This document shows positions 1-64,000 of a DNA stretch of 64,000 nt, in pieces. The notes beneath the pieces are model-generated. The model did no database searches, had not been told where the DNA came from, and saw nothing but the letters and a program-made list of their open reading frames with translations. A program made the position numbers and the translations under genes. This DNA comes from Minisyncoccota bacterium (lineage in GTDB: Bacteria; Patescibacteriota; Minisyncoccia; Phycocordibacterales; SBAW01): positions 1 to 64,000 of the forward strand of contig DASZWM010000002.1 in NCBI GenBank assembly GCA_035546615.1. The letters run 5' to 3'. Positions within the stretch are counted from its first letter, which is position 1; each line of letters starts with the position of its first letter.

Positions 1-2
1 CC

Positions 3-839
3 ATGACCAATCAGCCGCTGCGATTGGGCAAGAGCGTTGATACCTATTGGCAGGCACTAGCGGGTTCGCTCGATGATGTGCGTGTATATAATCGCGTGCT
101 TTCGGCAACAGAGGTACGCCAACTCTATCAGCTTGGAGGAGGCAAGGCCTCTTCAGGCGCCGCTTTGCAAAACGGCACGACGCTTGCAAGCGGCCTGGTC
201 GGCTACTGGAGCTTTAACGGCGCCGATGTAACCGACAAGGTGTATGACCGCGCCGGCACCAACAACGGGTATTTCTACAATGCGGCCACGTCGTCGGCGA
301 AAGTCCAGGGCAAGCTGGGGCAGGGGCTGCAGTTCAACGGAACCAGCGCGTATGTGCGCGTGCCGGACGCAGCCGCGATCGACAATAACGCCTTCACTGT
401 TTCTGCCTGGATAAAATACACGGGCAGCCAGCTTGGCGGGATCATGTCCAAGGCATCCGGCGGTACCGAGATGCTGCTGCTCGTGGGCGGCGGCACATGC
501 GGCAATGCGACCGCGAGCGGAAAGATCCGTTTCGATGTGTCGGTAAGCAGCTCGATCGCATGTGCGGACAGTTCGGCCTCCTACAACGACGGCAAGTGGC
601 ATCTAGTGACAGCTACGCGCGACGGCTCGGGAACGGGCAATATGGTGCTCTATGTAGATGGCGCGCAGGTTGCTACTGCTACGAAGACGGGCGACATGAC
701 CACCAGCCAACCGCTCGCCATAGGACAGCATATCCCTGCTTCGACCTGGTACTTCAACGGCACAATGGACGAAGTGCGGCTGTATAACCGCGCGCTCTCG
801 GCCGCGGAAGTCCTGCAGCTCTACAATCTCGGGAAATGA
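3..839 (+). CDS. LamG (concanavalin A-like lectin) domain protein, 5'-truncated at window edge
   Basis: ORF runs off the window start. The C-terminal motif MDEVRLYNRALSAAEVLQLYNLG is typical of LamG-domain repeats. An internal copy DDVRVYNRVLSATEVRQLYQLG is also present. Confidence 0.6.
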   Translation: MTNQPLRLGKSVDTYWQALAGSLDDVRVYNRVLSATEVRQLYQLGGGKASSGAALQNGTTLASGLVGYWSFNGADVTDKVYDRAGTNNGYFYNAATSSAKVQGKLGQGLQFNGTSAYVRVPDAAAIDNNAFTVSAWIKYTGSQLGGIMSKASGGTEMLLLVGGGTCGNATASGKIRFDVSVSSSIACADSSASYNDGKWHLVTATRDGSGTGNMVLYVDGAQVATATKTGDMTTSQPLAIGQHIPASTWYFNGTMDEVRLYNRALSAAEVLQLYNLGK

Positions 840-2968
840 AAAAGCCCCTGTATATCATTGTCTTTGCGCTTTTCTGTCTTCCGCTTGCTGCGCAGGCTTC
901 AGCGCGTATCGCCGCGCCCGCCAACCAGCTCGGGGTGACCGCCTACTGGTCGTTCGACAGCGATACGGTGAGCGGCGCCACGGTATCCGATCTCTCCGGC
1001 AATTCCCACAACCTCACCCTGGTGAATGGTGCCTCCGTTACAGCCGGCAAGAACGGCCAGGCGCTGACGCTCAACGGCAGCAGCCAGTACGCGTGGGGGC
1101 TCATCGGGACATTGCCCACCTCGGTGTCGCTCTCGATGTGGGTCAAGGCGAACGACGTCTCCACGACGCAGAGCGTGCTGGTCGAGGAAGGCGACGGCGC
1201 GCCGAGCTCGGGCTACCATTTTACGCTCGTGGGAATATTGAACGGGAGGTTCTATGGCGGCTTTTGGGATATCGGCAACATCGCTTCCTCTCCCATCAAC
1301 GCGGGGCAGTGGTATAACGTCGTGCTCTACTATGACGGCGTAGCGCATACGCAGTCGCTCTATCTCGACGGAGTGCTGCAGGGCACGCAGAGCGGCACAT
1401 GGAGCCCGCCGTCGAATATTTATTTTCTCGCGGGCTATCAGCAGCAAGGCTGCAGCTTCACCAGCGCGTCGGGCCACTGCGGCGACCTGGCGCACTACTT
1501 CAACGGACAGATCGACGAGCTTAAGGGGTATAATCGCGCGCTTACGACAAGCGACATCAGCGCGCTTCAGCAAGCGCGCACGTATATCGGCCGCGCTACC
1601 TCCGGAACAGCCGCAAACGCGCCGCTCTCAAATGGCCTGGTCGGATATTGGCCGCTCGACGGCGCTACCACCAACTGGAGGACCAATAAGACGACCGATG
1701 TTATTGCCGGTACCGCCTCCAGTTTGGTTTCCATGAGCACTTCCACCTCGCCGAGTGCGGGGAAGGTAGGGCAGGCGCTGAAGTTTGCCGGAGGGTATAT
1801 ATCTGCCAGCGCGGCGGCCCCTTCCACGGCATATTCGGTCTCCGCCTGGATACGCTACGAGGGTGCAACGCCCATTTCGGCTATTAAAGTTGCGGTGAGT
1901 TATGGCTCAGGATCCGGGGGAAGTACGCTGTGGATGGGCTACGCCAGCGACGGCAAGCTGGCCATCAGCAATTCGTCCACCGACTTAAAAAGCTCTACGG
2001 TGAGCAACTCAACGACCTGGCACCATTTGGTGGCTGCGGTGGGCGGCGGCACCATGAGCGCCTATATGGACGGCATTCTAGTGAATACTGTTTCCATGAG
2101 CTCCCGGGCGTCCAATACGCTTGTCATGGGCGATTATACGGGCCTTATAGGATCGTTTGCCTTTCCCGGCAGCATCGACGACGTGCGGGTATATGGCCGC
2201 ACCTTGTCGGCCACCGAAGTTGCCCAGCTGTATAAGCTGGGCGGGGTTGGGGCAAACATAGCGCACTCACCCTCCGGGGCGGCCGCGCCCATCTCCAGAG
2301 GCTTGATAGGCTATTGGACTTTTGACGGCTCACAGACGAGATGGCCAACAAATACAACGCAGGATAGCTCCGGGCAGGGGAATACGGCCACTATGGTTTC
2401 GCTCGGCACGACCACCGCTCCGGTGGCGGGCAAGATCGGCCAGGCGCTGCATTTTAACGGCAATGCGCAATATGTAAGCGCTTCGGGCAGCTATCCTACG
2501 GGGACCAACCCCCGCACGCTATGCGCGTGGGCGAAGTCGGACGACACTACGTTCGAGGGCAATGCGGACCACGTGGTTAACTACGGCACTGCTGCAACGG
2601 GGCAGGCGTTCGGGTTCATGATCCATACCGGCAACCAGTGGCGCTTTTACGGGCACGGGGTCGACTTCGACACCAACGTCTCGGTAGACACGAAATGGCA
2701 TTACCACTGCGTAACCTACGACGGGGCCACCGTGATCTACTACATAGACGGGATAAACGTAGCTAGCGCAGCCCGTACGCTCAATACTACTGCGGGTAAC
2801 ATGACCTTTGCCCAAAGGCCCGACCTGGGAGCATCCAACGAGTTCAACGGCTCTATCGACGACGTGCGGGTCTACAATCGCGCGCTCTCGGCGGGCGAAG
2901 TGTATCAGCTCTACATGCTCGGGGCTCCTGCGACTCAGACTCCGCCGGCGGGGAACCCCGCAGCTTAG
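836..2968 (+). CDS. Secreted protein with four LamG-like repeats
   Basis: ATGA start overlaps the preceding stop. N-terminal signal peptide MKKPLYIIVFALFCLPLAAQA. Four repeats each end in the IDDxRVYxRxLSxxEVxQLY motif. Overall composition is Gly/Ser/Thr-rich. Confidence 0.65.
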   Translation: MKKPLYIIVFALFCLPLAAQASARIAAPANQLGVTAYWSFDSDTVSGATVSDLSGNSHNLTLVNGASVTAGKNGQALTLNGSSQYAWGLIGTLPTSVSLSMWVKANDVSTTQSVLVEEGDGAPSSGYHFTLVGILNGRFYGGFWDIGNIASSPINAGQWYNVVLYYDGVAHTQSLYLDGVLQGTQSGTWSPPSNIYFLAGYQQQGCSFTSASGHCGDLAHYFNGQIDELKGYNRALTTSDISALQQARTYIGRATSGTAANAPLSNGLVGYWPLDGATTNWRTNKTTDVIAGTASSLVSMSTSTSPSAGKVGQALKFAGGYISASAAAPSTAYSVSAWIRYEGATPISAIKVAVSYGSGSGGSTLWMGYASDGKLAISNSSTDLKSSTVSNSTTWHHLVAAVGGGTMSAYMDGILVNTVSMSSRASNTLVMGDYTGLIGSFAFPGSIDDVRVYGRTLSATEVAQLYKLGGVGANIAHSPSGAAAPISRGLIGYWTFDGSQTRWPTNTTQDSSGQGNTATMVSLGTTTAPVAGKIGQALHFNGNAQYVSASGSYPTGTNPRTLCAWAKSDDTTFEGNADHVVNYGTAATGQAFGFMIHTGNQWRFYGHGVDFDTNVSVDTKWHYHCVTYDGATVIYYIDGINVASAARTLNTTAGNMTFAQRPDLGASNEFNGSIDDVRVYNRALSAGEVYQLYMLGAPATQTPPAGNPAA

Positions 2969-3072
2969 CGGGAGGGGTTTGCCAATTCCGGCTTCAAATC
3001 TAGTGAGTTCGGTTATCCACAGCAGGGCATTTTTGTCCGTACACAAGTTTGGGTGTAGTATCTAGTGCATGG

Positions 3073-3109
3073 GGCAGACCGCAGAGGCGGTTTGGCCTTT
3101 TTTGTTTTT
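3073..3109 (+). terminator. Rho-independent terminator after LamG operon
   Basis: GC-rich hairpin GGCAGACCGC-AGAG-GCGGTTTGGCC followed by TTTTTTGTTTTT. Confidence 0.5.
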
Positions 3110-3246
3110 CGTTAGGCGAGGGAGGCGAAGTACGCCCCGACCATGCTCACGATGACAATGACGCCTATCGTCCAAGAGAATATCTTGGTGAATTTGTCCC
3201 GGTTCTTTCCAAAAAGCCCAAACATATACCGAAGAGAATAGCATAT

Positions 3247-3639
3247 ATGCAGGAATTTAAAAAGCATCACCCAAAGACCCACCATCTGCTGCGATTCGCG
3301 GCTATGCTTCTAAGCACTATCCTTCTTTTTGCTACGGCGGGAGTAGCTGTTTCCTCCGCCTGGAATATGTACGGCACGTTCGCCGTCGCGGCTGATGCGC
3401 GGGTGGACGCGGAGAAAACATTGAGCGCCGCCCAGGCCGACGAGGCCCGGATAACCGCCACGGTCGCGGCGCTGGACTCCCAAAGCGGGATAGAGCGCGA
3501 GGTACGCGAGCGTTTCGGCGTAGTTAAGCCGGGGGAAGGGGAGATCCAGATAGTGCGCGAAAGCGCGCAGGAAAGCCCGGAGGCAGTGCAGGAAGAGAAC
3601 GGCCTCCTGCGGACGCTGCGCTCGCTCTTTTTGTGGTAG
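3247..3639 (+). CDS. FtsB/DivIC-like septum formation initiator
   Basis: Internal ATG of ORF 3049..3639. Short N-terminal region, one TM helix, a coiled coil, and a C-terminal EREVRERFGVVKPGEGEIQIV motif characteristic of the FtsB/FtsL family. Confidence 0.55.
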   Translation: MQEFKKHHPKTHHLLRFAAMLLSTILLFATAGVAVSSAWNMYGTFAVAADARVDAEKTLSAAQADEARITATVAALDSQSGIEREVRERFGVVKPGEGEIQIVRESAQESPEAVQEENGLLRTLRSLFLW

Positions 3640-3658
3640 AATCTTTTCCGTCAGACAG

Positions 3659-3729
3659 GCGGAATTAGTTCAGTGGCAGAACGAGTGCTTCCCAAGCATT
3701 AGGCGCGAGTCCGATTCTCGCATTCCGCA
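3659..3729 (+). tRNA. tRNA-Gly (anticodon CCC)
   Basis: Cloverleaf folds: acceptor GCGGAAT/ATTCCGC, D-arm GTTC-AGTGGCA-GAAC, anticodon stem AGTGC/GCATT with loop TTCCCAA (U33, CCC, A37), T-arm GCGAG-TCCGATT-CTCGC. No CCA encoded. Confidence 0.7.
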
Positions 3730-3779
3730 CAAAACTTGACAGGCATGCTATAATAAAAGAAAAGCTAACCACAATACTT

Positions 3780-4022
3780 ATGGACAAGAGTGTAACCATC
3801 TACAGCACACCGACCTGCCACTTCTGCCAGATGGCCAAGGAATTCTTCGCGGAGAAGGGCGTGCAGTACACCGCCTACGACGTCGCAAGCGACGCGGCAA
3901 AGCGCGCGGAGATGATACAGCTCACCGGCCAGCTCGGCGTCCCGGTCATCGTGATAAACGGCGAAGCGATGATCGGCTTCAGTCGCGACCGCCTCGCGCA
4001 GAAGTTGGGAATTGAGGCGTAA
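3780..4022 (+). CDS. Glutaredoxin-like protein (NrdH/Grx family)
   Basis: 80 aa with CHFC redox motif near the N-terminus (YSTPTCHFCQMAKEF) and a thioredoxin fold pattern. Confidence 0.75.
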   Translation: MDKSVTIYSTPTCHFCQMAKEFFAEKGVQYTAYDVASDAAKRAEMIQLTGQLGVPVIVINGEAMIGFSRDRLAQKLGIEA

Positions 4023-4078
4023 CAGAGCGGAACTAATAAGTACTTGTATAGATTAATTTGTTAGTTTAATATAGGGGT

Positions 4079-4711
4079 ATGAGAAAACATGCCTCTGCTG
4101 TTATTGCCTCAGTAAAAGACGACCGAAAACGAGGCTTTTCCGTTTCTGAATTAATGCAAAAGTATTCGTTGCCAAAGACAACGGTATGGCATTATGTACA
4201 CTCAATAAGACTCTCTGATACGCTGGGCGCACGTATCCGCTCGCGTCAGGGAGGAAGTGCTAAACGAAGCAAGGAAGGTTGGGAAGAGGCAAAAAGACAG
4301 GCCGCTTTTTTATTGAAAGGTTTTAAGGAAGAGACTGCATGGCCTGTATTATTCGCGGCTCTGTATTGGAGCGAGGGTACAAAAAAGAGTGGGTTTGTCT
4401 TCACCAATACAGATCCTTCAATGATACGAGTCTTCTTGAAGGCTCTACGTCGTAAGTTGGGAGTGAAAGACGGGGATATCGATATTCTCATTCGCACATG
4501 CGCGCCTATGGATCAGGCCGCTTGCCGCAAACACTGGGCAAAGATAACCGATACTCCTATACATAAAATAAGAATCAACCACCATGCGCAGAATAAAAGT
4601 AAGACAACCTATGGGATGTGCCGGATTACCGTCAGGAAAGGAGGCAAGTACTTGAAGCTCGCACACTGTCTCATTCAGGAGTTAACTGGTAAGATATTGG
4701 CTGTCGCTTAA
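4079..4711 (+). CDS. HTH plus LAGLIDADG-like (homing endonuclease-like) protein, paralog of 11093..11812
   Basis: N-terminal HTH-like segment SVSELMQKYSLPKTTVWHYV. Variant single LAGLIDADG motif FAALYWSEGTKKSGFVF followed by the typical beta-rich pattern. GC is lower than the surroundings. Stop codon is 1 nt before tRNA-Arg. Confidence 0.4.
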   Translation: MRKHASAVIASVKDDRKRGFSVSELMQKYSLPKTTVWHYVHSIRLSDTLGARIRSRQGGSAKRSKEGWEEAKRQAAFLLKGFKEETAWPVLFAALYWSEGTKKSGFVFTNTDPSMIRVFLKALRRKLGVKDGDIDILIRTCAPMDQAACRKHWAKITDTPIHKIRINHHAQNKSKTTYGMCRITVRKGGKYLKLAHCLIQELTGKILAVA

Positions 4712-4783
4712 GCCCCCGTAGCTCAATGGATAGAGCACTGCACTCCTAACGCGGCGATCCAGGTTCGACTCCTGGCGGGGGCA
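4712..4783 (+). tRNA. tRNA-Arg (anticodon CCT)
   Basis: Acceptor GCCCCCG/CGGGGGC, D-arm GCTC-AATGGATA-GAGC, anticodon loop CTCCTAA (U33, CCT, A37) with one A-C mismatch closing the stem, T-arm CCAGG-TTCGACT-CCTGG. Confidence 0.7.
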
Positions 4784-4798
4784 TGGTATTATTTTTCT

Positions 4799-5074
4799 AT
4801 GAATCCGGAGATGGAAGAGCTCAAGCAGCTGGTCCGCCAGAACATCGCGCTCACGGAAGAGAACAATAAGATGCTGCACGGGATGCGCCGGAGCGCCTGG
4901 GTATCTCGCGGCATACGCCTCCTCTGGATAGCCGCCATCGTGGCGTCGTCGGTATACGCGTACTGGTACGTCCAGCCGTACCTCGCTCAGATACTGGATT
5001 TCTACGGCAATCTCCAAAGCCTGCAGCAAAAGACGTCCGGCTTCTTCGGCCAGCCGCAGCAGGGGCAGCAATAG
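4799..5074 (+). CDS. Hypothetical small membrane protein
   Basis: 91 aa ORF with one predicted TM helix (LLWIAAIVASSVYAYWYV). Followed by a hairpin plus T-run at about 5080..5118. Confidence 0.4.
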   Translation: MNPEMEELKQLVRQNIALTEENNKMLHGMRRSAWVSRGIRLLWIAAIVASSVYAYWYVQPYLAQILDFYGNLQSLQQKTSGFFGQPQQGQQ

Positions 5075-5152
5075 CTCCCTATTCCGCGCGGGGTTCCTAA
5101 ATAGGGGCTTTTTTGCTAGAATCCCTAGTGTTGCTTTCGTACGGAAGGCCGC

Positions 5153-5225
5153 GCTTGGGTAGCTCAGTTGGTAGAGCATCTCCCTGAAGAGGAGGGGGTC
5201 GCCAGTTCGATCCTGGCCCCAAGCA
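5153..5225 (+). tRNA. tRNA-Phe (anticodon GAA)
   Basis: Acceptor GCTTGGG/CCCAAGC, D-arm GCTC-AGTTGGTA-GAGC, anticodon stem TCTCC/GGAGG with loop CTGAAGA, T-arm GCCAG-TTCGATC-CTGGC. Confidence 0.85.
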
Positions 5226-5300
5226 CAGAGGAGCGAAGCGATTACTGGGCTTGGGGCCAGGATTGGGAAGGGGTCGGAAATATTTGATTTATTTTATATT
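5226..5300. repeat. tRNA-Phe trailer with inverted copy of the tRNA 3' end and a degenerate GGGGTCGGAAA...ATTTTGTGC core
   Basis: 5249..5263 (gcttggggccaggat) is the exact reverse complement of tRNA positions 5210..5224. This is followed by GGGGTCGGAAATATTTGATTTATTTTATATTTTGTGC, which resembles the trailer cores found after other tRNAs. Confidence 0.35.
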
Positions 5301-5359
5301 TTGTGCTATCCTATATATAGAGGGGCGCAAGGCCTTGATCTCAACAGACGAGGGAAACT

Positions 5360-5758
5360 ATGGGCGATTTTCAACGTGCGGTCGTTGTTGGGCTCATTGA
5401 GTCCGCGGGCGAAGTACTCTTGGTGAAAAATTCCGAGGGAAATAGGCGGGATTGGCAGTTACCCGGAGGGGCTATCAATGAGGATGACAAACCCGCCATT
5501 TCTGCTTCGATGCGGATACTTCAGGAGACCGGACTCCATGTTCGGGCGGAGAAGCTACGGCTCGTCAAGTCTTTGGCACGCGATACCGACACCGCCAGGC
5601 AAACAGTGTATTTCTATCGTGCCGAATTGCCGGGCGGCGCCTTCGACCGATTGCCGTCAGTCGGTCCAAGCGGTCACGCGATTCGTCGGGAAAACCGCAA
5701 ACGTATAAATCACTTGCTTGGTCCACAAGACCTTCAACTGATGAAACATGTACGGTAA
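5360..5758 (+). CDS. NUDIX hydrolase
   Basis: Nudix box LPGGAINEDDKPAISASMRILQETGL, matching the GX5EX7REUXEEXGU pattern. Confidence 0.7.
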   Translation: MGDFQRAVVVGLIESAGEVLLVKNSEGNRRDWQLPGGAINEDDKPAISASMRILQETGLHVRAEKLRLVKSLARDTDTARQTVYFYRAELPGGAFDRLPSVGPSGHAIRRENRKRINHLLGPQDLQLMKHVR

Positions 5759-5809
5759 GTATTGCGCCGCCGGGAAACCTGGCGGCGCAATTTGTTTTTA
5801 TATAAACGC

Positions 5810-6310
5810 TTAGTTCGATCTGACCTTGAGCTTTGCCTGCCTGCCTTTGTCCATCTTAGGAAGCCTGATAACGAGAAGGCCGTGCTTCTCTACCGCTTCC
5901 GCCTCCTCTATCTCAACCTCCTGGGGAAGCACTATCGTGCGGCTGAAGGCGCCCCAATAGAGCTCCTGGAAGAAAAAGTCCCCGTTTGTGCCCTCGGCGT
6001 GGCGCTCGCGCTTGCCGCGAATAGTAACCATGTCGCGCGTTATAGAAACATCCAGGTCCTCGGGCCGTACGCCCGCTATCATGGCCTTAATGACGATATG
6101 GGTCGGGGTCTGGTAGACGTCCACCGAAAGCTCGCCTTCGGCTTCCTCTACGACATCCGCTTCCTCGCGCATAGGCGACAGGGGGCGCTTCTCGGCGCCG
6201 CGGCTTACGGGAACGCCCGCGCCCTGGTCAAGGTCGTCAAAAGAGTATTCGGTATCCGCGCCGGCCGAGCCGGTGAGCCAATCAAAGAGGGATTTTTTGT
6301 CGCGTGCCAT
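5810..6310 (-). CDS. Hsp20/alpha-crystallin family small heat-shock protein
   Basis: 166 aa. The alpha-crystallin domain signature (DVYQTPTHIVIKAMIAGVRPEDLDVSI...GLLVIRLPK) is typical of IbpA/Hsp20. Confidence 0.85.
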   Translation of the reverse strand: MARDKKSLFDWLTGSAGADTEYSFDDLDQGAGVPVSRGAEKRPLSPMREEADVVEEAEGELSVDVYQTPTHIVIKAMIAGVRPEDLDVSITRDMVTIRGKRERHAEGTNGDFFFQELYWGAFSRTIVLPQEVEIEEAEAVEKHGLLVIRLPKMDKGRQAKLKVRSN

Positions 6311-6325
6311 AGAAATACGGGGGGT

Positions 6326-7033
6326 TTAGGAATAGTGGGGCATAGGGCGCTTCACGCGCTCAAGCCCAAGCAATATCGCGACGATACCAAGCCAGATAAC
6401 GAGGAAAATCCAAAATGTCGCGCCACTGCCACTCCCCAGTATAAAAAAATTGAACAAGGTATGCAACGCGACGGCAAGGATAACTCCGCATAAGGCGGCC
6501 AGGCGCCGCGCGGCGGCCGGCTGGTAAAAGGAAAACGCGAGCGCCACGCCGATAGACGCGGAGGAGAGCGTGTGCAGGAGGGTAGCCCCGATGAACCGAA
6601 GGTCGCCGGTGACTATCGTCTGGAGCACGTTGCCGTCCATAAGCGGGTTCAGCAGGAACAGCATGTTCTCGGCCGCCGAAAATCCGAGCGCGGCGGTTAC
6701 AAGATACACGACGGCATCCAGCGGCTCGTCGAACACGCGCGAGCGCAGGGCGACCAGATACGCGGCCGCGAACTTAAAGAGCTCTTCGGCCAGCGCCCAC
6801 AGGAACAGCACGCCCAGGCTCGTGGACGCGTAGCCGAGGCTTATCGCCTGGGCCAGTACGAGGCGCTCCACGGGGAGCACGAACGGCACCATGCACATGC
6901 CGGCCAGAAAGCAGAAGAAGATGTATTTCTTCGGCTCGGGATGCAGGCGGTCCTCAAGGAGCCAGAACGTCAGCCACAGCAGCGCCGGGAGCACGCCGCC
7001 GAGGAATGCTATGAACAGCACGGGCGAGAGCAT
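6326..7033 (-). CDS. PrsW-family intramembrane metalloprotease
   Basis: Multi-TM protein with the conserved EELFK, FxxxEN (FSAAENMLF) and HTLSSA motifs of the PrsW/CPBP-like glutamic proteases. Confidence 0.65.
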   Translation of the reverse strand: MLSPVLFIAFLGGVLPALLWLTFWLLEDRLHPEPKKYIFFCFLAGMCMVPFVLPVERLVLAQAISLGYASTSLGVLFLWALAEELFKFAAAYLVALRSRVFDEPLDAVVYLVTAALGFSAAENMLFLLNPLMDGNVLQTIVTGDLRFIGATLLHTLSSASIGVALAFSFYQPAAARRLAALCGVILAVALHTLFNFFILGSGSGATFWIFLVIWLGIVAILLGLERVKRPMPHYS

Positions 7034-7040
7034 GCGCCCA

Positions 7041-9191
7041 TTATACCGTCTCTTTTGCGGGCCACGCCTCGACCATCAACAAGTCTTTCGTATTCGGCAT
7101 GGAAGACCAGATCTCCTCGGTTACGAACGGCATGAACGGATGCATGCCTTTCAGCAGCACTTCTAGCGCCTGCAGCAAAGCGGCCGCGCGGGATTTCGCG
7201 CGCGCAGCGTCGGGGCCTTTCAAAAGCGGCTTGCTCTCCTCCAGTATGGCGTCCGCAAAGCGGTGCCATATGAATTGGTACATTGTATCGGCTGCCAGGT
7301 CGAGCCGGAACGAGTCTATGTGCGTTGCCGCCTCTTGCGCGGCCCCGCGCGCTTCCTCCACGATCGCCTCGTCCTCAGGCGCGAGGGTAGCATCCGAGTC
7401 CGCTCCGGCTGCCTGCCCGCTTTCAAGGACGAAGCGTGCAATATTCCATATCTTGTTTGCAAAATTCTTATACCCGCGTATGCGGTCTTCCGACAGCTTC
7501 AGGTCGTTGCCGGGAGCGGCGCCGACGATAAGCGAAAGGCGCACGGCGTCGGCGCCGTATTTCTCTATCATGTCCAGCGGGTCGATGATATTGCCGAGGC
7601 TCTTGCTCATCTTGCGGCCTTTCTCGTCGCGCACGAGGCCGTGCAGGTACACGCGCTGGAAGGGCACGGTATCAAGCAGGAAGCCGCTCATGAGTATCAT
7701 GCGCGCGACCCAGAAGAAGAGGATGTCGTAGCCGGTTTCGAGAACCGAAGTAGGATGATAGGTCCTCATGTCAGCCGTCTCCTCGGGCCAGCCGAGCGTG
7801 GAGAACGTCCAGAGGCCCGAAGAGAACCAGGTGTCGAGCGTATCGGAGTCCTGCTCCCAGCCCTCGCCGGGGGATTCCGCGCTGATGCGAATTTCCTCGC
7901 CCTTGTACCAGGCGGGGACGCGGTGGCCGAACCATATCTGCCTTGAGATGCACCAGTCGCGCAGGTTGTCTATCCAATGGTAATAGATCTTCTCGAAGTG
8001 GTCGGGGGTGATAGTGATGTTCTTGCTTTCAACCGCCTTGCGCATAATCTCCTTGAGCGTCGTCTGCTTGCTGTCGCGTTCGAACTCCTTGTTCACGGCG
8101 ACGAACCACTGCTTCATTATCTGCGGCTCGATGACCGCCTCGGTGCGCTCGGCCGTGGCGACATTATGCACGTAGTCCTCATCCACTTTGACGAGCAGGC
8201 CCTTTTCGCGCATTTTCTCGACTATTTTCTCGCGCGCTTCGGCTATCTTGAGCCCCGCGAACTCGCCCGCGATAGGGAGCAGCTTGCCGTACTTGTCGAT
8301 GACCTGCTCCTTGTTGAGCTTGTGGCGCTCGGCTATCTCGAAGTCGATGCCGCTGTGCCAGGGCGTTATCGTCATGACGCCGGTGCCGAACTCCGGATTC
8401 GCCGCCGCGTCTTTGATGACGGTGGCGGTAATGGGTCCGTTTATCCATTCCACTTCCAGCGTATCGCCGTGCTTATACTGCGCATAGCGCGCGTCATCCG
8501 GATGCATCACCACATACTTGTCGCCGAACTTCGTCTCCGGCCGCGCGGTGCCGATGGTGAAGGGGCCGTAGGTGAAGTAGTAGAATTTCGATTTTTCCTC
8601 CCGATATACTATTTCGTCGTCCGAAATCACCGTCTGGCCCTTCGGGTCCCAGTTCACGATGCGCTCGCCCTGGTAGATGAGCCCGGCCTTATGCATGCGG
8701 ATGAACGCCTCGTTCACCGCGCGGCGGCGGGAATCGTCGAGCGTATAGGCCTCGCGGCTCCAGTCTACCGATGCGCCCATGCGGCGCACCTGGTTCACAA
8801 TGGTGTCGTGGCTGGCCTGCGCGAACTCCTCGACGCGCTTGAGGAAGGTTTCGCGGCCGAGGTCATGGCGGTTCACGCCTTCTTTCTTCTGGATCTCCTT
8901 TTCGACCTTTGACTGCGTGGCTATTGCCGCATGGTCGGTACCGGGAACCCACAGGGTCTTAAGCCCGCGCATGCGCGCGAAGCGCACGAGGATATCCTCA
9001 ACCGCGAGCATCGCGGCGTGGCCCAGGTGGAGCGTGCCGGTGACGTTGGGCGGGGGAAGGACAATGGAAAATGACTCCGTGCGCTCGCCGGGAAGATTGT
9101 CCGGGTTGAAATAGCCGGAATCCTCCCACTTTTTGTAGATGTCCGTCTCGACCGCCTTGTGGTCGTATGGCTTGAGGAATTTGCTGTCCAT
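7041..9191 (-). CDS. valS: Valine--tRNA ligase (compact form lacking the C-terminal coiled coil)
   Basis: Class I HIGH motif (PPNVTGTLHLGHA), KMSKS motif (KMSKSLGN), and the WCISRQ and DTLDTWFSS motifs typical of ValRS. Length 716 aa. Confidence 0.85.
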   Translation of the reverse strand: MDSKFLKPYDHKAVETDIYKKWEDSGYFNPDNLPGERTESFSIVLPPPNVTGTLHLGHAAMLAVEDILVRFARMRGLKTLWVPGTDHAAIATQSKVEKEIQKKEGVNRHDLGRETFLKRVEEFAQASHDTIVNQVRRMGASVDWSREAYTLDDSRRRAVNEAFIRMHKAGLIYQGERIVNWDPKGQTVISDDEIVYREEKSKFYYFTYGPFTIGTARPETKFGDKYVVMHPDDARYAQYKHGDTLEVEWINGPITATVIKDAAANPEFGTGVMTITPWHSGIDFEIAERHKLNKEQVIDKYGKLLPIAGEFAGLKIAEAREKIVEKMREKGLLVKVDEDYVHNVATAERTEAVIEPQIMKQWFVAVNKEFERDSKQTTLKEIMRKAVESKNITITPDHFEKIYYHWIDNLRDWCISRQIWFGHRVPAWYKGEEIRISAESPGEGWEQDSDTLDTWFSSGLWTFSTLGWPEETADMRTYHPTSVLETGYDILFFWVARMILMSGFLLDTVPFQRVYLHGLVRDEKGRKMSKSLGNIIDPLDMIEKYGADAVRLSLIVGAAPGNDLKLSEDRIRGYKNFANKIWNIARFVLESGQAAGADSDATLAPEDEAIVEEARGAAQEAATHIDSFRLDLAADTMYQFIWHRFADAILEESKPLLKGPDAARAKSRAAALLQALEVLLKGMHPFMPFVTEEIWSSMPNTKDLLMVEAWPAKETV

Positions 9192-9243
9192 TGCTGCAAA
9201 TACTACGCCAAATAAGGCTTTTTTAGAAGGGTCAAGGACATAT

Positions 9244-9272
9244 TTGCTTTTTATGCTAAAATATGATATAAT
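9244..9272 (+). promoter_or_regulatory. Sigma70-like promoter candidate TTGCTT-N17-TATAAT
   Basis: Near-consensus -35/-10 with 17-nt spacer in an AT-rich intergenic region upstream of ORF 9344..9769. The valS start is divergent to it. Confidence 0.35.
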
Positions 9273-9343
9273 TGTAAAGCTGACCGGAATGGTAGCCGTT
9301 TAACTGATGAGCGGTTAGATGAACTCCAGAACAGGGGTTATTA

Positions 9344-9769
9344 ATGTCCAAAGAAATCGTTCTTTCAGGCTCCGCCCGTCTCGCACTCTTCATTGTCGAG
9401 AAGGCGCTCAGCGTCTTACTCGATAAGGAGATCATGCTTAAGGATTGCACCATCCTTCTGCATGAGCCGTGGGCCCACAAATTCGAAAATGGTGCTCAGA
9501 TTCGTGAAGGGAGAATCACAGGTAATCTTTGGCTTAAGGAGGGTGAGAAGCCGGAGCCTGTGGACGCGGTAGTGTCTCTCTTCTGTTTCGATGACGGTCG
9601 CCCAGCCATGATCTCTGGCAATCAACAAGTCATTCGGATTCCGACCTCGGGAATACTGGTATACGCGAATTGGCAAGAGAATGGTGCTATTCGGGTGGGG
9701 GATGCAAATATTTCCCCGATTCCCTGGTTTTATACCCCAGACTACGTAAAGGGATCCCTTGACCGTTAA
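9344..9769 (+). CDS. Hypothetical protein
   Basis: 141 aa ORF in a lower-GC patch. No recognisable motif. Confidence 0.4.
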   Translation: MSKEIVLSGSARLALFIVEKALSVLLDKEIMLKDCTILLHEPWAHKFENGAQIREGRITGNLWLKEGEKPEPVDAVVSLFCFDDGRPAMISGNQQVIRIPTSGILVYANWQENGAIRVGDANISPIPWFYTPDYVKGSLDR

Positions 9770-9790
9770 CCAAGTCGCCGCTTCCGGCGC

Positions 9791-9818
9791 AGAGCCAGCA
9801 TCGAAAGGTGCTGGCTCT
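9791..9818. terminator. Bidirectional hairpin between convergent genes
   Basis: Perfect 10-bp stem AGAGCCAGCA-tcgaaagg-TGCTGGCTCT between ORF 9344..9769 (+) and tsaD (-). Confidence 0.5.
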
Positions 9819-9820
9819 AG

Positions 9821-10915
9821 CTATTTTACTATCGACAATTGACCCTCCGCCCTGAAGTCTTCCTTTGTTGCGTCATCAAGGCCGTTTAAGCGCCTTGCGA
9901 GCGCGGCTTCGGCTATCATTATCGCGTTGTCACCGGTTATGGAGAGCTCCGGCAGCCGGAATTCGGCGTATGAAAAGTCTTTTTCGATAAGCTTTTGCAG
10001 CTGGCTCCGCAGATGGGCGTTCGCCGCGACCCCGCCGCCGATGACGAACGTCTTGGCACCCGTTTGTTCCATCGCGCGGGCCGTTTTCTTAAGCAGTATC
10101 TCCGTTACAGCATCCTCGAACTCGCGCGCAAAATCCGCTATTTGTTCGGCCGAAAGCGTTTGTATGCCGCCCATGTCGCGCAGGGCGTAAAGCGCGGCAG
10201 TCTTAAGGCCGGAGAAAGAGACGTCGCAAGTGTCCGCCTGAAGCATGGGACGGGGAAGCGAGACAACGCTTTTTTTTCGCGAGGTTTCACCTCGCGAAAA
10301 ACTGGCAAGCCGGGAGATTTCCGGACCGCCGGGGTAGGCGAGGCCGAGCATGCGCGCAACCTTATCGAACGCTTCGCCAACGGCGTCGTCGAGCGTCTCG
10401 CCGATAATTTCATACTTGAACCACTCGCGCATGAGCACGAACTCAGTGTGCCCGCCGGATATCAAAAGCCCTAGGACGGGGAACTGCACATTCTTAATTT
10501 CCATCATTTTAGCTTTTTGCAAAAAGCTAAAATGATTGCTTCCTGTTTGTGCAAGGGAAGAGATAAGATGCCCCTCCATATGGTTGGTCGGCAGGAGCGG
10601 CAGATTTTTATCAGCCGCGAGCTTCTTGGCGAATTCGATGCCGGTCCAGAGCGCTGGCTCAAGCCCCGGGCCCTGAGTTACCGCGATAGCGTTCGCTTCT
10701 TCATCCTTAAACTGCTCAAATAGCACGGGCAGGTTCTTCTGGTGCTCGCGCTTGGCGAGATTGGGGTAGACCCCGCCATACTCGGCGTGTAATTGGGCTT
10801 GCGAAAGGAGAGCGTGCTTAAGCACGCTAAATGCGAATCCACCGGCGGTCTTTTCTCCTTCAACTAAGGCAATACCCGTCTCGTCGCAGGAGGTTTCTAT
10901 AGCGAGGATTTTCAT
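9821..10915 (-). CDS. tsaD: tRNA N6-adenosine threonylcarbamoyltransferase TsaD (Kae1/YgjD)
   Basis: Aligns along its whole length with TsaD: MKILAIETSCDETG, HMEGHL, SGGHTEF, FSGLKT and GGGVAAN motifs. Contains an in-frame insertion of about 15 aa encoded by a palindromic repeat (see findings). Confidence 0.9.
   Translation of the reverse strand: MKILAIETSCDETGIALVEGEKTAGGFAFSVLKHALLSQAQLHAEYGGVYPNLAKREHQKNLPVLFEQFKDEEANAIAVTQGPGLEPALWTGIEFAKKLAADKNLPLLPTNHMEGHLISSLAQTGSNHFSFLQKAKMMEIKNVQFPVLGLLISGGHTEFVLMREWFKYEIIGETLDDAVGEAFDKVARMLGLAYPGGPEISRLASFSRGETSRKKSVVSLPRPMLQADTCDVSFSGLKTAALYALRDMGGIQTLSAEQIADFAREFEDAVTEILLKKTARAMEQTGAKTFVIGGGVAANAHLRSQLQKLIEKDFSYAEFRLPELSITGDNAIMIAEAALARRLNGLDDATKEDFRAEGQLSIVK
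10505..10534. repeat. Perfect 30-nt palindrome CATTTTAGCTTTTTG|CAAAAAGCTAAAATG (core of a 45-nt repeat, copy 1)
   Basis: Perfect inverted repeat inside the tsaD coding sequence. Near-identical copy at 30632..30661. Confidence 0.7.
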
Positions 10916-11051
10916 AGTCTTTTTGTGTCACAAATATTTCTTCGCCGTCGCTCAGAAATTTTGCGACCCCGGCTCGCGGTTTTGCAATTGCAAAACATCG
11001 CTGCGCCCCGCACCAGGTGCAAAAACTGCCGCAGGGCAGATTTTGCGTCTC
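10916..11051 (-). repeat. tRNA-Val trailer element (family A, copy 3)
   Basis: In tRNA sense: GAGACGCAAAAT, then hairpin CTGCC/GGCAG plus T-run, then GTGCGGGGCGCAGCGATG, hairpin TTTTGCAATTGCAAAA, CCGCGAGCCGGGGTCGC, hairpin GTCGC/GCGAC, GGCGAAGAAATATTTGTGAC, then the tsaD ATG. Homologous to 39607..39760 and 49790..49943. Confidence 0.45.
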
Positions 11052-11127
11052 TGGTGCGCGGTGAGGGATTCGAACCCCCGACATCGTCAACGTCAATGAC
11101 GCGCTCTACCAACTGAGCTAACCGCGC
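11052..11127 (-). tRNA. tRNA-Val (anticodon GAC), CCA encoded
   Basis: Reverse complement gives GCGCGGT-TA-GCTCAGTTGGTAGAGC-G-CGTCA-TTGACGT-TGACG-ATGTC-GGGGG-TTCGAAT-CCCTC-ACCGCGC-A-CCA. Confidence 0.8.
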
Positions 11128-11812
11128 GATTCCGTATTACCTTCTGGCAATACAATTGATAAAGATACAATAAATCCCGTTGTATTGCCACATCGTAATA
11201 TGAAACTATGCATACTCCTTTATAGGAATTACGTGATTTCTTCCCGATGGTCCTTTTGTCAAAATAAACACCTTTGAACTGATCTTGTGGAATTGCGAGC
11301 GCTGCGCACCAGTACTTGATTATTTCCGAAGGTCTCTGATCCGCCCGTATATGCACTTCGCACCGCATCCTTTTAAGATCTATCCTGTACGAAAGGCATA
11401 AGGCGCTTATAAAAAAGTTCAATATGTTGGGATCAGCATTTCCTAACACCAAGCCTTTCTCTCGTTTCGTTCCTTCTCCCCAATACAGCATCGCCAAAGC
11501 AAGCTTAAGTATCTCCTTATCTTTGTAGCCAATCCGCTGGATCGTTCTTTCCGCCCGGGTTTTCGCTGCTTCTATGCGCTGCATTTTTTGTTGAGTATGC
11601 CGAAGAGCAGCCTTTTCACGGGCAAGAATAAGGGCGTTTTTCCTACTTCGTTCGAGCCTGTCGCGATAGGTAGGCGGAAGTTCCACATTTCTAAGCCACC
11701 CGCTAAGAGTAGAGCGCGGGATTTGAAGTGCCTCTTCTATATTCCTAATGGAAGCTCCTTTGATTCTCAGGCGAACAGCCTTGTCCCGCAAACCAGAAAA
11801 ACGAGATGTCAT
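11093..11812 (-). CDS. HTH plus LAGLIDADG-like (homing endonuclease-like) protein, paralog of 4079..4711
   Basis: Internal Met of ORF 11093..11938. HTH-like segment IRNIEEALQIPRSTLSGWL and variant motif LAMLYWGEGTKREKGLVL. Collinear similarity to the 4079..4711 product. Lower GC. The 3' end overlaps the 5' end of tRNA-Val by about 35 nt. Confidence 0.4.
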   Translation of the reverse strand: MTSRFSGLRDKAVRLRIKGASIRNIEEALQIPRSTLSGWLRNVELPPTYRDRLERSRKNALILAREKAALRHTQQKMQRIEAAKTRAERTIQRIGYKDKEILKLALAMLYWGEGTKREKGLVLGNADPNILNFFISALCLSYRIDLKRMRCEVHIRADQRPSEIIKYWCAALAIPQDQFKGVYFDKRTIGKKSRNSYKGVCIVSYYDVAIQRDLLYLYQLYCQKVIRNRAVSSVGRARH

Positions 11813-11828
11813 ATTATCCAGTGTACAC

Positions 11829-12116
11829 TCAATGGTTCCAAGACTCAATCCTTTTTTGCTTATCTTCTCCCCAGCGCCACCGCGCAGGCTCGCCCCGTTT
11901 GTAACATATCCAGAAAAGCAGGCCGGTAGTAACCGCAATATACGGTATCAACAATAAAATTCCCCATACGTTGCCGCTCGTTACGATGAGATGCACGAGC
12001 AAGAGCGCTCCGGCGATAAAAGATAGCATCCACAAGAGCATCACCAAGAACCCTTCCTTCGTAGCGGGGTACCAGCCATATCCGTACTGCTTCGCCTTGA
12101 ACCAGTATTTTTCCAT
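11829..12116 (-). CDS. Hypothetical small membrane protein
   Basis: Internal Met ([23 protein letters not shown]...) of ORF 11829..12191. Two predicted TM helices. Starts 5 nt downstream of tRNA-Ser. Confidence 0.35.
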
Positions 12117-12120
12117 ACTG

Positions 12121-12205
12121 CGGAGGAGGTGGGATTCGAACCCACGATACCTTGCGGTATACCGGTTTTCGAAACCGGCGCGTTCGACCACTCTGCCACT
12201 CCTCC
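12121..12205 (-). tRNA. tRNA-Ser (anticodon CGA), long variable arm
   Basis: Reverse complement gives GGAGGAG-TG-GCAGAGTGGTCGAACGC-G-CCGGT-TTCGAAA-ACCGG-TATACCGCAAGGTATC-GTGGG-TTCGAAT-CCCAC-CTCCTCC-G. Confidence 0.8.
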
Positions 12206-12262
12206 GTACCTAACCGAATTAAAGTACCATTTTTTCTCAATTTAGGCTATATTTTGTCGTAC

Positions 12263-12334
12263 GGCCCTATCGTCTAACGGTTAGGACATCGGCTTTTCAA
12301 GCCGGTAATAGGGGTTCGATTCCCCTTAGGGCTA
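12263..12334 (+). tRNA. tRNA-Glu (anticodon TTC)
   Basis: GGCCCTA-TC-GTCTAACGGTTAGGAC-A-TCGGC-TTTTCAA-GCCGG-TAAT-AGGGG-TTCGATT-CCCCT-TAGGGCT-A, with a G1-U72 wobble. Confidence 0.75.
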
Positions 12335-12359
12335 CAAATTTAGGGAGTATACTTGGAGC

Positions 12360-12524
12360 ATGCAAAAGATAAAAATAGAGAACCATACGCTCTCGGGCGG
12401 GGCGTGGATAGCGGCGTGGCTTTTTACTATCGGCTACCTTCAGCTCACATTCTGGCAAGGCGTTCTCGCGGTTATACTGTGGCCCTACTATCTGGGGGTC
12501 GCGTTCAGCACGTTCTTCCACTAA
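12360..12524 (+). CDS. Small membrane protein (54 aa), not in the ORF track
   Basis: ATG at 12360 with AGGGAG 12 nt upstream. Translation MQKIKIENHTLSGGAWIAAWLFTIGYLQLTFWQGVLAVILWPYYLGVAFSTFFH has two hydrophobic helices. Confidence 0.3.
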   Translation: MQKIKIENHTLSGGAWIAAWLFTIGYLQLTFWQGVLAVILWPYYLGVAFSTFFH

Positions 12525-12528
12525 GCGT

Positions 12529-12927
12529 ATGTACGGCTACATTACGAACATCGAGAAGGCGTCGCTTGAGAACGAATACTTTCGGCGGGTGCTCTACACC
12601 GACAAGCGCCTCCAGCTTGTGGTGATGAGCCTCAATCCCCGCGAGGATATCGGCGAAGAAGTGCATCCGCTTGACCAGTTCATCCGCGTGGAGCAGGGCG
12701 ACGGCAAGGCCGTATTGGACGGCAAAGAGACCGAAATCCACGACGGCTCGGTGGTTATCATTCCGCAGGGAACCCGGCACAACATCGTCAACCTGTCTCC
12801 TGACCAGCCGATGAAGCTTTACACCCTGTACGCTCCGCCGGACCACAAGGACGGCACTATACATAAGACAAAAGCGGACGCGCAGGCAGACAAGGGGGAT
12901 GAGTTCGACGGCAAGACGAGCGAATAA
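12529..12927 (+). CDS. Cupin domain protein
   Basis: Conserved cupin motifs around EEVHPLDQFIRVEQGDG and GSVVIIPQGTRHNIVN. Confidence 0.65.
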   Translation: MYGYITNIEKASLENEYFRRVLYTDKRLQLVVMSLNPREDIGEEVHPLDQFIRVEQGDGKAVLDGKETEIHDGSVVIIPQGTRHNIVNLSPDQPMKLYTLYAPPDHKDGTIHKTKADAQADKGDEFDGKTSE

Positions 12928-13942
12928 AGAAGTGACAAAGGCCTATATTCAGCATGAGGGTAAAGCCGTAAGCGACCCGCGCTTCAGCCACATGATGGCT
13001 ATTGCCCTGGACTCAAGTTCGCAAAACAAGCGTGGCGTTATTCGCTGTATTGTGAGCCGCCAGGGGAATGTTGCGGAAAAGGGATATGTAGATCGTAGCG
13101 AGTTGCATACAATTTCCGGGGACACACTAGAACACTTTACTGTTGGAGAAAAGCTACAAATAGAAAACGAGAATGTTATTGCTGAGCAGCTAAGTGCAGA
13201 AGGGCTCGATTACCTTGGGCTCGAGGATCCGGATATTTGGATTGACCAAAAGACGGGGCTTTTGCACTTGTACTTCACCATGCCGTTTGTCAGTAAAGAA
13301 GAGGGTCATTCTCAAATTCATCTCGGACATGCTGTAGGCAAGGATTTGAACTCGCTTCAAATGACAATGCCCGCGCTCCGTGCGGATACGGGCGGTAAAA
13401 ACACCGCAAAAGAAGTCTCTATTGCTCCGACAAATAGCAAAGGGCTCCGCTACAATCTTTTTGAATCAAGCCAGATAGAAGGCGGAGTTTGGTATTCTAC
13501 GGTCCGTGTAGGCATTGCGGCAGATATGGACCAGCCGTGGCAGTTTGGCGAAACAGTATTCCATCCTAAAGAAAAAAATATTGCCTGGGCCGGTGGCCAC
13601 GCCTCGCCAGGACCCCTGTTCTCCAAAGAGTTTATTGATGTAGGGGAAGGGAAGCTCCTCGGCATTATGAACGGGCGCGAGGCCAATCAGCAGCCTGGAG
13701 ACAAAACAATATACGGAATGTTTTCAGTCGGACTTTTTGTCTACGATTACGAGAATGGAAAAGTCGACTGGGTCTCGCCCGAGCCGCTCATTATTGATTC
13801 CGAGGCCAAGACGATTACTTTCGCGAGCCAATTTGTCGAGACAGGAAAAGGCGAGGGTATCTTATATGCGCACGTGGATGATTCCTTTGTGCGGGCGTAT
13901 ACACTTAATGCGGAAGCTATAAAAGGGCTCCTGCTGAAATAA
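12899..13942 (+). CDS. Hypothetical protein, possibly a beta-propeller glycosidase-like fold (GH130/DUF377-like)
   Basis: 347 aa ORF. Likely true start at an internal Met near 12989, since the ORF start overlaps the cupin gene. Lower GC. Repeated W/Y-rich beta-strand pattern. No firm motif. Confidence 0.35.
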   Translation: MSSTARRANKEVTKAYIQHEGKAVSDPRFSHMMAIALDSSSQNKRGVIRCIVSRQGNVAEKGYVDRSELHTISGDTLEHFTVGEKLQIENENVIAEQLSAEGLDYLGLEDPDIWIDQKTGLLHLYFTMPFVSKEEGHSQIHLGHAVGKDLNSLQMTMPALRADTGGKNTAKEVSIAPTNSKGLRYNLFESSQIEGGVWYSTVRVGIAADMDQPWQFGETVFHPKEKNIAWAGGHASPGPLFSKEFIDVGEGKLLGIMNGREANQQPGDKTIYGMFSVGLFVYDYENGKVDWVSPEPLIIDSEAKTITFASQFVETGKGEGILYAHVDDSFVRAYTLNAEAIKGLLLK

Positions 13943-13987
13943 AAAGAAAGACCGCCGCGGCTCGGGGGAGCCGCGGCGGTCCTGTGT

Positions 13988-14443
13988 TTAGTTCATGCTC
14001 GGGCCTTCGTGATTGATGGGGAAGCGCTCGAATTCGTCTACCTCGATTTTCTCCGCGAATTCGAGGTGGTAGCCGGTCACGTCCGGGTCGCCTTCCACCC
14101 GGATTCGGCCCTCGAAGGTGGCTTCGAACCAATCGCGCAGAGCGTCGAGGATGCCGCGGTCGCGATAGACCTTCTTGAGGAACTCGTGCATCGCCGGCGA
14201 AGTGTCGGCCAACCTCATCCTGTTGCCGTAAGAATTGGCCGCGATCGAGTTCACGATGCTGGCGCAGATGACAGACTTTTCCGTCTCCAGCAGCCGCACC
14301 AGCTCTTCCGGCTTTTGCACCTGCCGAGGAGGAAGCTGAGATGTCACCCTCAGCTGTTCGCGCCTTGTTTCCCAATCAGCGAGCGCGGCCAGTACGTCAG
14401 AAGGCGTGGCCGCATCCAGGGCTTTAGCCATGTGCTTCTCCAA
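13988..14443 (-). CDS. Hypothetical protein
   Basis: 151 aa ORF, no recognisable motif. Confidence 0.35.
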   Translation of the reverse strand: MEKHMAKALDAATPSDVLAALADWETRREQLRVTSQLPPRQVQKPEELVRLLETEKSVICASIVNSIAANSYGNRMRLADTSPAMHEFLKKVYRDRGILDALRDWFEATFEGRIRVEGDPDVTGYHLEFAEKIEVDEFERFPINHEGPSMN

Positions 14444-14529
14444 GTTTGCGCCGAAGCGCGGTTTCTGAAACTTAGAATTCAGAGGTCTTTCCGCCTCTAT
14501 ATATAAAACAAAAAGTGCTTTCGGTCAAT

Positions 14530-15570
14530 CTAGACCCGGGCCTTAAGCCAGAAGTAGATATCCTCAAGCGCCTTCACCGCGTCGCCGGCGGCGATGTTGT
14601 TCTGATGGTAAAGTTCGTCGGTCACGTCGCCTGCGGCCCAAATTCCAAAAAAATCAGCATCTGCTTCGTTACGGGGCCTCTGTGGCTCGGTCATCGTACC
14701 AGCGGGTACGCCTTCCTCGCCGCTTTCCCCGCGCCTTGCATCTGCCGCTTTTTTTGGAATTTGCGATAAGTATGCACGCTGATTCTTTGGGTTCACCTTC
14801 ACGCGGTCGTATTCGTCCAGTTCGACGAGTCCCTTTACCCAGTCGGTCGACGGCAGCATGCCGATTTCCACGAAAATGCCCGCGACAGGAAGCTCGGAAG
14901 TTTCTCCGGTCTTGGTGTTTTTAACGACCAGGCCCGAGACGAAGTTGTCCCCCTTTACCTCAACCGGGACGGTGTACTGGAGCGCCTTCATATTGGGGTG
15001 CGCCAATACAGCGTCGACGGTGGCGGCATCCGCCTTGGAAAAATCGCTGCGGCAGATGAGAGTGACGCTCTTGCAGTAGGCCAGGAGCTGGGCGGCCGTC
15101 TCGAAGCCCGCGTTGCCGCCGCCGATAACCACCGCGTCCTGGCCGGAGAACAGCGGGCCGTCGCAGGAGGCGCAATAGGTAAGTCCCTTATTCTCGAACT
15201 GCGCGGCGCTCGGTATATCGAGCTTGCGGCGGATGCCGCCGGTCGCCACAAGCAGGGCTTTAGCCTCGTAGGAGCCTTTGGCGGTCGTTACTGAGAATCC
15301 TCCGCCGGTCTTTTCCGCCTTCAGCGCACGCTCGCCCAAATGAACGTCCACGACGTCACCGGCGTACGCGTGCAGGTGCATCTCGAGCTGTTTCGCCAGC
15401 CCCATGCCGCTTACGTGCTGAGTGCCTATCCAATTCTGGATGTCGGTCGAGTCCATGCTCTGGCCGCCGATGGTTTCGGCGATAAAGACGGTCTTGAGCT
15501 TTTTGCGCGCCGCATAGACGCCGGCCGCCACACCGGCGGGTCCGCCGCCGACTATCGCAAGGTCATACAT
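14530..15570 (-). CDS. trxB: Thioredoxin-disulfide reductase with C-terminal extension
   Basis: FAD motif MYDLAIVGGGPAG, redox CASCDG motif, NADPH motif VVIGGGNAG. About 40 aa of acidic C-terminal tail. Confidence 0.85.
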   Translation of the reverse strand: MYDLAIVGGGPAGVAAGVYAARKKLKTVFIAETIGGQSMDSTDIQNWIGTQHVSGMGLAKQLEMHLHAYAGDVVDVHLGERALKAEKTGGGFSVTTAKGSYEAKALLVATGGIRRKLDIPSAAQFENKGLTYCASCDGPLFSGQDAVVIGGGNAGFETAAQLLAYCKSVTLICRSDFSKADAATVDAVLAHPNMKALQYTVPVEVKGDNFVSGLVVKNTKTGETSELPVAGIFVEIGMLPSTDWVKGLVELDEYDRVKVNPKNQRAYLSQIPKKAADARRGESGEEGVPAGTMTEPQRPRNEADADFFGIWAAGDVTDELYHQNNIAAGDAVKALEDIYFWLKARV

Positions 15571-15613
15571 ATTGTGATTTTATCACAAATCCCGCCTTTC
15601 GGCGGGATTGTTC

Positions 15614-16768
15614 CTACTTCATTTTCGGCCTCCGGAGGAAGCTGGGCACCGCGCCCCAGTCGTCGTCTTCCTTGTCCTCCGCCTTCGGCTTGGCCTCCGC
15701 GGGCTCCTTTATGGGCATGCTTGGAGCGTTGTATATCTTGCCGATGGGCTGGGCGTCCGCGTCCTTGTCCTTGGCGAAGGTAAACAGCGGCGTGCCGCGG
15801 GGATTGATGCCAACCGCCGGGAAGCCGGTCGCGATGACGGTCACGCGTATCTCGTTCTTCTTGAGCTTCTCGTCGCGCGTTGCGCCGAAGATAATCTTCG
15901 CGTTCGGGTCAACCGATTCCGTGATTATCTTGGCGGCCTCATGCACCTCTACCATGCCCAGGTCCTCGCCGCCGGCGATGGCGAAGAGTACGCCCTTGGC
16001 GCCGTTGATGGAAAGCTCCAGAAGGGGGGAAGAGACCGCCGCCTTTGCAGCCGCCTGGGCGCGGTTCTCGCCGGAGGCGATGCCGATGCCCATGAGCGCG
16101 GAGCCGGAGTTCTCCATGACCGCGCGCACGTCGGCGAAGTCCACGTTGATGATGCCGGGATTGGTGATGAGGTCGGAAATGCCCTCGACGGCCTGCTTGA
16201 GCACGTCGTCGCACATGGCGAATGCCTGCTTGAGCGTGGTCTCTTTGGCTACGGTTGCGAGCAAACGGTCGTTGGGGATTACGATAAGCGCGTCAACCTC
16301 CTTGCGCAGCTCGTCGAGGCCGGCCTCAGCCAAGCGAAGGCGCTGCTGGCCTTCGAATGAGAAGGGCTTTGTAACGACGCCCACTGTGAGCGCGCCGAGT
16401 TCCTTGGCGGTCTTTGCGACCACGGGCGCCGCGCCGGTGCCGGTGCCGCCGCCCATGCCGCACGCGATGAAGACCATGTCGGAACCCTTGAGCGCCTGCT
16501 GGATCTCCTCCTTGGTCTCGTCGGCCGCGCGCTTGCCGAGCTCGGGGTTCATACCGGTGCCGAGGCCCCGGGTCAGGTTCTTGCCGATGTGTATCTTCTT
16601 CTTGGCGCCCGAGTTGTGGAGGTCCTGCGCGTCGGTGTTGACGGCGATGAAATCCACGCCGCGCACCTTGCTTTCGACCATGTGGTTGACGGCGTTCTTG
16701 CCGGAGCCCCCGACGCCGACGACGCGGATGCGGGCGAACGCTTCGATTTCCGGTTGTATCTGGGGCAT
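15614..16768 (-). CDS. ftsZ: Cell division protein FtsZ
   Basis: Tubulin signature [13 protein letters not shown] and N-terminal [15 protein letters not shown]. Start placed at internal Met MPQIQ; the ORF extends to 16810. Confidence 0.9.
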
Positions 16769-16887
16769 AGGTAAAAGTAGTGGATTTCTGGTAAGTCTTG
16801 CGTCCACCACTATACCACTTATGGAGCTATTGCAAACTTTGACTTTTTTGCCTTTCGTTTCCCGCGGCCTAAAGCGTTTCTATAGCC

Positions 16888-18066
16888 CTACGGAAGGAAT
16901 TTTTTGAACCAGCGCACGAATATCCGGAAGAGGTCGCGCAGGCCCGCGCCGGCGCCCGGCTCGGCTTCTTCGCCCTGGGTAAAGCCCCAAATAGTGAGGC
17001 CATACGCCACGGCCCACGAGCCGTCCTTCAAGTGCACTTTGGAGCCGACGCCTTCCTGAAGCGACGCGACGCGCGAAGGGAGCCGGAGCACGGCCTTGGC
17101 GAGGTCGGACACGGTCTGTATGGAAGAGCCGCCGCCGGTGAGCACGACACCCGCGGGCAGGAGCTCGTTCTTGCCTATTTTCTTGAGCTGCGCCTCGACC
17201 AGCTTGAACATGTCGGAGACGCGGCGCGAAATGAGGTCGTCGATTTTGCGCTGCGGGAAGGTGGAGCCCAGCACGACGCCCTGCTTGAGCTGCTCCGCGT
17301 CCTCGGGGCTGATGCGCAGGCCGAGCGCCAGGTCGTTGGTGATGTCGGCGGCGCCGACGGGGAACACGCGCATGGAAATGGGGATGCCGTCCTCGAACAC
17401 GATTATGGAAAGGGTTTCGGAACCGATATTGGCAAGCACGCAGCCCACGCGCTTCTGCATTTTGGAAAGGGCGACGAAGCTGGCGGCAAGCGGCGAGGCT
17501 GCGACGTCCTCCACCTCGATGCCTGCTTCCTCGGTGGCGGCGACAAGATCGTTCACATGGCGCTCAAGGCAGGTAATAAAGAGAGCCTCGGCGGAGAGCC
17601 GCTGACCCTTGAGCCCGGCAGGGCTGCGGCCCATGACGCGCACGCCGTCCACCGAGTAGCGCAAGGGAATCGTATGGAGCACTTTGCGGTTAAGGAGCGC
17701 CGCGGGCGACAGCCCGCTTTCGGCCGCCGACAGCACGCGCGCGATATCGCGGCCGGTCACTTCGGAGTCGCCGCGCTCGATGACGGTTTCGCCGCGCGCG
17801 AACGCCTCGTCCAGCCCGACGCCGCCGATGCCTAAGTACGCGCGCTTCACCTTAACCTGTGCCGCCTTGCTGGCCTGCGCTACCGCCGCGGCAATGGAGC
17901 GCGAGACTTCCGGGATGGAAATGATATAGCCCTGCTTCATGCCGCGGCTCTCGGCATAGCCCGTGCCGAGTATCTGCGGCGCTTCGCGGGAAAGTCCCTG
18001 GTGCGCGGCGATGACTACCTTAACTTGATAGGTGCCGACGTCTATTCCCGTGACTATTTTTTGCAT
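16888..18066 (-). CDS. ftsA: Cell division protein FtsA
   Basis: Actin-like ATPase with N-terminal IVTGIDVGTYQVKVVIA and an SHS2 insert. Lies upstream of ftsZ in the conserved order. Confidence 0.85.
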   Translation of the reverse strand: MQKIVTGIDVGTYQVKVVIAAHQGLSREAPQILGTGYAESRGMKQGYIISIPEVSRSIAAAVAQASKAAQVKVKRAYLGIGGVGLDEAFARGETVIERGDSEVTGRDIARVLSAAESGLSPAALLNRKVLHTIPLRYSVDGVRVMGRSPAGLKGQRLSAEALFITCLERHVNDLVAATEEAGIEVEDVAASPLAASFVALSKMQKRVGCVLANIGSETLSIIVFEDGIPISMRVFPVGAADITNDLALGLRISPEDAEQLKQGVVLGSTFPQRKIDDLISRRVSDMFKLVEAQLKKIGKNELLPAGVVLTGGGSSIQTVSDLAKAVLRLPSRVASLQEGVGSKVHLKDGSWAVAYGLTIWGFTQGEEAEPGAGAGLRDLFRIFVRWFKKFLP

Positions 18067-18418
18067 ACGGTATGAAGCGCTCGAGCATGCGGGTCTCGAA
18101 TCGCTCCATTGTAGCACCATGTTTGTGGCCTTTCAGATGAAGGGCGCCGTGGATAAAGAGGTAGGGCAGGCTAAAAGGCTTCGCGGCGGCCGGGCACAGG
18201 AGTATTTCGCCGGAGTTTTTTGAAAGGGGGAATGAGAGGACGTTGGAGACGTGGTCCTTCTTTTTCGTCGCAATAGTTATGCGGCGCATCTCGGCGGCCG
18301 GGATATATGCGACCGAAAGCTCGTAGTTCTTGCCTAAAATAGCATCCTTAATAGACGAGAAAAGCGCGCGGGGCATCCGCGCGCGCGTTTTGTTTGAAAA
18401 AGATACGGTGTCCCGCAT
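18020..18418 (-). CDS. ybeY: rRNA maturation endoribonuclease YbeY
   Basis: Metal-binding HGALHLKGHKH motif (HxxxHxxxH) at the expected position. Size and context fit YbeY. C-terminus overlaps the ftsA start. Confidence 0.65.
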   Translation of the reverse strand: MRDTVSFSNKTRARMPRALFSSIKDAILGKNYELSVAYIPAAEMRRITIATKKKDHVSNVLSFPLSKNSGEILLCPAAAKPFSLPYLFIHGALHLKGHKHGATMERFETRMLERFIPYAKNSHGNRRRHLSS

Positions 18419-18428
18419 CGAGAGGAGA

Positions 18429-18686
18429 TTAGCGGCGCGGACGGCGCTCGCCGGGCATGCGCTCCACCAGTTTGCCGAGCTTGATGAGTTCCTGTATTTC
18501 CTCGCGGCGCTTAATAGCCTTGAGCGCGTGCTTGCGGACTACCGCGGGGGACTTAACGCGGGCGCGGTAGCGGCGGGCGCGCATGCGGATGAGCACCTGC
18601 GCGCCTTGCACGCGCTTCGTAAAGCGGCGGATAAGATTTACCGCCGATTCGCCCTCGTTCTTCTGGACCTCCGCATTTACTGCCAT
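18429..18686 (-). CDS. rpsU: 30S ribosomal protein S21
   Basis: 85 aa basic protein. NEGESAVNLIRRFTKRVQGAQVL matches the S21 N-terminal consensus (ESxExALRRFKR). Confidence 0.8.
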   Translation of the reverse strand: MAVNAEVQKNEGESAVNLIRRFTKRVQGAQVLIRMRARRYRARVKSPAVVRKHALKAIKRREEIQELIKLGKLVERMPGERRPRR

Positions 18687-18717
18687 GTGTGATGCCTAGA
18701 ATAGCACGCGGGGGGCC

Positions 18718-19881
18718 CTAACGCAAGGTGCGCAGGAAGCGGGGGACTTCGTTGACGCTGATTATGTGCTGGGAGCTGTTGCGGGTGGAACGGACGATGA
18801 CCGTGCCGTCAAGCGCCTCGCGCTGGCCCATGATAAGGAGGTAGGGGACGCCGAGCTCTGCCGCGGCGGAGAGCTGCATCGAGAGCCGGCTGGCATCGAA
18901 GGACTGCAGCACCGGCACGTGCGCCGCGCGCAGCATATCCACGACCGCCAGGCCCTGCAGCTTGGCGCGCAGGCCGAGCTGGGCGAAATAGATCTTCGGC
19001 TTTATAGCAGGCGCGACGGTGGCGAAGTTCTGCTTGGAAACGCCTTTCTTGCGGAAGAAGATGCTCGCGCCCACGCCGGTTGAGTCCTTGCGGTGGCTTT
19101 CGCGCTTGAGGTACTCGTCATAGCGGCCGCCGAGCGCGCCCACGATAGTGGCGTCGTCTTCTTTGAAATCGAGCGCGAAGGCGATATGGGGGCCGCGCTC
19201 GTCGCCGCCCAAGAGGTCGTCGAGCTGATAGGGGATGCCAAGCTGCTCCAGATGCTCGAGCACGGAGCGGAAATGCACGCGGCTCTTTTCAGAAAGGAAG
19301 TGCATCGGCCGCGGACCGCCCTCAAGCAATGCCGTTATCTCCGGCGAGTGCAGGCGATAGACGGAGAACGGGTCGTCCATCACGCCTTTGCGCGCGGCTT
19401 CCTCGAACTGGTCGAGGTTGCGGCGCAGGTAGCTTCCGAGCTCGCGCCCGAAGCGCTGCTGGCTGTCGCGGTCGCCGAGTGCGTTGACGCGCACGCGCTC
19501 AACCTCGCTGCCCCATTCGGTGGCCACCATCGTTATGGTCTTGAGCAGGACTATTTCGCCGACGCTCTCCGGCGTGCCGATGACCTGGAGGCCGAACTCG
19601 CCCACGTCGCGCGGCGACATCCCGCCGGGCACGTGGCTGGGGGCGGGCGTAGCATAAAATCCCAGTATCGGGTCCTGCGGCCGCGCGGCCGCGCGCATGG
19701 CGCCGAGCAATGCCGCGCTTTGGAACGAGTACACGCCCTGTGTACGGCGGTTGCCGACCTTCGCCTCGATGTGGCGCATATGGTCGCGCTCTATCTCGCG
19801 CATGGGGCGGAAGCCGTAGAACGACGCCACTTCCGACGCGTGCTTCAGGAACGATATCGGCGATGTTCGGGAGGTACTCAT
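18718..19881 (-). CDS. Histidine--tRNA ligase-like protein (class II aaRS, divergent motif 2)
   Basis: Collinear with HisRS. GGRYDEY histidine-binding motif and anticodon-binding domain (PYLLIMGQREALDGTVIVR) present. The FRYERPQ/motif 2 region is not recognisable. Confidence 0.55.
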   Translation of the reverse strand: MSTSRTSPISFLKHASEVASFYGFRPMREIERDHMRHIEAKVGNRRTQGVYSFQSAALLGAMRAAARPQDPILGFYATPAPSHVPGGMSPRDVGEFGLQVIGTPESVGEIVLLKTITMVATEWGSEVERVRVNALGDRDSQQRFGRELGSYLRRNLDQFEEAARKGVMDDPFSVYRLHSPEITALLEGGPRPMHFLSEKSRVHFRSVLEHLEQLGIPYQLDDLLGGDERGPHIAFALDFKEDDATIVGALGGRYDEYLKRESHRKDSTGVGASIFFRKKGVSKQNFATVAPAIKPKIYFAQLGLRAKLQGLAVVDMLRAAHVPVLQSFDASRLSMQLSAAAELGVPYLLIMGQREALDGTVIVRSTRNSSQHIISVNEVPRFLRTLR

Positions 19882-19893
19882 GCGTGGCAGCTG

Positions 19894-20448
19894 CTATTGC
19901 GACGAAAGGCTTCCGGGGAAAAGGCCGAGTTCCTGGACGGGGAGAAGCCGCACGAACGCGCGGCCGACGATATCGGCGCGCGGCAGCACGCCCCAGATGC
20001 GCGAATCGGAGCTCTCGGGCCGGTTGTCGCCCATGACGAAATACTCGCCGGCCTTGAGCGTGACGCTCATGTCGCCGCCGTTGCCCTGATGCGTGACATA
20101 GGATTCGTCCGGCGTGAGGATATTGCCGTTGGTCATCACCACAGACACTACTCCGCGCTGTATGCGCACGGTCTCTCCCGGAAGCCCGATGACGCGCTTG
20201 ATGAAATACTGGGTCGGGTCCTTCGGATAGCGGAAAATGACGACATCGCCGCGCGCGGGCTCCTCGAACCGGTAGGAAAGCTCGTCGACGATAAGGTACT
20301 GGCCCGTCTCAAAGGTCGGCACCATCGACGCTCCCGAGACGATGAACGGTTTCGCGATGAAAAGTCGGACCGGAACGACGATGACGATTGCGATGAGTGC
20401 GAATTTCAGGAGTTCGATGAAAAAATTTTCACGTTTCTCCTCTTGCAT
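19894..20448 (-). CDS. lepB: Signal peptidase I
   Basis: Catalytic Ser box GASMVPTF, Lys box RGDVVIF...KRVIGLPGE, and GDNRPESSDSRIWG box E. Confidence 0.8.
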   Translation of the reverse strand: MQEEKRENFFIELLKFALIAIVIVVPVRLFIAKPFIVSGASMVPTFETGQYLIVDELSYRFEEPARGDVVIFRYPKDPTQYFIKRVIGLPGETVRIQRGVVSVVMTNGNILTPDESYVTHQGNGGDMSVTLKAGEYFVMGDNRPESSDSRIWGVLPRADIVGRAFVRLLPVQELGLFPGSLSSQ

Positions 20449-20672
20449 ACCGAGTATTGTACATCCGCCGTGCATTGATGCAAGCCCCGCACTGAAAATT
20501 GGCGTTGTTCATTTTGCAAAACCGTGTCATGAGGTGGTATGCGAGCGTGCAGGCGTCAAAAAATGGCGATTATCGGGAGATGAACATGTTTTGCGACGCC
20601 AATTACTAGTGTCGGGGCAAGCGCAAATGCGTTTTCTCGTGCGTTTTTTGCCGCCGTGCTATAGTTTTCGGC

Positions 20673-21203
20673 ATGCAGTGGATAGTCGCAGGCCTTGGAA
20701 ATCCCGGCGAAGAGTACGTCGGCACGCGCCACAATGCGGGCCGCGACTTTTTGCATGCGTTTGAGGACAAATTGCCGAAGAACGTGAAGGCGATAACACC
20801 CGATGTCTACATGAACAACTCCGGCGGGCCGCTCAAGAAGCTTATTCCCTCCAAAAAGGCGGCCGAGAGGCTCATTGTGCTTCATGACGAGCTCGACTTG
20901 CCGGTCGGGCGCATCAAAATCTCCTATGGCTCATCCGCCGGCGGCCACAACGGCGTCAAATCGGTACAAGCGGCGCTCAAAACGCAGGATTTCACGCGCA
21001 TCCGCATCGGCATTTCTCCTTCAACCCCTTCCGGCAAGCTGAAGCGCCCTCAAGGCGCAAAGATAGTGGACTTCGTACTCGGCAAATTCAAGCCCGCCGA
21101 CCAGGAGAAACTCAAGAAGGTCCGCAAGACGGTGCTTGAGGCTATCGAACTGATAGTAAAAGACGGCGTCCAGGCCGCGATGATGGAGATACATTCGCGG
21201 TAG
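20673..21203 (+). CDS. pth: Peptidyl-tRNA hydrolase
   Basis: N-terminal LGNPGEEYVGTRHNAG and conserved catalytic His. 176 aa. Confidence 0.9.
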   Translation: MQWIVAGLGNPGEEYVGTRHNAGRDFLHAFEDKLPKNVKAITPDVYMNNSGGPLKKLIPSKKAAERLIVLHDELDLPVGRIKISYGSSAGGHNGVKSVQAALKTQDFTRIRIGISPSTPSGKLKRPQGAKIVDFVLGKFKPADQEKLKKVRKTVLEAIELIVKDGVQAAMMEIHSR

Positions 21204-21282
21204 ACGCGCCCGGGGCTTTTTGTATACTCGCAAAGGAATCCCGTCTGCTGTAGCCGGGATGTAAAGCGCAAGGAGGCGGCAT

Positions 21283-21684
21283 ATGCGCCCGCGAGTGCTT
21301 ATTGCAGACGAAGACGACAAGACACTAGCAGTGGCGGGAAGCCTGCTCAAGGAAGCAGGCATGGAATTCGTCCTGGCAAGAACCGGCAGGTCGGCTCTCA
21401 AGGCGGCGCAAAACGTCTTCGACCTTATCATCACCGAATGCGAGATCGAATTCGACCCTGCGAAGTCTCCAGGCGAAAAAATAAACCTGCTTGAGGCGTA
21501 CAAGACAGCGTGCATCGCGACGCCCATCGTCCTGTATACGGCTCTCGAACATTCCTCCGTGATCGTCTCGGCGGCTGGCAGCCAACTCCCTCTGGTGAAG
21601 CAGATACTCCGCAAGCCGCTCGCGCTCAAGGAACCGCAGAACTTCCTGACTGCGGTCCGCGCGACGCTGATCGTGTCGTTGTAG
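21283..21684 (+). CDS. Response-regulator receiver-like domain protein (likely pseudo-receiver)
   Basis: CheY-like alternating pattern with acidic pocket LIADEDD. The phospho-acceptor position reads DLIITECE (Glu in place of Asp). Confidence 0.4.
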   Translation: MRPRVLIADEDDKTLAVAGSLLKEAGMEFVLARTGRSALKAAQNVFDLIITECEIEFDPAKSPGEKINLLEAYKTACIATPIVLYTALEHSSVIVSAAGSQLPLVKQILRKPLALKEPQNFLTAVRATLIVSL

Positions 21685-21692
21685 GTAAAACG

Positions 21693-21725
21693 AATCGCCC
21701 GCCGGAGGAACTCCGGCGGGCGATT
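21693..21725. terminator. Bidirectional terminator with 15-bp perfect stem
   Basis: AATCGCCCGCCGGAG-gaa-CTCCGGCGGGCGATT flanked by A/T runs, between convergent 21283..21684 (+) and rpsA (-). Confidence 0.6.
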
Positions 21726-21747
21726 GTTGCGTTAGTTTTTCACGGAA

Positions 21748-22869
21748 TTACTTCTTATCTCCGGCGAATGCCAGCGCCATGCGCATGTCCTTCGGCTCGA
21801 AGAGGGAAATGGTAAACGGGTAGCGCTTGCCGAGCTCGAGGCTTGCGCGGAGCTTTTCTTCGCTCCCGAACTCGCTGACGTGCACGAGGCCCGCGATGCC
21901 TTCCTCAATGGATGCGAGCGCGCCGTGCTTGTTGAACTTGATGACGACGCCCTCAACCTTATCGCCCTTGTTGTATTTGCCGGAGGCGACCTGCCACGGG
22001 TTTTCCTTGAGCTGTTTTGCGGAAAGGGATATTTTGCCGTCCTTGATGTCGATTATTTTCACCTTCACCTTGTCGCCGACCTTGTAGAAGTGGCGGGGAT
22101 CGTCAACGAGGCCCCAGTCGATCTCGGAAATGTGGACCAGGCCTTCGAGGCCTTCCTCAAGCTTCACGAAGACGCCGAAGTCAACCATACCGGTCACCTC
22201 GCCCTCTACCGTGTCGCCGACCGCGTAAGACGCAATGAGCTCGCGCTTTTCCTTATCGTCAACGCCCTTCTCGGAGAATATCAGCTTGCCTTCCTTCGGG
22301 GTTGCGGAAATGATGGAAACGATAAGGCGGGTGCCCACCAGCTTGCGCAGCTCGTCGAGGATCTTGTCCTTGTCGCCGTCTACGACGCGCGGATAGTGCT
22401 CGGCTTTAAGCTGGCTGGCGGGGAGGAAGCCGGCGATGCCCTGCCACTCAAGTATGAGTCCGCCCTTGTTGGCTTCCTTAACCAGTATCTCCACCTGGCG
22501 CTTCTCCTTGACGGCAAGCTCGGCCTCGGCCCAGATGAGCGCCTGGCGCGCCTCCTTGAGGGAAAGCTCGATGTAGCCTTCTTTGCTGTCGGTCGAGATG
22601 ACCTTGGCGGCGATGCGGTCGCCGACGTTCGTGCGCTTGATGACCTCGCGCGCGTTGAGGTATTCGCGGCCGAAGATGACGCCGGTGCCGAACGGAGGGA
22701 GGTCGATGTAGAGGCGCGCGCGGTCAAGAGCAATGACCGGACCCTCGACGATGTCTCCCGGCTGGGGAGGGGTAGGAGCACGCTCCATAAGCCCTGCCAT
22801 GATGGTCGGGGCGGCTGCAGAATCTTCGATCTGGGACGCGTCTAAGACGGCCTCTTTTGCTTTTGCCAT
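21748..22869 (-). CDS. rpsA: 30S ribosomal protein S1 (four S1 domains)
   Basis: Repeated S1 domain signatures (GxVxGxVxxIxDFGAFV-like) throughout, for example VEGEVTGMVDFGVFVKLEEGLEGLVHISE. Confidence 0.85.
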   Translation of the reverse strand: MAKAKEAVLDASQIEDSAAAPTIMAGLMERAPTPPQPGDIVEGPVIALDRARLYIDLPPFGTGVIFGREYLNAREVIKRTNVGDRIAAKVISTDSKEGYIELSLKEARQALIWAEAELAVKEKRQVEILVKEANKGGLILEWQGIAGFLPASQLKAEHYPRVVDGDKDKILDELRKLVGTRLIVSIISATPKEGKLIFSEKGVDDKEKRELIASYAVGDTVEGEVTGMVDFGVFVKLEEGLEGLVHISEIDWGLVDDPRHFYKVGDKVKVKIIDIKDGKISLSAKQLKENPWQVASGKYNKGDKVEGVVIKFNKHGALASIEEGIAGLVHVSEFGSEEKLRASLELGKRYPFTISLFEPKDMRMALAFAGDKK

Positions 22870-23145
22870 AGTCTAGTGAAGTAAGCGAAGTAAAAACTTG
22901 TTTTTATTTCGGAACGAACGACGACTATATAAGTCGCCGAGACTTCTATAATTATTGTGTTGTACGGTGAGGCCTCCAGGTCGGAGATTAGTCTCACTCG
23001 CGCTAATAAAGGATAGCCCTTTATTGCTTGCACTATATATCAAAACTGCGTGAGGCGCAAGGCTCTGAATTAAAGAAGAAACCCCGCCCCAGCAATGCGC
23101 TGGAACGGGGCCTCGGCGCCAGCGTGGGCCGCTGGTAACCGGAGA

Positions 23146-23736
23146 TCAGGAAGTGAGGAAGCCGAGCGGCATGTGCCCGACGCCGACGCCGTGAACGATG
23201 GCGCCCACCGTGTTGATGTCATTCGACGCGGCGACCAGCAGCGGGGGAGCGTGGCCGTGGCCGGCGCCCTTCTGCTTGTCGATGTCGAGGCCGTAGGCGT
23301 TCGAGATCGCGACGGTCCAGGTCGGAATGAGCGAGCCGGTGGCCGGGTAGGCCGCCGAACCGTCGTTCCAGCCGCGGGACTTCACGAAGGCGACGTCGTA
23401 GATGCCGGCATGGCCGTCGATCACGCTCGGAATACGGTCGAGAATGACCCCGCCGTCAGCGACCTGGTCGATGTGCAGCGCGCCCTCCTTGAGGCCGAAG
23501 CCGCCGGTGATGGCGTACGTGTCGTCCAGCGCCGAGGCGGCCTTCAGAAGGTTCGGATTGCCGGTGATGTGGCCGATGACGAAGGCGTCGAAGGCGACCT
23601 GGTCGATGTCGAAATGTCCGCTATAGATACCCTTGTCGATCAGCGCGTGGCCGGGCGACGAGCCGGCGAACGCGGCGGGAGCGGCGAGCAATGCGGCGGC
23701 AAACGATGCCGCAAGAGTCAGACGCAAGCTTTTCAT
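23146..23736 (-). CDS. Hypothetical secreted protein
   Basis: Signal peptide MKSLRLTLAASFAAALLAAPAAFAGSS. Gly/His-rich. Lies in a high-GC island. Confidence 0.45.
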   Translation of the reverse strand: MKSLRLTLAASFAAALLAAPAAFAGSSPGHALIDKGIYSGHFDIDQVAFDAFVIGHITGNPNLLKAASALDDTYAITGGFGLKEGALHIDQVADGGVILDRIPSVIDGHAGIYDVAFVKSRGWNDGSAAYPATGSLIPTWTVAISNAYGLDIDKQKGAGHGHAPPLLVAASNDINTVGAIVHGVGVGHMPLGFLTS

Positions 23737-23941
23737 GCGCAGTCCTCCTGGTTGCAGTTCACTTCCAAATTGACGAATTACAGTTCCGCACTTGTCCTGG
23801 ATTCAAGGTCCTGGCGTACGGAATACCAGCAGATAGTATGAAATCTTCACGTTTGTGTCAATATATGTTCTGAACAGGGTCAAAAAATAACAGTGCCCCG
23901 AGGCGGATTCCTCGGGGCGGGCGAACAGATGCGAAACGGGG

Positions 23942-24331
23942 CTAGAAGCCCTCAACTTTCTTGTATTCCCGGTAGGCCGGGTCGTTGGGGTCAAAAGACG
24001 GCTTCTGCGGCTCGGGCGGATCGTCGCCGAGCGCGGCGTCCCGGCCAGTCTCCCCGCGACGGCTGCCGTCGCCGAAGCCGCTTTCCGGATTGGGTGTCAT
24101 ATTGAACACCGAAGCGCCTTGCTGCGCCGTTGAGCGGTCGTCAGACATCGGCAATCCGCGCTGGTTGTGGGTTCCGGACATGTCGGCGTTCCCAACCATC
24201 CGTGCAGGGCCGGGGCCGCTGCCATTGGCGATCTCGCGAAGTTCTTCCATGCTTTCCCCGATATCGCAGATGCCGGGAATTGAGGTTCGGTCAGTGCCGC
24301 CGAAAGGGCCGGCGAATTTTGTAAGTCGCAT
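23942..24331 (-). CDS. Hypothetical low-complexity protein
   Basis: 129 aa, Gly/Pro/Asp-rich, no motif. A hairpin GCCCCGAGG-cggatt-CCTCGGGGC lies just downstream at about 23893..23920. Confidence 0.3.
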   Translation of the reverse strand: MRLTKFAGPFGGTDRTSIPGICDIGESMEELREIANGSGPGPARMVGNADMSGTHNQRGLPMSDDRSTAQQGASVFNMTPNPESGFGDGSRRGETGRDAALGDDPPEPQKPSFDPNDPAYREYKKVEGF

Positions 24332-24835
24332 CTTACCTGCTCCCTAAGATTTTGGTTTGCCCGATAGGGCGGAACATAGCCTCGTCATCAGCCTTTGCGT
24401 ATACGCGCAAAAGTTGGAGGTATCCGCTTACTGTAGCGCAAGGGGCGCGCTCTTTCAAACAGAGTAATCCCCCGCCGCGCCTAAAAGCGCGCCGGGGGAT
24501 ATGGCTCACACTGAGCCTTTGTCTTCGCCTCGGCGTTTGCCGTCGGGGTATTTGTGGTCGATAGCGTGCGGGCGATAGACGTCCTTTTCGGGAAGCGGTG
24601 TTCGATCCGGCCGAAGGCTCGCGTGCTCCGGCCCGGCAGGCAGACTGGCGCGTGCCCGGGCGAGCGCCTCGTCTATTTTCCGCTCCCGTTCCTCTTCTTC
24701 TGTTTCTGTTCGCACTGTTCGTACTCCTCGTAACCGACTCCGCATCATACAACAAGGCGCGAATATGCAAAGTTCTGGGGCATCTGGGGGCGTTTTAAAG
24801 AGGCAAAATGCGGCAAAATATGCTATACTAAACGC

Positions 24836-25456
24836 ATGGTTATCAGCTATTTGGGGGGCCAGAATATCAAGGTCACGCAAGGGGATTTGACCCTTTCCTT
24901 CAACCCTCCGTCCAAGGACTCCGGCCTCAAGTCGGCGAAGTTCGGCTCCGACATCGTATTCGTTTCGACCGACCACGAAGACTTCAACGGCGTTGAGAAC
25001 GCGAGCTTCGGCGAACGTGAGCCGTTCGCGATAAAAGGCCCGGGCGAGTACGAGGTCCGGGGGGTCGCGGTGCGCGGCTTCGGCATGCCCACCGAATACG
25101 GCGGCAGCCCCGGCATCAATACTATATATAGCGTGGTGCTTGAAGGCATGAACCTCTGCTTCCTCGGCGCTCTCTCAAATTCAGAGCTTCCGCAGGCGGC
25201 CAAGCAGGAGCTCGACGACATCGATATCCTCTTCCTTCCCGTTGGCGGCGAAGGCATTGTCGATACGGCGGCCGGGTACAAGCTTGCGGTACAATTGGAG
25301 CCGAAAGCGGTCGTGCCCATGCCGATGGACGACGGGGCTTTGAAGAAATTCCTGAAGGAGGCGGGCGCGGAGGACACGAAGCCAACCGACAAGCTCACGC
25401 TTAAAAAGAAGGACCTCGACGGCAAACAGGGCGAAATAATGGTGCTCGCCGCATAA
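24836..25456 (+). CDS. MBL-fold metallo-hydrolase family protein
   Basis: 206 aa with beta-lactamase-fold beta-strand pattern (IVFVSTDHEDF, DIDILFLPVGGEG), resembling UlaG-like MBL proteins. Confidence 0.5.
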   Translation: MVISYLGGQNIKVTQGDLTLSFNPPSKDSGLKSAKFGSDIVFVSTDHEDFNGVENASFGEREPFAIKGPGEYEVRGVAVRGFGMPTEYGGSPGINTIYSVVLEGMNLCFLGALSNSELPQAAKQELDDIDILFLPVGGEGIVDTAAGYKLAVQLEPKAVVPMPMDDGALKKFLKEAGAEDTKPTDKLTLKKKDLDGKQGEIMVLAA

Positions 25457-25460
25457 CGAT

Positions 25461-25718
25461 ATGAAAAAGCTTATCGAAAAACTTCGCGCAGAAAGGACTC
25501 CGCATGAGCGGCGCCAAATTTCCATGCAGGTGGCCGGCGTCATGACCGCGATACTCTTTGTCGGCTGGATAGGCACGCTCGGCGTGCGCCTGGCCGGCAG
25601 CGCGCAGCCCGCAAGCGATTCGTCGCAGGCCGCGGCAACCCTGGAGGCGGTGCAGGGAAGCGCCACCTCGACATCGACGTTCCTTCCCGGGTACTCTGGA
25701 TACTCAAACGGATTCTAA
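25461..25718 (+). CDS. Hypothetical small membrane protein
   Basis: 85 aa, one TM helix (VAGVMTAILFVGWIGTLGV). Immediately upstream of gyrA. Confidence 0.35.
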   Translation: MKKLIEKLRAERTPHERRQISMQVAGVMTAILFVGWIGTLGVRLAGSAQPASDSSQAAATLEAVQGSATSTSTFLPGYSGYSNGF

Positions 25719-25724
25719 CCTTCC

Positions 25725-28208
25725 ATGGCTGACGACGAAACAAAGAAAGACCCCAAAGACGGCCGCACTGACGGCGGCACCGGCATAGTCGGGCGCAACA
25801 TCTCCACCGAGATGCGCGAGAGCTTCATCGACTACGCGATGTCGGTCATTACCGACCGCGCGCTTCCTGATGTGCGCGACGGATTGAAGCCCGTGCACCG
25901 CCGCATCCTCTACACCATGCATCGCCTGGGGCTCACGCCTTCGGCGCGCTTCCGCAAGTCGGCGCTCGTGGTGGGCGACGTGCTCGGCAAATACCATCCG
26001 CACGGCGACGCGTCCGTATACGACGCGATGGTAAAAATGGCGCAGGAGTTCTCCATGCGCTATCCGCTCGTGCTCGGCCAGGGCAACTTTGGTTCCGTGG
26101 ACGGCGACTCGGCCGCCGCCATGCGCTACACCGAAGCGAAGATGTCCCGCATGGCGGAGCAGCTCCTCGGCGATATCGAAAAGGAAACTATCGACTGGCG
26201 CCCCAACTACGACGGCAGCCTCAAGGAGCCGGTGGTGCTTCCGGCCGCGGTGCCCAACATTTTGCTTAACGGCACGCTCGGCATCGCTGTGGGTATGGCC
26301 ACCTCTATCCCGCCGCACAACCTCACCGAGCTCTCAAACGCGCTCGTGCACCTTATTGAGAATCCCGAGGCGACGGTAGAGGACCTCATGCAGTTCGTCA
26401 CCGGCCCCGACTTCCCAACAGGTGCGCTCGTATTTAATAAGAAGGACCTGCTCCACGCGTACACCACCGGCAAGGGCGGCGTGGTTACCCGCGGCGTTGC
26501 CGAAATTGTGGAGGGCAAGAAGGGCGACTATCAGATAGTCATTACCTCCATACCGTACCGCGTGAACAAGGCCGACATGATAATGCGCGTAGCCGACCTC
26601 GTGCACGAGAAGAAGCTCGAGGGCATCCGCGGCCTGCGCGACGAGTCCACCAAGGACATCCGCATCGTAGTAGACCTGAAGCAGGGCGCGCATCCGCAGA
26701 AGGTGCTCAACTACCTCTACAAGCACACGGCGCTCGAGGACACGTTCCACTTCAACATGGTCGTGCTCGTGGACGGCGTGCCCCAGACCCTGTCGCTGAA
26801 GGGGATACTGCAGGAATTCATCAAGCACCGCCAGGACGTCGTGCGCCGCCGCACGCAGTACGACCTTACGCAGGCGCAGGCCCGCGAGCATATATTGCTC
26901 GGCCTCAAGAAGGCGCTCGACCATATCGACGAGATAATCAAGCTCATCCGCGCATCCCGGGACGTGGCCGACGCACACGCAAACCTGATGAAGAAGTTCA
27001 AGTTCTCCGAACTGCAGGCGACCGCCATTCTTGAAATGCGCCTCCAGAAGCTCGCCAACCTCGAGCGCAAGAAGATAGAGGACGAATTGAAAGAGGTTCA
27101 GGCCCTTATCGAAGAGCTCACGAGCCTGCTGAAGAGCGAAAAGAAGATGATGACGGTCATCCGCGGCGAAATAGAGGACATCAACAAGAAATACGGCGAC
27201 GAGCGCAACACCAAGGTGGTAAAGGGCGCGGCAGGCGTCATTAACGTCGAGGACCTCGTGCCCGACGAGGAGCAAGTGCTCGTGCTCACCCAGGGCGGCT
27301 ATGTAAAGCGCACCAACCCCGACGAGTTCCGCAAGCAAAAGCGCGGCGGCGTGGGCGTCATCGACCTCGATACCAAGGAGGAGGACTTCGTAACGAACTT
27401 CCTCACGACCTCGACGCACTCGGACCTGCTCTTTTTCACCAACGCGGGCAAGGCGTACCAGCTGAAGTTCTACGAGATCCCCGAAGGCAAGCGCTCCACC
27501 AAGGGCCGCCCTATTGTGAACTTCCTCTCCGTTACCCCCGAAGAGCGCGTTACCTCGGTGCTCCCTATGCGCAAGAACCAGAAGGAGGGCGAGAAATTCC
27601 TCTACATGATAACCAAGCAGGGCGTCGTGAAGAAATGCGACGCGACTGCCTTCCACGATGTGCGCCGCTCCGGCCTCATCGCGCAGAAGCTCCAGAAGAA
27701 CGACGAGCTCATCGCGGCACTCTTGGTGGAGAAGGGCGATGAAATATTCCTTTCGACCGCCAAGGGGCAGTCTATCCGCTTCAAGGAGTCCGACGTGCGC
27801 CCGATGGGCCGCGCGGCCGGAGGCGTGCGCGGCATGAAGCTCAGCGGCGGCGATACCATCGTGGGTGCCGATGTGGTTAAGAAGGGAGTAAAGAACCAGG
27901 AAGTGCTCGTCATTTCACGCAACGGCTACGGCAAGACGACCGCGACCGAAGAATATAAGAACCAGAACCGCGGCGGCTCCGGCATCAAGACCATGAATAT
28001 GACCCCCAAGACCGGCCCGCTTATCGCTGCGCGCATCATCACCAAGGAAGATGGCGTGGGTGAGGACGAGATCGTGGTCATATCTAAAAAAGGCCAGGTC
28101 ATCCGCACCGAGCTTAAGGAGATCCCCAGCCTTTCCCGCAGCACGCAGGGCGTACGCGTTATGAAGCTCCGCGAAGGCGATGCGATAGCAAGCTTCGTTT
28201 GTCTATAG
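25725..28208 (+). CDS. gyrA: DNA gyrase subunit A
   Basis: Active-site region AMRYTEAKM (catalytic Tyr), QRDR-like [16 protein letters not shown], and the C-terminal beta-pinwheel repeats. 827 aa. Confidence 0.95.
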
Positions 28209-28211
28209 GAT

Positions 28212-28805
28212 ATGGATACTACCACTCAGGCGTATCTTGAAATTCTGGAGAAAACAAATCAGCAATTAAGTCTTTGGTATAACCCATATGGTCTAATGGT
28301 GGCAGTATTGACTGGCCTAGTAGCGGCACTTGCAATTGTTTTTGCTTTTATTTTATGGAGACAGCAGAAAGAATATAAAGATGCTTTTAAAGATTTTCTC
28401 GCTGAACGTAAAAAGTTCGCCAATAGTGAGATAGCAAAGGCAATAGTAGAAGCCGGAAAAGTGCTTGACGATAAAATTATAGAAGCGGACAAACAACTCA
28501 AAGATATAAAAGACTCAAGTAGCAAAACAAAAAAAGACATTGAGAAGGAAATTCAAGAACTCAAAAAGTCCAGAGAATCTTTGCAGTCAGGTAGTGCGAT
28601 TTTTCGTAGTGGAGGTGTGAGCGGCCCAATATATGGCACCGCTGCGAGTTCTATTTTGGGAGTAGCTTCTGGCGCGAATAGTACAACCGTTTGGGATCCA
28701 ACTTCTAGTGTATTTAGTGCTGTTGGTAAAATATGTGGTTTTTGTGGAACTCAGAATTATCCTGGCGCACAATTCTGTTTCTCTTGTGGGAACCCCCTTG
28801 GATAA
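28212..28805 (+). CDS. Membrane-anchored protein with C-terminal zinc ribbon
   Basis: One TM helix, a K/E-rich coiled coil, and a C-terminal CGFCGTQNYPGAQFCFSCG double-CxxC motif. About 38% GC versus about 60% in flanking gyrA. Confidence 0.5.
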   Translation: MDTTTQAYLEILEKTNQQLSLWYNPYGLMVAVLTGLVAALAIVFAFILWRQQKEYKDAFKDFLAERKKFANSEIAKAIVEAGKVLDDKIIEADKQLKDIKDSSSKTKKDIEKEIQELKKSRESLQSGSAIFRSGGVSGPIYGTAASSILGVASGANSTTVWDPTSSVFSAVGKICGFCGTQNYPGAQFCFSCGNPLG

Positions 28806-28842
28806 AAAGTTCTTGTCTTCCTAGAAAGAATCTAATCACTAT

Positions 28843-29817
28843 ATGAAAATAAAGATTGAAGAATTGCGGCAATTAATGGTTAAAATTCTTGCGGGCAAGT
28901 ATTACTCGCAGGAGGAGGCAGAAAAGATTGCCGAAGTTTTTCTTTATGCTGAATTGTCCGGTAAAAATACACAAGGAGTTCTTAAACTTCTTGGTTCTGA
29001 GCCGGCTCAAAATATACAGCCCAAGTATCTTCCTAAGATTATAAAAGAGACAAAAGTATCTGCGCTTGTAGACGGAGGCGGAGCGGCCGGACCTTTGGCA
29101 GCTCAATTTGCACTAGATAAGGCGATTTCATTGGCTAAAGAGACTGGAGTAGGAATTGTGGGTTTAAACAATACTTTTTCTAGCGTAGGAGTTATGGGAT
29201 TTTATGCTCGCAAGATGGCCCAAGCAAATCTGATAAGTATTGTGAGTGCAAGTTCACCCAGAGCAATTGTTCCTGCGGGAGGTATTGAGCCAGCTTTTGG
29301 CACAAACCCCATAGCATTTGGTTTCCCTACAGAAGAATATCCAATCGTTTTTGATATGGCGTCTTCGGCTATCACTTGGTATGGGCTTGTTCGTGCAAAA
29401 GCCCTTGGTCAAAAGCTACCCGAAAATGTCGCGATTGATAAAGAAGGAAACATAACAACTGATCCTGAGGCGGCAATGGCTGGAGCTATTTTACCTTTTG
29501 ATCGCTCTTACAAAGGTTCTGGGCTGGCTATGGTCGTTGAACTCTTAGCGGGAGCTTTTACAGGTGCATCGGTTGTATTTGACGAAGGTGACTGGGGAAC
29601 TTCCTTTATTGCCTTTAGTCCCGATCTTGTTATTGGCACTGAGCAATTCAAGAAAAAGTCCTCAGAGCTGGTAAAGAAAGTAAAAGCAGGCAAAACCAAA
29701 GCAGGAGAGAGCATACATATCGCCGGTTATGACAGCGAGGCAAAGCTAAAAGAGATCAATGATTCAGGAGAGATAGAGATTGAAGATAAAATTCTCGATC
29801 AACTAAAGACTTTGTAA
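28843..29817 (+). CDS. Malate/L-lactate dehydrogenase family 2 (Ldh_2) oxidoreductase
   Basis: Collinear with the Ldh_2 family (sulfolactate/ureidoglycolate dehydrogenase-like), for example GVLKLLGSEP...GGGAAGPLA...GFPTEEYPIVFDMASSA. Low GC. Confidence 0.65.
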   Translation: MKIKIEELRQLMVKILAGKYYSQEEAEKIAEVFLYAELSGKNTQGVLKLLGSEPAQNIQPKYLPKIIKETKVSALVDGGGAAGPLAAQFALDKAISLAKETGVGIVGLNNTFSSVGVMGFYARKMAQANLISIVSASSPRAIVPAGGIEPAFGTNPIAFGFPTEEYPIVFDMASSAITWYGLVRAKALGQKLPENVAIDKEGNITTDPEAAMAGAILPFDRSYKGSGLAMVVELLAGAFTGASVVFDEGDWGTSFIAFSPDLVIGTEQFKKKSSELVKKVKAGKTKAGESIHIAGYDSEAKLKEINDSGEIEIEDKILDQLKTL

Positions 29818-29824
29818 TAAGAAT

Positions 29825-30364
29825 ATGAAATTTGGGAACTTGAAATTTGCGCCTGCCATTGAACACCCAGAACTTTTGGCTGCTCCTGTTGCTAGTGCAC
29901 TTACGAGTTTGTCCATCGCTGATGTTGGTGTCGCAGAAATCGACCCAGCTCTCTCCGACACCGCAGCATTTTGCGAGAAGTACGCCGTTGTGCCTGCCCA
30001 GGCTGCTAATTGTGTAGTGCTTAAGTACAAAAAAGGCGAAGAGTCGGCCTTTGTCGCATGCGTGATTTTGGCAACCACTCGTGCTGATGTGAACGGCCTG
30101 GTGCGCAAGGTACTCGACATCAAAAAGATTTCTTTTGCGCCCATGGAGGAAGCCGTGGCAGGAAGCTCGATGGAATTTGGAGCAATAACTCCTATCGGTT
30201 TACCAGCTAATTGGCCAATTTTAATAGACAAAGCCGTTGTCGATTCTCCTGGGGTTATAATCGGGAGCGGAATTCGCAAATCTAAATTAGGTTTACCGGG
30301 CAGAGTTCTTGCTTCACTGCCGAACATACAAATACTTGAAGGGCTAGGTCAGGTAAAGACATAA
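29825..30364 (+). CDS. YbaK/ProX-type aminoacyl-tRNA deacylase domain protein
   Basis: About 180 aa with the YbaK-like pattern (ANCVVLKYKK...FVACVILATTRADVN...GAITPIGLP). Confidence 0.55.
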   Translation: MKFGNLKFAPAIEHPELLAAPVASALTSLSIADVGVAEIDPALSDTAAFCEKYAVVPAQAANCVVLKYKKGEESAFVACVILATTRADVNGLVRKVLDIKKISFAPMEEAVAGSSMEFGAITPIGLPANWPILIDKAVVDSPGVIIGSGIRKSKLGLPGRVLASLPNIQILEGLGQVKT

Positions 30365-30371
30365 TAAATAT

Positions 30372-30626
30372 ATGAGCAAAGGAGATACAGTACCGCCAGT
30401 TCCTTCGGACGCTCCTCAGGTAGGAGAGGTCTTTAAGCATTACAAAGGGGACCCATACCGCGTCGTAGCGCTCGCGCTCCATTCCAACGACGACGAGTGG
30501 ATGGTGGTGTACGAGCCCATATACGAAAATCCGGCCGCGCCCATGTTTACCCGGCCGGTTCGGGAGTGGGGAGAGGAAGTAGAGTGGGAAGGCAAAAAAG
30601 TGAAGCGCTTTCAAAAAACAGCTTAA
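30372..30626 (+). CDS. DUF1653-family protein
   Basis: FKHYKGDPYRVVALALHSNDDEWMVVYEP matches the conserved DUF1653 core. Confidence 0.55.
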   Translation: MSKGDTVPPVPSDAPQVGEVFKHYKGDPYRVVALALHSNDDEWMVVYEPIYENPAAPMFTRPVREWGEEVEWEGKKVKRFQKTA

Positions 30627-30631
30627 TTCTT

Positions 30632-30661
30632 TATTTTAGCTTTTTGCAAAAAACTAAAATG
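30632..30661. repeat. Near-palindromic 30-nt repeat TATTTTAGCTTTTTGCAAAAAACTAAAATG (copy 2 of 45-nt repeat)
   Basis: Differs from 10505..10534 by two positions. The shared left flank CTTAATT extends the repeat to about 45 nt (30622..30663). Its terminal ATG is the HAD gene start codon. Confidence 0.7.
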
Positions 30662-31063
30662 AAAAAGACCGTCATCTTCGACATGTACGGCGTGCTGGTG
30701 CGCCGGAACTTTTTCATAAACGAGGAGGAAGATACGGAGATGGTCGCGCTTGTGCGGGAGCTTAAAGAAAGGGGAACTCAGCTTCTGCTACTTTCCAATA
30801 TCTATATATGGAACTCGGCGCACTTCAAAAGGAAGTACCGCTTTTTGGAGCTGTTCGACAGGCTCTACTTCTCTTCCGACACTCACTTTTCCAAGCCCGA
30901 CCCGGCGGCATTCCGAATGGTGCTTGAGGAAAATAACCTAAGCTCCGAAGACTGCGTCTTTTTTGACGACACAAAGGCCAATGTAGAAGGGGCGAAAGCC
31001 CTCGGCATAGAAGCGTATGTGTTTGAAGGCCCGGATGCGACAAGAAAAGCATTGGGTATGTAG
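30659..31063 (+). CDS. HAD-superfamily hydrolase
   Basis: Internal Met of ORF 30497..31063. Motif I VIFDMYGVL (DxD variant), motif II LSN, motif IV FFDDTKANVEGA. Confidence 0.6.
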   Translation: MKKTVIFDMYGVLVRRNFFINEEEDTEMVALVRELKERGTQLLLLSNIYIWNSAHFKRKYRFLELFDRLYFSSDTHFSKPDPAAFRMVLEENNLSSEDCVFFDDTKANVEGAKALGIEAYVFEGPDATRKALGM

Positions 31064-31105
31064 GAGAGGGACGAAAAGGGATATTTAATGCTATAACACC
31101 GGAAG

Positions 31106-31525
31106 ATGAATAGTGGAAAGGGGGCAGCGATGCCGAAAATCGAAATCGACAAGATGATGCTGGCTCGGGTGGAGGGGAGAAAGCTCCTGTTCGCCCGCAC
31201 GCGCGGCCTGGATACCTTTTACAGCCTGGGCGGCAAGCGCGAGCCGGGCGAAACGGATGAGCAGGCACTGGTACGCGAAGTGCTGGAAGAGGCGAACGTC
31301 CGCATAGACCCCGCTACCATTAAGCACGTACAGACCTTTGAAGGGCCCGCCCCGGACGGCCGTTGGATGCGCATGACCTGCTACGACGCGGAATTTGAGG
31401 GCGTCATGACGCCTTCAAGCGAAATAGAGGAGTTCAAATATCTGAGCTCAACCGATAAGCAGCTGACAACCCAGATGGGCGCCATGCTCCTGGACTGGTT
31501 CAAGGAACAAGACCTCATCGACTGA
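31106..31525 (+). CDS. NUDIX hydrolase
   Basis: Nudix box GGKREPGETDEQALVREVLEEANV. Confidence 0.65.
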   Translation: MNSGKGAAMPKIEIDKMMLARVEGRKLLFARTRGLDTFYSLGGKREPGETDEQALVREVLEEANVRIDPATIKHVQTFEGPAPDGRWMRMTCYDAEFEGVMTPSSEIEEFKYLSSTDKQLTTQMGAMLLDWFKEQDLID

Positions 31526-31570
31526 CAATATTCGTTCTATACTATAGCCAGTCTGAACAGGGAGAAATAC

Positions 31571-31765
31571 ATGAGCGATCGGCGAGATTTCGACGACAGC
31601 GACTTTCCAATCCGCGGTGGGGGAAAGCAGCCGTGGAGCTTAAAGATCTCGCGCCAGGAAGTGGAAGCCGCCGTAGAGGAGGGCAACCTTCTGCGCATGC
31701 TCGACCAAGAAGTGACTGTGACGCCGGAGGTCATCCTGATGATCGAAGCAGCACGTCGCTTATAG
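31571..31765 (+). CDS. Hypothetical small protein
   Basis: 64 aa ORF followed by a strong terminator. Confidence 0.3.
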   Translation: MSDRRDFDDSDFPIRGGGKQPWSLKISRQEVEAAVEEGNLLRMLDQEVTVTPEVILMIEAARRL

Positions 31766-31786
31766 GCGACTTCGCCACTGAAAACT

Positions 31787-31812
31787 AAAAGGCCGCCCAT
31801 GGGCGGCCTTTT
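31787..31812. terminator. Bidirectional rho-independent terminator
   Basis: AAAA-GGCCGCCC-at-GGGCGGCC-TTTT, a perfect 8-bp GC stem flanked by A and T runs. Confidence 0.6.
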
Positions 31813-31844
31813 GCTTTTGTCGTAAGGAACAGGTCGGGCCATAG

Positions 31845-32492
31845 CTAGGCCGTGCGGAAGCGCCCCGCGCCAACCCACTCGTCTTGGCCCTTGGGCTTGG
31901 GGTAGTCGTAGCGCTCGCGAGCCGACCAGACGTCGACCCGGTGACAGAACGAAGCTAGCTCGTTCATAACCCGGCGCTTGGACGAGTAGTCCGTGTACTC
32001 GCCCTCCACGTACGTCAGCGCGTTCATCTGGTAGTCGGTGAGAACGATTCCGTATTCGCGCAGCTTCTGCTCGCGGAAGCGCCGGAACGCCTCCTTGGTC
32101 TGCAAGCCTTCCGCGTTGCTGGCTTCTCCGTTCTTAACTTGGATTCGCCACGGCTTCTCCAGGTCGTGAAGGAAGAATATCAGCGTGAAATCGTCGAGCT
32201 CAAAGCGCATTGGCCTTCCGAAGGCCTTCTCGAACTCGTACAGGTGTCGCCCGTAGTTGAGGCCGTCGGTGATGTGGTCGATGTAGCCGCCTGCCCACGT
32301 TTGATGGTTGTGGGTTGAACCCTGAGCCTTCTCGAAGAGCTTGCGATTATCCTGCAGGATGCGTTCGCAAGCGCCCCTCAGGCTGGTATCGCGGATATGA
32401 GTCAGGCATTCATCGATAGTTTCGTAGTCGAAACCGAGGTTTATGGTCCGCACGGCTGTCTCCCTGGGTTTTGAAAGGACTGTTTTTACCAT
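31845..32492 (-). CDS. HD-domain-like phosphohydrolase (tentative)
   Basis: His/Asp pattern STHNHQ...YIDH...FFLHDLEK consistent with an HD metal-binding site. Otherwise unassigned. Confidence 0.35.
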   Translation of the reverse strand: MVKTVLSKPRETAVRTINLGFDYETIDECLTHIRDTSLRGACERILQDNRKLFEKAQGSTHNHQTWAGGYIDHITDGLNYGRHLYEFEKAFGRPMRFELDDFTLIFFLHDLEKPWRIQVKNGEASNAEGLQTKEAFRRFREQKLREYGIVLTDYQMNALTYVEGEYTDYSSKRRVMNELASFCHRVDVWSARERYDYPKPKGQDEWVGAGRFRTA

Positions 32493-32534
32493 ACCACCTT
32501 GTAAGGTTTTAATGAACGGCGCGTCAAAAGGGGT

Positions 32535-32954
32535 ATGAAATTACAATTTTTTGCGGGATTTTTAGTAGCTATCTTGGCACTTGTGGGCGTTTGGGCGTAT
32601 GCCTCTTGGGACCGCAACAAGATGCTGGACGGACAGGCGAACCAAAATATAGTTTCTAATGACGCCTCATCTTCTCCCGCGACCGGCGGCAAAAAGTCGC
32701 CTACTTCGGAAACTTTGACCGGCACCATTGAGTGCCTCCCGCATAAGGGCGACGGCCCCCACACTATGGAATGCGCCGTCGGCATCAAGACCGACCAGGG
32801 CCAGCACTACGCCCTCACCATGTTCGACTATCCGTCCGCTGCCGACGTTGGCGACCATGTGAAGCTCGTCGGAGTTACCGTAACTACAGACGAACTTCAT
32901 GCGAGCTATGACATAGTCGGTACATTCCAGGTCGCAAGCGTTGAAAAGATATGA
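32535..32954 (+). CDS. Hypothetical membrane-anchored or secreted protein
   Basis: N-terminal hydrophobic segment FFAGFLVAILALVGVWAYA. No motif. Confidence 0.4.
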   Translation: MKLQFFAGFLVAILALVGVWAYASWDRNKMLDGQANQNIVSNDASSSPATGGKKSPTSETLTGTIECLPHKGDGPHTMECAVGIKTDQGQHYALTMFDYPSAADVGDHVKLVGVTVTTDELHASYDIVGTFQVASVEKI

Positions 32955-33067
32955 AAGCGCGCATCGTAAAAATGAAAAACGAATACGGAGGGGAGCTGAC
33001 GGTCATCCTGATAGCGCTTGCGGCGGTATTGGCCTACGCGTTCTGGGGCTCGCTGCTCATCAAGTAA
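32951..33067 (+). CDS. Small hydrophobic ORF (38 aa), not in the ORF track
   Basis: ATGA overlap with the upstream ORF. Translation MKARIVKMKNEYGGELTVILIALAAVLAYAFWGSLLIK. Followed by hairpin CAAGCCCCCGCGGGGGCTTG at 33076..33095. Confidence 0.25.
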   Translation: MKARIVKMKNEYGGELTVILIALAAVLAYAFWGSLLIK

Positions 33068-33096
33068 TAACAGTACAAGCCCCCGCGGGGGCTTGT

Positions 33097-33360
33097 TTAG
33101 AATTCGCGACCGAACCATTTCCCCTGATGCGGAGGCGCATCGTCCTCCATATCGCCCGGGGATGTGCTGACCGCCGCCTTTCGCATAAGAGCCGTCTGGA
33201 TGATGGTGTTGAGGTGCTCCGCTCTCGCGCGGTAGACAAGCACCGCGCCTCTCTTCACGTCATATCGCCGGTAGGCCTTGATCCCTGCCGCCGTCAATTC
33301 GCGGCGTATCGCCAGAACCGTTCTCTTGGCGGCTCTGACTTTTAGAACAGTCTCCTTCAT
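33097..33360 (-). CDS. Hypothetical small basic protein (C-terminal part of ORF 33097..33708)
   Basis: Only the 3' 87 codons, from MKETVLKVRAAK, avoid being antisense to the methyltransferase gene. Shares the convergent terminator at 33076..33095. Confidence 0.2.
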   Translation of the reverse strand: MKETVLKVRAAKRTVLAIRRELTAAGIKAYRRYDVKRGAVLVYRARAEHLNTIIQTALMRKAAVSTSPGDMEDDAPPHQGKWFGREF

Positions 33361-33378
33361 TGCCGCTCCTGCCGCAGT

Positions 33379-33990
33379 ATGCGCCTGAACCGACACGACT
33401 ATACCATGCGTTCGTGGGGTATACTTATACGCATGGCAGAGAGTACTTTTTTGCACCCGGGTGCGGCGGTGCGAGCGGCCGGCATACATGAGGGGCTGCT
33501 CGTAGCCGACTTCGGGGCGGGGTCCGGCTTTTTTACCCGGGCGGCGGCGCGCGAGGTAGGCGATGCGGGCGCAGTGTGGGCGGTAGACCAGAATCGCGAC
33601 CTGTTGCCGCGCATCAAGAACCTTTCGGCAGGCGAAGGACTCAACAATGTAGAGGTTATGCACGGCGATATCGAGGTGGTGGGCGGCACCAACCTGCCGG
33701 AGAACCATTTCGACTTCGTTATTCTCGCCAACGTGCTTTTCATGCTCTCCGAGCGCGGCGAATGCATGGCGGAGATGCGCCGTGTGCTCAAAAAGACCGG
33801 CCGCGTTCTTGTTATCGACTGGAAGGATTCATTCGGGGGCCTTGGGCCGCATCCGGACCATGTGATCACTCAGGAAGCGGCACAGGCGCTGTTTGAAAAG
33901 CACGGCTTCACCATGGGCCCCGCGGTGCCGGCGGGCGAGTATCATTGGGGATTTGTCGTTCGCAAAAAAGCCGCGCAGGGCGCATTATAG
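33379..33990 (+). CDS. Class I SAM-dependent methyltransferase
   Basis: Motif I LVADFGAGSGFFT, followed by an acidic motif II and a methyltransferase type 11-like layout. Confidence 0.7.
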   Translation: MRLNRHDYTMRSWGILIRMAESTFLHPGAAVRAAGIHEGLLVADFGAGSGFFTRAAAREVGDAGAVWAVDQNRDLLPRIKNLSAGEGLNNVEVMHGDIEVVGGTNLPENHFDFVILANVLFMLSERGECMAEMRRVLKKTGRVLVIDWKDSFGGLGPHPDHVITQEAAQALFEKHGFTMGPAVPAGEYHWGFVVRKKAAQGAL

Positions 33991-33999
33991 ATACAGGAT

Positions 34000-35301
34000 A
34001 TGTCCACGTTCCAAATCGTCGTCCTCGGCATCTTTTCTTCGCTTATCCTTATAGGCGTCGGCGTGTTCGCCGCCTTTGGCGGCGTGCTGGGCGGCGCGGC
34101 CATCGGCCCGGTTACTATTTGGGGCACGCTTGATAGGAACACGATGGACGGTCTTATAGAGGCCCTGCGCGCGGAGGACAAGGGCTTTGAAACCGTTACC
34201 TATGTGCAGAAAAGCGAAGCCGCGTACGAGGGCGACCTGGTAAACGCCATGGCATCCGGCTCCGGCCCCGATCTGTTCCTCCTTTCGGGCGACGAGGTGC
34301 TCCCGTTTTCCGACAAGATACTCACCATTCCGTACGGCTCCATTTCGCAGGGAAGCTACTTAGCTTCGTACGTGGACGAGGCGCAGCTATTTTTGACGCC
34401 GCAGGGCGTGCAGGCGCTGCCCTTCACGCTCGACCCCCTCGTGATGTACTGGAATCGCGACCTTTTCGCCTCCGCCGGCATCGCGTCGCCGCCGAGCGTC
34501 TGGAGCGAGTTTTTGACGCTGGCGCCCAAGATAACCTCGCTCGATACCCGGTCCACCGTGCAGAAAAGCGCGGTGGCACTCGGCGAATGGCGCAACATTC
34601 CGCACGCCAAGGATATTCTTGCCGCCCTGTTCATGCAGGTGGGGGACACTATCGTCGCCCGCGACGGTGCCGGAGCGCCTACGGTTACGTTCGGCTCGGA
34701 GCCCGAAGGCTCGGCCGGCAATCCGGCGGAGTCGGCCCTGCGCTTCTATACCGAGTTCGCAAATCCTTCAAAGACCAGCTACTCGTGGAACCGGGCGCTG
34801 CCTCCGGCGGCTGACGCGTTCGTGTCGGGCGACGTGGGCGTCTACTTTGGCTTCGCAAGCGAGTATACGGAAATTAGCCAGCGCAACCCTAACTTGCGGT
34901 TCGGCGTCGCGCTTCTGCCGCAGATAGACCAGGGCGGAAGCCGGGTCACCTACGGCGACATCACCGGCATCGCTATAGCGCGCACGGCAGCGAACGTTAA
35001 AGGCGCGCTTACGGTAGCGCAGATACTCTCGGGCAAAACATCGGTCGGCATTATCTCCGGAGCGCTCTCCTTGCCGCCCGTTCGGCGCGATGTCGCGGTG
35101 GATACCGCATCCAGCGCCACAGCGGGCGTCTTCGTGCAGTCGGGGCTTATCGCGCGCGGCTGGCTTGATCCGTCCCCGAAAGGAAGCGATACCGTGTTCC
35201 AGACCATGATAGAATCCGTGGTGAGCGGCAAGGAGGCGCCCGCCACTGCGGTAAGCGAAGGCAAGGGGGCGCTCAGCGAGCTGCTGCCGTCGACCAGATA
35301 A
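34000..35301 (+). CDS. Membrane-anchored extracellular solute-binding protein (SBP_bac_1/MalE-like)
   Basis: N-terminal TM anchor. MalE-like landmarks IWGTLD, GSGPDLFLLSGDE, LVMYWNRDLF, PxxW. No ABC permease or ATPase gene adjacent. Confidence 0.5.
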   Translation: MSTFQIVVLGIFSSLILIGVGVFAAFGGVLGGAAIGPVTIWGTLDRNTMDGLIEALRAEDKGFETVTYVQKSEAAYEGDLVNAMASGSGPDLFLLSGDEVLPFSDKILTIPYGSISQGSYLASYVDEAQLFLTPQGVQALPFTLDPLVMYWNRDLFASAGIASPPSVWSEFLTLAPKITSLDTRSTVQKSAVALGEWRNIPHAKDILAALFMQVGDTIVARDGAGAPTVTFGSEPEGSAGNPAESALRFYTEFANPSKTSYSWNRALPPAADAFVSGDVGVYFGFASEYTEISQRNPNLRFGVALLPQIDQGGSRVTYGDITGIAIARTAANVKGALTVAQILSGKTSVGIISGALSLPPVRRDVAVDTASSATAGVFVQSGLIARGWLDPSPKGSDTVFQTMIESVVSGKEAPATAVSEGKGALSELLPSTR

Positions 35302-35304
35302 GCG

Positions 35305-35787
35305 ATGAAACTATTTTTCTTCAAGCATAAGGAAGTCATGCGCGTGCTATTTACGGTGACAATATTCTTATTGCCAATCATAGCTCTTGGGGCAACTTCT
35401 TCGGGCGGCAATACGTTGCCCACGTCCTCCGGCGGCAACACCTTGCCGACCTCCTATGGCGGCAATACGGCAAATTCAGGCGACAACTGCGACCCCAGGG
35501 TCCAGGTATGCAACCCGCTCCAGTTCCATAGCATCTGCGGCCTGGTGACCGGCGTGTTGGATGCCATCATGGTAATCGGCATTCCGATAGCTATAATGTT
35601 CGTCGTATGGGCCGGATTTAAATTCGTCGTAGCGCAAGGCAATCCGGAATCCATTTCACAGGCTAAAACCAATTTTCTGCATGTCATCATCGGCATCGCC
35701 ATATTCGTGGGTGCTTCGCTAATCGCGCATGTCATCATGCAAACGATCGAAAATCTCGGAGTGACCGGCATTAGTTCCTGCCAATAA
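35305..35787 (+). CDS. TrbC/VirB2-like two-TM pilin-like protein with Gly/Ser repeats
   Basis: Signal peptide, GGNTLPTS repeats, Cys pair (CDPRVQVCNP...SICG), then two hydrophobic helices with a WAG motif. Homologous to the N-terminal region of 47773..48873. Confidence 0.5.
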   Translation: MKLFFFKHKEVMRVLFTVTIFLLPIIALGATSSGGNTLPTSSGGNTLPTSYGGNTANSGDNCDPRVQVCNPLQFHSICGLVTGVLDAIMVIGIPIAIMFVVWAGFKFVVAQGNPESISQAKTNFLHVIIGIAIFVGASLIAHVIMQTIENLGVTGISSCQ

Positions 35788-35788
35788 T

Positions 35789-43947: not shown

Positions 43948-46647
<2,700 letters not shown>

Positions 46648-46693
46648 AAAGAAAAAGCGGAGCCCGTCGCGCATCGAAAAATGCGCGACGGGC

Positions 46694-47053
46694 TTATGCG
46701 TGGTGGTATAGGAAATCATTCGTGACGTTCCCGACCCTGGAGAACCTGTTCTTTTCCCAGAATCGCTCGCTTTGGCGCTGGACTTGCACGGCGCGAATGT
46801 CCCGCAATCCGGCCTCCCAGGCTTGTTCGAGCAGTACAGCCAGCGCTTGGCTCCCGAAGCCGCGTCCATATGCCGTATGGGGTATGACGGTCATATTGGT
46901 AATGACCAGGTCGGCCCCGGTCTGCCGGTCGTTGAACACGATGCGGATGTGCGCCCGCACGGCGTTAGGGAAGGGAAAATGCAGGATGTATGCTTCTTCC
47001 GCGCGGTCGTCGGGTTCGATCTCGCAATACTCAGCCAGCTTCTTGATCAGCAT
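46694..47053 (-). CDS. GNAT-family N-acetyltransferase
   Basis: Acetyl-CoA binding pattern QGRGFGSQALAVLLEQAW in a 119 aa protein. Confidence 0.55.
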   Translation of the reverse strand: MLIKKLAEYCEIEPDDRAEEAYILHFPFPNAVRAHIRIVFNDRQTGADLVITNMTVIPHTAYGRGFGSQALAVLLEQAWEAGLRDIRAVQVQRQSERFWEKNRFSRVGNVTNDFLYHHA

Positions 47054-47061
47054 GGTCCCTC

Positions 47062-47301
47062 CTAGTGTTTCGGTTGGGTTTTGGCGTAGAGCATGACCGC
47101 AACGGCATATACGGCCGTTAGGGTCGGCGCGCCCGTGGGGTACGTCTTCACCGCATGCTTGCCCTGATTGATCTCCTCAAGCGCCCGCTCGATGTATTCT
47201 CGCGGAACAGGAGTATCTCCCCGGCCTTGCGCCGTATCCTCGACTAGTTTTACCATGTCCGACATCCGCAGATTCTCCTTACTAACGCGTTCTGCCTCCA
47301 A
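47062..47301 (-). CDS. Hypothetical small protein
   Basis: 79 aa ORF. No motif. Confidence 0.3.
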   Translation of the reverse strand: MEAERVSKENLRMSDMVKLVEDTAQGRGDTPVPREYIERALEEINQGKHAVKTYPTGAPTLTAVYAVAVMLYAKTQPKH

Positions 47302-47377
47302 AATGCACTATACGGCACCGGAGCGGAATGGGAAAGGCGAGACAGTTTTATAGTGGATAGAATAGTGGACCAAGATA

Positions 47378-47408
47378 GAAAAAGCTGGCAATAAGCCAGC
47401 AGTTTCTT
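47378..47408. terminator. Bidirectional terminator hairpin
   Basis: AAAAAGCTGGC-aataa-GCCAGC-AGTTTCTTTTTT. A-run and T-run on either side allow termination in both directions. Confidence 0.5.
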
Positions 47409-47428
47409 TTTTAGTGCGCCGGGGAGGA

Positions 47429-47609
47429 ATCGGTCAGGAATAAAGTGTTCGCCGTCGCGAATACTTTTTCACGACCCTGCCTCGCTCCCGCATCTGGTGA
47501 TGCGGGGCCCGCTCCGGCTTGCGAATCCTCACGCAAGGTATCCCATACCTTGCTCCCGCGCAGCACATAACGCAAAAAGTCCTAGCAAGAGCTAAGACTT
47601 TTTGACGTT
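47429..47609 (-). repeat. tRNA-Tyr trailer element bounded by a 15-nt direct repeat of the tRNA 3' end
   Basis: gtgcgccggggagga at 47414..47428 repeats 47610..47624, the tRNA-Tyr 3' end including the discriminator. Between the copies, in tRNA sense: terminator hairpin AGTCTTAGC/GCTAGGACT plus T-run, hairpin CAAGGTAT-ggg-ATACCTTG, GGATTCGCAAGCCGGAGCGGGCC, hairpin CCGCATC/GATGCGG, GGAGCGAGGCAGGGTCGTG, TCGCGACGGCGAA. Confidence 0.45.
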
Positions 47610-47610
47610 T

Positions 47611-47693
47611 GTGCGCCGGGGAGGATTCGAACCTCCGTAGCCCGAAGGCGACAGGTTTACAGCCTGTTGTAATTGACCACTCTACCACCGACG
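47611..47693 (-). tRNA. tRNA-Tyr (anticodon GTA), long variable arm
   Basis: Reverse complement gives GCGTCGG-TG-GTAGAGTGGTCAATTAC-A-ACAGG-CTGTAAA-CCTGT-CGCCTTCGGGCTAC-GGAGG-TTCGAAT-CCTCC-CCGGCGC-A. Confidence 0.8.
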
Positions 47694-47772
47694 CGTTTCA
47701 ATAGAACGTTCTTACTTTACACTGTTTGCTTTTCCTTGTCAGCAGGCGAAAATTGGGTGCTACAATATTGGC

Positions 47773-48873
47773 ATGCGCAATAGGGGTGCCGTACTCATAT
47801 TTGCGGGAGGGCTGCTCTTTACCCTCTTGCCGTTTATCGCCTCGGCCGCCGGGATTGTTCCATGTGGCGATACCACGGGCCTTGCGCCAGGTACTCCTCA
47901 GTATTACGCGGCCGCAACAAGTTGTCAGGCATGCAGCGTAATTCAACTGATTCAGACCCTTATTAACTTCATGATAGGACTCTCCATTCCTATCGCGATG
48001 GCGCTCTTCGCCTGGGCCGGCGTCCTGTATTTTACAGCCGCTACCAAGGAGGAGAATATATCAAAGGCAAAGAGCATTTTCCGCAGCGTATTTGTCGGAT
48101 TCATCATAGTTCTCGGCGCATACCTTATGGTAGAGACGCTCCTGCACGCCATTCTTAATCAGGATTACTTTACCGGCTGGAACAAGATCGAATGCGTTGA
48201 TAATACCAAGCGCCCAACCCAGGGCACGCTCGGTCAACTGATAAATGAAGTAATAGGCCATCCGGAAGATTCTTTAGTTGTTGGGAAGGCTCCTGTCGCG
48301 GTAAGCGATCCGTCTACATGTACCGGCAAACTGAGCTACGACAGCTCTATCAATCAGTATTACTGCTTGAATACAGTCAGCGGCATGGTCAGTCAAACAG
48401 GCTCTGGACAGTGTGCGCCCGGCAGCATACAAGCTGCTGCTGCGGCGGGAGGATATCCCATTACACCAGCACAAGCTCAGACCTTTTCCTGCCTTGCGGC
48501 TCCGGAAAGCGGTTGCCAAGGGAATCCTGGCCAAGCCAGGACGCCGACCGGCGACCCGACAAGCGCTTCCGGCCATTTTCAGATCGTCCTTGGCCTCAAT
48601 GATCAGTGTCATAATCTGAATATTCCTGCATGCACCCAGGCTGCGCAAGCAGCCGGCTATTCGGTAAGCGGGAATCTCAATTGCTCCAGCCACTTCAGGG
48701 GAGGCGTTCCTATAGACGCAGTAGGACAGGCATGCAAGGCGGCGGCAAGCAACTTTACCTGCAATGCTTCGGCTGCGGCTTGTCTGGTAACGCAGAATCC
48801 AAGCTTTAGCGACTGGACGGCGGACCCTCGCAGCAGTTCACAGAAATCATGCGTCAATACGTATAATCATTAG
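47773..48873 (+). CDS. TrbC/VirB2-like pilin domain fused to a Cys-rich extracellular domain
   Basis: Signal peptide. The first ~150 aa align with the product of 35305..35787 (CxxC, IGLSIPIAMALFAWAG, SKAKSIF, VGFIIVLGAYLMV). The remaining ~220 aa carry about 18 Cys, with further Cys pairs in the pilin-homologous N-terminal region. Confidence 0.5.
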   Translation: MRNRGAVLIFAGGLLFTLLPFIASAAGIVPCGDTTGLAPGTPQYYAAATSCQACSVIQLIQTLINFMIGLSIPIAMALFAWAGVLYFTAATKEENISKAKSIFRSVFVGFIIVLGAYLMVETLLHAILNQDYFTGWNKIECVDNTKRPTQGTLGQLINEVIGHPEDSLVVGKAPVAVSDPSTCTGKLSYDSSINQYYCLNTVSGMVSQTGSGQCAPGSIQAAAAAGGYPITPAQAQTFSCLAAPESGCQGNPGQARTPTGDPTSASGHFQIVLGLNDQCHNLNIPACTQAAQAAGYSVSGNLNCSSHFRGGVPIDAVGQACKAAASNFTCNASAAACLVTQNPSFSDWTADPRSSSQKSCVNTYNH

Positions 48874-48876
48874 GAT

Positions 48877-49485
48877 ATGAAAAGCACTACTCTATATGGA
48901 CTTATAGGATTGGGGGTCATCGCAGTGCTTTTTGCGGGCATATGGATCTGGCGCACGACGTCCGCTGCGCCTGCGGAACAAATTCCCTCCAATGACGGAA
49001 CCCCGGTATCCATCGGCGGAAATTCCTCTTCTGTAAATGTTCCGGTAAACCCGTCAAATCCATCTTCCGGCAGGGATACGGAGCCGACTATCTCAATTAG
49101 CGGTCAAAACGGAAGTTCTTTCGTAACGAAAGACTTCATCCATAACGGGGAGACCGCTTCTGACGTGGTAAATCCGGGCAATTACTATCTGGCAGGCTCT
49201 ATCGGATACTGCCTTGCTGACGGCAGATGTCCGGCAGGAGCCACCACTACGGATTTTAACGTGAGCTATGACAGCAACCACAGCTCATTCAGTATATTGT
49301 TGCTGGAAGAACCGCTGGGCCAATCCCGACTCCATGCCGAAACATTCCTTGAGGAAAAGCTCGGCCTTACGGAGGCTCAATTGTGCGGCCTCAATTATTG
49401 GCTGGGCACGACCTATTGGGTAAACGAGATCTACGCCGGCAAGAACCTCGGATTCAGCTTCTGCCCGGGCGCGACCCAGCTCTAG
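48877..49485 (+). CDS. Hypothetical membrane-anchored protein
   Basis: N-terminal TM (LYGLIGLGVIAVLFAGIWIW), Ser/Asn-rich extracellular region, three Cys. Confidence 0.4.
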   Translation: MKSTTLYGLIGLGVIAVLFAGIWIWRTTSAAPAEQIPSNDGTPVSIGGNSSSVNVPVNPSNPSSGRDTEPTISISGQNGSSFVTKDFIHNGETASDVVNPGNYYLAGSIGYCLADGRCPAGATTTDFNVSYDSNHSSFSILLLEEPLGQSRLHAETFLEEKLGLTEAQLCGLNYWLGTTYWVNEIYAGKNLGFSFCPGATQL

Positions 49486-49544
49486 GATGGTCCTGGCGCG
49501 CCTGGGTTGCGCAAAAGGCCCTTATACGGTATAGTCTTCTGGTC

Positions 49545-49703
49545 ATGTCACAAGATAGGCTTATACGGCTCGCCTGCACCAAGTGCAAGCGCATAAACTA
49601 CTGGTCTTCCAAGAATAAGAAGCTGGTGACCCGCAAGATAGAGCTCAAGAAGTGGTGCAAATGGTGCCGGGCTCAAACCGTGCACAAAGAGGCAAAAAAG
49701 TAG
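49545..49703 (+). CDS. rpmG: 50S ribosomal protein L33 (zinc-ribbon type)
   Basis: Internal Met of ORF 49383..49703. 52 aa: MSQDRLIRLACTKCKRINYWSSKNKKLVTRKIELKKWCKWCRAQTVHKEAKK, with the two CxxC pairs and KE-rich tail of L33. Confidence 0.8.
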   Translation: MSQDRLIRLACTKCKRINYWSSKNKKLVTRKIELKKWCKWCRAQTVHKEAKK

Positions 49704-49718
49704 TATCCTAAGCCGTAC

Positions 49719-49789
49719 GGGCCTATAGTTTAACGGTAGAACGTCGGTCTCCAAAACCGTCGGTCGAGGTTCAATTCCTCGTGGGCCCG
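49719..49789 (+). tRNA. tRNA-Trp (anticodon CCA)
   Basis: GGGCCTA-TA-GTTT-AACGGTA-GAAC-G-TCGGT-CTCCAAA-ACCGT-CGGT-CGAGG-TTCAATT-CCTCG-TGGGCCC-G. One mismatch at the top of the anticodon stem. Confidence 0.7.
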
Positions 49790-49943
49790 CAAAAGACGCA
49801 AAATGCAACCTTCGTTGCTTTTTGTGCGTTGCGGGAGACGGAGCGATGCCGCGCAATGGCGCGGCCGCGAGTCGGGGTCGCGAAAATTTTTTGCGACGGC
49901 AAAAAGTTATTTGTGACCGCTCAAAAATTTTTTTGCGAGCCGC
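49790..49943 (+). repeat. tRNA-Trp trailer element (family A, copy 2)
   Basis: CAAAAGACGCAAAAT, hairpin GCAAC-cttc-GTTGC plus TTTTTG, TGCGTTGCGGGAGACGGAGCGATG, hairpin CCGCGC-aatg-GCGCGG, CCGCGAGTCGGGGTCGCG, hairpin GTCGCGAAAA..TTTTGCGAC, GGCAAAAAGTTATTTGTGACCGC. Overlaps the 3' end of convergent miaA. Confidence 0.45.
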
Positions 49944-50800
49944 ATAGCCTTCGCTTTGTTCCCGATCCAGATAATGTCCTTGTTCCGCTTGAACCAGCGC
50001 ATCTGGCGCTTGGCATAATCCCAGTTTCCCCGTTCTATTTCCGCTACAAGCGCCTCTTTGTTCAGCAAGCCTTGCAGATACTGCGCAAGAGAACGGTATT
50101 CAAGCCCCAGCTCATGCATGCGCTTGTATGACACTCCTGCCTTGTGCAAACGTTTTGCTTCCATCACCATGCCTGCTTTCATGCGCCGGATGGTGCGAAG
50201 ATGGATATTTTTCTTGAGCTTTTTCTCATCTGGCGCCAGCCCCAGCCACAGGACGTCATATTTCTGTTCAGGCTTGGGTAGAGGGCTTTTGCCGATAGCC
50301 TTGGCTATCTCTATCGCGCGTATGATACGCCGCTTGTGTCCGGGTTCAATAGTGCCAGCGCGGCGCAGGTCGAGCTTTTTAAGAATTGACAGCAGCTCTT
50401 CGGCGCTCTTTTTCTCGAGCCGCGCACGAAGTGCGGGGTTAGGCGCCACATTGGGCATAGTCATGCGGCCCAGGAGCATATCGATATACAGCCCCGTTCC
50501 ACCAACTACTATGGGGAAAGTATGATATATCATACTTTTTTCGATCACGTTTTGCGCCTTCTTTACGAAGTCGTCGACGGAGAACTGCCTTTTAGGCGAC
50601 GCGACGTTGAGCAGGTGGTGGGGGATGCCGGCCATCTCTTTTTTTGTAACTTTGCCGGTCGCAATATCGAGGCCGCGGTAGACTTGCCGCGAGTCGGCGG
50701 AGATTATCTCGCCGCCCAACTTTTGCGCAAGAAAAATACCAAGGGCGCTCTTGCCCGAAGCGGTCGGTCCGACTATAGCGATAACTTTAGGCTTTGACAT
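49907..50800 (-). CDS. miaA: tRNA dimethylallyltransferase
   Basis: P-loop VIAIVGPTASGKS, SADSRQVYRGLDIATGK, and the rest collinear with MiaA. Confidence 0.9.
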   Translation of the reverse strand: MSKPKVIAIVGPTASGKSALGIFLAQKLGGEIISADSRQVYRGLDIATGKVTKKEMAGIPHHLLNVASPKRQFSVDDFVKKAQNVIEKSMIYHTFPIVVGGTGLYIDMLLGRMTMPNVAPNPALRARLEKKSAEELLSILKKLDLRRAGTIEPGHKRRIIRAIEIAKAIGKSPLPKPEQKYDVLWLGLAPDEKKLKKNIHLRTIRRMKAGMVMEAKRLHKAGVSYKRMHELGLEYRSLAQYLQGLLNKEALVAEIERGNWDYAKRQMRWFKRNKDIIWIGNKAKAMRLAKKFLSGHK

Positions 50801-50898
50801 CTCGACACTTTTACACTGTTTGTATAAAAAGGGAAGAGAAGCTAGAATGCCCTCGGCTCGTACAAAGTACTGTACGGCAGCAATACGGAGGTGTATCA

Positions 50899-51630
50899 GT
50901 GAAAGACATAGGAAGGAAAGCGATAATCCTTGCTCTAGACGAGCTTACGCTCGACCAGGCCTTGGAACTCTGCTCCAAAGTGGGCGACCGGATATTTGCC
51001 GTTAAGGGCCACAGTATTGTGGACCACTACGGCCCCGGTGTCGTTTCGCAGCTTCTCCAAGCGGGCGCTCCGCAATTTTGGGAAGATGCCAAACTTCTCG
51101 ATATCCCGAACACGGTGCGGCTGCGCGCTCAAGCAATCGCTTCGTCGGGCGTCAACATACTTACCCTGCAAGCAGAGGGAGAAATCGAAATGATGCTGGC
51201 CGGCCGCAAGGGCGGGTCTGGCATGAAGCTCTACGCCATTACCGTGCTAACCTCGCTCTCCGAAGAAGAAGTGCAGCTCCAGTCCGGACACTCGGTGAAA
51301 GCGACGGTGCTCTACCGCGCGCGTCTTGCCAAGCTGGCGGGAATGGACGGCATCGTTTGTTCGCCTCAGGAAGTTGAGCTCATTGCGAAACGCCCCGAGC
51401 TAAATGGGCTTGAGATCGTCGTTCCCGGCAGCAGATCTGCCGGCAAGGACCATGGCGACCAAAAGCGGGTCGGCACGCCAACGGCAGTGATCAAAGCGGC
51501 AGGCGATCGGCTTGCACGTCTGGTTATTGGGCGGCAAGTTACGCAGGCTTCCGACCCGATTGCTGCCCTTGAAGAACTCGAAGCCGAGATTGCAGCGGCG
51601 ATCAAAGAGAAGGAAGCAGGAGTACCATGA
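50899..51630 (+). CDS. pyrF: Orotidine 5'-phosphate decarboxylase
   Basis: GTG start with GGAGGTG 6 nt upstream. IILALD, K...DIPNTV, VLTS, GIVCSPQE, VVPGSRSAGKDHGDQKRVGTP and VIGRQVTQASDP all collinear with PyrF. Confidence 0.8.
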   Translation: MKDIGRKAIILALDELTLDQALELCSKVGDRIFAVKGHSIVDHYGPGVVSQLLQAGAPQFWEDAKLLDIPNTVRLRAQAIASSGVNILTLQAEGEIEMMLAGRKGGSGMKLYAITVLTSLSEEEVQLQSGHSVKATVLYRARLAKLAGMDGIVCSPQEVELIAKRPELNGLEIVVPGSRSAGKDHGDQKRVGTPTAVIKAAGDRLARLVIGRQVTQASDPIAALEELEAEIAAAIKEKEAGVP

Positions 51631-52343
51631 TACACGCTACGGACGTTCTCAAAATGGGTCTCCCGGAACTTCGTAAGCTGCAGGTGGACGACTTTGGTGT
51701 CCTCATGTCGCGAGCGGAGTTCGACCACATCCTCGAGACATGCCAGGCCCTCTGGCTCCACTCCGGGAAGCCACAGGACCCGCACGCACTTCTCACCAGT
51801 CTTCGGCACAGTGACGGGTTCGTCGACACGCTCCGAATGCTCCGGTATGCCAACCTGTGCATGATCATGGCCCAGCAGGTCGTGCTCAGGTTGCAGGAGT
51901 GCTACGACGACCGGGTCGATTGGGTCATCGGCTCCGACCACGCAGGCGCGACGCTCTCGTTTGCGGTTGCGTACCTGCTGGGTGCCAAGCACGACTTCAG
52001 CGAAAAAGACCCGAAGAACGACAAGAAACAGATCTGGAAGCGCTTCGAGATCGAACCGGGCGAAGTCGTCCTCCAGGTGGAGGAACTTGTAACCACTACG
52101 CAGACCCTGCACGCGGTGCGGGACGCTATCCGCGCCGGCAACTCGACACCGGTCCAGTTTGCGCCGATTGTCATGACGCTGGTCCACCGCTCCGATACCC
52201 TAGAGTTTGAGGGCGGACCGATCGGCCACGTCGTGCATTACGACATCAAGAGCTGGACAGCGGAAGAATGTCCTCTGTGCGCAGGGGGCTCGAAGGTACT
52301 TCCGCCGAAGAAGAATTGGTTGGAACTCACCCGGAAGGAATGA
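51627..52343 (+). CDS. Type I phosphoribosyltransferase, probably orotate phosphoribosyltransferase
   Basis: PRPP-binding motif VVLQVEELVTTTQTL. ATGA overlap with pyrF suggests operon partner pyrE. The remainder is divergent. Confidence 0.5.
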   Translation: MIHATDVLKMGLPELRKLQVDDFGVLMSRAEFDHILETCQALWLHSGKPQDPHALLTSLRHSDGFVDTLRMLRYANLCMIMAQQVVLRLQECYDDRVDWVIGSDHAGATLSFAVAYLLGAKHDFSEKDPKNDKKQIWKRFEIEPGEVVLQVEELVTTTQTLHAVRDAIRAGNSTPVQFAPIVMTLVHRSDTLEFEGGPIGHVVHYDIKSWTAEECPLCAGGSKVLPPKKNWLELTRKE

Positions 52344-52560
52344 TATGCAAGATCGAGGGTGTACGCGAATTGTCTCGCGCACACCCTTTTGCTTTTTATG
52401 GCGGGGGGAATCGGCTACCACGTAGCCAGGTACTTTTCGATCTCGATGACTCGATAACGAAAAGTCTTTCGATTCTCCCATGGAAGCAAATCAATTTGCT
52501 TCCTCCCCGGACTCCAGACAGAAAAAGAGCCGGGCGGTAAGCCTGGCCTGTTTTCTGTGG

Positions 52561-52644
52561 TGCCGGGGGGGAGAATCGAACTCCCATGCCATTGCTGGCG
52601 CGGGATTTTGAGTCCCGTGCGTCTACCAATTCCGCCACCCCGGC
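52561..52644 (-). tRNA. tRNA-Leu (anticodon CAA), long variable arm
   Basis: Reverse complement gives GCCGGGG-TG-GCGGAATTGGTAGACGC-A-CGGGA-CTCAAAA-TCCCG-CGCCAGCAATGGCAT-GGGAG-TTCGATT-CTCCC-CCCCGGC-A. Confidence 0.8.
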
Positions 52645-52673
52645 TTGTGTTGGCTCGTGTTAGAATATCGTTT

Positions 52674-53672
52674 ATGGCAGGGTTTTACAATAACGCTATT
52701 TTCTGGGTCGAAGTAGAGAAGATACGGCCGAATCCCTTTCAGCCGCGCAAGGAATTCGACGAGGCGAAATTGCGCGATTTGGCAAACTCCGTGCGCCAGT
52801 ACGGCGTAATCCAGCCGCTTACCGTCACGCGACACGAGGTGCAGAAGGAGGACGGCGGGCTGGCTTCCGAATACGAGCTTATCGCCGGCGAGCGCCGGCT
52901 GCGCGCGGCGAAGATGGCGGGCATCACCTCGGTGCCCGTGCTTATCCGCGACTCGTTCGACGACGACAAGACCAAGCTGGAGCTCGCGATAATCGAGAAC
53001 CTTCAGCGCGAGGACCTCAATCCCATAGACCGTGCGCTGGCCTTCGACCGGCTGGTGAAGGAATTCAGCTTCAAGCACGCCGAAGTTGCCGAAAAGATAG
53101 GCAAGAGCCGCGTGTACGTCTCCAACACCATCCGCCTGCTGGGAATGCCTCCGGAAATGCAGCAGGCGCTTTCGGAAGGCAAGATAAGCGAAGGCCACAC
53201 ACGGCCGCTCCTCATGCTTGCCGACCGGCCGCAGGAGCAGAGCGTGCTCTTCCGCGAAATAATGCTGAAGCGGCTCACCGTGCGCGACACAGAAAGCATT
53301 GCGCGGCGCATCGCCTTCGACCGCGTGCGCAAGAAGGAATATCTCTATTCGCCGCAGATACTCGAAATGGAGCGCGAGCTGACCGAGGCGCTCGGCACCC
53401 GCGTTGCCATAGAGCCCAAGGAGAACGGCGGCAAAGTGTCCATAGATTTTATGAGCGAGGAGGACTTGCAGATACTTTTCGCGCACCTGGCGGCCAAGAT
53501 CAATGCTTCAAAAGAGGTGTCGACACAGCTGATACCCGCAGCCGCCACAGCTCTTGCTGAGGAACAGCCGGCGGCTTCCGACGTGCCGCTGGCGCAAAGC
53601 CTCGACGATCGTTCGCGCGACGAAATCACGAAGGACGAAAACACCTTCGACCCGACGAATTTCTCTATCTAG
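52674..53672 (+). CDS. parB: Chromosome partitioning protein ParB/Spo0J
   Basis: Internal Met of ORF 52557..53672. ParB box LIAGERRLRAAKMAG, HTH region HAEVAEKIGKSRVYVSNTIRLL, C-terminal dimerisation region. No parA adjacent. Confidence 0.85.
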   Translation: MAGFYNNAIFWVEVEKIRPNPFQPRKEFDEAKLRDLANSVRQYGVIQPLTVTRHEVQKEDGGLASEYELIAGERRLRAAKMAGITSVPVLIRDSFDDDKTKLELAIIENLQREDLNPIDRALAFDRLVKEFSFKHAEVAEKIGKSRVYVSNTIRLLGMPPEMQQALSEGKISEGHTRPLLMLADRPQEQSVLFREIMLKRLTVRDTESIARRIAFDRVRKKEYLYSPQILEMERELTEALGTRVAIEPKENGGKVSIDFMSEEDLQILFAHLAAKINASKEVSTQLIPAAATALAEEQPAASDVPLAQSLDDRSRDEITKDENTFDPTNFSI

Positions 53673-55219
53673 CCGCTCTTCTCCGCTTCAAGCGCATTCC
53701 GGATGTGCCTTCGGGCAAGAGTGGTTTTGGCGAAGTCGAGCCATTTCTGCTTGGGCCGCGCGTTCTTCTTAGTCTGTATCTCAACGATGTCGCCGTTGTG
53801 AAGCTCGGTATCAAGCGGAACCATCTTGCCGCCCACTTTTGCGCCGAACAGGCGGTCGCCCAGGTCGGAGTGTATGGCGTATGCGAAATCCACGGGGGTT
53901 GCGGCAACCGGCAGGTCTACCACGTCGCCGTGCGGCGTAAAGACGAACACGCGGTGGGAAAATATGTCGCCGCGCACCGCGGTGTCGAAGTCAGGGTCCT
54001 CAAGCTCGTTTTCCTCAAGGCCCGAAAGCCATTCAGGCACCGGCGCGGAGCCGTAGCGCGTGCGCTCGGGGCCTTTTGGCGCGGCATCGGCCTCCGGCTT
54101 TTTCTCGGGCGCGCGGCGGAAACCCGGCAGGAGCGAGCGTATCCAATCGAAGCTGGAACCGCGGCCGCGCGCCGGATCGCCGGCCCCGCCGCGTTCTTTA
54201 TAGATAACGTGGGCGGCGATGCCGAAGAGCGCGTCGCGATGCATCTCTTTGGTGCGTATCTGGACCTCGACGATGCCGCCGTCGCCCGCGAACACCGTGG
54301 TATGGAGCGACTGGTAGCCGTTGGGCTTCGGGAAGGCGATATAGTCCTTGATTTTGTAGGGAAGCGGCTGCCAGAGATTGTTCACGAGCCCCAGCACGCG
54401 GTAGCAGTCCGCGACGTTCTCCACCACGACGCGCAGCGCGGCAATGTCGTAGACCTTGTCGAGCTCGCCGCCTTTGCGCTTGAGCTTCTGCCACAGGCTC
54501 CAGAGGCCCTTCACGCGGAAGTCGGTCTCGAAGTTGCGGATATCGTTCTTGCCGAGCTCTTTCTTGAGCGTGCGGCTCATCTCCTCGAGCCTGTTCTGCG
54601 TTTCTTTGGACTTCTCGGTCAGGAGCTTGCGCGCCTCGGCATATTCTTCCGGGTACGCGTACTCGAACGCGAGGTCTTCCAATTCCTTGCGCACCACTCC
54701 CATGCCTAAACGGTGGGCGATAGCGGCGTATATCTCGAGCGTTTCGAGCGCGATACGCTTTCGTTTCTCGGGCGGGACATGCTTGAGCGTGCGCATGTTG
54801 TGGAGCCTGTCCATCAGCTTGATGATAAGCACGCGCACGTCCTTGCCGGTCGCCACCAGCAGCTTGCGCAAGGACTCGCGATGGCGCTCCGCGCCGCGGT
54901 ACTTGAGGTGTCCGAGCTTGGTAACGCCTTCCACCAAAAACAGCACATCCTTGCCGAACTCTTTCTCAATAGTGGCGGCTTCGACGCCCATATCCTCGAT
55001 GGTGTCGTGGAGCAGTCCGGCGGCGATAGTGCGCGCGCTCATGCCTATTTCGGCGAGCGACTCGGCCGTGGCGGCCAGGTGGGTGATGTACGGCGCGCCG
55101 GAGAAGCGCTTGTGGTCGCGGTGCGCGTGCGCCGCGAACGCGTACGCTTTTTCAACCAGCGCCCTATCCTCCGCGGTGGGGGAGCTCATCTTGCCCAGTA
55201 TGTCTTTCACTTCGGGCAT
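53669..55219 (-). CDS. (p)ppGpp synthetase/hydrolase Rel/SpoT-family (HD, synthetase and TGS domains)
   Basis: HD motif HLAATAESLAEIG...LLHDTIED, synthetase region YQSLHTTV, C-terminal TGS-like segment. 516 aa, without the ACT domain. Confidence 0.85.
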   Translation of the reverse strand: MPEVKDILGKMSSPTAEDRALVEKAYAFAAHAHRDHKRFSGAPYITHLAATAESLAEIGMSARTIAAGLLHDTIEDMGVEAATIEKEFGKDVLFLVEGVTKLGHLKYRGAERHRESLRKLLVATGKDVRVLIIKLMDRLHNMRTLKHVPPEKRKRIALETLEIYAAIAHRLGMGVVRKELEDLAFEYAYPEEYAEARKLLTEKSKETQNRLEEMSRTLKKELGKNDIRNFETDFRVKGLWSLWQKLKRKGGELDKVYDIAALRVVVENVADCYRVLGLVNNLWQPLPYKIKDYIAFPKPNGYQSLHTTVFAGDGGIVEVQIRTKEMHRDALFGIAAHVIYKERGGAGDPARGRGSSFDWIRSLLPGFRRAPEKKPEADAAPKGPERTRYGSAPVPEWLSGLEENELEDPDFDTAVRGDIFSHRVFVFTPHGDVVDLPVAATPVDFAYAIHSDLGDRLFGAKVGGKMVPLDTELHNGDIVEIQTKKNARPKQKWLDFAKTTLARRHIRNALEAEKSG

Positions 55220-55248
55220 ATCCTCTAATACTACTCCTTTTGCAGTAA

Positions 55249-57468
55249 TTATTCCGCTTTTTTCTTTGCAAAGCCTCTGCGCTTCTTTTCTTCGCTCAGT
55301 ATCTCAAGCGCGCGATCGAGCGTAATCGCATATACGTCATCGGTTTTGAGTGAGCGGAAGTCGGGTTTGGGCTTCGTATTGTGGGCGATATAGGGACCAA
55401 AACGGCCGATGTTTGCAGTAATGGTCTCCTCGGTATCGGGGTGTACACCGAGCACGCGTGGGAGGCTCAAATACTTAAGAGCATCTTCAAGCGTAACTTC
55501 TTCGGGCACTTTTTCTTTGGGGATGGAGCCGCGCTTGGGCTTGTTCTTGGACTTCGAGCCCTTGCCGGTCGGCGTTTCGCCCACCTGCACGTACGGGCCG
55601 AATCGTCCGGTCAGCACGTAAATGGGCTCGCCGGTCTCCGGATAATTGCCGATGGGCTTGGGCGGCTCGTTTGAAATAACTTCGCCGGTCTCCGTGCGCG
55701 CGCCGAGGCAGTCGGGGAAGCGCGAGCAGGACATGAACTTGCCCTGGCGCGAGAGCTTGAACACCATGGGGCTGCCGCAGAGGGGGCATTTGAACTCTTC
55801 CGGCGCGGGACCGAGATCGGTAATCTTACCGGCCTCCTTATCCTTCAATTTAACGTCCTTAAGGAACGGGGTGTAGAAATCGCCGAGGGTCTTGGCATAT
55901 TCGCGCTTGCCCTGCGCGATGTCGTCGAGCTCGTCTTCCATCTCGGCGGTAAAGGTATCTGAAATATAGTTGGCGAAGTTATCCTCGAGGAAGCTCGATA
56001 CCACGTCGCCGGTGTCGGTGGGCATAAGCGTGCGGCCTTCCTTCAATACGTAGCCGCGGTCCTGGAGCGTCTTCATGATGCTCGCGTACGTGGACGGGCG
56101 GCCGATGCCGCGCTTCTCAAGCTCCTTTATGAGGCCGGCCTCGGTATAGCGGTTGGGCGGAGTGGTAGCCTTTTCCTCGGCCGACACGTCCTTAACGTCG
56201 AGCACTTCCTTGGCCGATACTTTCGGCAGTTCCACATCCTCGCCGCGGGCCGCAGGGTCGGCCTTGAGCCAGCCGTCGAATACGACGCGCGAGCCGTTGG
56301 CCGCAAATTGGGGGATCTTGGCGTTCTTGGTCTCGGCTACGACTTTCGTCTTGAGGAGCTTTGCATCCGCCATCTGGGAGGCGATTGTGCGCGCCCAGAT
56401 AAGCTCGTAGAGCTTTTTCTGGTCCGGGGTCGTGCCGACCGACTCCTTTTCTATGTGGGTGGGACGCACCGCCTCGTGGGCTTCCTGCGCGTTCTTGGAC
56501 TTGGCGGCGAAGGTATGCGCCTCGACATAGTTCTTGCCGTACTTCTTTTCGGCGTGGGCAAGTATGGAGGCGCGCGCCGGAGCGCCGAGGTTGGTCGAGT
56601 CGGTGCGCATGTAGGTGATATGCCCGGCTTCATACAGCTTCTGCGCGATGCGCATAGTATTGGAAGGGGAATACCCGAGGCGCGTCGAAGCCGCCTGCTG
56701 GAGGGTGGAAGTGGTGAACGGCGCCCGGGGTGCGCGCTTCATTTCGCTTTCGGTCACGTCCAAGACGGTAAGCCCGTCCTTTTTGACGGCCTCTAGTATC
56801 TTGTCAGCCTCGTCCTTCTTGCGCGGCTCCTCGACGCAGGTAAGCATCAGGTCATCCTTTGCCTCGGTCTTCGTCGCCGCAGTTATTACATAAAACGTTT
56901 CGGGTACGAAGGCGCGTATCTCGCGCTCGCGCTCCATGATGATGCGCAAGGCGGGGCTCTGCACGCGTCCGGCCGAAAGCCCGTAGCGCACTTTCTTCCA
57001 AATGAGGCCGGAGAGGTCGTAGCCCACGAGGCGGTCGAGCACGCGGCGGGCCTCCTGGGCGAAGCGGAGGTTCTGGTCTATCTGGCGCGGATTCGCGAGC
57101 GCCTCGGCAATGGCTTCCTTGGTAATTTCGTGGAATACGATGCGCTCGGGCTTTTTGAGCTTAAGCTCCTGGCCGATGTGCCAGGCGATAGCCTCGCCCT
57201 CGCGGTCGGGGTCGGTCGCGAGTATGACCTCGTCGGCCTTCTTGGCGAGATGCGCCAGCTCGTCGATGACCTTGGCCTTGCCGGGCACGACCTCGTAGTG
57301 GGGGACGAAGCCCGCCGGAATGTCGATGGCTTTCTTATTGGACTTCGGCAGGTCGCGCACGTGGCCCACGGATGCCCGCACGACGAAATCGCCTTTCTTG
57401 TCTATTTCGGAAAGGTACTTCTCAATAGTTTTCGCCTTGGCGGGCGACTCGACGATGACCAGTTTCAT
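55249..57468 (-). CDS. topA: DNA topoisomerase I
   Basis: Toprim start MKLVIVESPAKAKTI, active-site Tyr region, and C-terminal zinc-ribbon CxxC pairs (CPLCGSPM...CSRFPDC). Confidence 0.9.
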   Translation of the reverse strand: MKLVIVESPAKAKTIEKYLSEIDKKGDFVVRASVGHVRDLPKSNKKAIDIPAGFVPHYEVVPGKAKVIDELAHLAKKADEVILATDPDREGEAIAWHIGQELKLKKPERIVFHEITKEAIAEALANPRQIDQNLRFAQEARRVLDRLVGYDLSGLIWKKVRYGLSAGRVQSPALRIIMEREREIRAFVPETFYVITAATKTEAKDDLMLTCVEEPRKKDEADKILEAVKKDGLTVLDVTESEMKRAPRAPFTTSTLQQAASTRLGYSPSNTMRIAQKLYEAGHITYMRTDSTNLGAPARASILAHAEKKYGKNYVEAHTFAAKSKNAQEAHEAVRPTHIEKESVGTTPDQKKLYELIWARTIASQMADAKLLKTKVVAETKNAKIPQFAANGSRVVFDGWLKADPAARGEDVELPKVSAKEVLDVKDVSAEEKATTPPNRYTEAGLIKELEKRGIGRPSTYASIMKTLQDRGYVLKEGRTLMPTDTGDVVSSFLEDNFANYISDTFTAEMEDELDDIAQGKREYAKTLGDFYTPFLKDVKLKDKEAGKITDLGPAPEEFKCPLCGSPMVFKLSRQGKFMSCSRFPDCLGARTETGEVISNEPPKPIGNYPETGEPIYVLTGRFGPYVQVGETPTGKGSKSKNKPKRGSIPKEKVPEEVTLEDALKYLSLPRVLGVHPDTEETITANIGRFGPYIAHNTKPKPDFRSLKTDDVYAITLDRALEILSEEKKRRGFAKKKAE

Positions 57469-57506
57469 TGGATGCCTTGGATACTACAGTAGCACAGTGC
57501 GGAACA

Positions 57507-60500
57507 TTACCCTTTTTCCACTTCGCTTGGCAAGCGCCCCGGCCAGCGGTACACGAGCGTCGGAATGAGAATGAGCGTCAGTATCATCGCGAAGGAAAGC
57601 CCGAAAAGAATGGCGAACGCCAGCGGCCCCCACAGGGCGGACGCGAAGGTGAGCGGTATCATGCCGATCACCGTGGTGATGGTCGTGAGGACGATGGGGC
57701 GCAGGCGCGAGGTCGCCGCCTCGACCACGATGTCGGAGAATGTGCGGCCCGCTCCCGCGTGGAGGCGCTGGAGTATGGAGTCCATGAGGATGATGGCGTG
57801 GTTGATAATGACGCCCGCGAGCGCAATGACGCCCAGAAGCGAGGAGAACGAGAGCGTCTGGCCGGTCAGCACCAGGCCGCCGAACACGCCGATGAGAGAA
57901 AGCGGGATAATGGCGAGCAGATACGTGGTGTAGCGGAATGAGTTGAAGGCAAGCACGAGAATGACGAACATAAGCGCCATGCCCGCCAACAGCGCGATAC
58001 CCATCTCGGCGAAGGACTGATTGGTCTCTTCGTTCTCGCCGCCGATAGATACCGTGACGCCCACGGGAAGCTCGACGCTCTTCATCTTCTCGTTGTACGC
58101 GGCAAGCACCGCTCCGGCGGTGTAGCCCGGCAGCGTATTGGCCGACAAGGTTACTATGCGCTCCCGGTCCTCGTGGTTGATTGTCGAGTCGTTGCGCGCC
58201 ACGCTTTCCTCAAGGAGCGAGCCGAGCAGTATCGTAGTCCCGCTCTGGGTGGTGATAGGCACCTGATGAAGCGCGTCTATGGTGGCGTTTGAGGCGTCAT
58301 GCGGGTCAATGTAGGACGGGTTTAGATTGAGAAGCACGTTTATGTCCACGTCGCGCTCGGCGCCCGAAATGGACGTTGCCTTCATGCCCGACACCGCGGT
58401 GCGCAGGGTAGAGGCCACTTGCGCGGCCGTCACGCCCGCCTGCGCGAGCCGCGAGCGGTCGATGCGAAGCTCGAACTGAACGGTCTCGTTCTTGTTTGAA
58501 GCGTCGACGCTGGTGGCGCCGGGTGTCGACTCGAGCACGCCGCGCGCGGCCGCCACCGCCGCATCCAGCGCGTCGCGGTCGGAGCCGAGGAACTTAATAA
58601 GTACGGGCGCGCCCACGGGCGGGCCGCCGGTCGGCTGGTCGGACGTTACCTTGGCGCTCCGGATGCCGGAAAGCTCTTTCCGGACTTGGCTCAGCACTTC
58701 GGTGCTGGTCTTCGAGCGGCCTTTCGGCAAATTGATGGTGAGGCTCGCAAATCGCGGATCGGACTGGGGATTGCCGCTGAATTCGCTGGTGCGGCCGACG
58801 GTCGTCACGAAGGACGCGATGTCGTGGTCGTTGTACAGCACTTCCTCCACCTGGCGCGCGACCAGATCGCTCTGATTGAGCGACGAGCCCGGCGGAAGCT
58901 CAATATCGGTATATAAAAAGTCTATGTCATCCTGCGGGAAAAAGCTCACGGGAAGCAGTCCCGCGATGGGCAGGGCGAGGGCCAGAACGAACGCGAGCGC
59001 CATGCCCCACAGGAAGCGGTTCTGGTTCTTCTTGTGATGCAGGAAGCTTTTCAGCTTCGCGGAGTACCAGGTACGCGCCGCCTCGGCGTACTCTTCCTGC
59101 TTGTCCAAGAGCCAGCCGCGCGCGCCTATCTTCTGCGAGAACATCATGGTGAGCGTCGGCACCAGCCCCAGCGCCACGAAAATGGAGGCGATGAGCACGA
59201 ATATGAGCGTGTACGGGATGCCGGCGATGAATTTGCCCACGATGCCCGAAATAAAGAAGAGCGGGAAGAACACCGCGACGGTCGTCATCGTGCCGCCGAT
59301 GAGCGGCCAAGCGTACTCGCGGAGGGCCTCGAAGGCAGCCACTTTTTTGTCGCCGAACGTGCGTATGCGGGTGTGTATGGCTTCGACGACGACGATGCCG
59401 GAGTCCACGAGGATGCCGATGGCGAGAATGAGCGAGAAGAGGGAAATAAAGTTGAGCGTGTTGCCGGTGTAGAGGAGCCCGACGAACGCGATAAGGAACG
59501 AAAGGGGAATGGAAAGGCCCGCGACTATCGCCTCGCGCCAGCCGATGGTCGCAAAGAGCACGAGCATCACGAGCACGACGGTCTCAAGCCCCGTGCGGGT
59601 AAGCTCGGTCAGGTCCTGCTGCACCTCGTCGCCGGCGTCCAGCGACACCACGACCTGGCTGCCGTCCAGAAGCCCTGCCTTGAGCGTATCAAGCCTTGCC
59701 TTCACCGCGCGGGTCACAGCGGTCACGTCCTGTCCGCGCACTTTGTATACCAAAAGGGTCATGGCCTGCTCGGAGGGCGCGCCCGCAACCGAGATGCGCG
59801 AGTAGGAGGTCGCCTTCTCGACGCCGTCGGACACGTCGGCGATATCGCGCACGTAGATGACCTGCCCGCCGACGTTCAGTATCGCCACCGAGCCGATGTC
59901 CTCGGTCGTATCGAAGCTGCCGTCGAAGGCGATATTGTAGTTGATGTCATTGACCTCGATGGAGCCCACCGGAAGCGACGAGTTCGCAGCGCCTATGGCC
60001 GCCACGACCTGGGGGAGCGAAATGCCGTAGCGCGCGAGGTCCTCCTTGCGCACGACGACGTCTATCTCGCGGTTGCGCACACCGGAGATGTCTACGCGCT
60101 GGACTCCCTTCACGGCCTGGAGCTCGTTCTGTACCTGATCGGCCAGTTCCGCCAGCTGGGCGAAGGGCTCGTTGGCGGAAATGGAGATTATCTGTATAGG
60201 CTGGTCGACGAAGTTCACGTCAGATACCGTCGGGTCCTTCGCTTCCGCCGGGAGGTCCACTTTCGCCTTATCGACCTCGTCCTTGAGCTTCTGGATGGAC
60301 TTGTCGAGGTCGGCCGACGCGAGGAACTGCACGGTCACGACCGAGATGCCGTCGCGCGATGTCGAGGTGAGCGTGTCGAGGTTCTCGATGTTGGCCAGAT
60401 GCTCTTCAAGCTTGTTAGTGACCAGGCGCTCGACGTCCTCGGCCGATGCGCCCGGAAGCACGGTCGATACGATGCCCACCGGGATGGATACTTCCGGCGC

Positions 60501-60611
60501 CGACTCCTTGGTGATGCGTACGGCCGCGAAGACGCCCGATATCGTGACCGCCGCGATGACGAGCAGGGTGAACTGGCGCTTTTCTATGAAGAATTTCCAG
60601 AATGACAGCAT
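57507..60611 (-). CDS. RND-family efflux transporter permease (AcrB/CzcA-like)
   Basis: 1034 aa and 12 TM. Two large periplasmic loops. N-terminus collinear with AcrB (FIxRPxxxxVIAxxIxxxG...P...YP). Forms an operon with the upstream MFP gene. Confidence 0.85.
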   Translation of the reverse strand: MLSFWKFFIEKRQFTLLVIAAVTISGVFAAVRITKESAPEVSIPVGIVSTVLPGASAEDVERLVTNKLEEHLANIENLDTLTSTSRDGISVVTVQFLASADLDKSIQKLKDEVDKAKVDLPAEAKDPTVSDVNFVDQPIQIISISANEPFAQLAELADQVQNELQAVKGVQRVDISGVRNREIDVVVRKEDLARYGISLPQVVAAIGAANSSLPVGSIEVNDINYNIAFDGSFDTTEDIGSVAILNVGGQVIYVRDIADVSDGVEKATSYSRISVAGAPSEQAMTLLVYKVRGQDVTAVTRAVKARLDTLKAGLLDGSQVVVSLDAGDEVQQDLTELTRTGLETVVLVMLVLFATIGWREAIVAGLSIPLSFLIAFVGLLYTGNTLNFISLFSLILAIGILVDSGIVVVEAIHTRIRTFGDKKVAAFEALREYAWPLIGGTMTTVAVFFPLFFISGIVGKFIAGIPYTLIFVLIASIFVALGLVPTLTMMFSQKIGARGWLLDKQEEYAEAARTWYSAKLKSFLHHKKNQNRFLWGMALAFVLALALPIAGLLPVSFFPQDDIDFLYTDIELPPGSSLNQSDLVARQVEEVLYNDHDIASFVTTVGRTSEFSGNPQSDPRFASLTINLPKGRSKTSTEVLSQVRKELSGIRSAKVTSDQPTGGPPVGAPVLIKFLGSDRDALDAAVAAARGVLESTPGATSVDASNKNETVQFELRIDRSRLAQAGVTAAQVASTLRTAVSGMKATSISGAERDVDINVLLNLNPSYIDPHDASNATIDALHQVPITTQSGTTILLGSLLEESVARNDSTINHEDRERIVTLSANTLPGYTAGAVLAAYNEKMKSVELPVGVTVSIGGENEETNQSFAEMGIALLAGMALMFVILVLAFNSFRYTTYLLAIIPLSLIGVFGGLVLTGQTLSFSSLLGVIALAGVIINHAIILMDSILQRLHAGAGRTFSDIVVEAATSRLRPIVLTTITTVIGMIPLTFASALWGPLAFAILFGLSFAMILTLILIPTLVYRWPGRLPSEVEKG

Positions 60612-60628
60612 GGGATGATGCGGCGGGA

Positions 60629-62158
60629 TTACTGCGCTACTTCTACCGTTTCCCTCGCGCGCAGGCCCCGGGCGTCCGTGACTATCAGCATGTCGGGAGT
60701 GGCGCCGTCGAGTATGACCACGCGGTCGCCGAGCAGCTCGCCTATCGTTACTGTATGCGCCACGAGCATATTGTTCGCGTCCACCGTAAAGACGCTCATG
60801 CCGCCCTGGCCAATCTTAAGCGCCGCAAGGGGAATGACGAGGCGCGCGGGAGCGGCGGCCGTGGCGGCGTTTTGCGCGCGGGCAAGCTCGACCGTGACCG
60901 ACTGGCCGTTGATGAGAGCGGTCGCGGAGCCGCTGATGCCGACGCGCACCTCTATTTTCTTGGTGACGGGGTCAATGGCGGGCGCGATGCGGGTTATGAC
61001 GCCGTCTGCCGAGCCGCCGAGCTTCGCCTTGCCGCCTACCGCAAGCTGGCGGGCGTCGGATTCGGTGACATAGGCTACCACTTCAAGCGCGCCGTTGTTG
61101 GCTACCGTAAGGACCGCGGAGCCGAGCTGGACGTAGTCGCCGCGCTTCAGCGACAGGGAATTGATAGTGCCGGAAATGGGGGCGCGGATGAGCGTATGCT
61201 CAAGGTTGGCGCGCGCGGAGGCGAGGCCCGCCTGGGCCTGCTTTACCGCCGCGGCGCTGACCGAGGCGTTTGCGCCGGTGCCCGCGATGCTCTGGCGGGC
61301 GCTGCCGAGCGCGGTTATGGAGGCGGTCACGGCCGTGCGCGCCGCGATAGTGGCAGCCTTATAGCCGTCCAGCACCGATGCGGTCACGACCTCGTCGGGC
61401 TCGCCGGCGTTAAGCGCGCGCAGGAGGGCATCGAGGAAGTTGCGCACCTGCTGGAGCTCGGCTTCGGTTTGAGCAAGCTCGCCGCTTTGGTCTGAGGCGG
61501 AAGAGATCTGCGCCGATGCGGCCTTCTGCCTGTCGAGCGCGGCATCGAGCGCGCTGCGCAGGCTTTCGGCCTCGCGTTTGGAGGCGGAATCTTCCGTCTT
61601 TACGCGCAGGTAATACGTGTGCGGCGTGGTATCCGGATTGATGAACATAGGGTCCGCCGCGTTGTGCACCGCGTTGTCTGCCGCCGCGTAGGCGGAGAGG
61701 AGCGCGCTTGCGGCGCTGGTGCCTGAAATGCCGGCGGAGGCCTGCGCCGCCTCGACGCCGGCCTGCGCCTGGAGCACCGCCGCGCGCTCGGACGCGTTCT
61801 CGACTTCCGCTACCACCGCGCCCGCGCCGACGTAGTCGCCGAGCTGGTAGTTGAGCGAGGTAATCTCGCCGGATTTCTCCGCGCGCACGGTAGCCTCGGA
61901 CTTGGAGCTCACGGTGCCCGCTACCGAAAGCCCGGAGGTCTGGTTGGAAAGGTCGGCGATGGAGCGCAGCTCAACGCTGCGGGTATTGTTCGGCGCCGCC
62001 GCTTCGGAAGCGCCGCCTGAGAACGCCGCGTGGAGGACGATAAGCAGGACGACCAGAACGCCCGCCCCCGCGGCGAGTTTTTTCCAGCCCAGACGCTTGG
62101 CTGTACGGGTCAGATACGAAACGAAGTCCTGGAGGCGCGCGAAAATAGATTGCAACAT
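60629..62158 (-). CDS. Efflux RND periplasmic adaptor (membrane fusion protein, HlyD-like)
   Basis: N-terminal TM, a long Ala-rich coiled-coil hairpin, and lipoyl/beta-barrel segments (GELAQTEAELQQV...KRGDYVQLGSAVL). Confidence 0.7.
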   Translation of the reverse strand: MLQSIFARLQDFVSYLTRTAKRLGWKKLAAGAGVLVVLLIVLHAAFSGGASEAAAPNNTRSVELRSIADLSNQTSGLSVAGTVSSKSEATVRAEKSGEITSLNYQLGDYVGAGAVVAEVENASERAAVLQAQAGVEAAQASAGISGTSAASALLSAYAAADNAVHNAADPMFINPDTTPHTYYLRVKTEDSASKREAESLRSALDAALDRQKAASAQISSASDQSGELAQTEAELQQVRNFLDALLRALNAGEPDEVVTASVLDGYKAATIAARTAVTASITALGSARQSIAGTGANASVSAAAVKQAQAGLASARANLEHTLIRAPISGTINSLSLKRGDYVQLGSAVLTVANNGALEVVAYVTESDARQLAVGGKAKLGGSADGVITRIAPAIDPVTKKIEVRVGISGSATALINGQSVTVELARAQNAATAAAPARLVIPLAALKIGQGGMSVFTVDANNMLVAHTVTIGELLGDRVVILDGATPDMLIVTDARGLRARETVEVAQ

Positions 62159-62167
62159 ATGAAAATA

Positions 62168-62419
62168 TTATCTGTTCTTCTTAATAATACCCTGAATGAC
62201 GTTGAGCCGCTTGGACAGGTGGGTGGCGAACTTCTCGACGCCCGATAGCTTCGCGAAGGTCACCATCTCGCCGCCCATGCCGAACACAAGCAGTTTCTGG
62301 CCCTTCTTGAGGCCCATCGCCTCGCGGGCGTCCGCGGGAATGACTATCTGGCCCTTTTCGCCCAAGGTCGTGATGCCGTATATCTTCTCCGCGGGGTGGT
62401 GAGCATGGTTCTTAAGCAT
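62168..62419 (-). CDS. AbrB/MazE/SpoVT-family DNA-binding protein
   Basis: 83 aa. The swapped-hairpin motif KGQIVIPADAREAMGLKKGQKLLV is typical of AbrB/MazE. Confidence 0.6.
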   Translation of the reverse strand: MLKNHAHHPAEKIYGITTLGEKGQIVIPADAREAMGLKKGQKLLVFGMGGEMVTFAKLSGVEKFATHLSKRLNVIQGIIKKNR

Positions 62420-62542
62420 AGTATGAAATGTATTACTTTTCCTACACTGTACCGCAGGAAGGCCGTGCGGTCAATGAAGGCTTACGTGGCGTAAAAAATG
62501 CCCCGCGCGACTATGAGTCGCGCGGGGTGATGTTGTCTGGGC

Positions 62543-63070
62543 CTAGTAGGCCCCATACTGCGGATTGACCGGCGTTGCGGCCTGCCGTCCATAATGCGCG
62601 TGATAGAGGCAATACTGATTCCTTTTTCCTCCCGTATCCGCGCCGCAGTACAGCGCGGGGCTCGTTTCCGTCTGGTCGCGCACGATAGTGTGACACATCC
62701 CTTCCTCAACCTGCAGGAGCGTCACGTTGATGCTCTTCGGTTGCGGGATTTCCATGACGGCACGGGGCAGCGCAGCCTGCCGCGCGGCTTCCGGATGCAG
62801 CTTGGGCGGCTCGCGCCTTGCTTTTATCCGTAACCGCATGAGCGCGGCATTGTTTGTTGAGCCTGTTCGCGGTTTGCGCGGCCGGGCCTGGCTGGGTGCG
62901 GGCTTCGGCCGTCCGGAAAGGTTGAGACGGTGGATTTTTCCAATGACGGCATTCGCCGTAACTCCGCCCAGCTGGGCGGCTATCTGGCTTTTGGAAAATC
63001 CCTCGCTCCAGAGCTTTTTGAGCAATTCAATGCGCTCGTCCGTCCAGCCATGATTCTTGGTAGAACCCAT
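62543..63070 (-). CDS. GcrA-family cell-cycle regulator-like protein
   Basis: N-terminus WTDERIELLKKLWSEGFSKSQIAAQLGGVTANAVIGKIHRLNLSGR is nearly identical in pattern to the GcrA DNA-binding domain. The C-terminal MCHTIV...YCGADT...YCLYHAHY matches the GcrA CxW...FCG...YCxxH module. Confidence 0.65.
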   Translation of the reverse strand: MGSTKNHGWTDERIELLKKLWSEGFSKSQIAAQLGGVTANAVIGKIHRLNLSGRPKPAPSQARPRKPRTGSTNNAALMRLRIKARREPPKLHPEAARQAALPRAVMEIPQPKSINVTLLQVEEGMCHTIVRDQTETSPALYCGADTGGKRNQYCLYHAHYGRQAATPVNPQYGAY

Positions 63071-63123
63071 AGGCTTTTACTCCTTGTACTGATAGTGGAA
63101 CAAATGTCCTGTCCTTACTATAA

Positions 63124-63984
63124 CTATGTCCGTACTATCTTGCCAAGACGCTCTTCTACGAGCCCGCGGATCTGCAGCGATGAAAGCGCGATGTTCGCTT
63201 CCTGAGCGGAAAGCCCCGCGCGCTCAATAAGCTCGTCTTTTTCGAGTGCTTCGGCCAATGCCTCGAGTATTTTCGCTTCGGCAGGCGTCAGATCGGACGG
63301 GAAGGAGGCTTCCGCAGCATCTTCGACTTTCAGTCCGAGCGCTTCAAGAATATCTTCGCTGTTGCGAACGAGCGTTGCGCCTTCGCGAATCAGCCGGTTG
63401 ACGCCCGCGCCGCTCTCGCGCCCCAGCTCGTGCGGCACGGCGAGCACTTCGCGGTTGTAGTCAAGCGCGAGCCGCGCGGTAATAAGCGTGCCGGACTTTT
63501 CTCCCGCTTCTATTATGAGCGTGGCAAGCGCCATGCCGGCCCCGATGCGGTTTCGCTTGGCGAAATCGAACAGCTGGGGCCGGTAGGGGCCGGGATTCTC
63601 GCTTACGAGCGCGCCGCCCTTCTCAAGTATCCGCTGCGCCAGCCCGCGGTTGCTTGCGGGATATATAGAAGAGTCATCGCATGAGGAGGGGAGCACCGCT
63701 ACGGTTGCCAGCCCGGCATCGAGCGCCGCCTTGTGCGCTTCGGCGTCTATGCCTAAAGCGAGGCCCGAGACTATCGCGACCGGATACCGCGCTAGCCCCG
63801 CGATAAGCGCTTGGCACATACGCCTTCCATATATAGACGTAGCGCGCGAGCCCACGACGCACAGGAGCTTGTACTCGGGCGGGGGAAGTTCGCCGCGTAG
63901 GTACAGCATTTTCGGCTTGTCCGGAATTTCCCTCAAAAGGTCGGAAAATCCGTCAGGCGGCAGTTGTCGGATAGGGAAAGCCAT
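63124..63984 (-). CDS. dprA: DNA processing protein DprA (Smf)
   Basis: Rossmann-like core LLCVVGSRATSIYG...VSGLALGIDAEAHKAAL...TVAVLPSS and C-terminal winged-helix tail. 286 aa. Confidence 0.8.
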   Translation of the reverse strand: MAFPIRQLPPDGFSDLLREIPDKPKMLYLRGELPPPEYKLLCVVGSRATSIYGRRMCQALIAGLARYPVAIVSGLALGIDAEAHKAALDAGLATVAVLPSSCDDSSIYPASNRGLAQRILEKGGALVSENPGPYRPQLFDFAKRNRIGAGMALATLIIEAGEKSGTLITARLALDYNREVLAVPHELGRESGAGVNRLIREGATLVRNSEDILEALGLKVEDAAEASFPSDLTPAEAKILEALAEALEKDELIERAGLSAQEANIALSSLQIRGLVEERLGKIVRT

Positions 63985-64000
63985 TGTATTCTATGGATAT

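Follow-up and report, generated by a model that had tools for sequence, protein, structure and literature searches.

The gene at positions 62,543..63,070 on the minus strand of the window (i.e., the whole 64-kb stretch of DNA that was analysed) was interpreted as a horizontally acquired transcription factor of the GcrA family that an Adlerbacteria-like lineage of Paceibacterota (CPR) has retained at a single chromosomal site; a probability of roughly 0.6 was attached to this interpretation. The protein is most likely a domesticated and dispensable GcrA-type regulator with altered specificity, and it is a variant of GcrA, not a new kind of system. GcrA outside Alphaproteobacteria is otherwise known mainly from phages. 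Within that class it is treated as a hallmark of the cell cycle, and the GcrA/CcrM module is conserved across the class (PMC3885167). The interest of the present gene lies in the retention of a GcrA copy at a single chromosomal site by a lineage of ultra-small CPR bacteria, and in the combination of a strongly conserved DNA-binding domain (DBD) with a rewritten sigma-binding surface and the loss of one base-reading arginine.

The gene begins with ATG and encodes 175 amino acids; NCBI holds the identical protein as HVV14904.1, 'GcrA family cell cycle regulator [Candidatus Paceibacterota bacterium]', encoded on a 125,660-bp contig. It matched the Pfam GcrA model (PF07750) with 114 bits, far above the gathering cutoff of 26.9, and since this match spanned profile positions 3–147 of 155, both GcrA modules are present. 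Comparison with the PDB by phmmer returned Caulobacter GcrA (7ye1_G, E = 8e-24, residues 8–164) and the DBD entry 5yiu (E = 7e-16). Thus, the first-pass annotation was correct in describing an N-terminal DBD and a C-terminal Cys/His module, and the Pfam search that it had proposed agreed. Three parts were distinguished, all on the minus strand: a three-helix DBD (residues 8–53; 62,912..63,049), which was 74–85% identical to alphaproteobacterial GcrA DBDs; a basic, proline-rich and disordered linker (residues 54–112; 62,735..62,911; pLDDT < 50), with 15 lysines and arginines and 11 prolines within residues 52–112; and a CCCH zinc-finger module (residues 113–163; 62,582..62,734), homologous to the sigma-interacting domain (SID) of GcrA but with a remodelled surface. 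The zinc ligands, C126, C142, C154 and H157, were invariant across the GcrA alignment, while their spacing was C-X15-C-X11-C-X2-H, against C-X14-C-X9-C-X2-H in Caulobacter. The zinc module was 27–37% identical to alphaproteobacterial SIDs and 53% identical to that of a CPR homologue, P0002.

Caulobacter crescentus GcrA, for which structures exist of the DBD (5YIV/5YIU), the SID with sigma70 domain 2 (5YIX) and activation complexes (7YE1/7YE2), has the same three-part architecture. Its length is 173 aa, its CCCH finger is formed by C118, C133, C143 and H146, and its linker of about 60 residues (PMC9976885) is similar in length to that of the window protein. An AlphaFold2 model of the latter gave pLDDT > 90 for the DBD and about 86–90 for the zinc-finger module, with the disordered linker between. 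In Foldseek comparisons the modelled DBD superimposed on 5yiv_A with an rmsd of 0.4 Å (TMt = 0.93, 72% identity), while the C-terminal module resembled 5yix_B (TMt = 0.72, prob = 0.90, E = 0.44); the latter likeness is non-independent evidence because the alignment supplied to AlphaFold was mostly alphaproteobacterial. The contexts of the two regulators differ, the window host being a CPR bacterium with no CcrM seen in its 64 kb, unlike the GcrA/CcrM pair of Caulobacter. The window gcrA lies between dprA and an efflux operon, whereas locus L004 has an argD/pho context instead.

Residues that differ from working GcrA were mapped on the Caulobacter structures (PMC5887438, PMC9976885) through sequence alignments. 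In Caulobacter the base and methyl contacts are made by R33, N34, I37, G38, H41 and R42, and R33, stacked on +3T and serving as a wall of methyl pocket 1, forms two hydrogen bonds with the G of GANTC (PMC5887438). Five of these six contacts were retained; Caulobacter N34, I37, G38, K39, H41 and R42 correspond to N40, I43, G44, K45, H47 and R48 of the window protein, the exception being R33, which is replaced by Ala39. Alanine was also found at this position in P0002. Among the nearest family representatives, 136 had a scorable motif, and 131 of these carried arginine, as did all 118 other sequences from the first homologue search. The sigma surface was altered more extensively. Eight contacts with sigma70 domain 2 are needed in two-hybrid assays of the Caulobacter protein, namely K119, W120, D124, G129, F130, F132, Y142 and Y151 (PMC5887438); the corresponding residues in the window protein are H, T, D, P, A, Y, Y and R. 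Thus, five of eight were replaced (K119H, W120T, G129P, F130A and Y151R), and only D124, Y142 and the conservative F132Y were kept. In P0002 the WPIGDP loop was deleted entirely. The basic patch at the C-terminus of GcrA, which touches the non-template discriminator strand (PMC9976885), was missing, the tail beyond CxxH reading AHYGRQAATPVNPQYGAY, with a single lysine or arginine as opposed to the 4–7 of alphaproteobacterial sequences. Scored against the NCBIfam equivalog NF050816, the protein reached 105.3 bits, under the cutoff of 280.

Given R33A, the changes at the sigma contacts and the lost basic patch, both the DNA specificity and the docking surface are expected to have changed. Judging from these comparisons, the protein would most likely act as a monomeric, two-module regulator working as GcrA does. 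Its helix-turn-helix (HTH) would occupy the major groove, where N40, I43 and G44 would continue to form the pockets for the adenine methyl groups and R48 would continue to recognise a G. The zinc finger would anchor the regulator to another protein, the most plausible candidates being the housekeeping sigma factor and RNA polymerase. Replacement of R33 by alanine would remove the direct read-out of the G in GANTC and one wall of methyl pocket 1. The docking surface would either have become suited to CPR sigma-A or have disappeared; an adaptation of the zinc finger to this factor is conceivable by inference, and the deletion of the WPIGDP loop in P0002 could equally represent a loss of sigma binding. 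No rpoD was found in the window or in the loci of close relatives; among the loci fetched it occurred only in distant ones, e.g., L027, where DprA is 46% identical.

The contig belongs to a CPR organism. Among the best 120 homologues of TopA (75–94% identity), the named ones were Paceibacterota, Parcubacteria or Adlerbacteria with one exception, which NCBI labels Acetobacteraceae, yet for which nr names a 'Candidatus P...' taxon. Further indications of a CPR host within the window were GyrA, ClpB, a short IF-2, RelA/SpoT, ParB and Laminin_G_3. Because the flanking genes are CPR genes, gcrA was interpreted as an acquired regulator and not as the sign of an alphaproteobacterial contig; of the two options offered by the first-pass annotation, an acquired regulator or a hint about taxonomy, the former was upheld and the latter was not, while its description of the gene set as CPR-like agreed with the TopA result. 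An independent Logan assembly (L001) repeated the order SerRS|dprA-gcrA-abrB-MFP, and contigs from JGI and Logan (L002/L003) had SerRS|dprA-gcrA-MFP-RND-topA. A chimera, contamination or assembly artefact was ruled out by these independent assemblies and the shared synteny. Relative to L002, GcrA was 51% identical, and the neighbouring genes 70–92%. The G-C content of gcrA was 0.60 and its G-C3 was 0.69, its neighbours being alike (dprA 0.61, topA 0.59); this similarity points to a long residence of the gene in its CPR host.

The gene order at the locus was SerRS | dprA-gcrA-(abrB)-MFP-RND-topA-relA-parB. The upstream neighbour, dprA (63,124..63,984, minus strand, 286 aa), was identified by TIGR00732 (201.8 bits, cutoff 191), PF02481 and the DprA winged helix (DprA_WH), and was 67–76% identical across related CPR loci. 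It had been stated that gcrA lies 54 nt downstream of dprA on the same strand; the adjacency and the strand were as described, but the gap from the dprA stop to the gcrA ATG (63,071..63,123) was 53 nt. Signals for separate expression were predicted on the minus strand around gcrA. A sigma70-like promoter, TTGGCA-18 nt-TATAGT (63,117..63,146; 10 of 12 consensus matches), had its -35 within the last dprA codons and its -10 right past the dprA stop; both hexamers and their spacing were kept in L002, where the spacer sequence was different. A Shine-Dalgarno sequence, AAGGAG (63,080..63,085), stood 9 nt ahead of the ATG and was likewise kept in L002. Starting 15 nt past the gcrA stop, a predicted intrinsic terminator (62,491..62,527) comprised a 12-bp stem with 10 G-C pairs, a 3-nt loop and a T run, and a comparable hairpin and T run followed gcrA in L002. 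Beyond it on the minus strand lay an AbrB/MazE-like gene (62,168..62,419, 83 aa; TIGR01439, 40.5 bits; PF04014; none in L002), at the head of the MFP-RND pair and with a promoter-like site at 62,474..62,446, then the MFP gene (60,629..62,158; HlyD_3/HlyD_D23), the RND transporter (57,507..60,611; ACR_tran in its L002 counterpart) and topA (55,249..57,468), the ancestral downstream neighbour of dprA and the taxonomic marker used above. The MFP and RND block (57,507..62,158; 70% and 86% identical to L002) was inserted, like gcrA, between dprA and topA.

Among 80 related loci dprA-topA was the usual arrangement, and the contents of the slot between these genes vary among close relatives: in some it is empty, and in others it is filled by an efflux pump, by gcrA or what remains of it, or by other HTH genes. 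Genes of the GcrA family, or resembling its DBD, were placed right after dprA in the window, L002/L003, L012, L013, L020/L021 and L094. In L013 and L094 these were gcrA remnants (fragments or frameshifted copies). Four relatives (L093, L098, L016 and L019) kept dprA directly before topA, without gcrA. Since it was lost or had decayed in close relatives, gcrA is dispensable in this lineage. In L020/L021 the slot contained a divergent member of PF07750 (37 bits), from the same lineage as the window gcrA, which kept CKWP and the zinc finger but had a very divergent DBD. Elsewhere in the lineage (L018/L022 and L099) the slot was occupied by small 'WWKKL' HTH proteins without the zinc finger; profile-profile comparison with the GcrA DBD helices (probability 66%, E = 5e-5) lends weak support to a possible homology with GcrA. 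In L099 this HTH gene was kept although dprA was deleted.

Phylogenetic analysis placed the window protein and P0002 together in 199 of 200 neighbour-joining (NJ) bootstraps, among cellular alphaproteobacterial GcrAs, which were also the nearest sequences by distance. When 20 viral sequences were added, the CPR pair became the sister of a long-branched viral group in 59 of 100 NJ replicates; this grouping is likely to be long-branch attraction. The phylogeny against phage homologues that had been proposed earlier therefore gave a divided answer, with the pair among cellular GcrAs in one tree and beside viral branches in the other. Identity between the window protein and P0002 differed by part (DBD 80%, zinc module 53%, linker 32%), and both proteins possessed the derived zinc-module motifs MCH... 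and YCGA.TGGKR.QYC.YHA. Conservation of the folded domains, zinc ligands, promoter hexamers, Shine-Dalgarno sequence and terminator suggests functional constraint on the CPR gcrA. The DBD of L012 kept arginine at the R33 position and, by hand count, shared about 83% identity with the alphaproteobacterial consensus and about 70% with the DBD of the window protein, a pattern that bears on whether gcrA was acquired once or several times. When the L012 fragment was used as a query to find a complete CPR GcrA that retains arginine, the only matches were short alphaproteobacterial-like fragments (75–92% identity) with no CPR context. The CPR-specific peptide VTANAVIGK had seven matches in GTDB species-representative genomes, all by chance and none GcrA-like.

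The rapid divergence of gcrA relative to its neighbours, the loss of functionally critical residues, the broken copies in L013 and L094 and the absence of the gene from L093, L098, L016 and L019 might also be produced if gcrA were the leftover of a transferred gene, without function or nearly neutral, and heading for loss; fast evolution, pseudogene-like relatives and a patchy distribution also fit a slowly decaying transferred gene. However, the open reading frames were intact in at least two lineages at 51% identity, conservation was focused on the folded domains and zinc ligands, derived zinc-module motifs were common to both CPR proteins, and the promoter, Shine-Dalgarno sequence and terminator were conserved. 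A remnant was considered unlikely in this light. A more elaborate possibility, and quite an unlikely one, is that the gene encodes a CPR-domesticated GcrA cofactor with a new zinc-finger docking for CPR sigma and a base read-out that R33A has relaxed or shifted; with the related small HTH genes of the slot it would constitute a lineage-specific family of methylation-sensitive regulators tied to DNA uptake and recombination through DprA or to DNA topology through TopA. Were this true, it would mark the first case of vertical inheritance of a GcrA system beyond Alphaproteobacteria, one with a partner and a target logic of its own.

A canonical GcrA would depend on a CcrM-like enzyme encoded elsewhere, read m6A-GANTC and activate sigma70 promoters as a cell-cycle module in the alphaproteobacterial style. 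The 74–85% identity of the DBD, with all of N34, I37, G38, K39, H41 and R42 kept, agrees with such a role, as do the conserved CCCH finger and linker length and the scarcity of GANTC in the window (152 observed, 270 expected from dinucleotide shuffles). The last observation was dropped as a sign of a CcrM partner, as control motifs were similarly or more depleted (TCNGA 0.55, CTNAG 0.41) and the deficit disappeared under a maximal-order Markov model (ratio 0.95). GANTC was denser in intergenic sequence (3.8/kb) than in coding sequence (2.3/kb), but this contrast was uninformative because spacers are AT-richer. GATC was depleted as well, to 0.56. The N6/N4 methyltransferase motif [DNS]PP[YFW] was absent from every real ORF of the 64-kb window. 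With R33 replaced by alanine, five of eight two-hybrid sigma70-binding residues changed, the basic patch missing, an NF050816 score of 105 bits against 280, and very close relatives lacking the gene, a canonical role was judged very unlikely. The first-pass annotation had assumed a reader of methylated GANTC and had recommended looking for a CcrM-like methyltransferase and at GANTC site statistics; the assumption was not supported, in view of R33A, the lack of a methyltransferase motif in 64 kb and the unspecific depletion, and neither recommended check favoured it within the window. For the acquired regulator preferred here, a canonical CcrM/GcrA cell-cycle module would not be expected from these sequence features.

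It had also been proposed that gcrA might control competence or DNA uptake with DprA. A coupled regulator of this kind would control dprA or uptake genes, or would sense the methylation of incoming DNA. Several relatives had a GcrA-type gene right after dprA despite strong sequence divergence, the gcrA promoter overlapped the end of dprA, and no terminator was present between the two genes. However, gcrA was served by a conserved promoter and a terminator of its own; dprA and topA form the ancestral pair, and the gap between them also accommodates MFP-RND pumps and unrelated ORFs; dprA occurred without gcrA in L093 and L098, as in L016 and L019; the HTH gene in L099 persisted after deletion of dprA; and no further competence genes were found nearby. 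Conserved adjacency was not sufficient to sustain the proposal, and such coupling seems very improbable.

Phage GcrA-like proteins (phiCbK-type Caulobacter phages, many IMG/VR contigs, PHROG 16311 and 12262) belong to the same Pfam family and show the movement of modules between genomes. They were 30–42% identical to the window protein and kept arginine at the R33 position. The CxWP loop often varied among viral versions, as did the C-terminal tail. In line with the earlier remark on phage-borne homologues, GcrA homologues are common in viruses, with 406 IMG/VR loci and with Caulobacter, Lactobacillus and cyanophage records. That the window gcrA is itself a prophage or mobile-element gene, like most non-alphaproteobacterial homologues, or belongs to a contaminated or chimeric contig, is barely credible: against these 406 viral contigs, the viral pairing in 59 of 100 NJ replicates and a PHROG match (phrog_16311, E = 2e-16) stand the absence of phage, integrase or transposase genes nearby, the flanking SerRS, dprA, topA, relA and parB, the same position across different organisms and assemblies, a host-like composition, and a best viral identity of 37–42%, lower than the 45–51% of the best cellular alphaproteobacterial sequences. 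Phage versions sit in phage genomes; the window gcrA is chromosomal in a conserved housekeeping neighbourhood, and a phage-borne location was excluded by these flanks, MFP-RND and relA/spoT included, and by the same slot being used in relatives.

If the acquired regulator is functional, it represents a natural experiment in refitting a sigma cofactor to foreign transcription machinery, and it would add a candidate regulator for organisms whose regulation is almost unknown; its practical significance is modest. A literature search for 'GcrA' AND 'Patescibacteria' returned nothing, and a broader search combining GcrA or GANTC with Patescibacteria/CPR gave none on GcrA or GANTC among the matches listed. 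Transfer of regulators into Patescibacteria has already been documented (PMC12455944). Counting 13,451 cluster representatives, and 2,810 representatives at E ≤ 1e-10, the GcrA family is very large, and NCBI already gives the window protein the label 'GcrA family'.

The gene at 62543..63070 (-) encodes a 175-residue protein containing both modules of GcrA, as the first-pass annotation had proposed: it scored 114 bits with the Pfam profile PF07750 (GcrA; gathering score 26.9), covering positions 3-147 of the 155 in the profile. A PDB search returned Caulobacter GcrA (7ye1_G, E = 8e-24, residues 8-164) and the isolated DNA-binding domain (DBD; 5yiu, E = 7e-16). In the AlphaFold2 model, confident modules at residues ~8-50 (pLDDT >90) and ~105-162 (about 86-90) were separated by a disordered linker; the modelled DBD superposed on 5yiv_A at 0.4 A, and the C-terminal module was similar to 5yix_B (TMt 0.72). 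The GcrA-family annotation of this gene already exists; NCBI lists the protein under HVV14904.1 as 'GcrA family cell cycle regulator [Candidatus Paceibacterota bacterium]'. It scored 105 bits with the NCBI equivalog model for functional GcrA, where the cutoff is 280. The gene is best interpreted, with a probability of about 0.6, as a domesticated, dispensable two-module regulator of GcrA type in which the DNA read-out has changed and the sigma-docking surface has either changed or been lost.

Residues were mapped on the Caulobacter GcrA structures (PMC5887438; PMC9976885). The window DBD was 74-85% identical to those of alphaproteobacterial GcrAs and retained N34, I37, G38, K39, H41 and R42. 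R33 was replaced by Ala39 both here and in P0002, a CPR homologue. In Caulobacter this arginine is hydrogen-bonded twice to the G of GANTC, is stacked against the T before it and makes up one wall of methyl pocket 1 (PMC5887438). Of the nearest family representatives, 136 had a scorable motif, and 131 of these carried arginine at this position. All four zinc ligands (C126, C142, C154, H157) were retained, while five of the eight residues whose mutation is known to abolish sigma70 binding in Caulobacter (PMC5887438) were replaced (K119H, W120T, G129P, F130A, Y151R). The C-terminal basic patch, which contacts the discriminator strand in Caulobacter (PMC9976885), was missing from the window protein, and the whole WPIGDP loop from the zinc module of P0002. 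Neutral decay of the gene is a possible, if rather improbable, explanation. The window zinc module was 53% identical to that of P0002, against 27-37% to alphaproteobacterial sigma-interacting domains, and derived motifs were common to both CPR proteins, a pattern that points to selection for a new surface rather more than to plain decay.

A canonical GcrA/CcrM module is unlikely. No [DNS]PP[YFW] motif occurred in any plausible gene within the window, and no CcrM-like methyltransferase was seen there. GANTC stood at 0.56 of dinucleotide expectation in the window, but TCNGA (0.55) and CTNAG (0.41) were as low or lower and the GANTC ratio under a maximal-order Markov model was 0.95; therefore, there is no GANTC-specific signal in the window. 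With this, and with the loss of R33, the proposed reading of methylated GANTC was not upheld. The most depleted 4-mer palindromes in the window under the maximal-order model were GATC (0.56) and CTAG (0.47); the former may stem from restriction or methylation acting on GATC, and not on GANTC.

The neighbouring dprA (63124..63984, -) was confirmed by TIGR00732 (201.8 bits), although the spacer is 53 nt rather than the 54 first reported. A promoter-like TTGGCA-18-TATAGT (63146..63117, -) overlaps the end of dprA, AAGGAG lies 9 nt 5' of the gcrA ATG, and a strong hairpin with a T run (62527..62501, -) follows the stop codon; gcrA is thus predicted to be a self-contained unit. Promoter hexamers and spacing, though not the spacer sequence, were kept in L002, the 209-kb JGI contig bearing P0002, where gcrA is followed by an equivalent terminator and then by a consensus promoter ahead of the pump genes. 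With no terminator between dprA and gcrA, transcription could read through from the former.

A DprA-seeded metagenome scan yielded 80 loci, most commonly with topA directly after dprA. The content of the dprA-topA slot varied in close relatives, with 67-76% identity in DprA or 86-94% in TopA. It was empty in L016, L019, L093 and L098, contained the MFP-RND efflux pair without gcrA in L014 and L023, and read RND-topA in L092, where the contig begins within RND. It held gcrA in the window, in L002/L003 and in L012 (canonical ITRNAV kept; gene cut by the contig end), and gcrA fragments or frameshifted remnants in L013 and L094. At L094:7344-7896 a DBD-like segment was broken up over two reading frames, with an insertion and without the zinc finger; at L013:1220-1438 similarity was limited to the first ~23 residues and the remainder was divergent. 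L020/L021 carried a divergent PF07750 member (37 bits) with CKWP kept. Small HTH ORFs with 'WWKKL', an N-terminal motif common to small proteins of the slot in related Paceibacterota, occurred in L018/L022, L020/L021 and L099 (L018:6914-7450, L020:6691-7086, L099:7383-7898); those of L018 and L020 had no Pfam match by hmmscan and none was recorded for L099, while profile-profile comparison (hhalign) aligned this HTH weakly with the GcrA DBD (66% probability, E = 5e-5). GcrA was absent from all scan loci with DprA <=49% identical. Hence gcrA is old enough to be common to relatives and is compositionally native (GC 0.60, GC3 0.69; comparable to dprA at 0.61 and topA at 0.59), yet its patchy distribution shows it to be dispensable and often lost.

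A specific role together with DprA, suggested previously in connection with competence, is improbable; its sole basis is adjacency in a variable slot. DprA too is dispensable in this lineage, since L099 (TopA 89% identical) retains a dprA remnant comprising the first ~21 and last ~25 codons (L099:7203-7335).

The 120 TopA homologues listed for topA (55249..57468, -), a taxonomic marker, were 75-94% identical and, where named, belonged to Paceibacterota, Parcubacteria, Adlerbacteria or Patescibacteria, bar one record labelled Acetobacteraceae by NCBI with a 'Candidatus P...' taxon as its nr name. The window also has housekeeping genes for GyrA, ClpB, a short IF-2, a class I aaRS, RelA/SpoT and ParB, with 13 tRNAs and no rRNA. 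The order SerRS|dprA-gcrA-abrB-MFP was recovered in an independent Logan assembly (run SRR12170516), and P0002, the best homologue (51% identity), lies in SerRS|dprA-gcrA-MFP-RND-topA on both the JGI contig and another one from Logan; the dprA-gcrA junction is therefore real. Protein identity between the window and the P0002 contig was 92% for TopA, 86% for RND, 76% for DprA, 70% for MFP and 51% for GcrA; gcrA is common to related CPR organisms and fast-evolving. It is very unlikely that the locus came from a prophage or is chimeric.

All matches in the first homology search bar P0002 were canonical GcrA (37-51% identity), from Hyphomicrobiales where named (e.g., Bauldia, Bartonella, Phyllobacterium). 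One of these homologues, P0003, has an ordinary cellular context: its gene adjoins that of a class-III aminotransferase, and phoU, a gene for a phoB-type response regulator and genes of a pst-type ABC transporter lie close by. Phage records reached <=34% identity over full length, and IMG/VR contigs 37-42%. In a neighbour-joining tree, the window protein and P0002 formed a clade in 199 of 200 replicates, nested within cellular sequences. When 20 viral sequences were added, the CPR pair fell beside a long-branched viral group (59/100 replicates), but by raw distance it was still closer to the cellular ones. A GcrA of alphaproteobacterial type was likely acquired just once, the vehicle being a cell or a phage; of the two options first offered, acquisition is favoured over a taxonomic hint, the contig itself being CPR by the TopA names listed. 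The family is much bigger than commonly supposed, with 13,451 representatives of 50%-identity clusters at E<=1e-3. Three proteins of the representative library (P0241, P0243, P0256; 482-714 aa) are tandem DBD arrays with 4-9 separate GcrA-DBD-like stretches. No paper pairing 'GcrA' with 'Patescibacteria' was found, and the papers listed for GcrA or GANTC plus CPR terms contained no co-mention; regulator transfer into Patescibacteria is already documented (PMC12455944).

The efflux pair (57507-62419 with the AbrB gene) is carried by only some close relatives (L002, L014, L023, L092); an 83-aa AbrB/MazE-like gene (62168-62419) leads the pair in the window but is missing from L002. Two types of SerRS, encoded upstream of dprA, appear among close relatives: identity to the window lineage was 81% in L012 and 67-68% in L013, L024 and L025, but just 33-36% in L014-L022, despite DprA of about 70%. 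Elsewhere in the window, the 710-aa product of 836-2968 matches Laminin_G_3 (concanavalin-like) three times and may function at the surface or in adhesion. A low-GC block at 28212-30364 (GC 0.44; GC3 0.29-0.43 against 0.6-0.8 in adjoining genes) encodes a Zn-ribbon/YajC-like 197-aa protein, an Ldh_2 malate/L-lactate dehydrogenase and a YbaK-type tRNA_edit protein, and appears to have entered the CPR chromosome by recent transfer.
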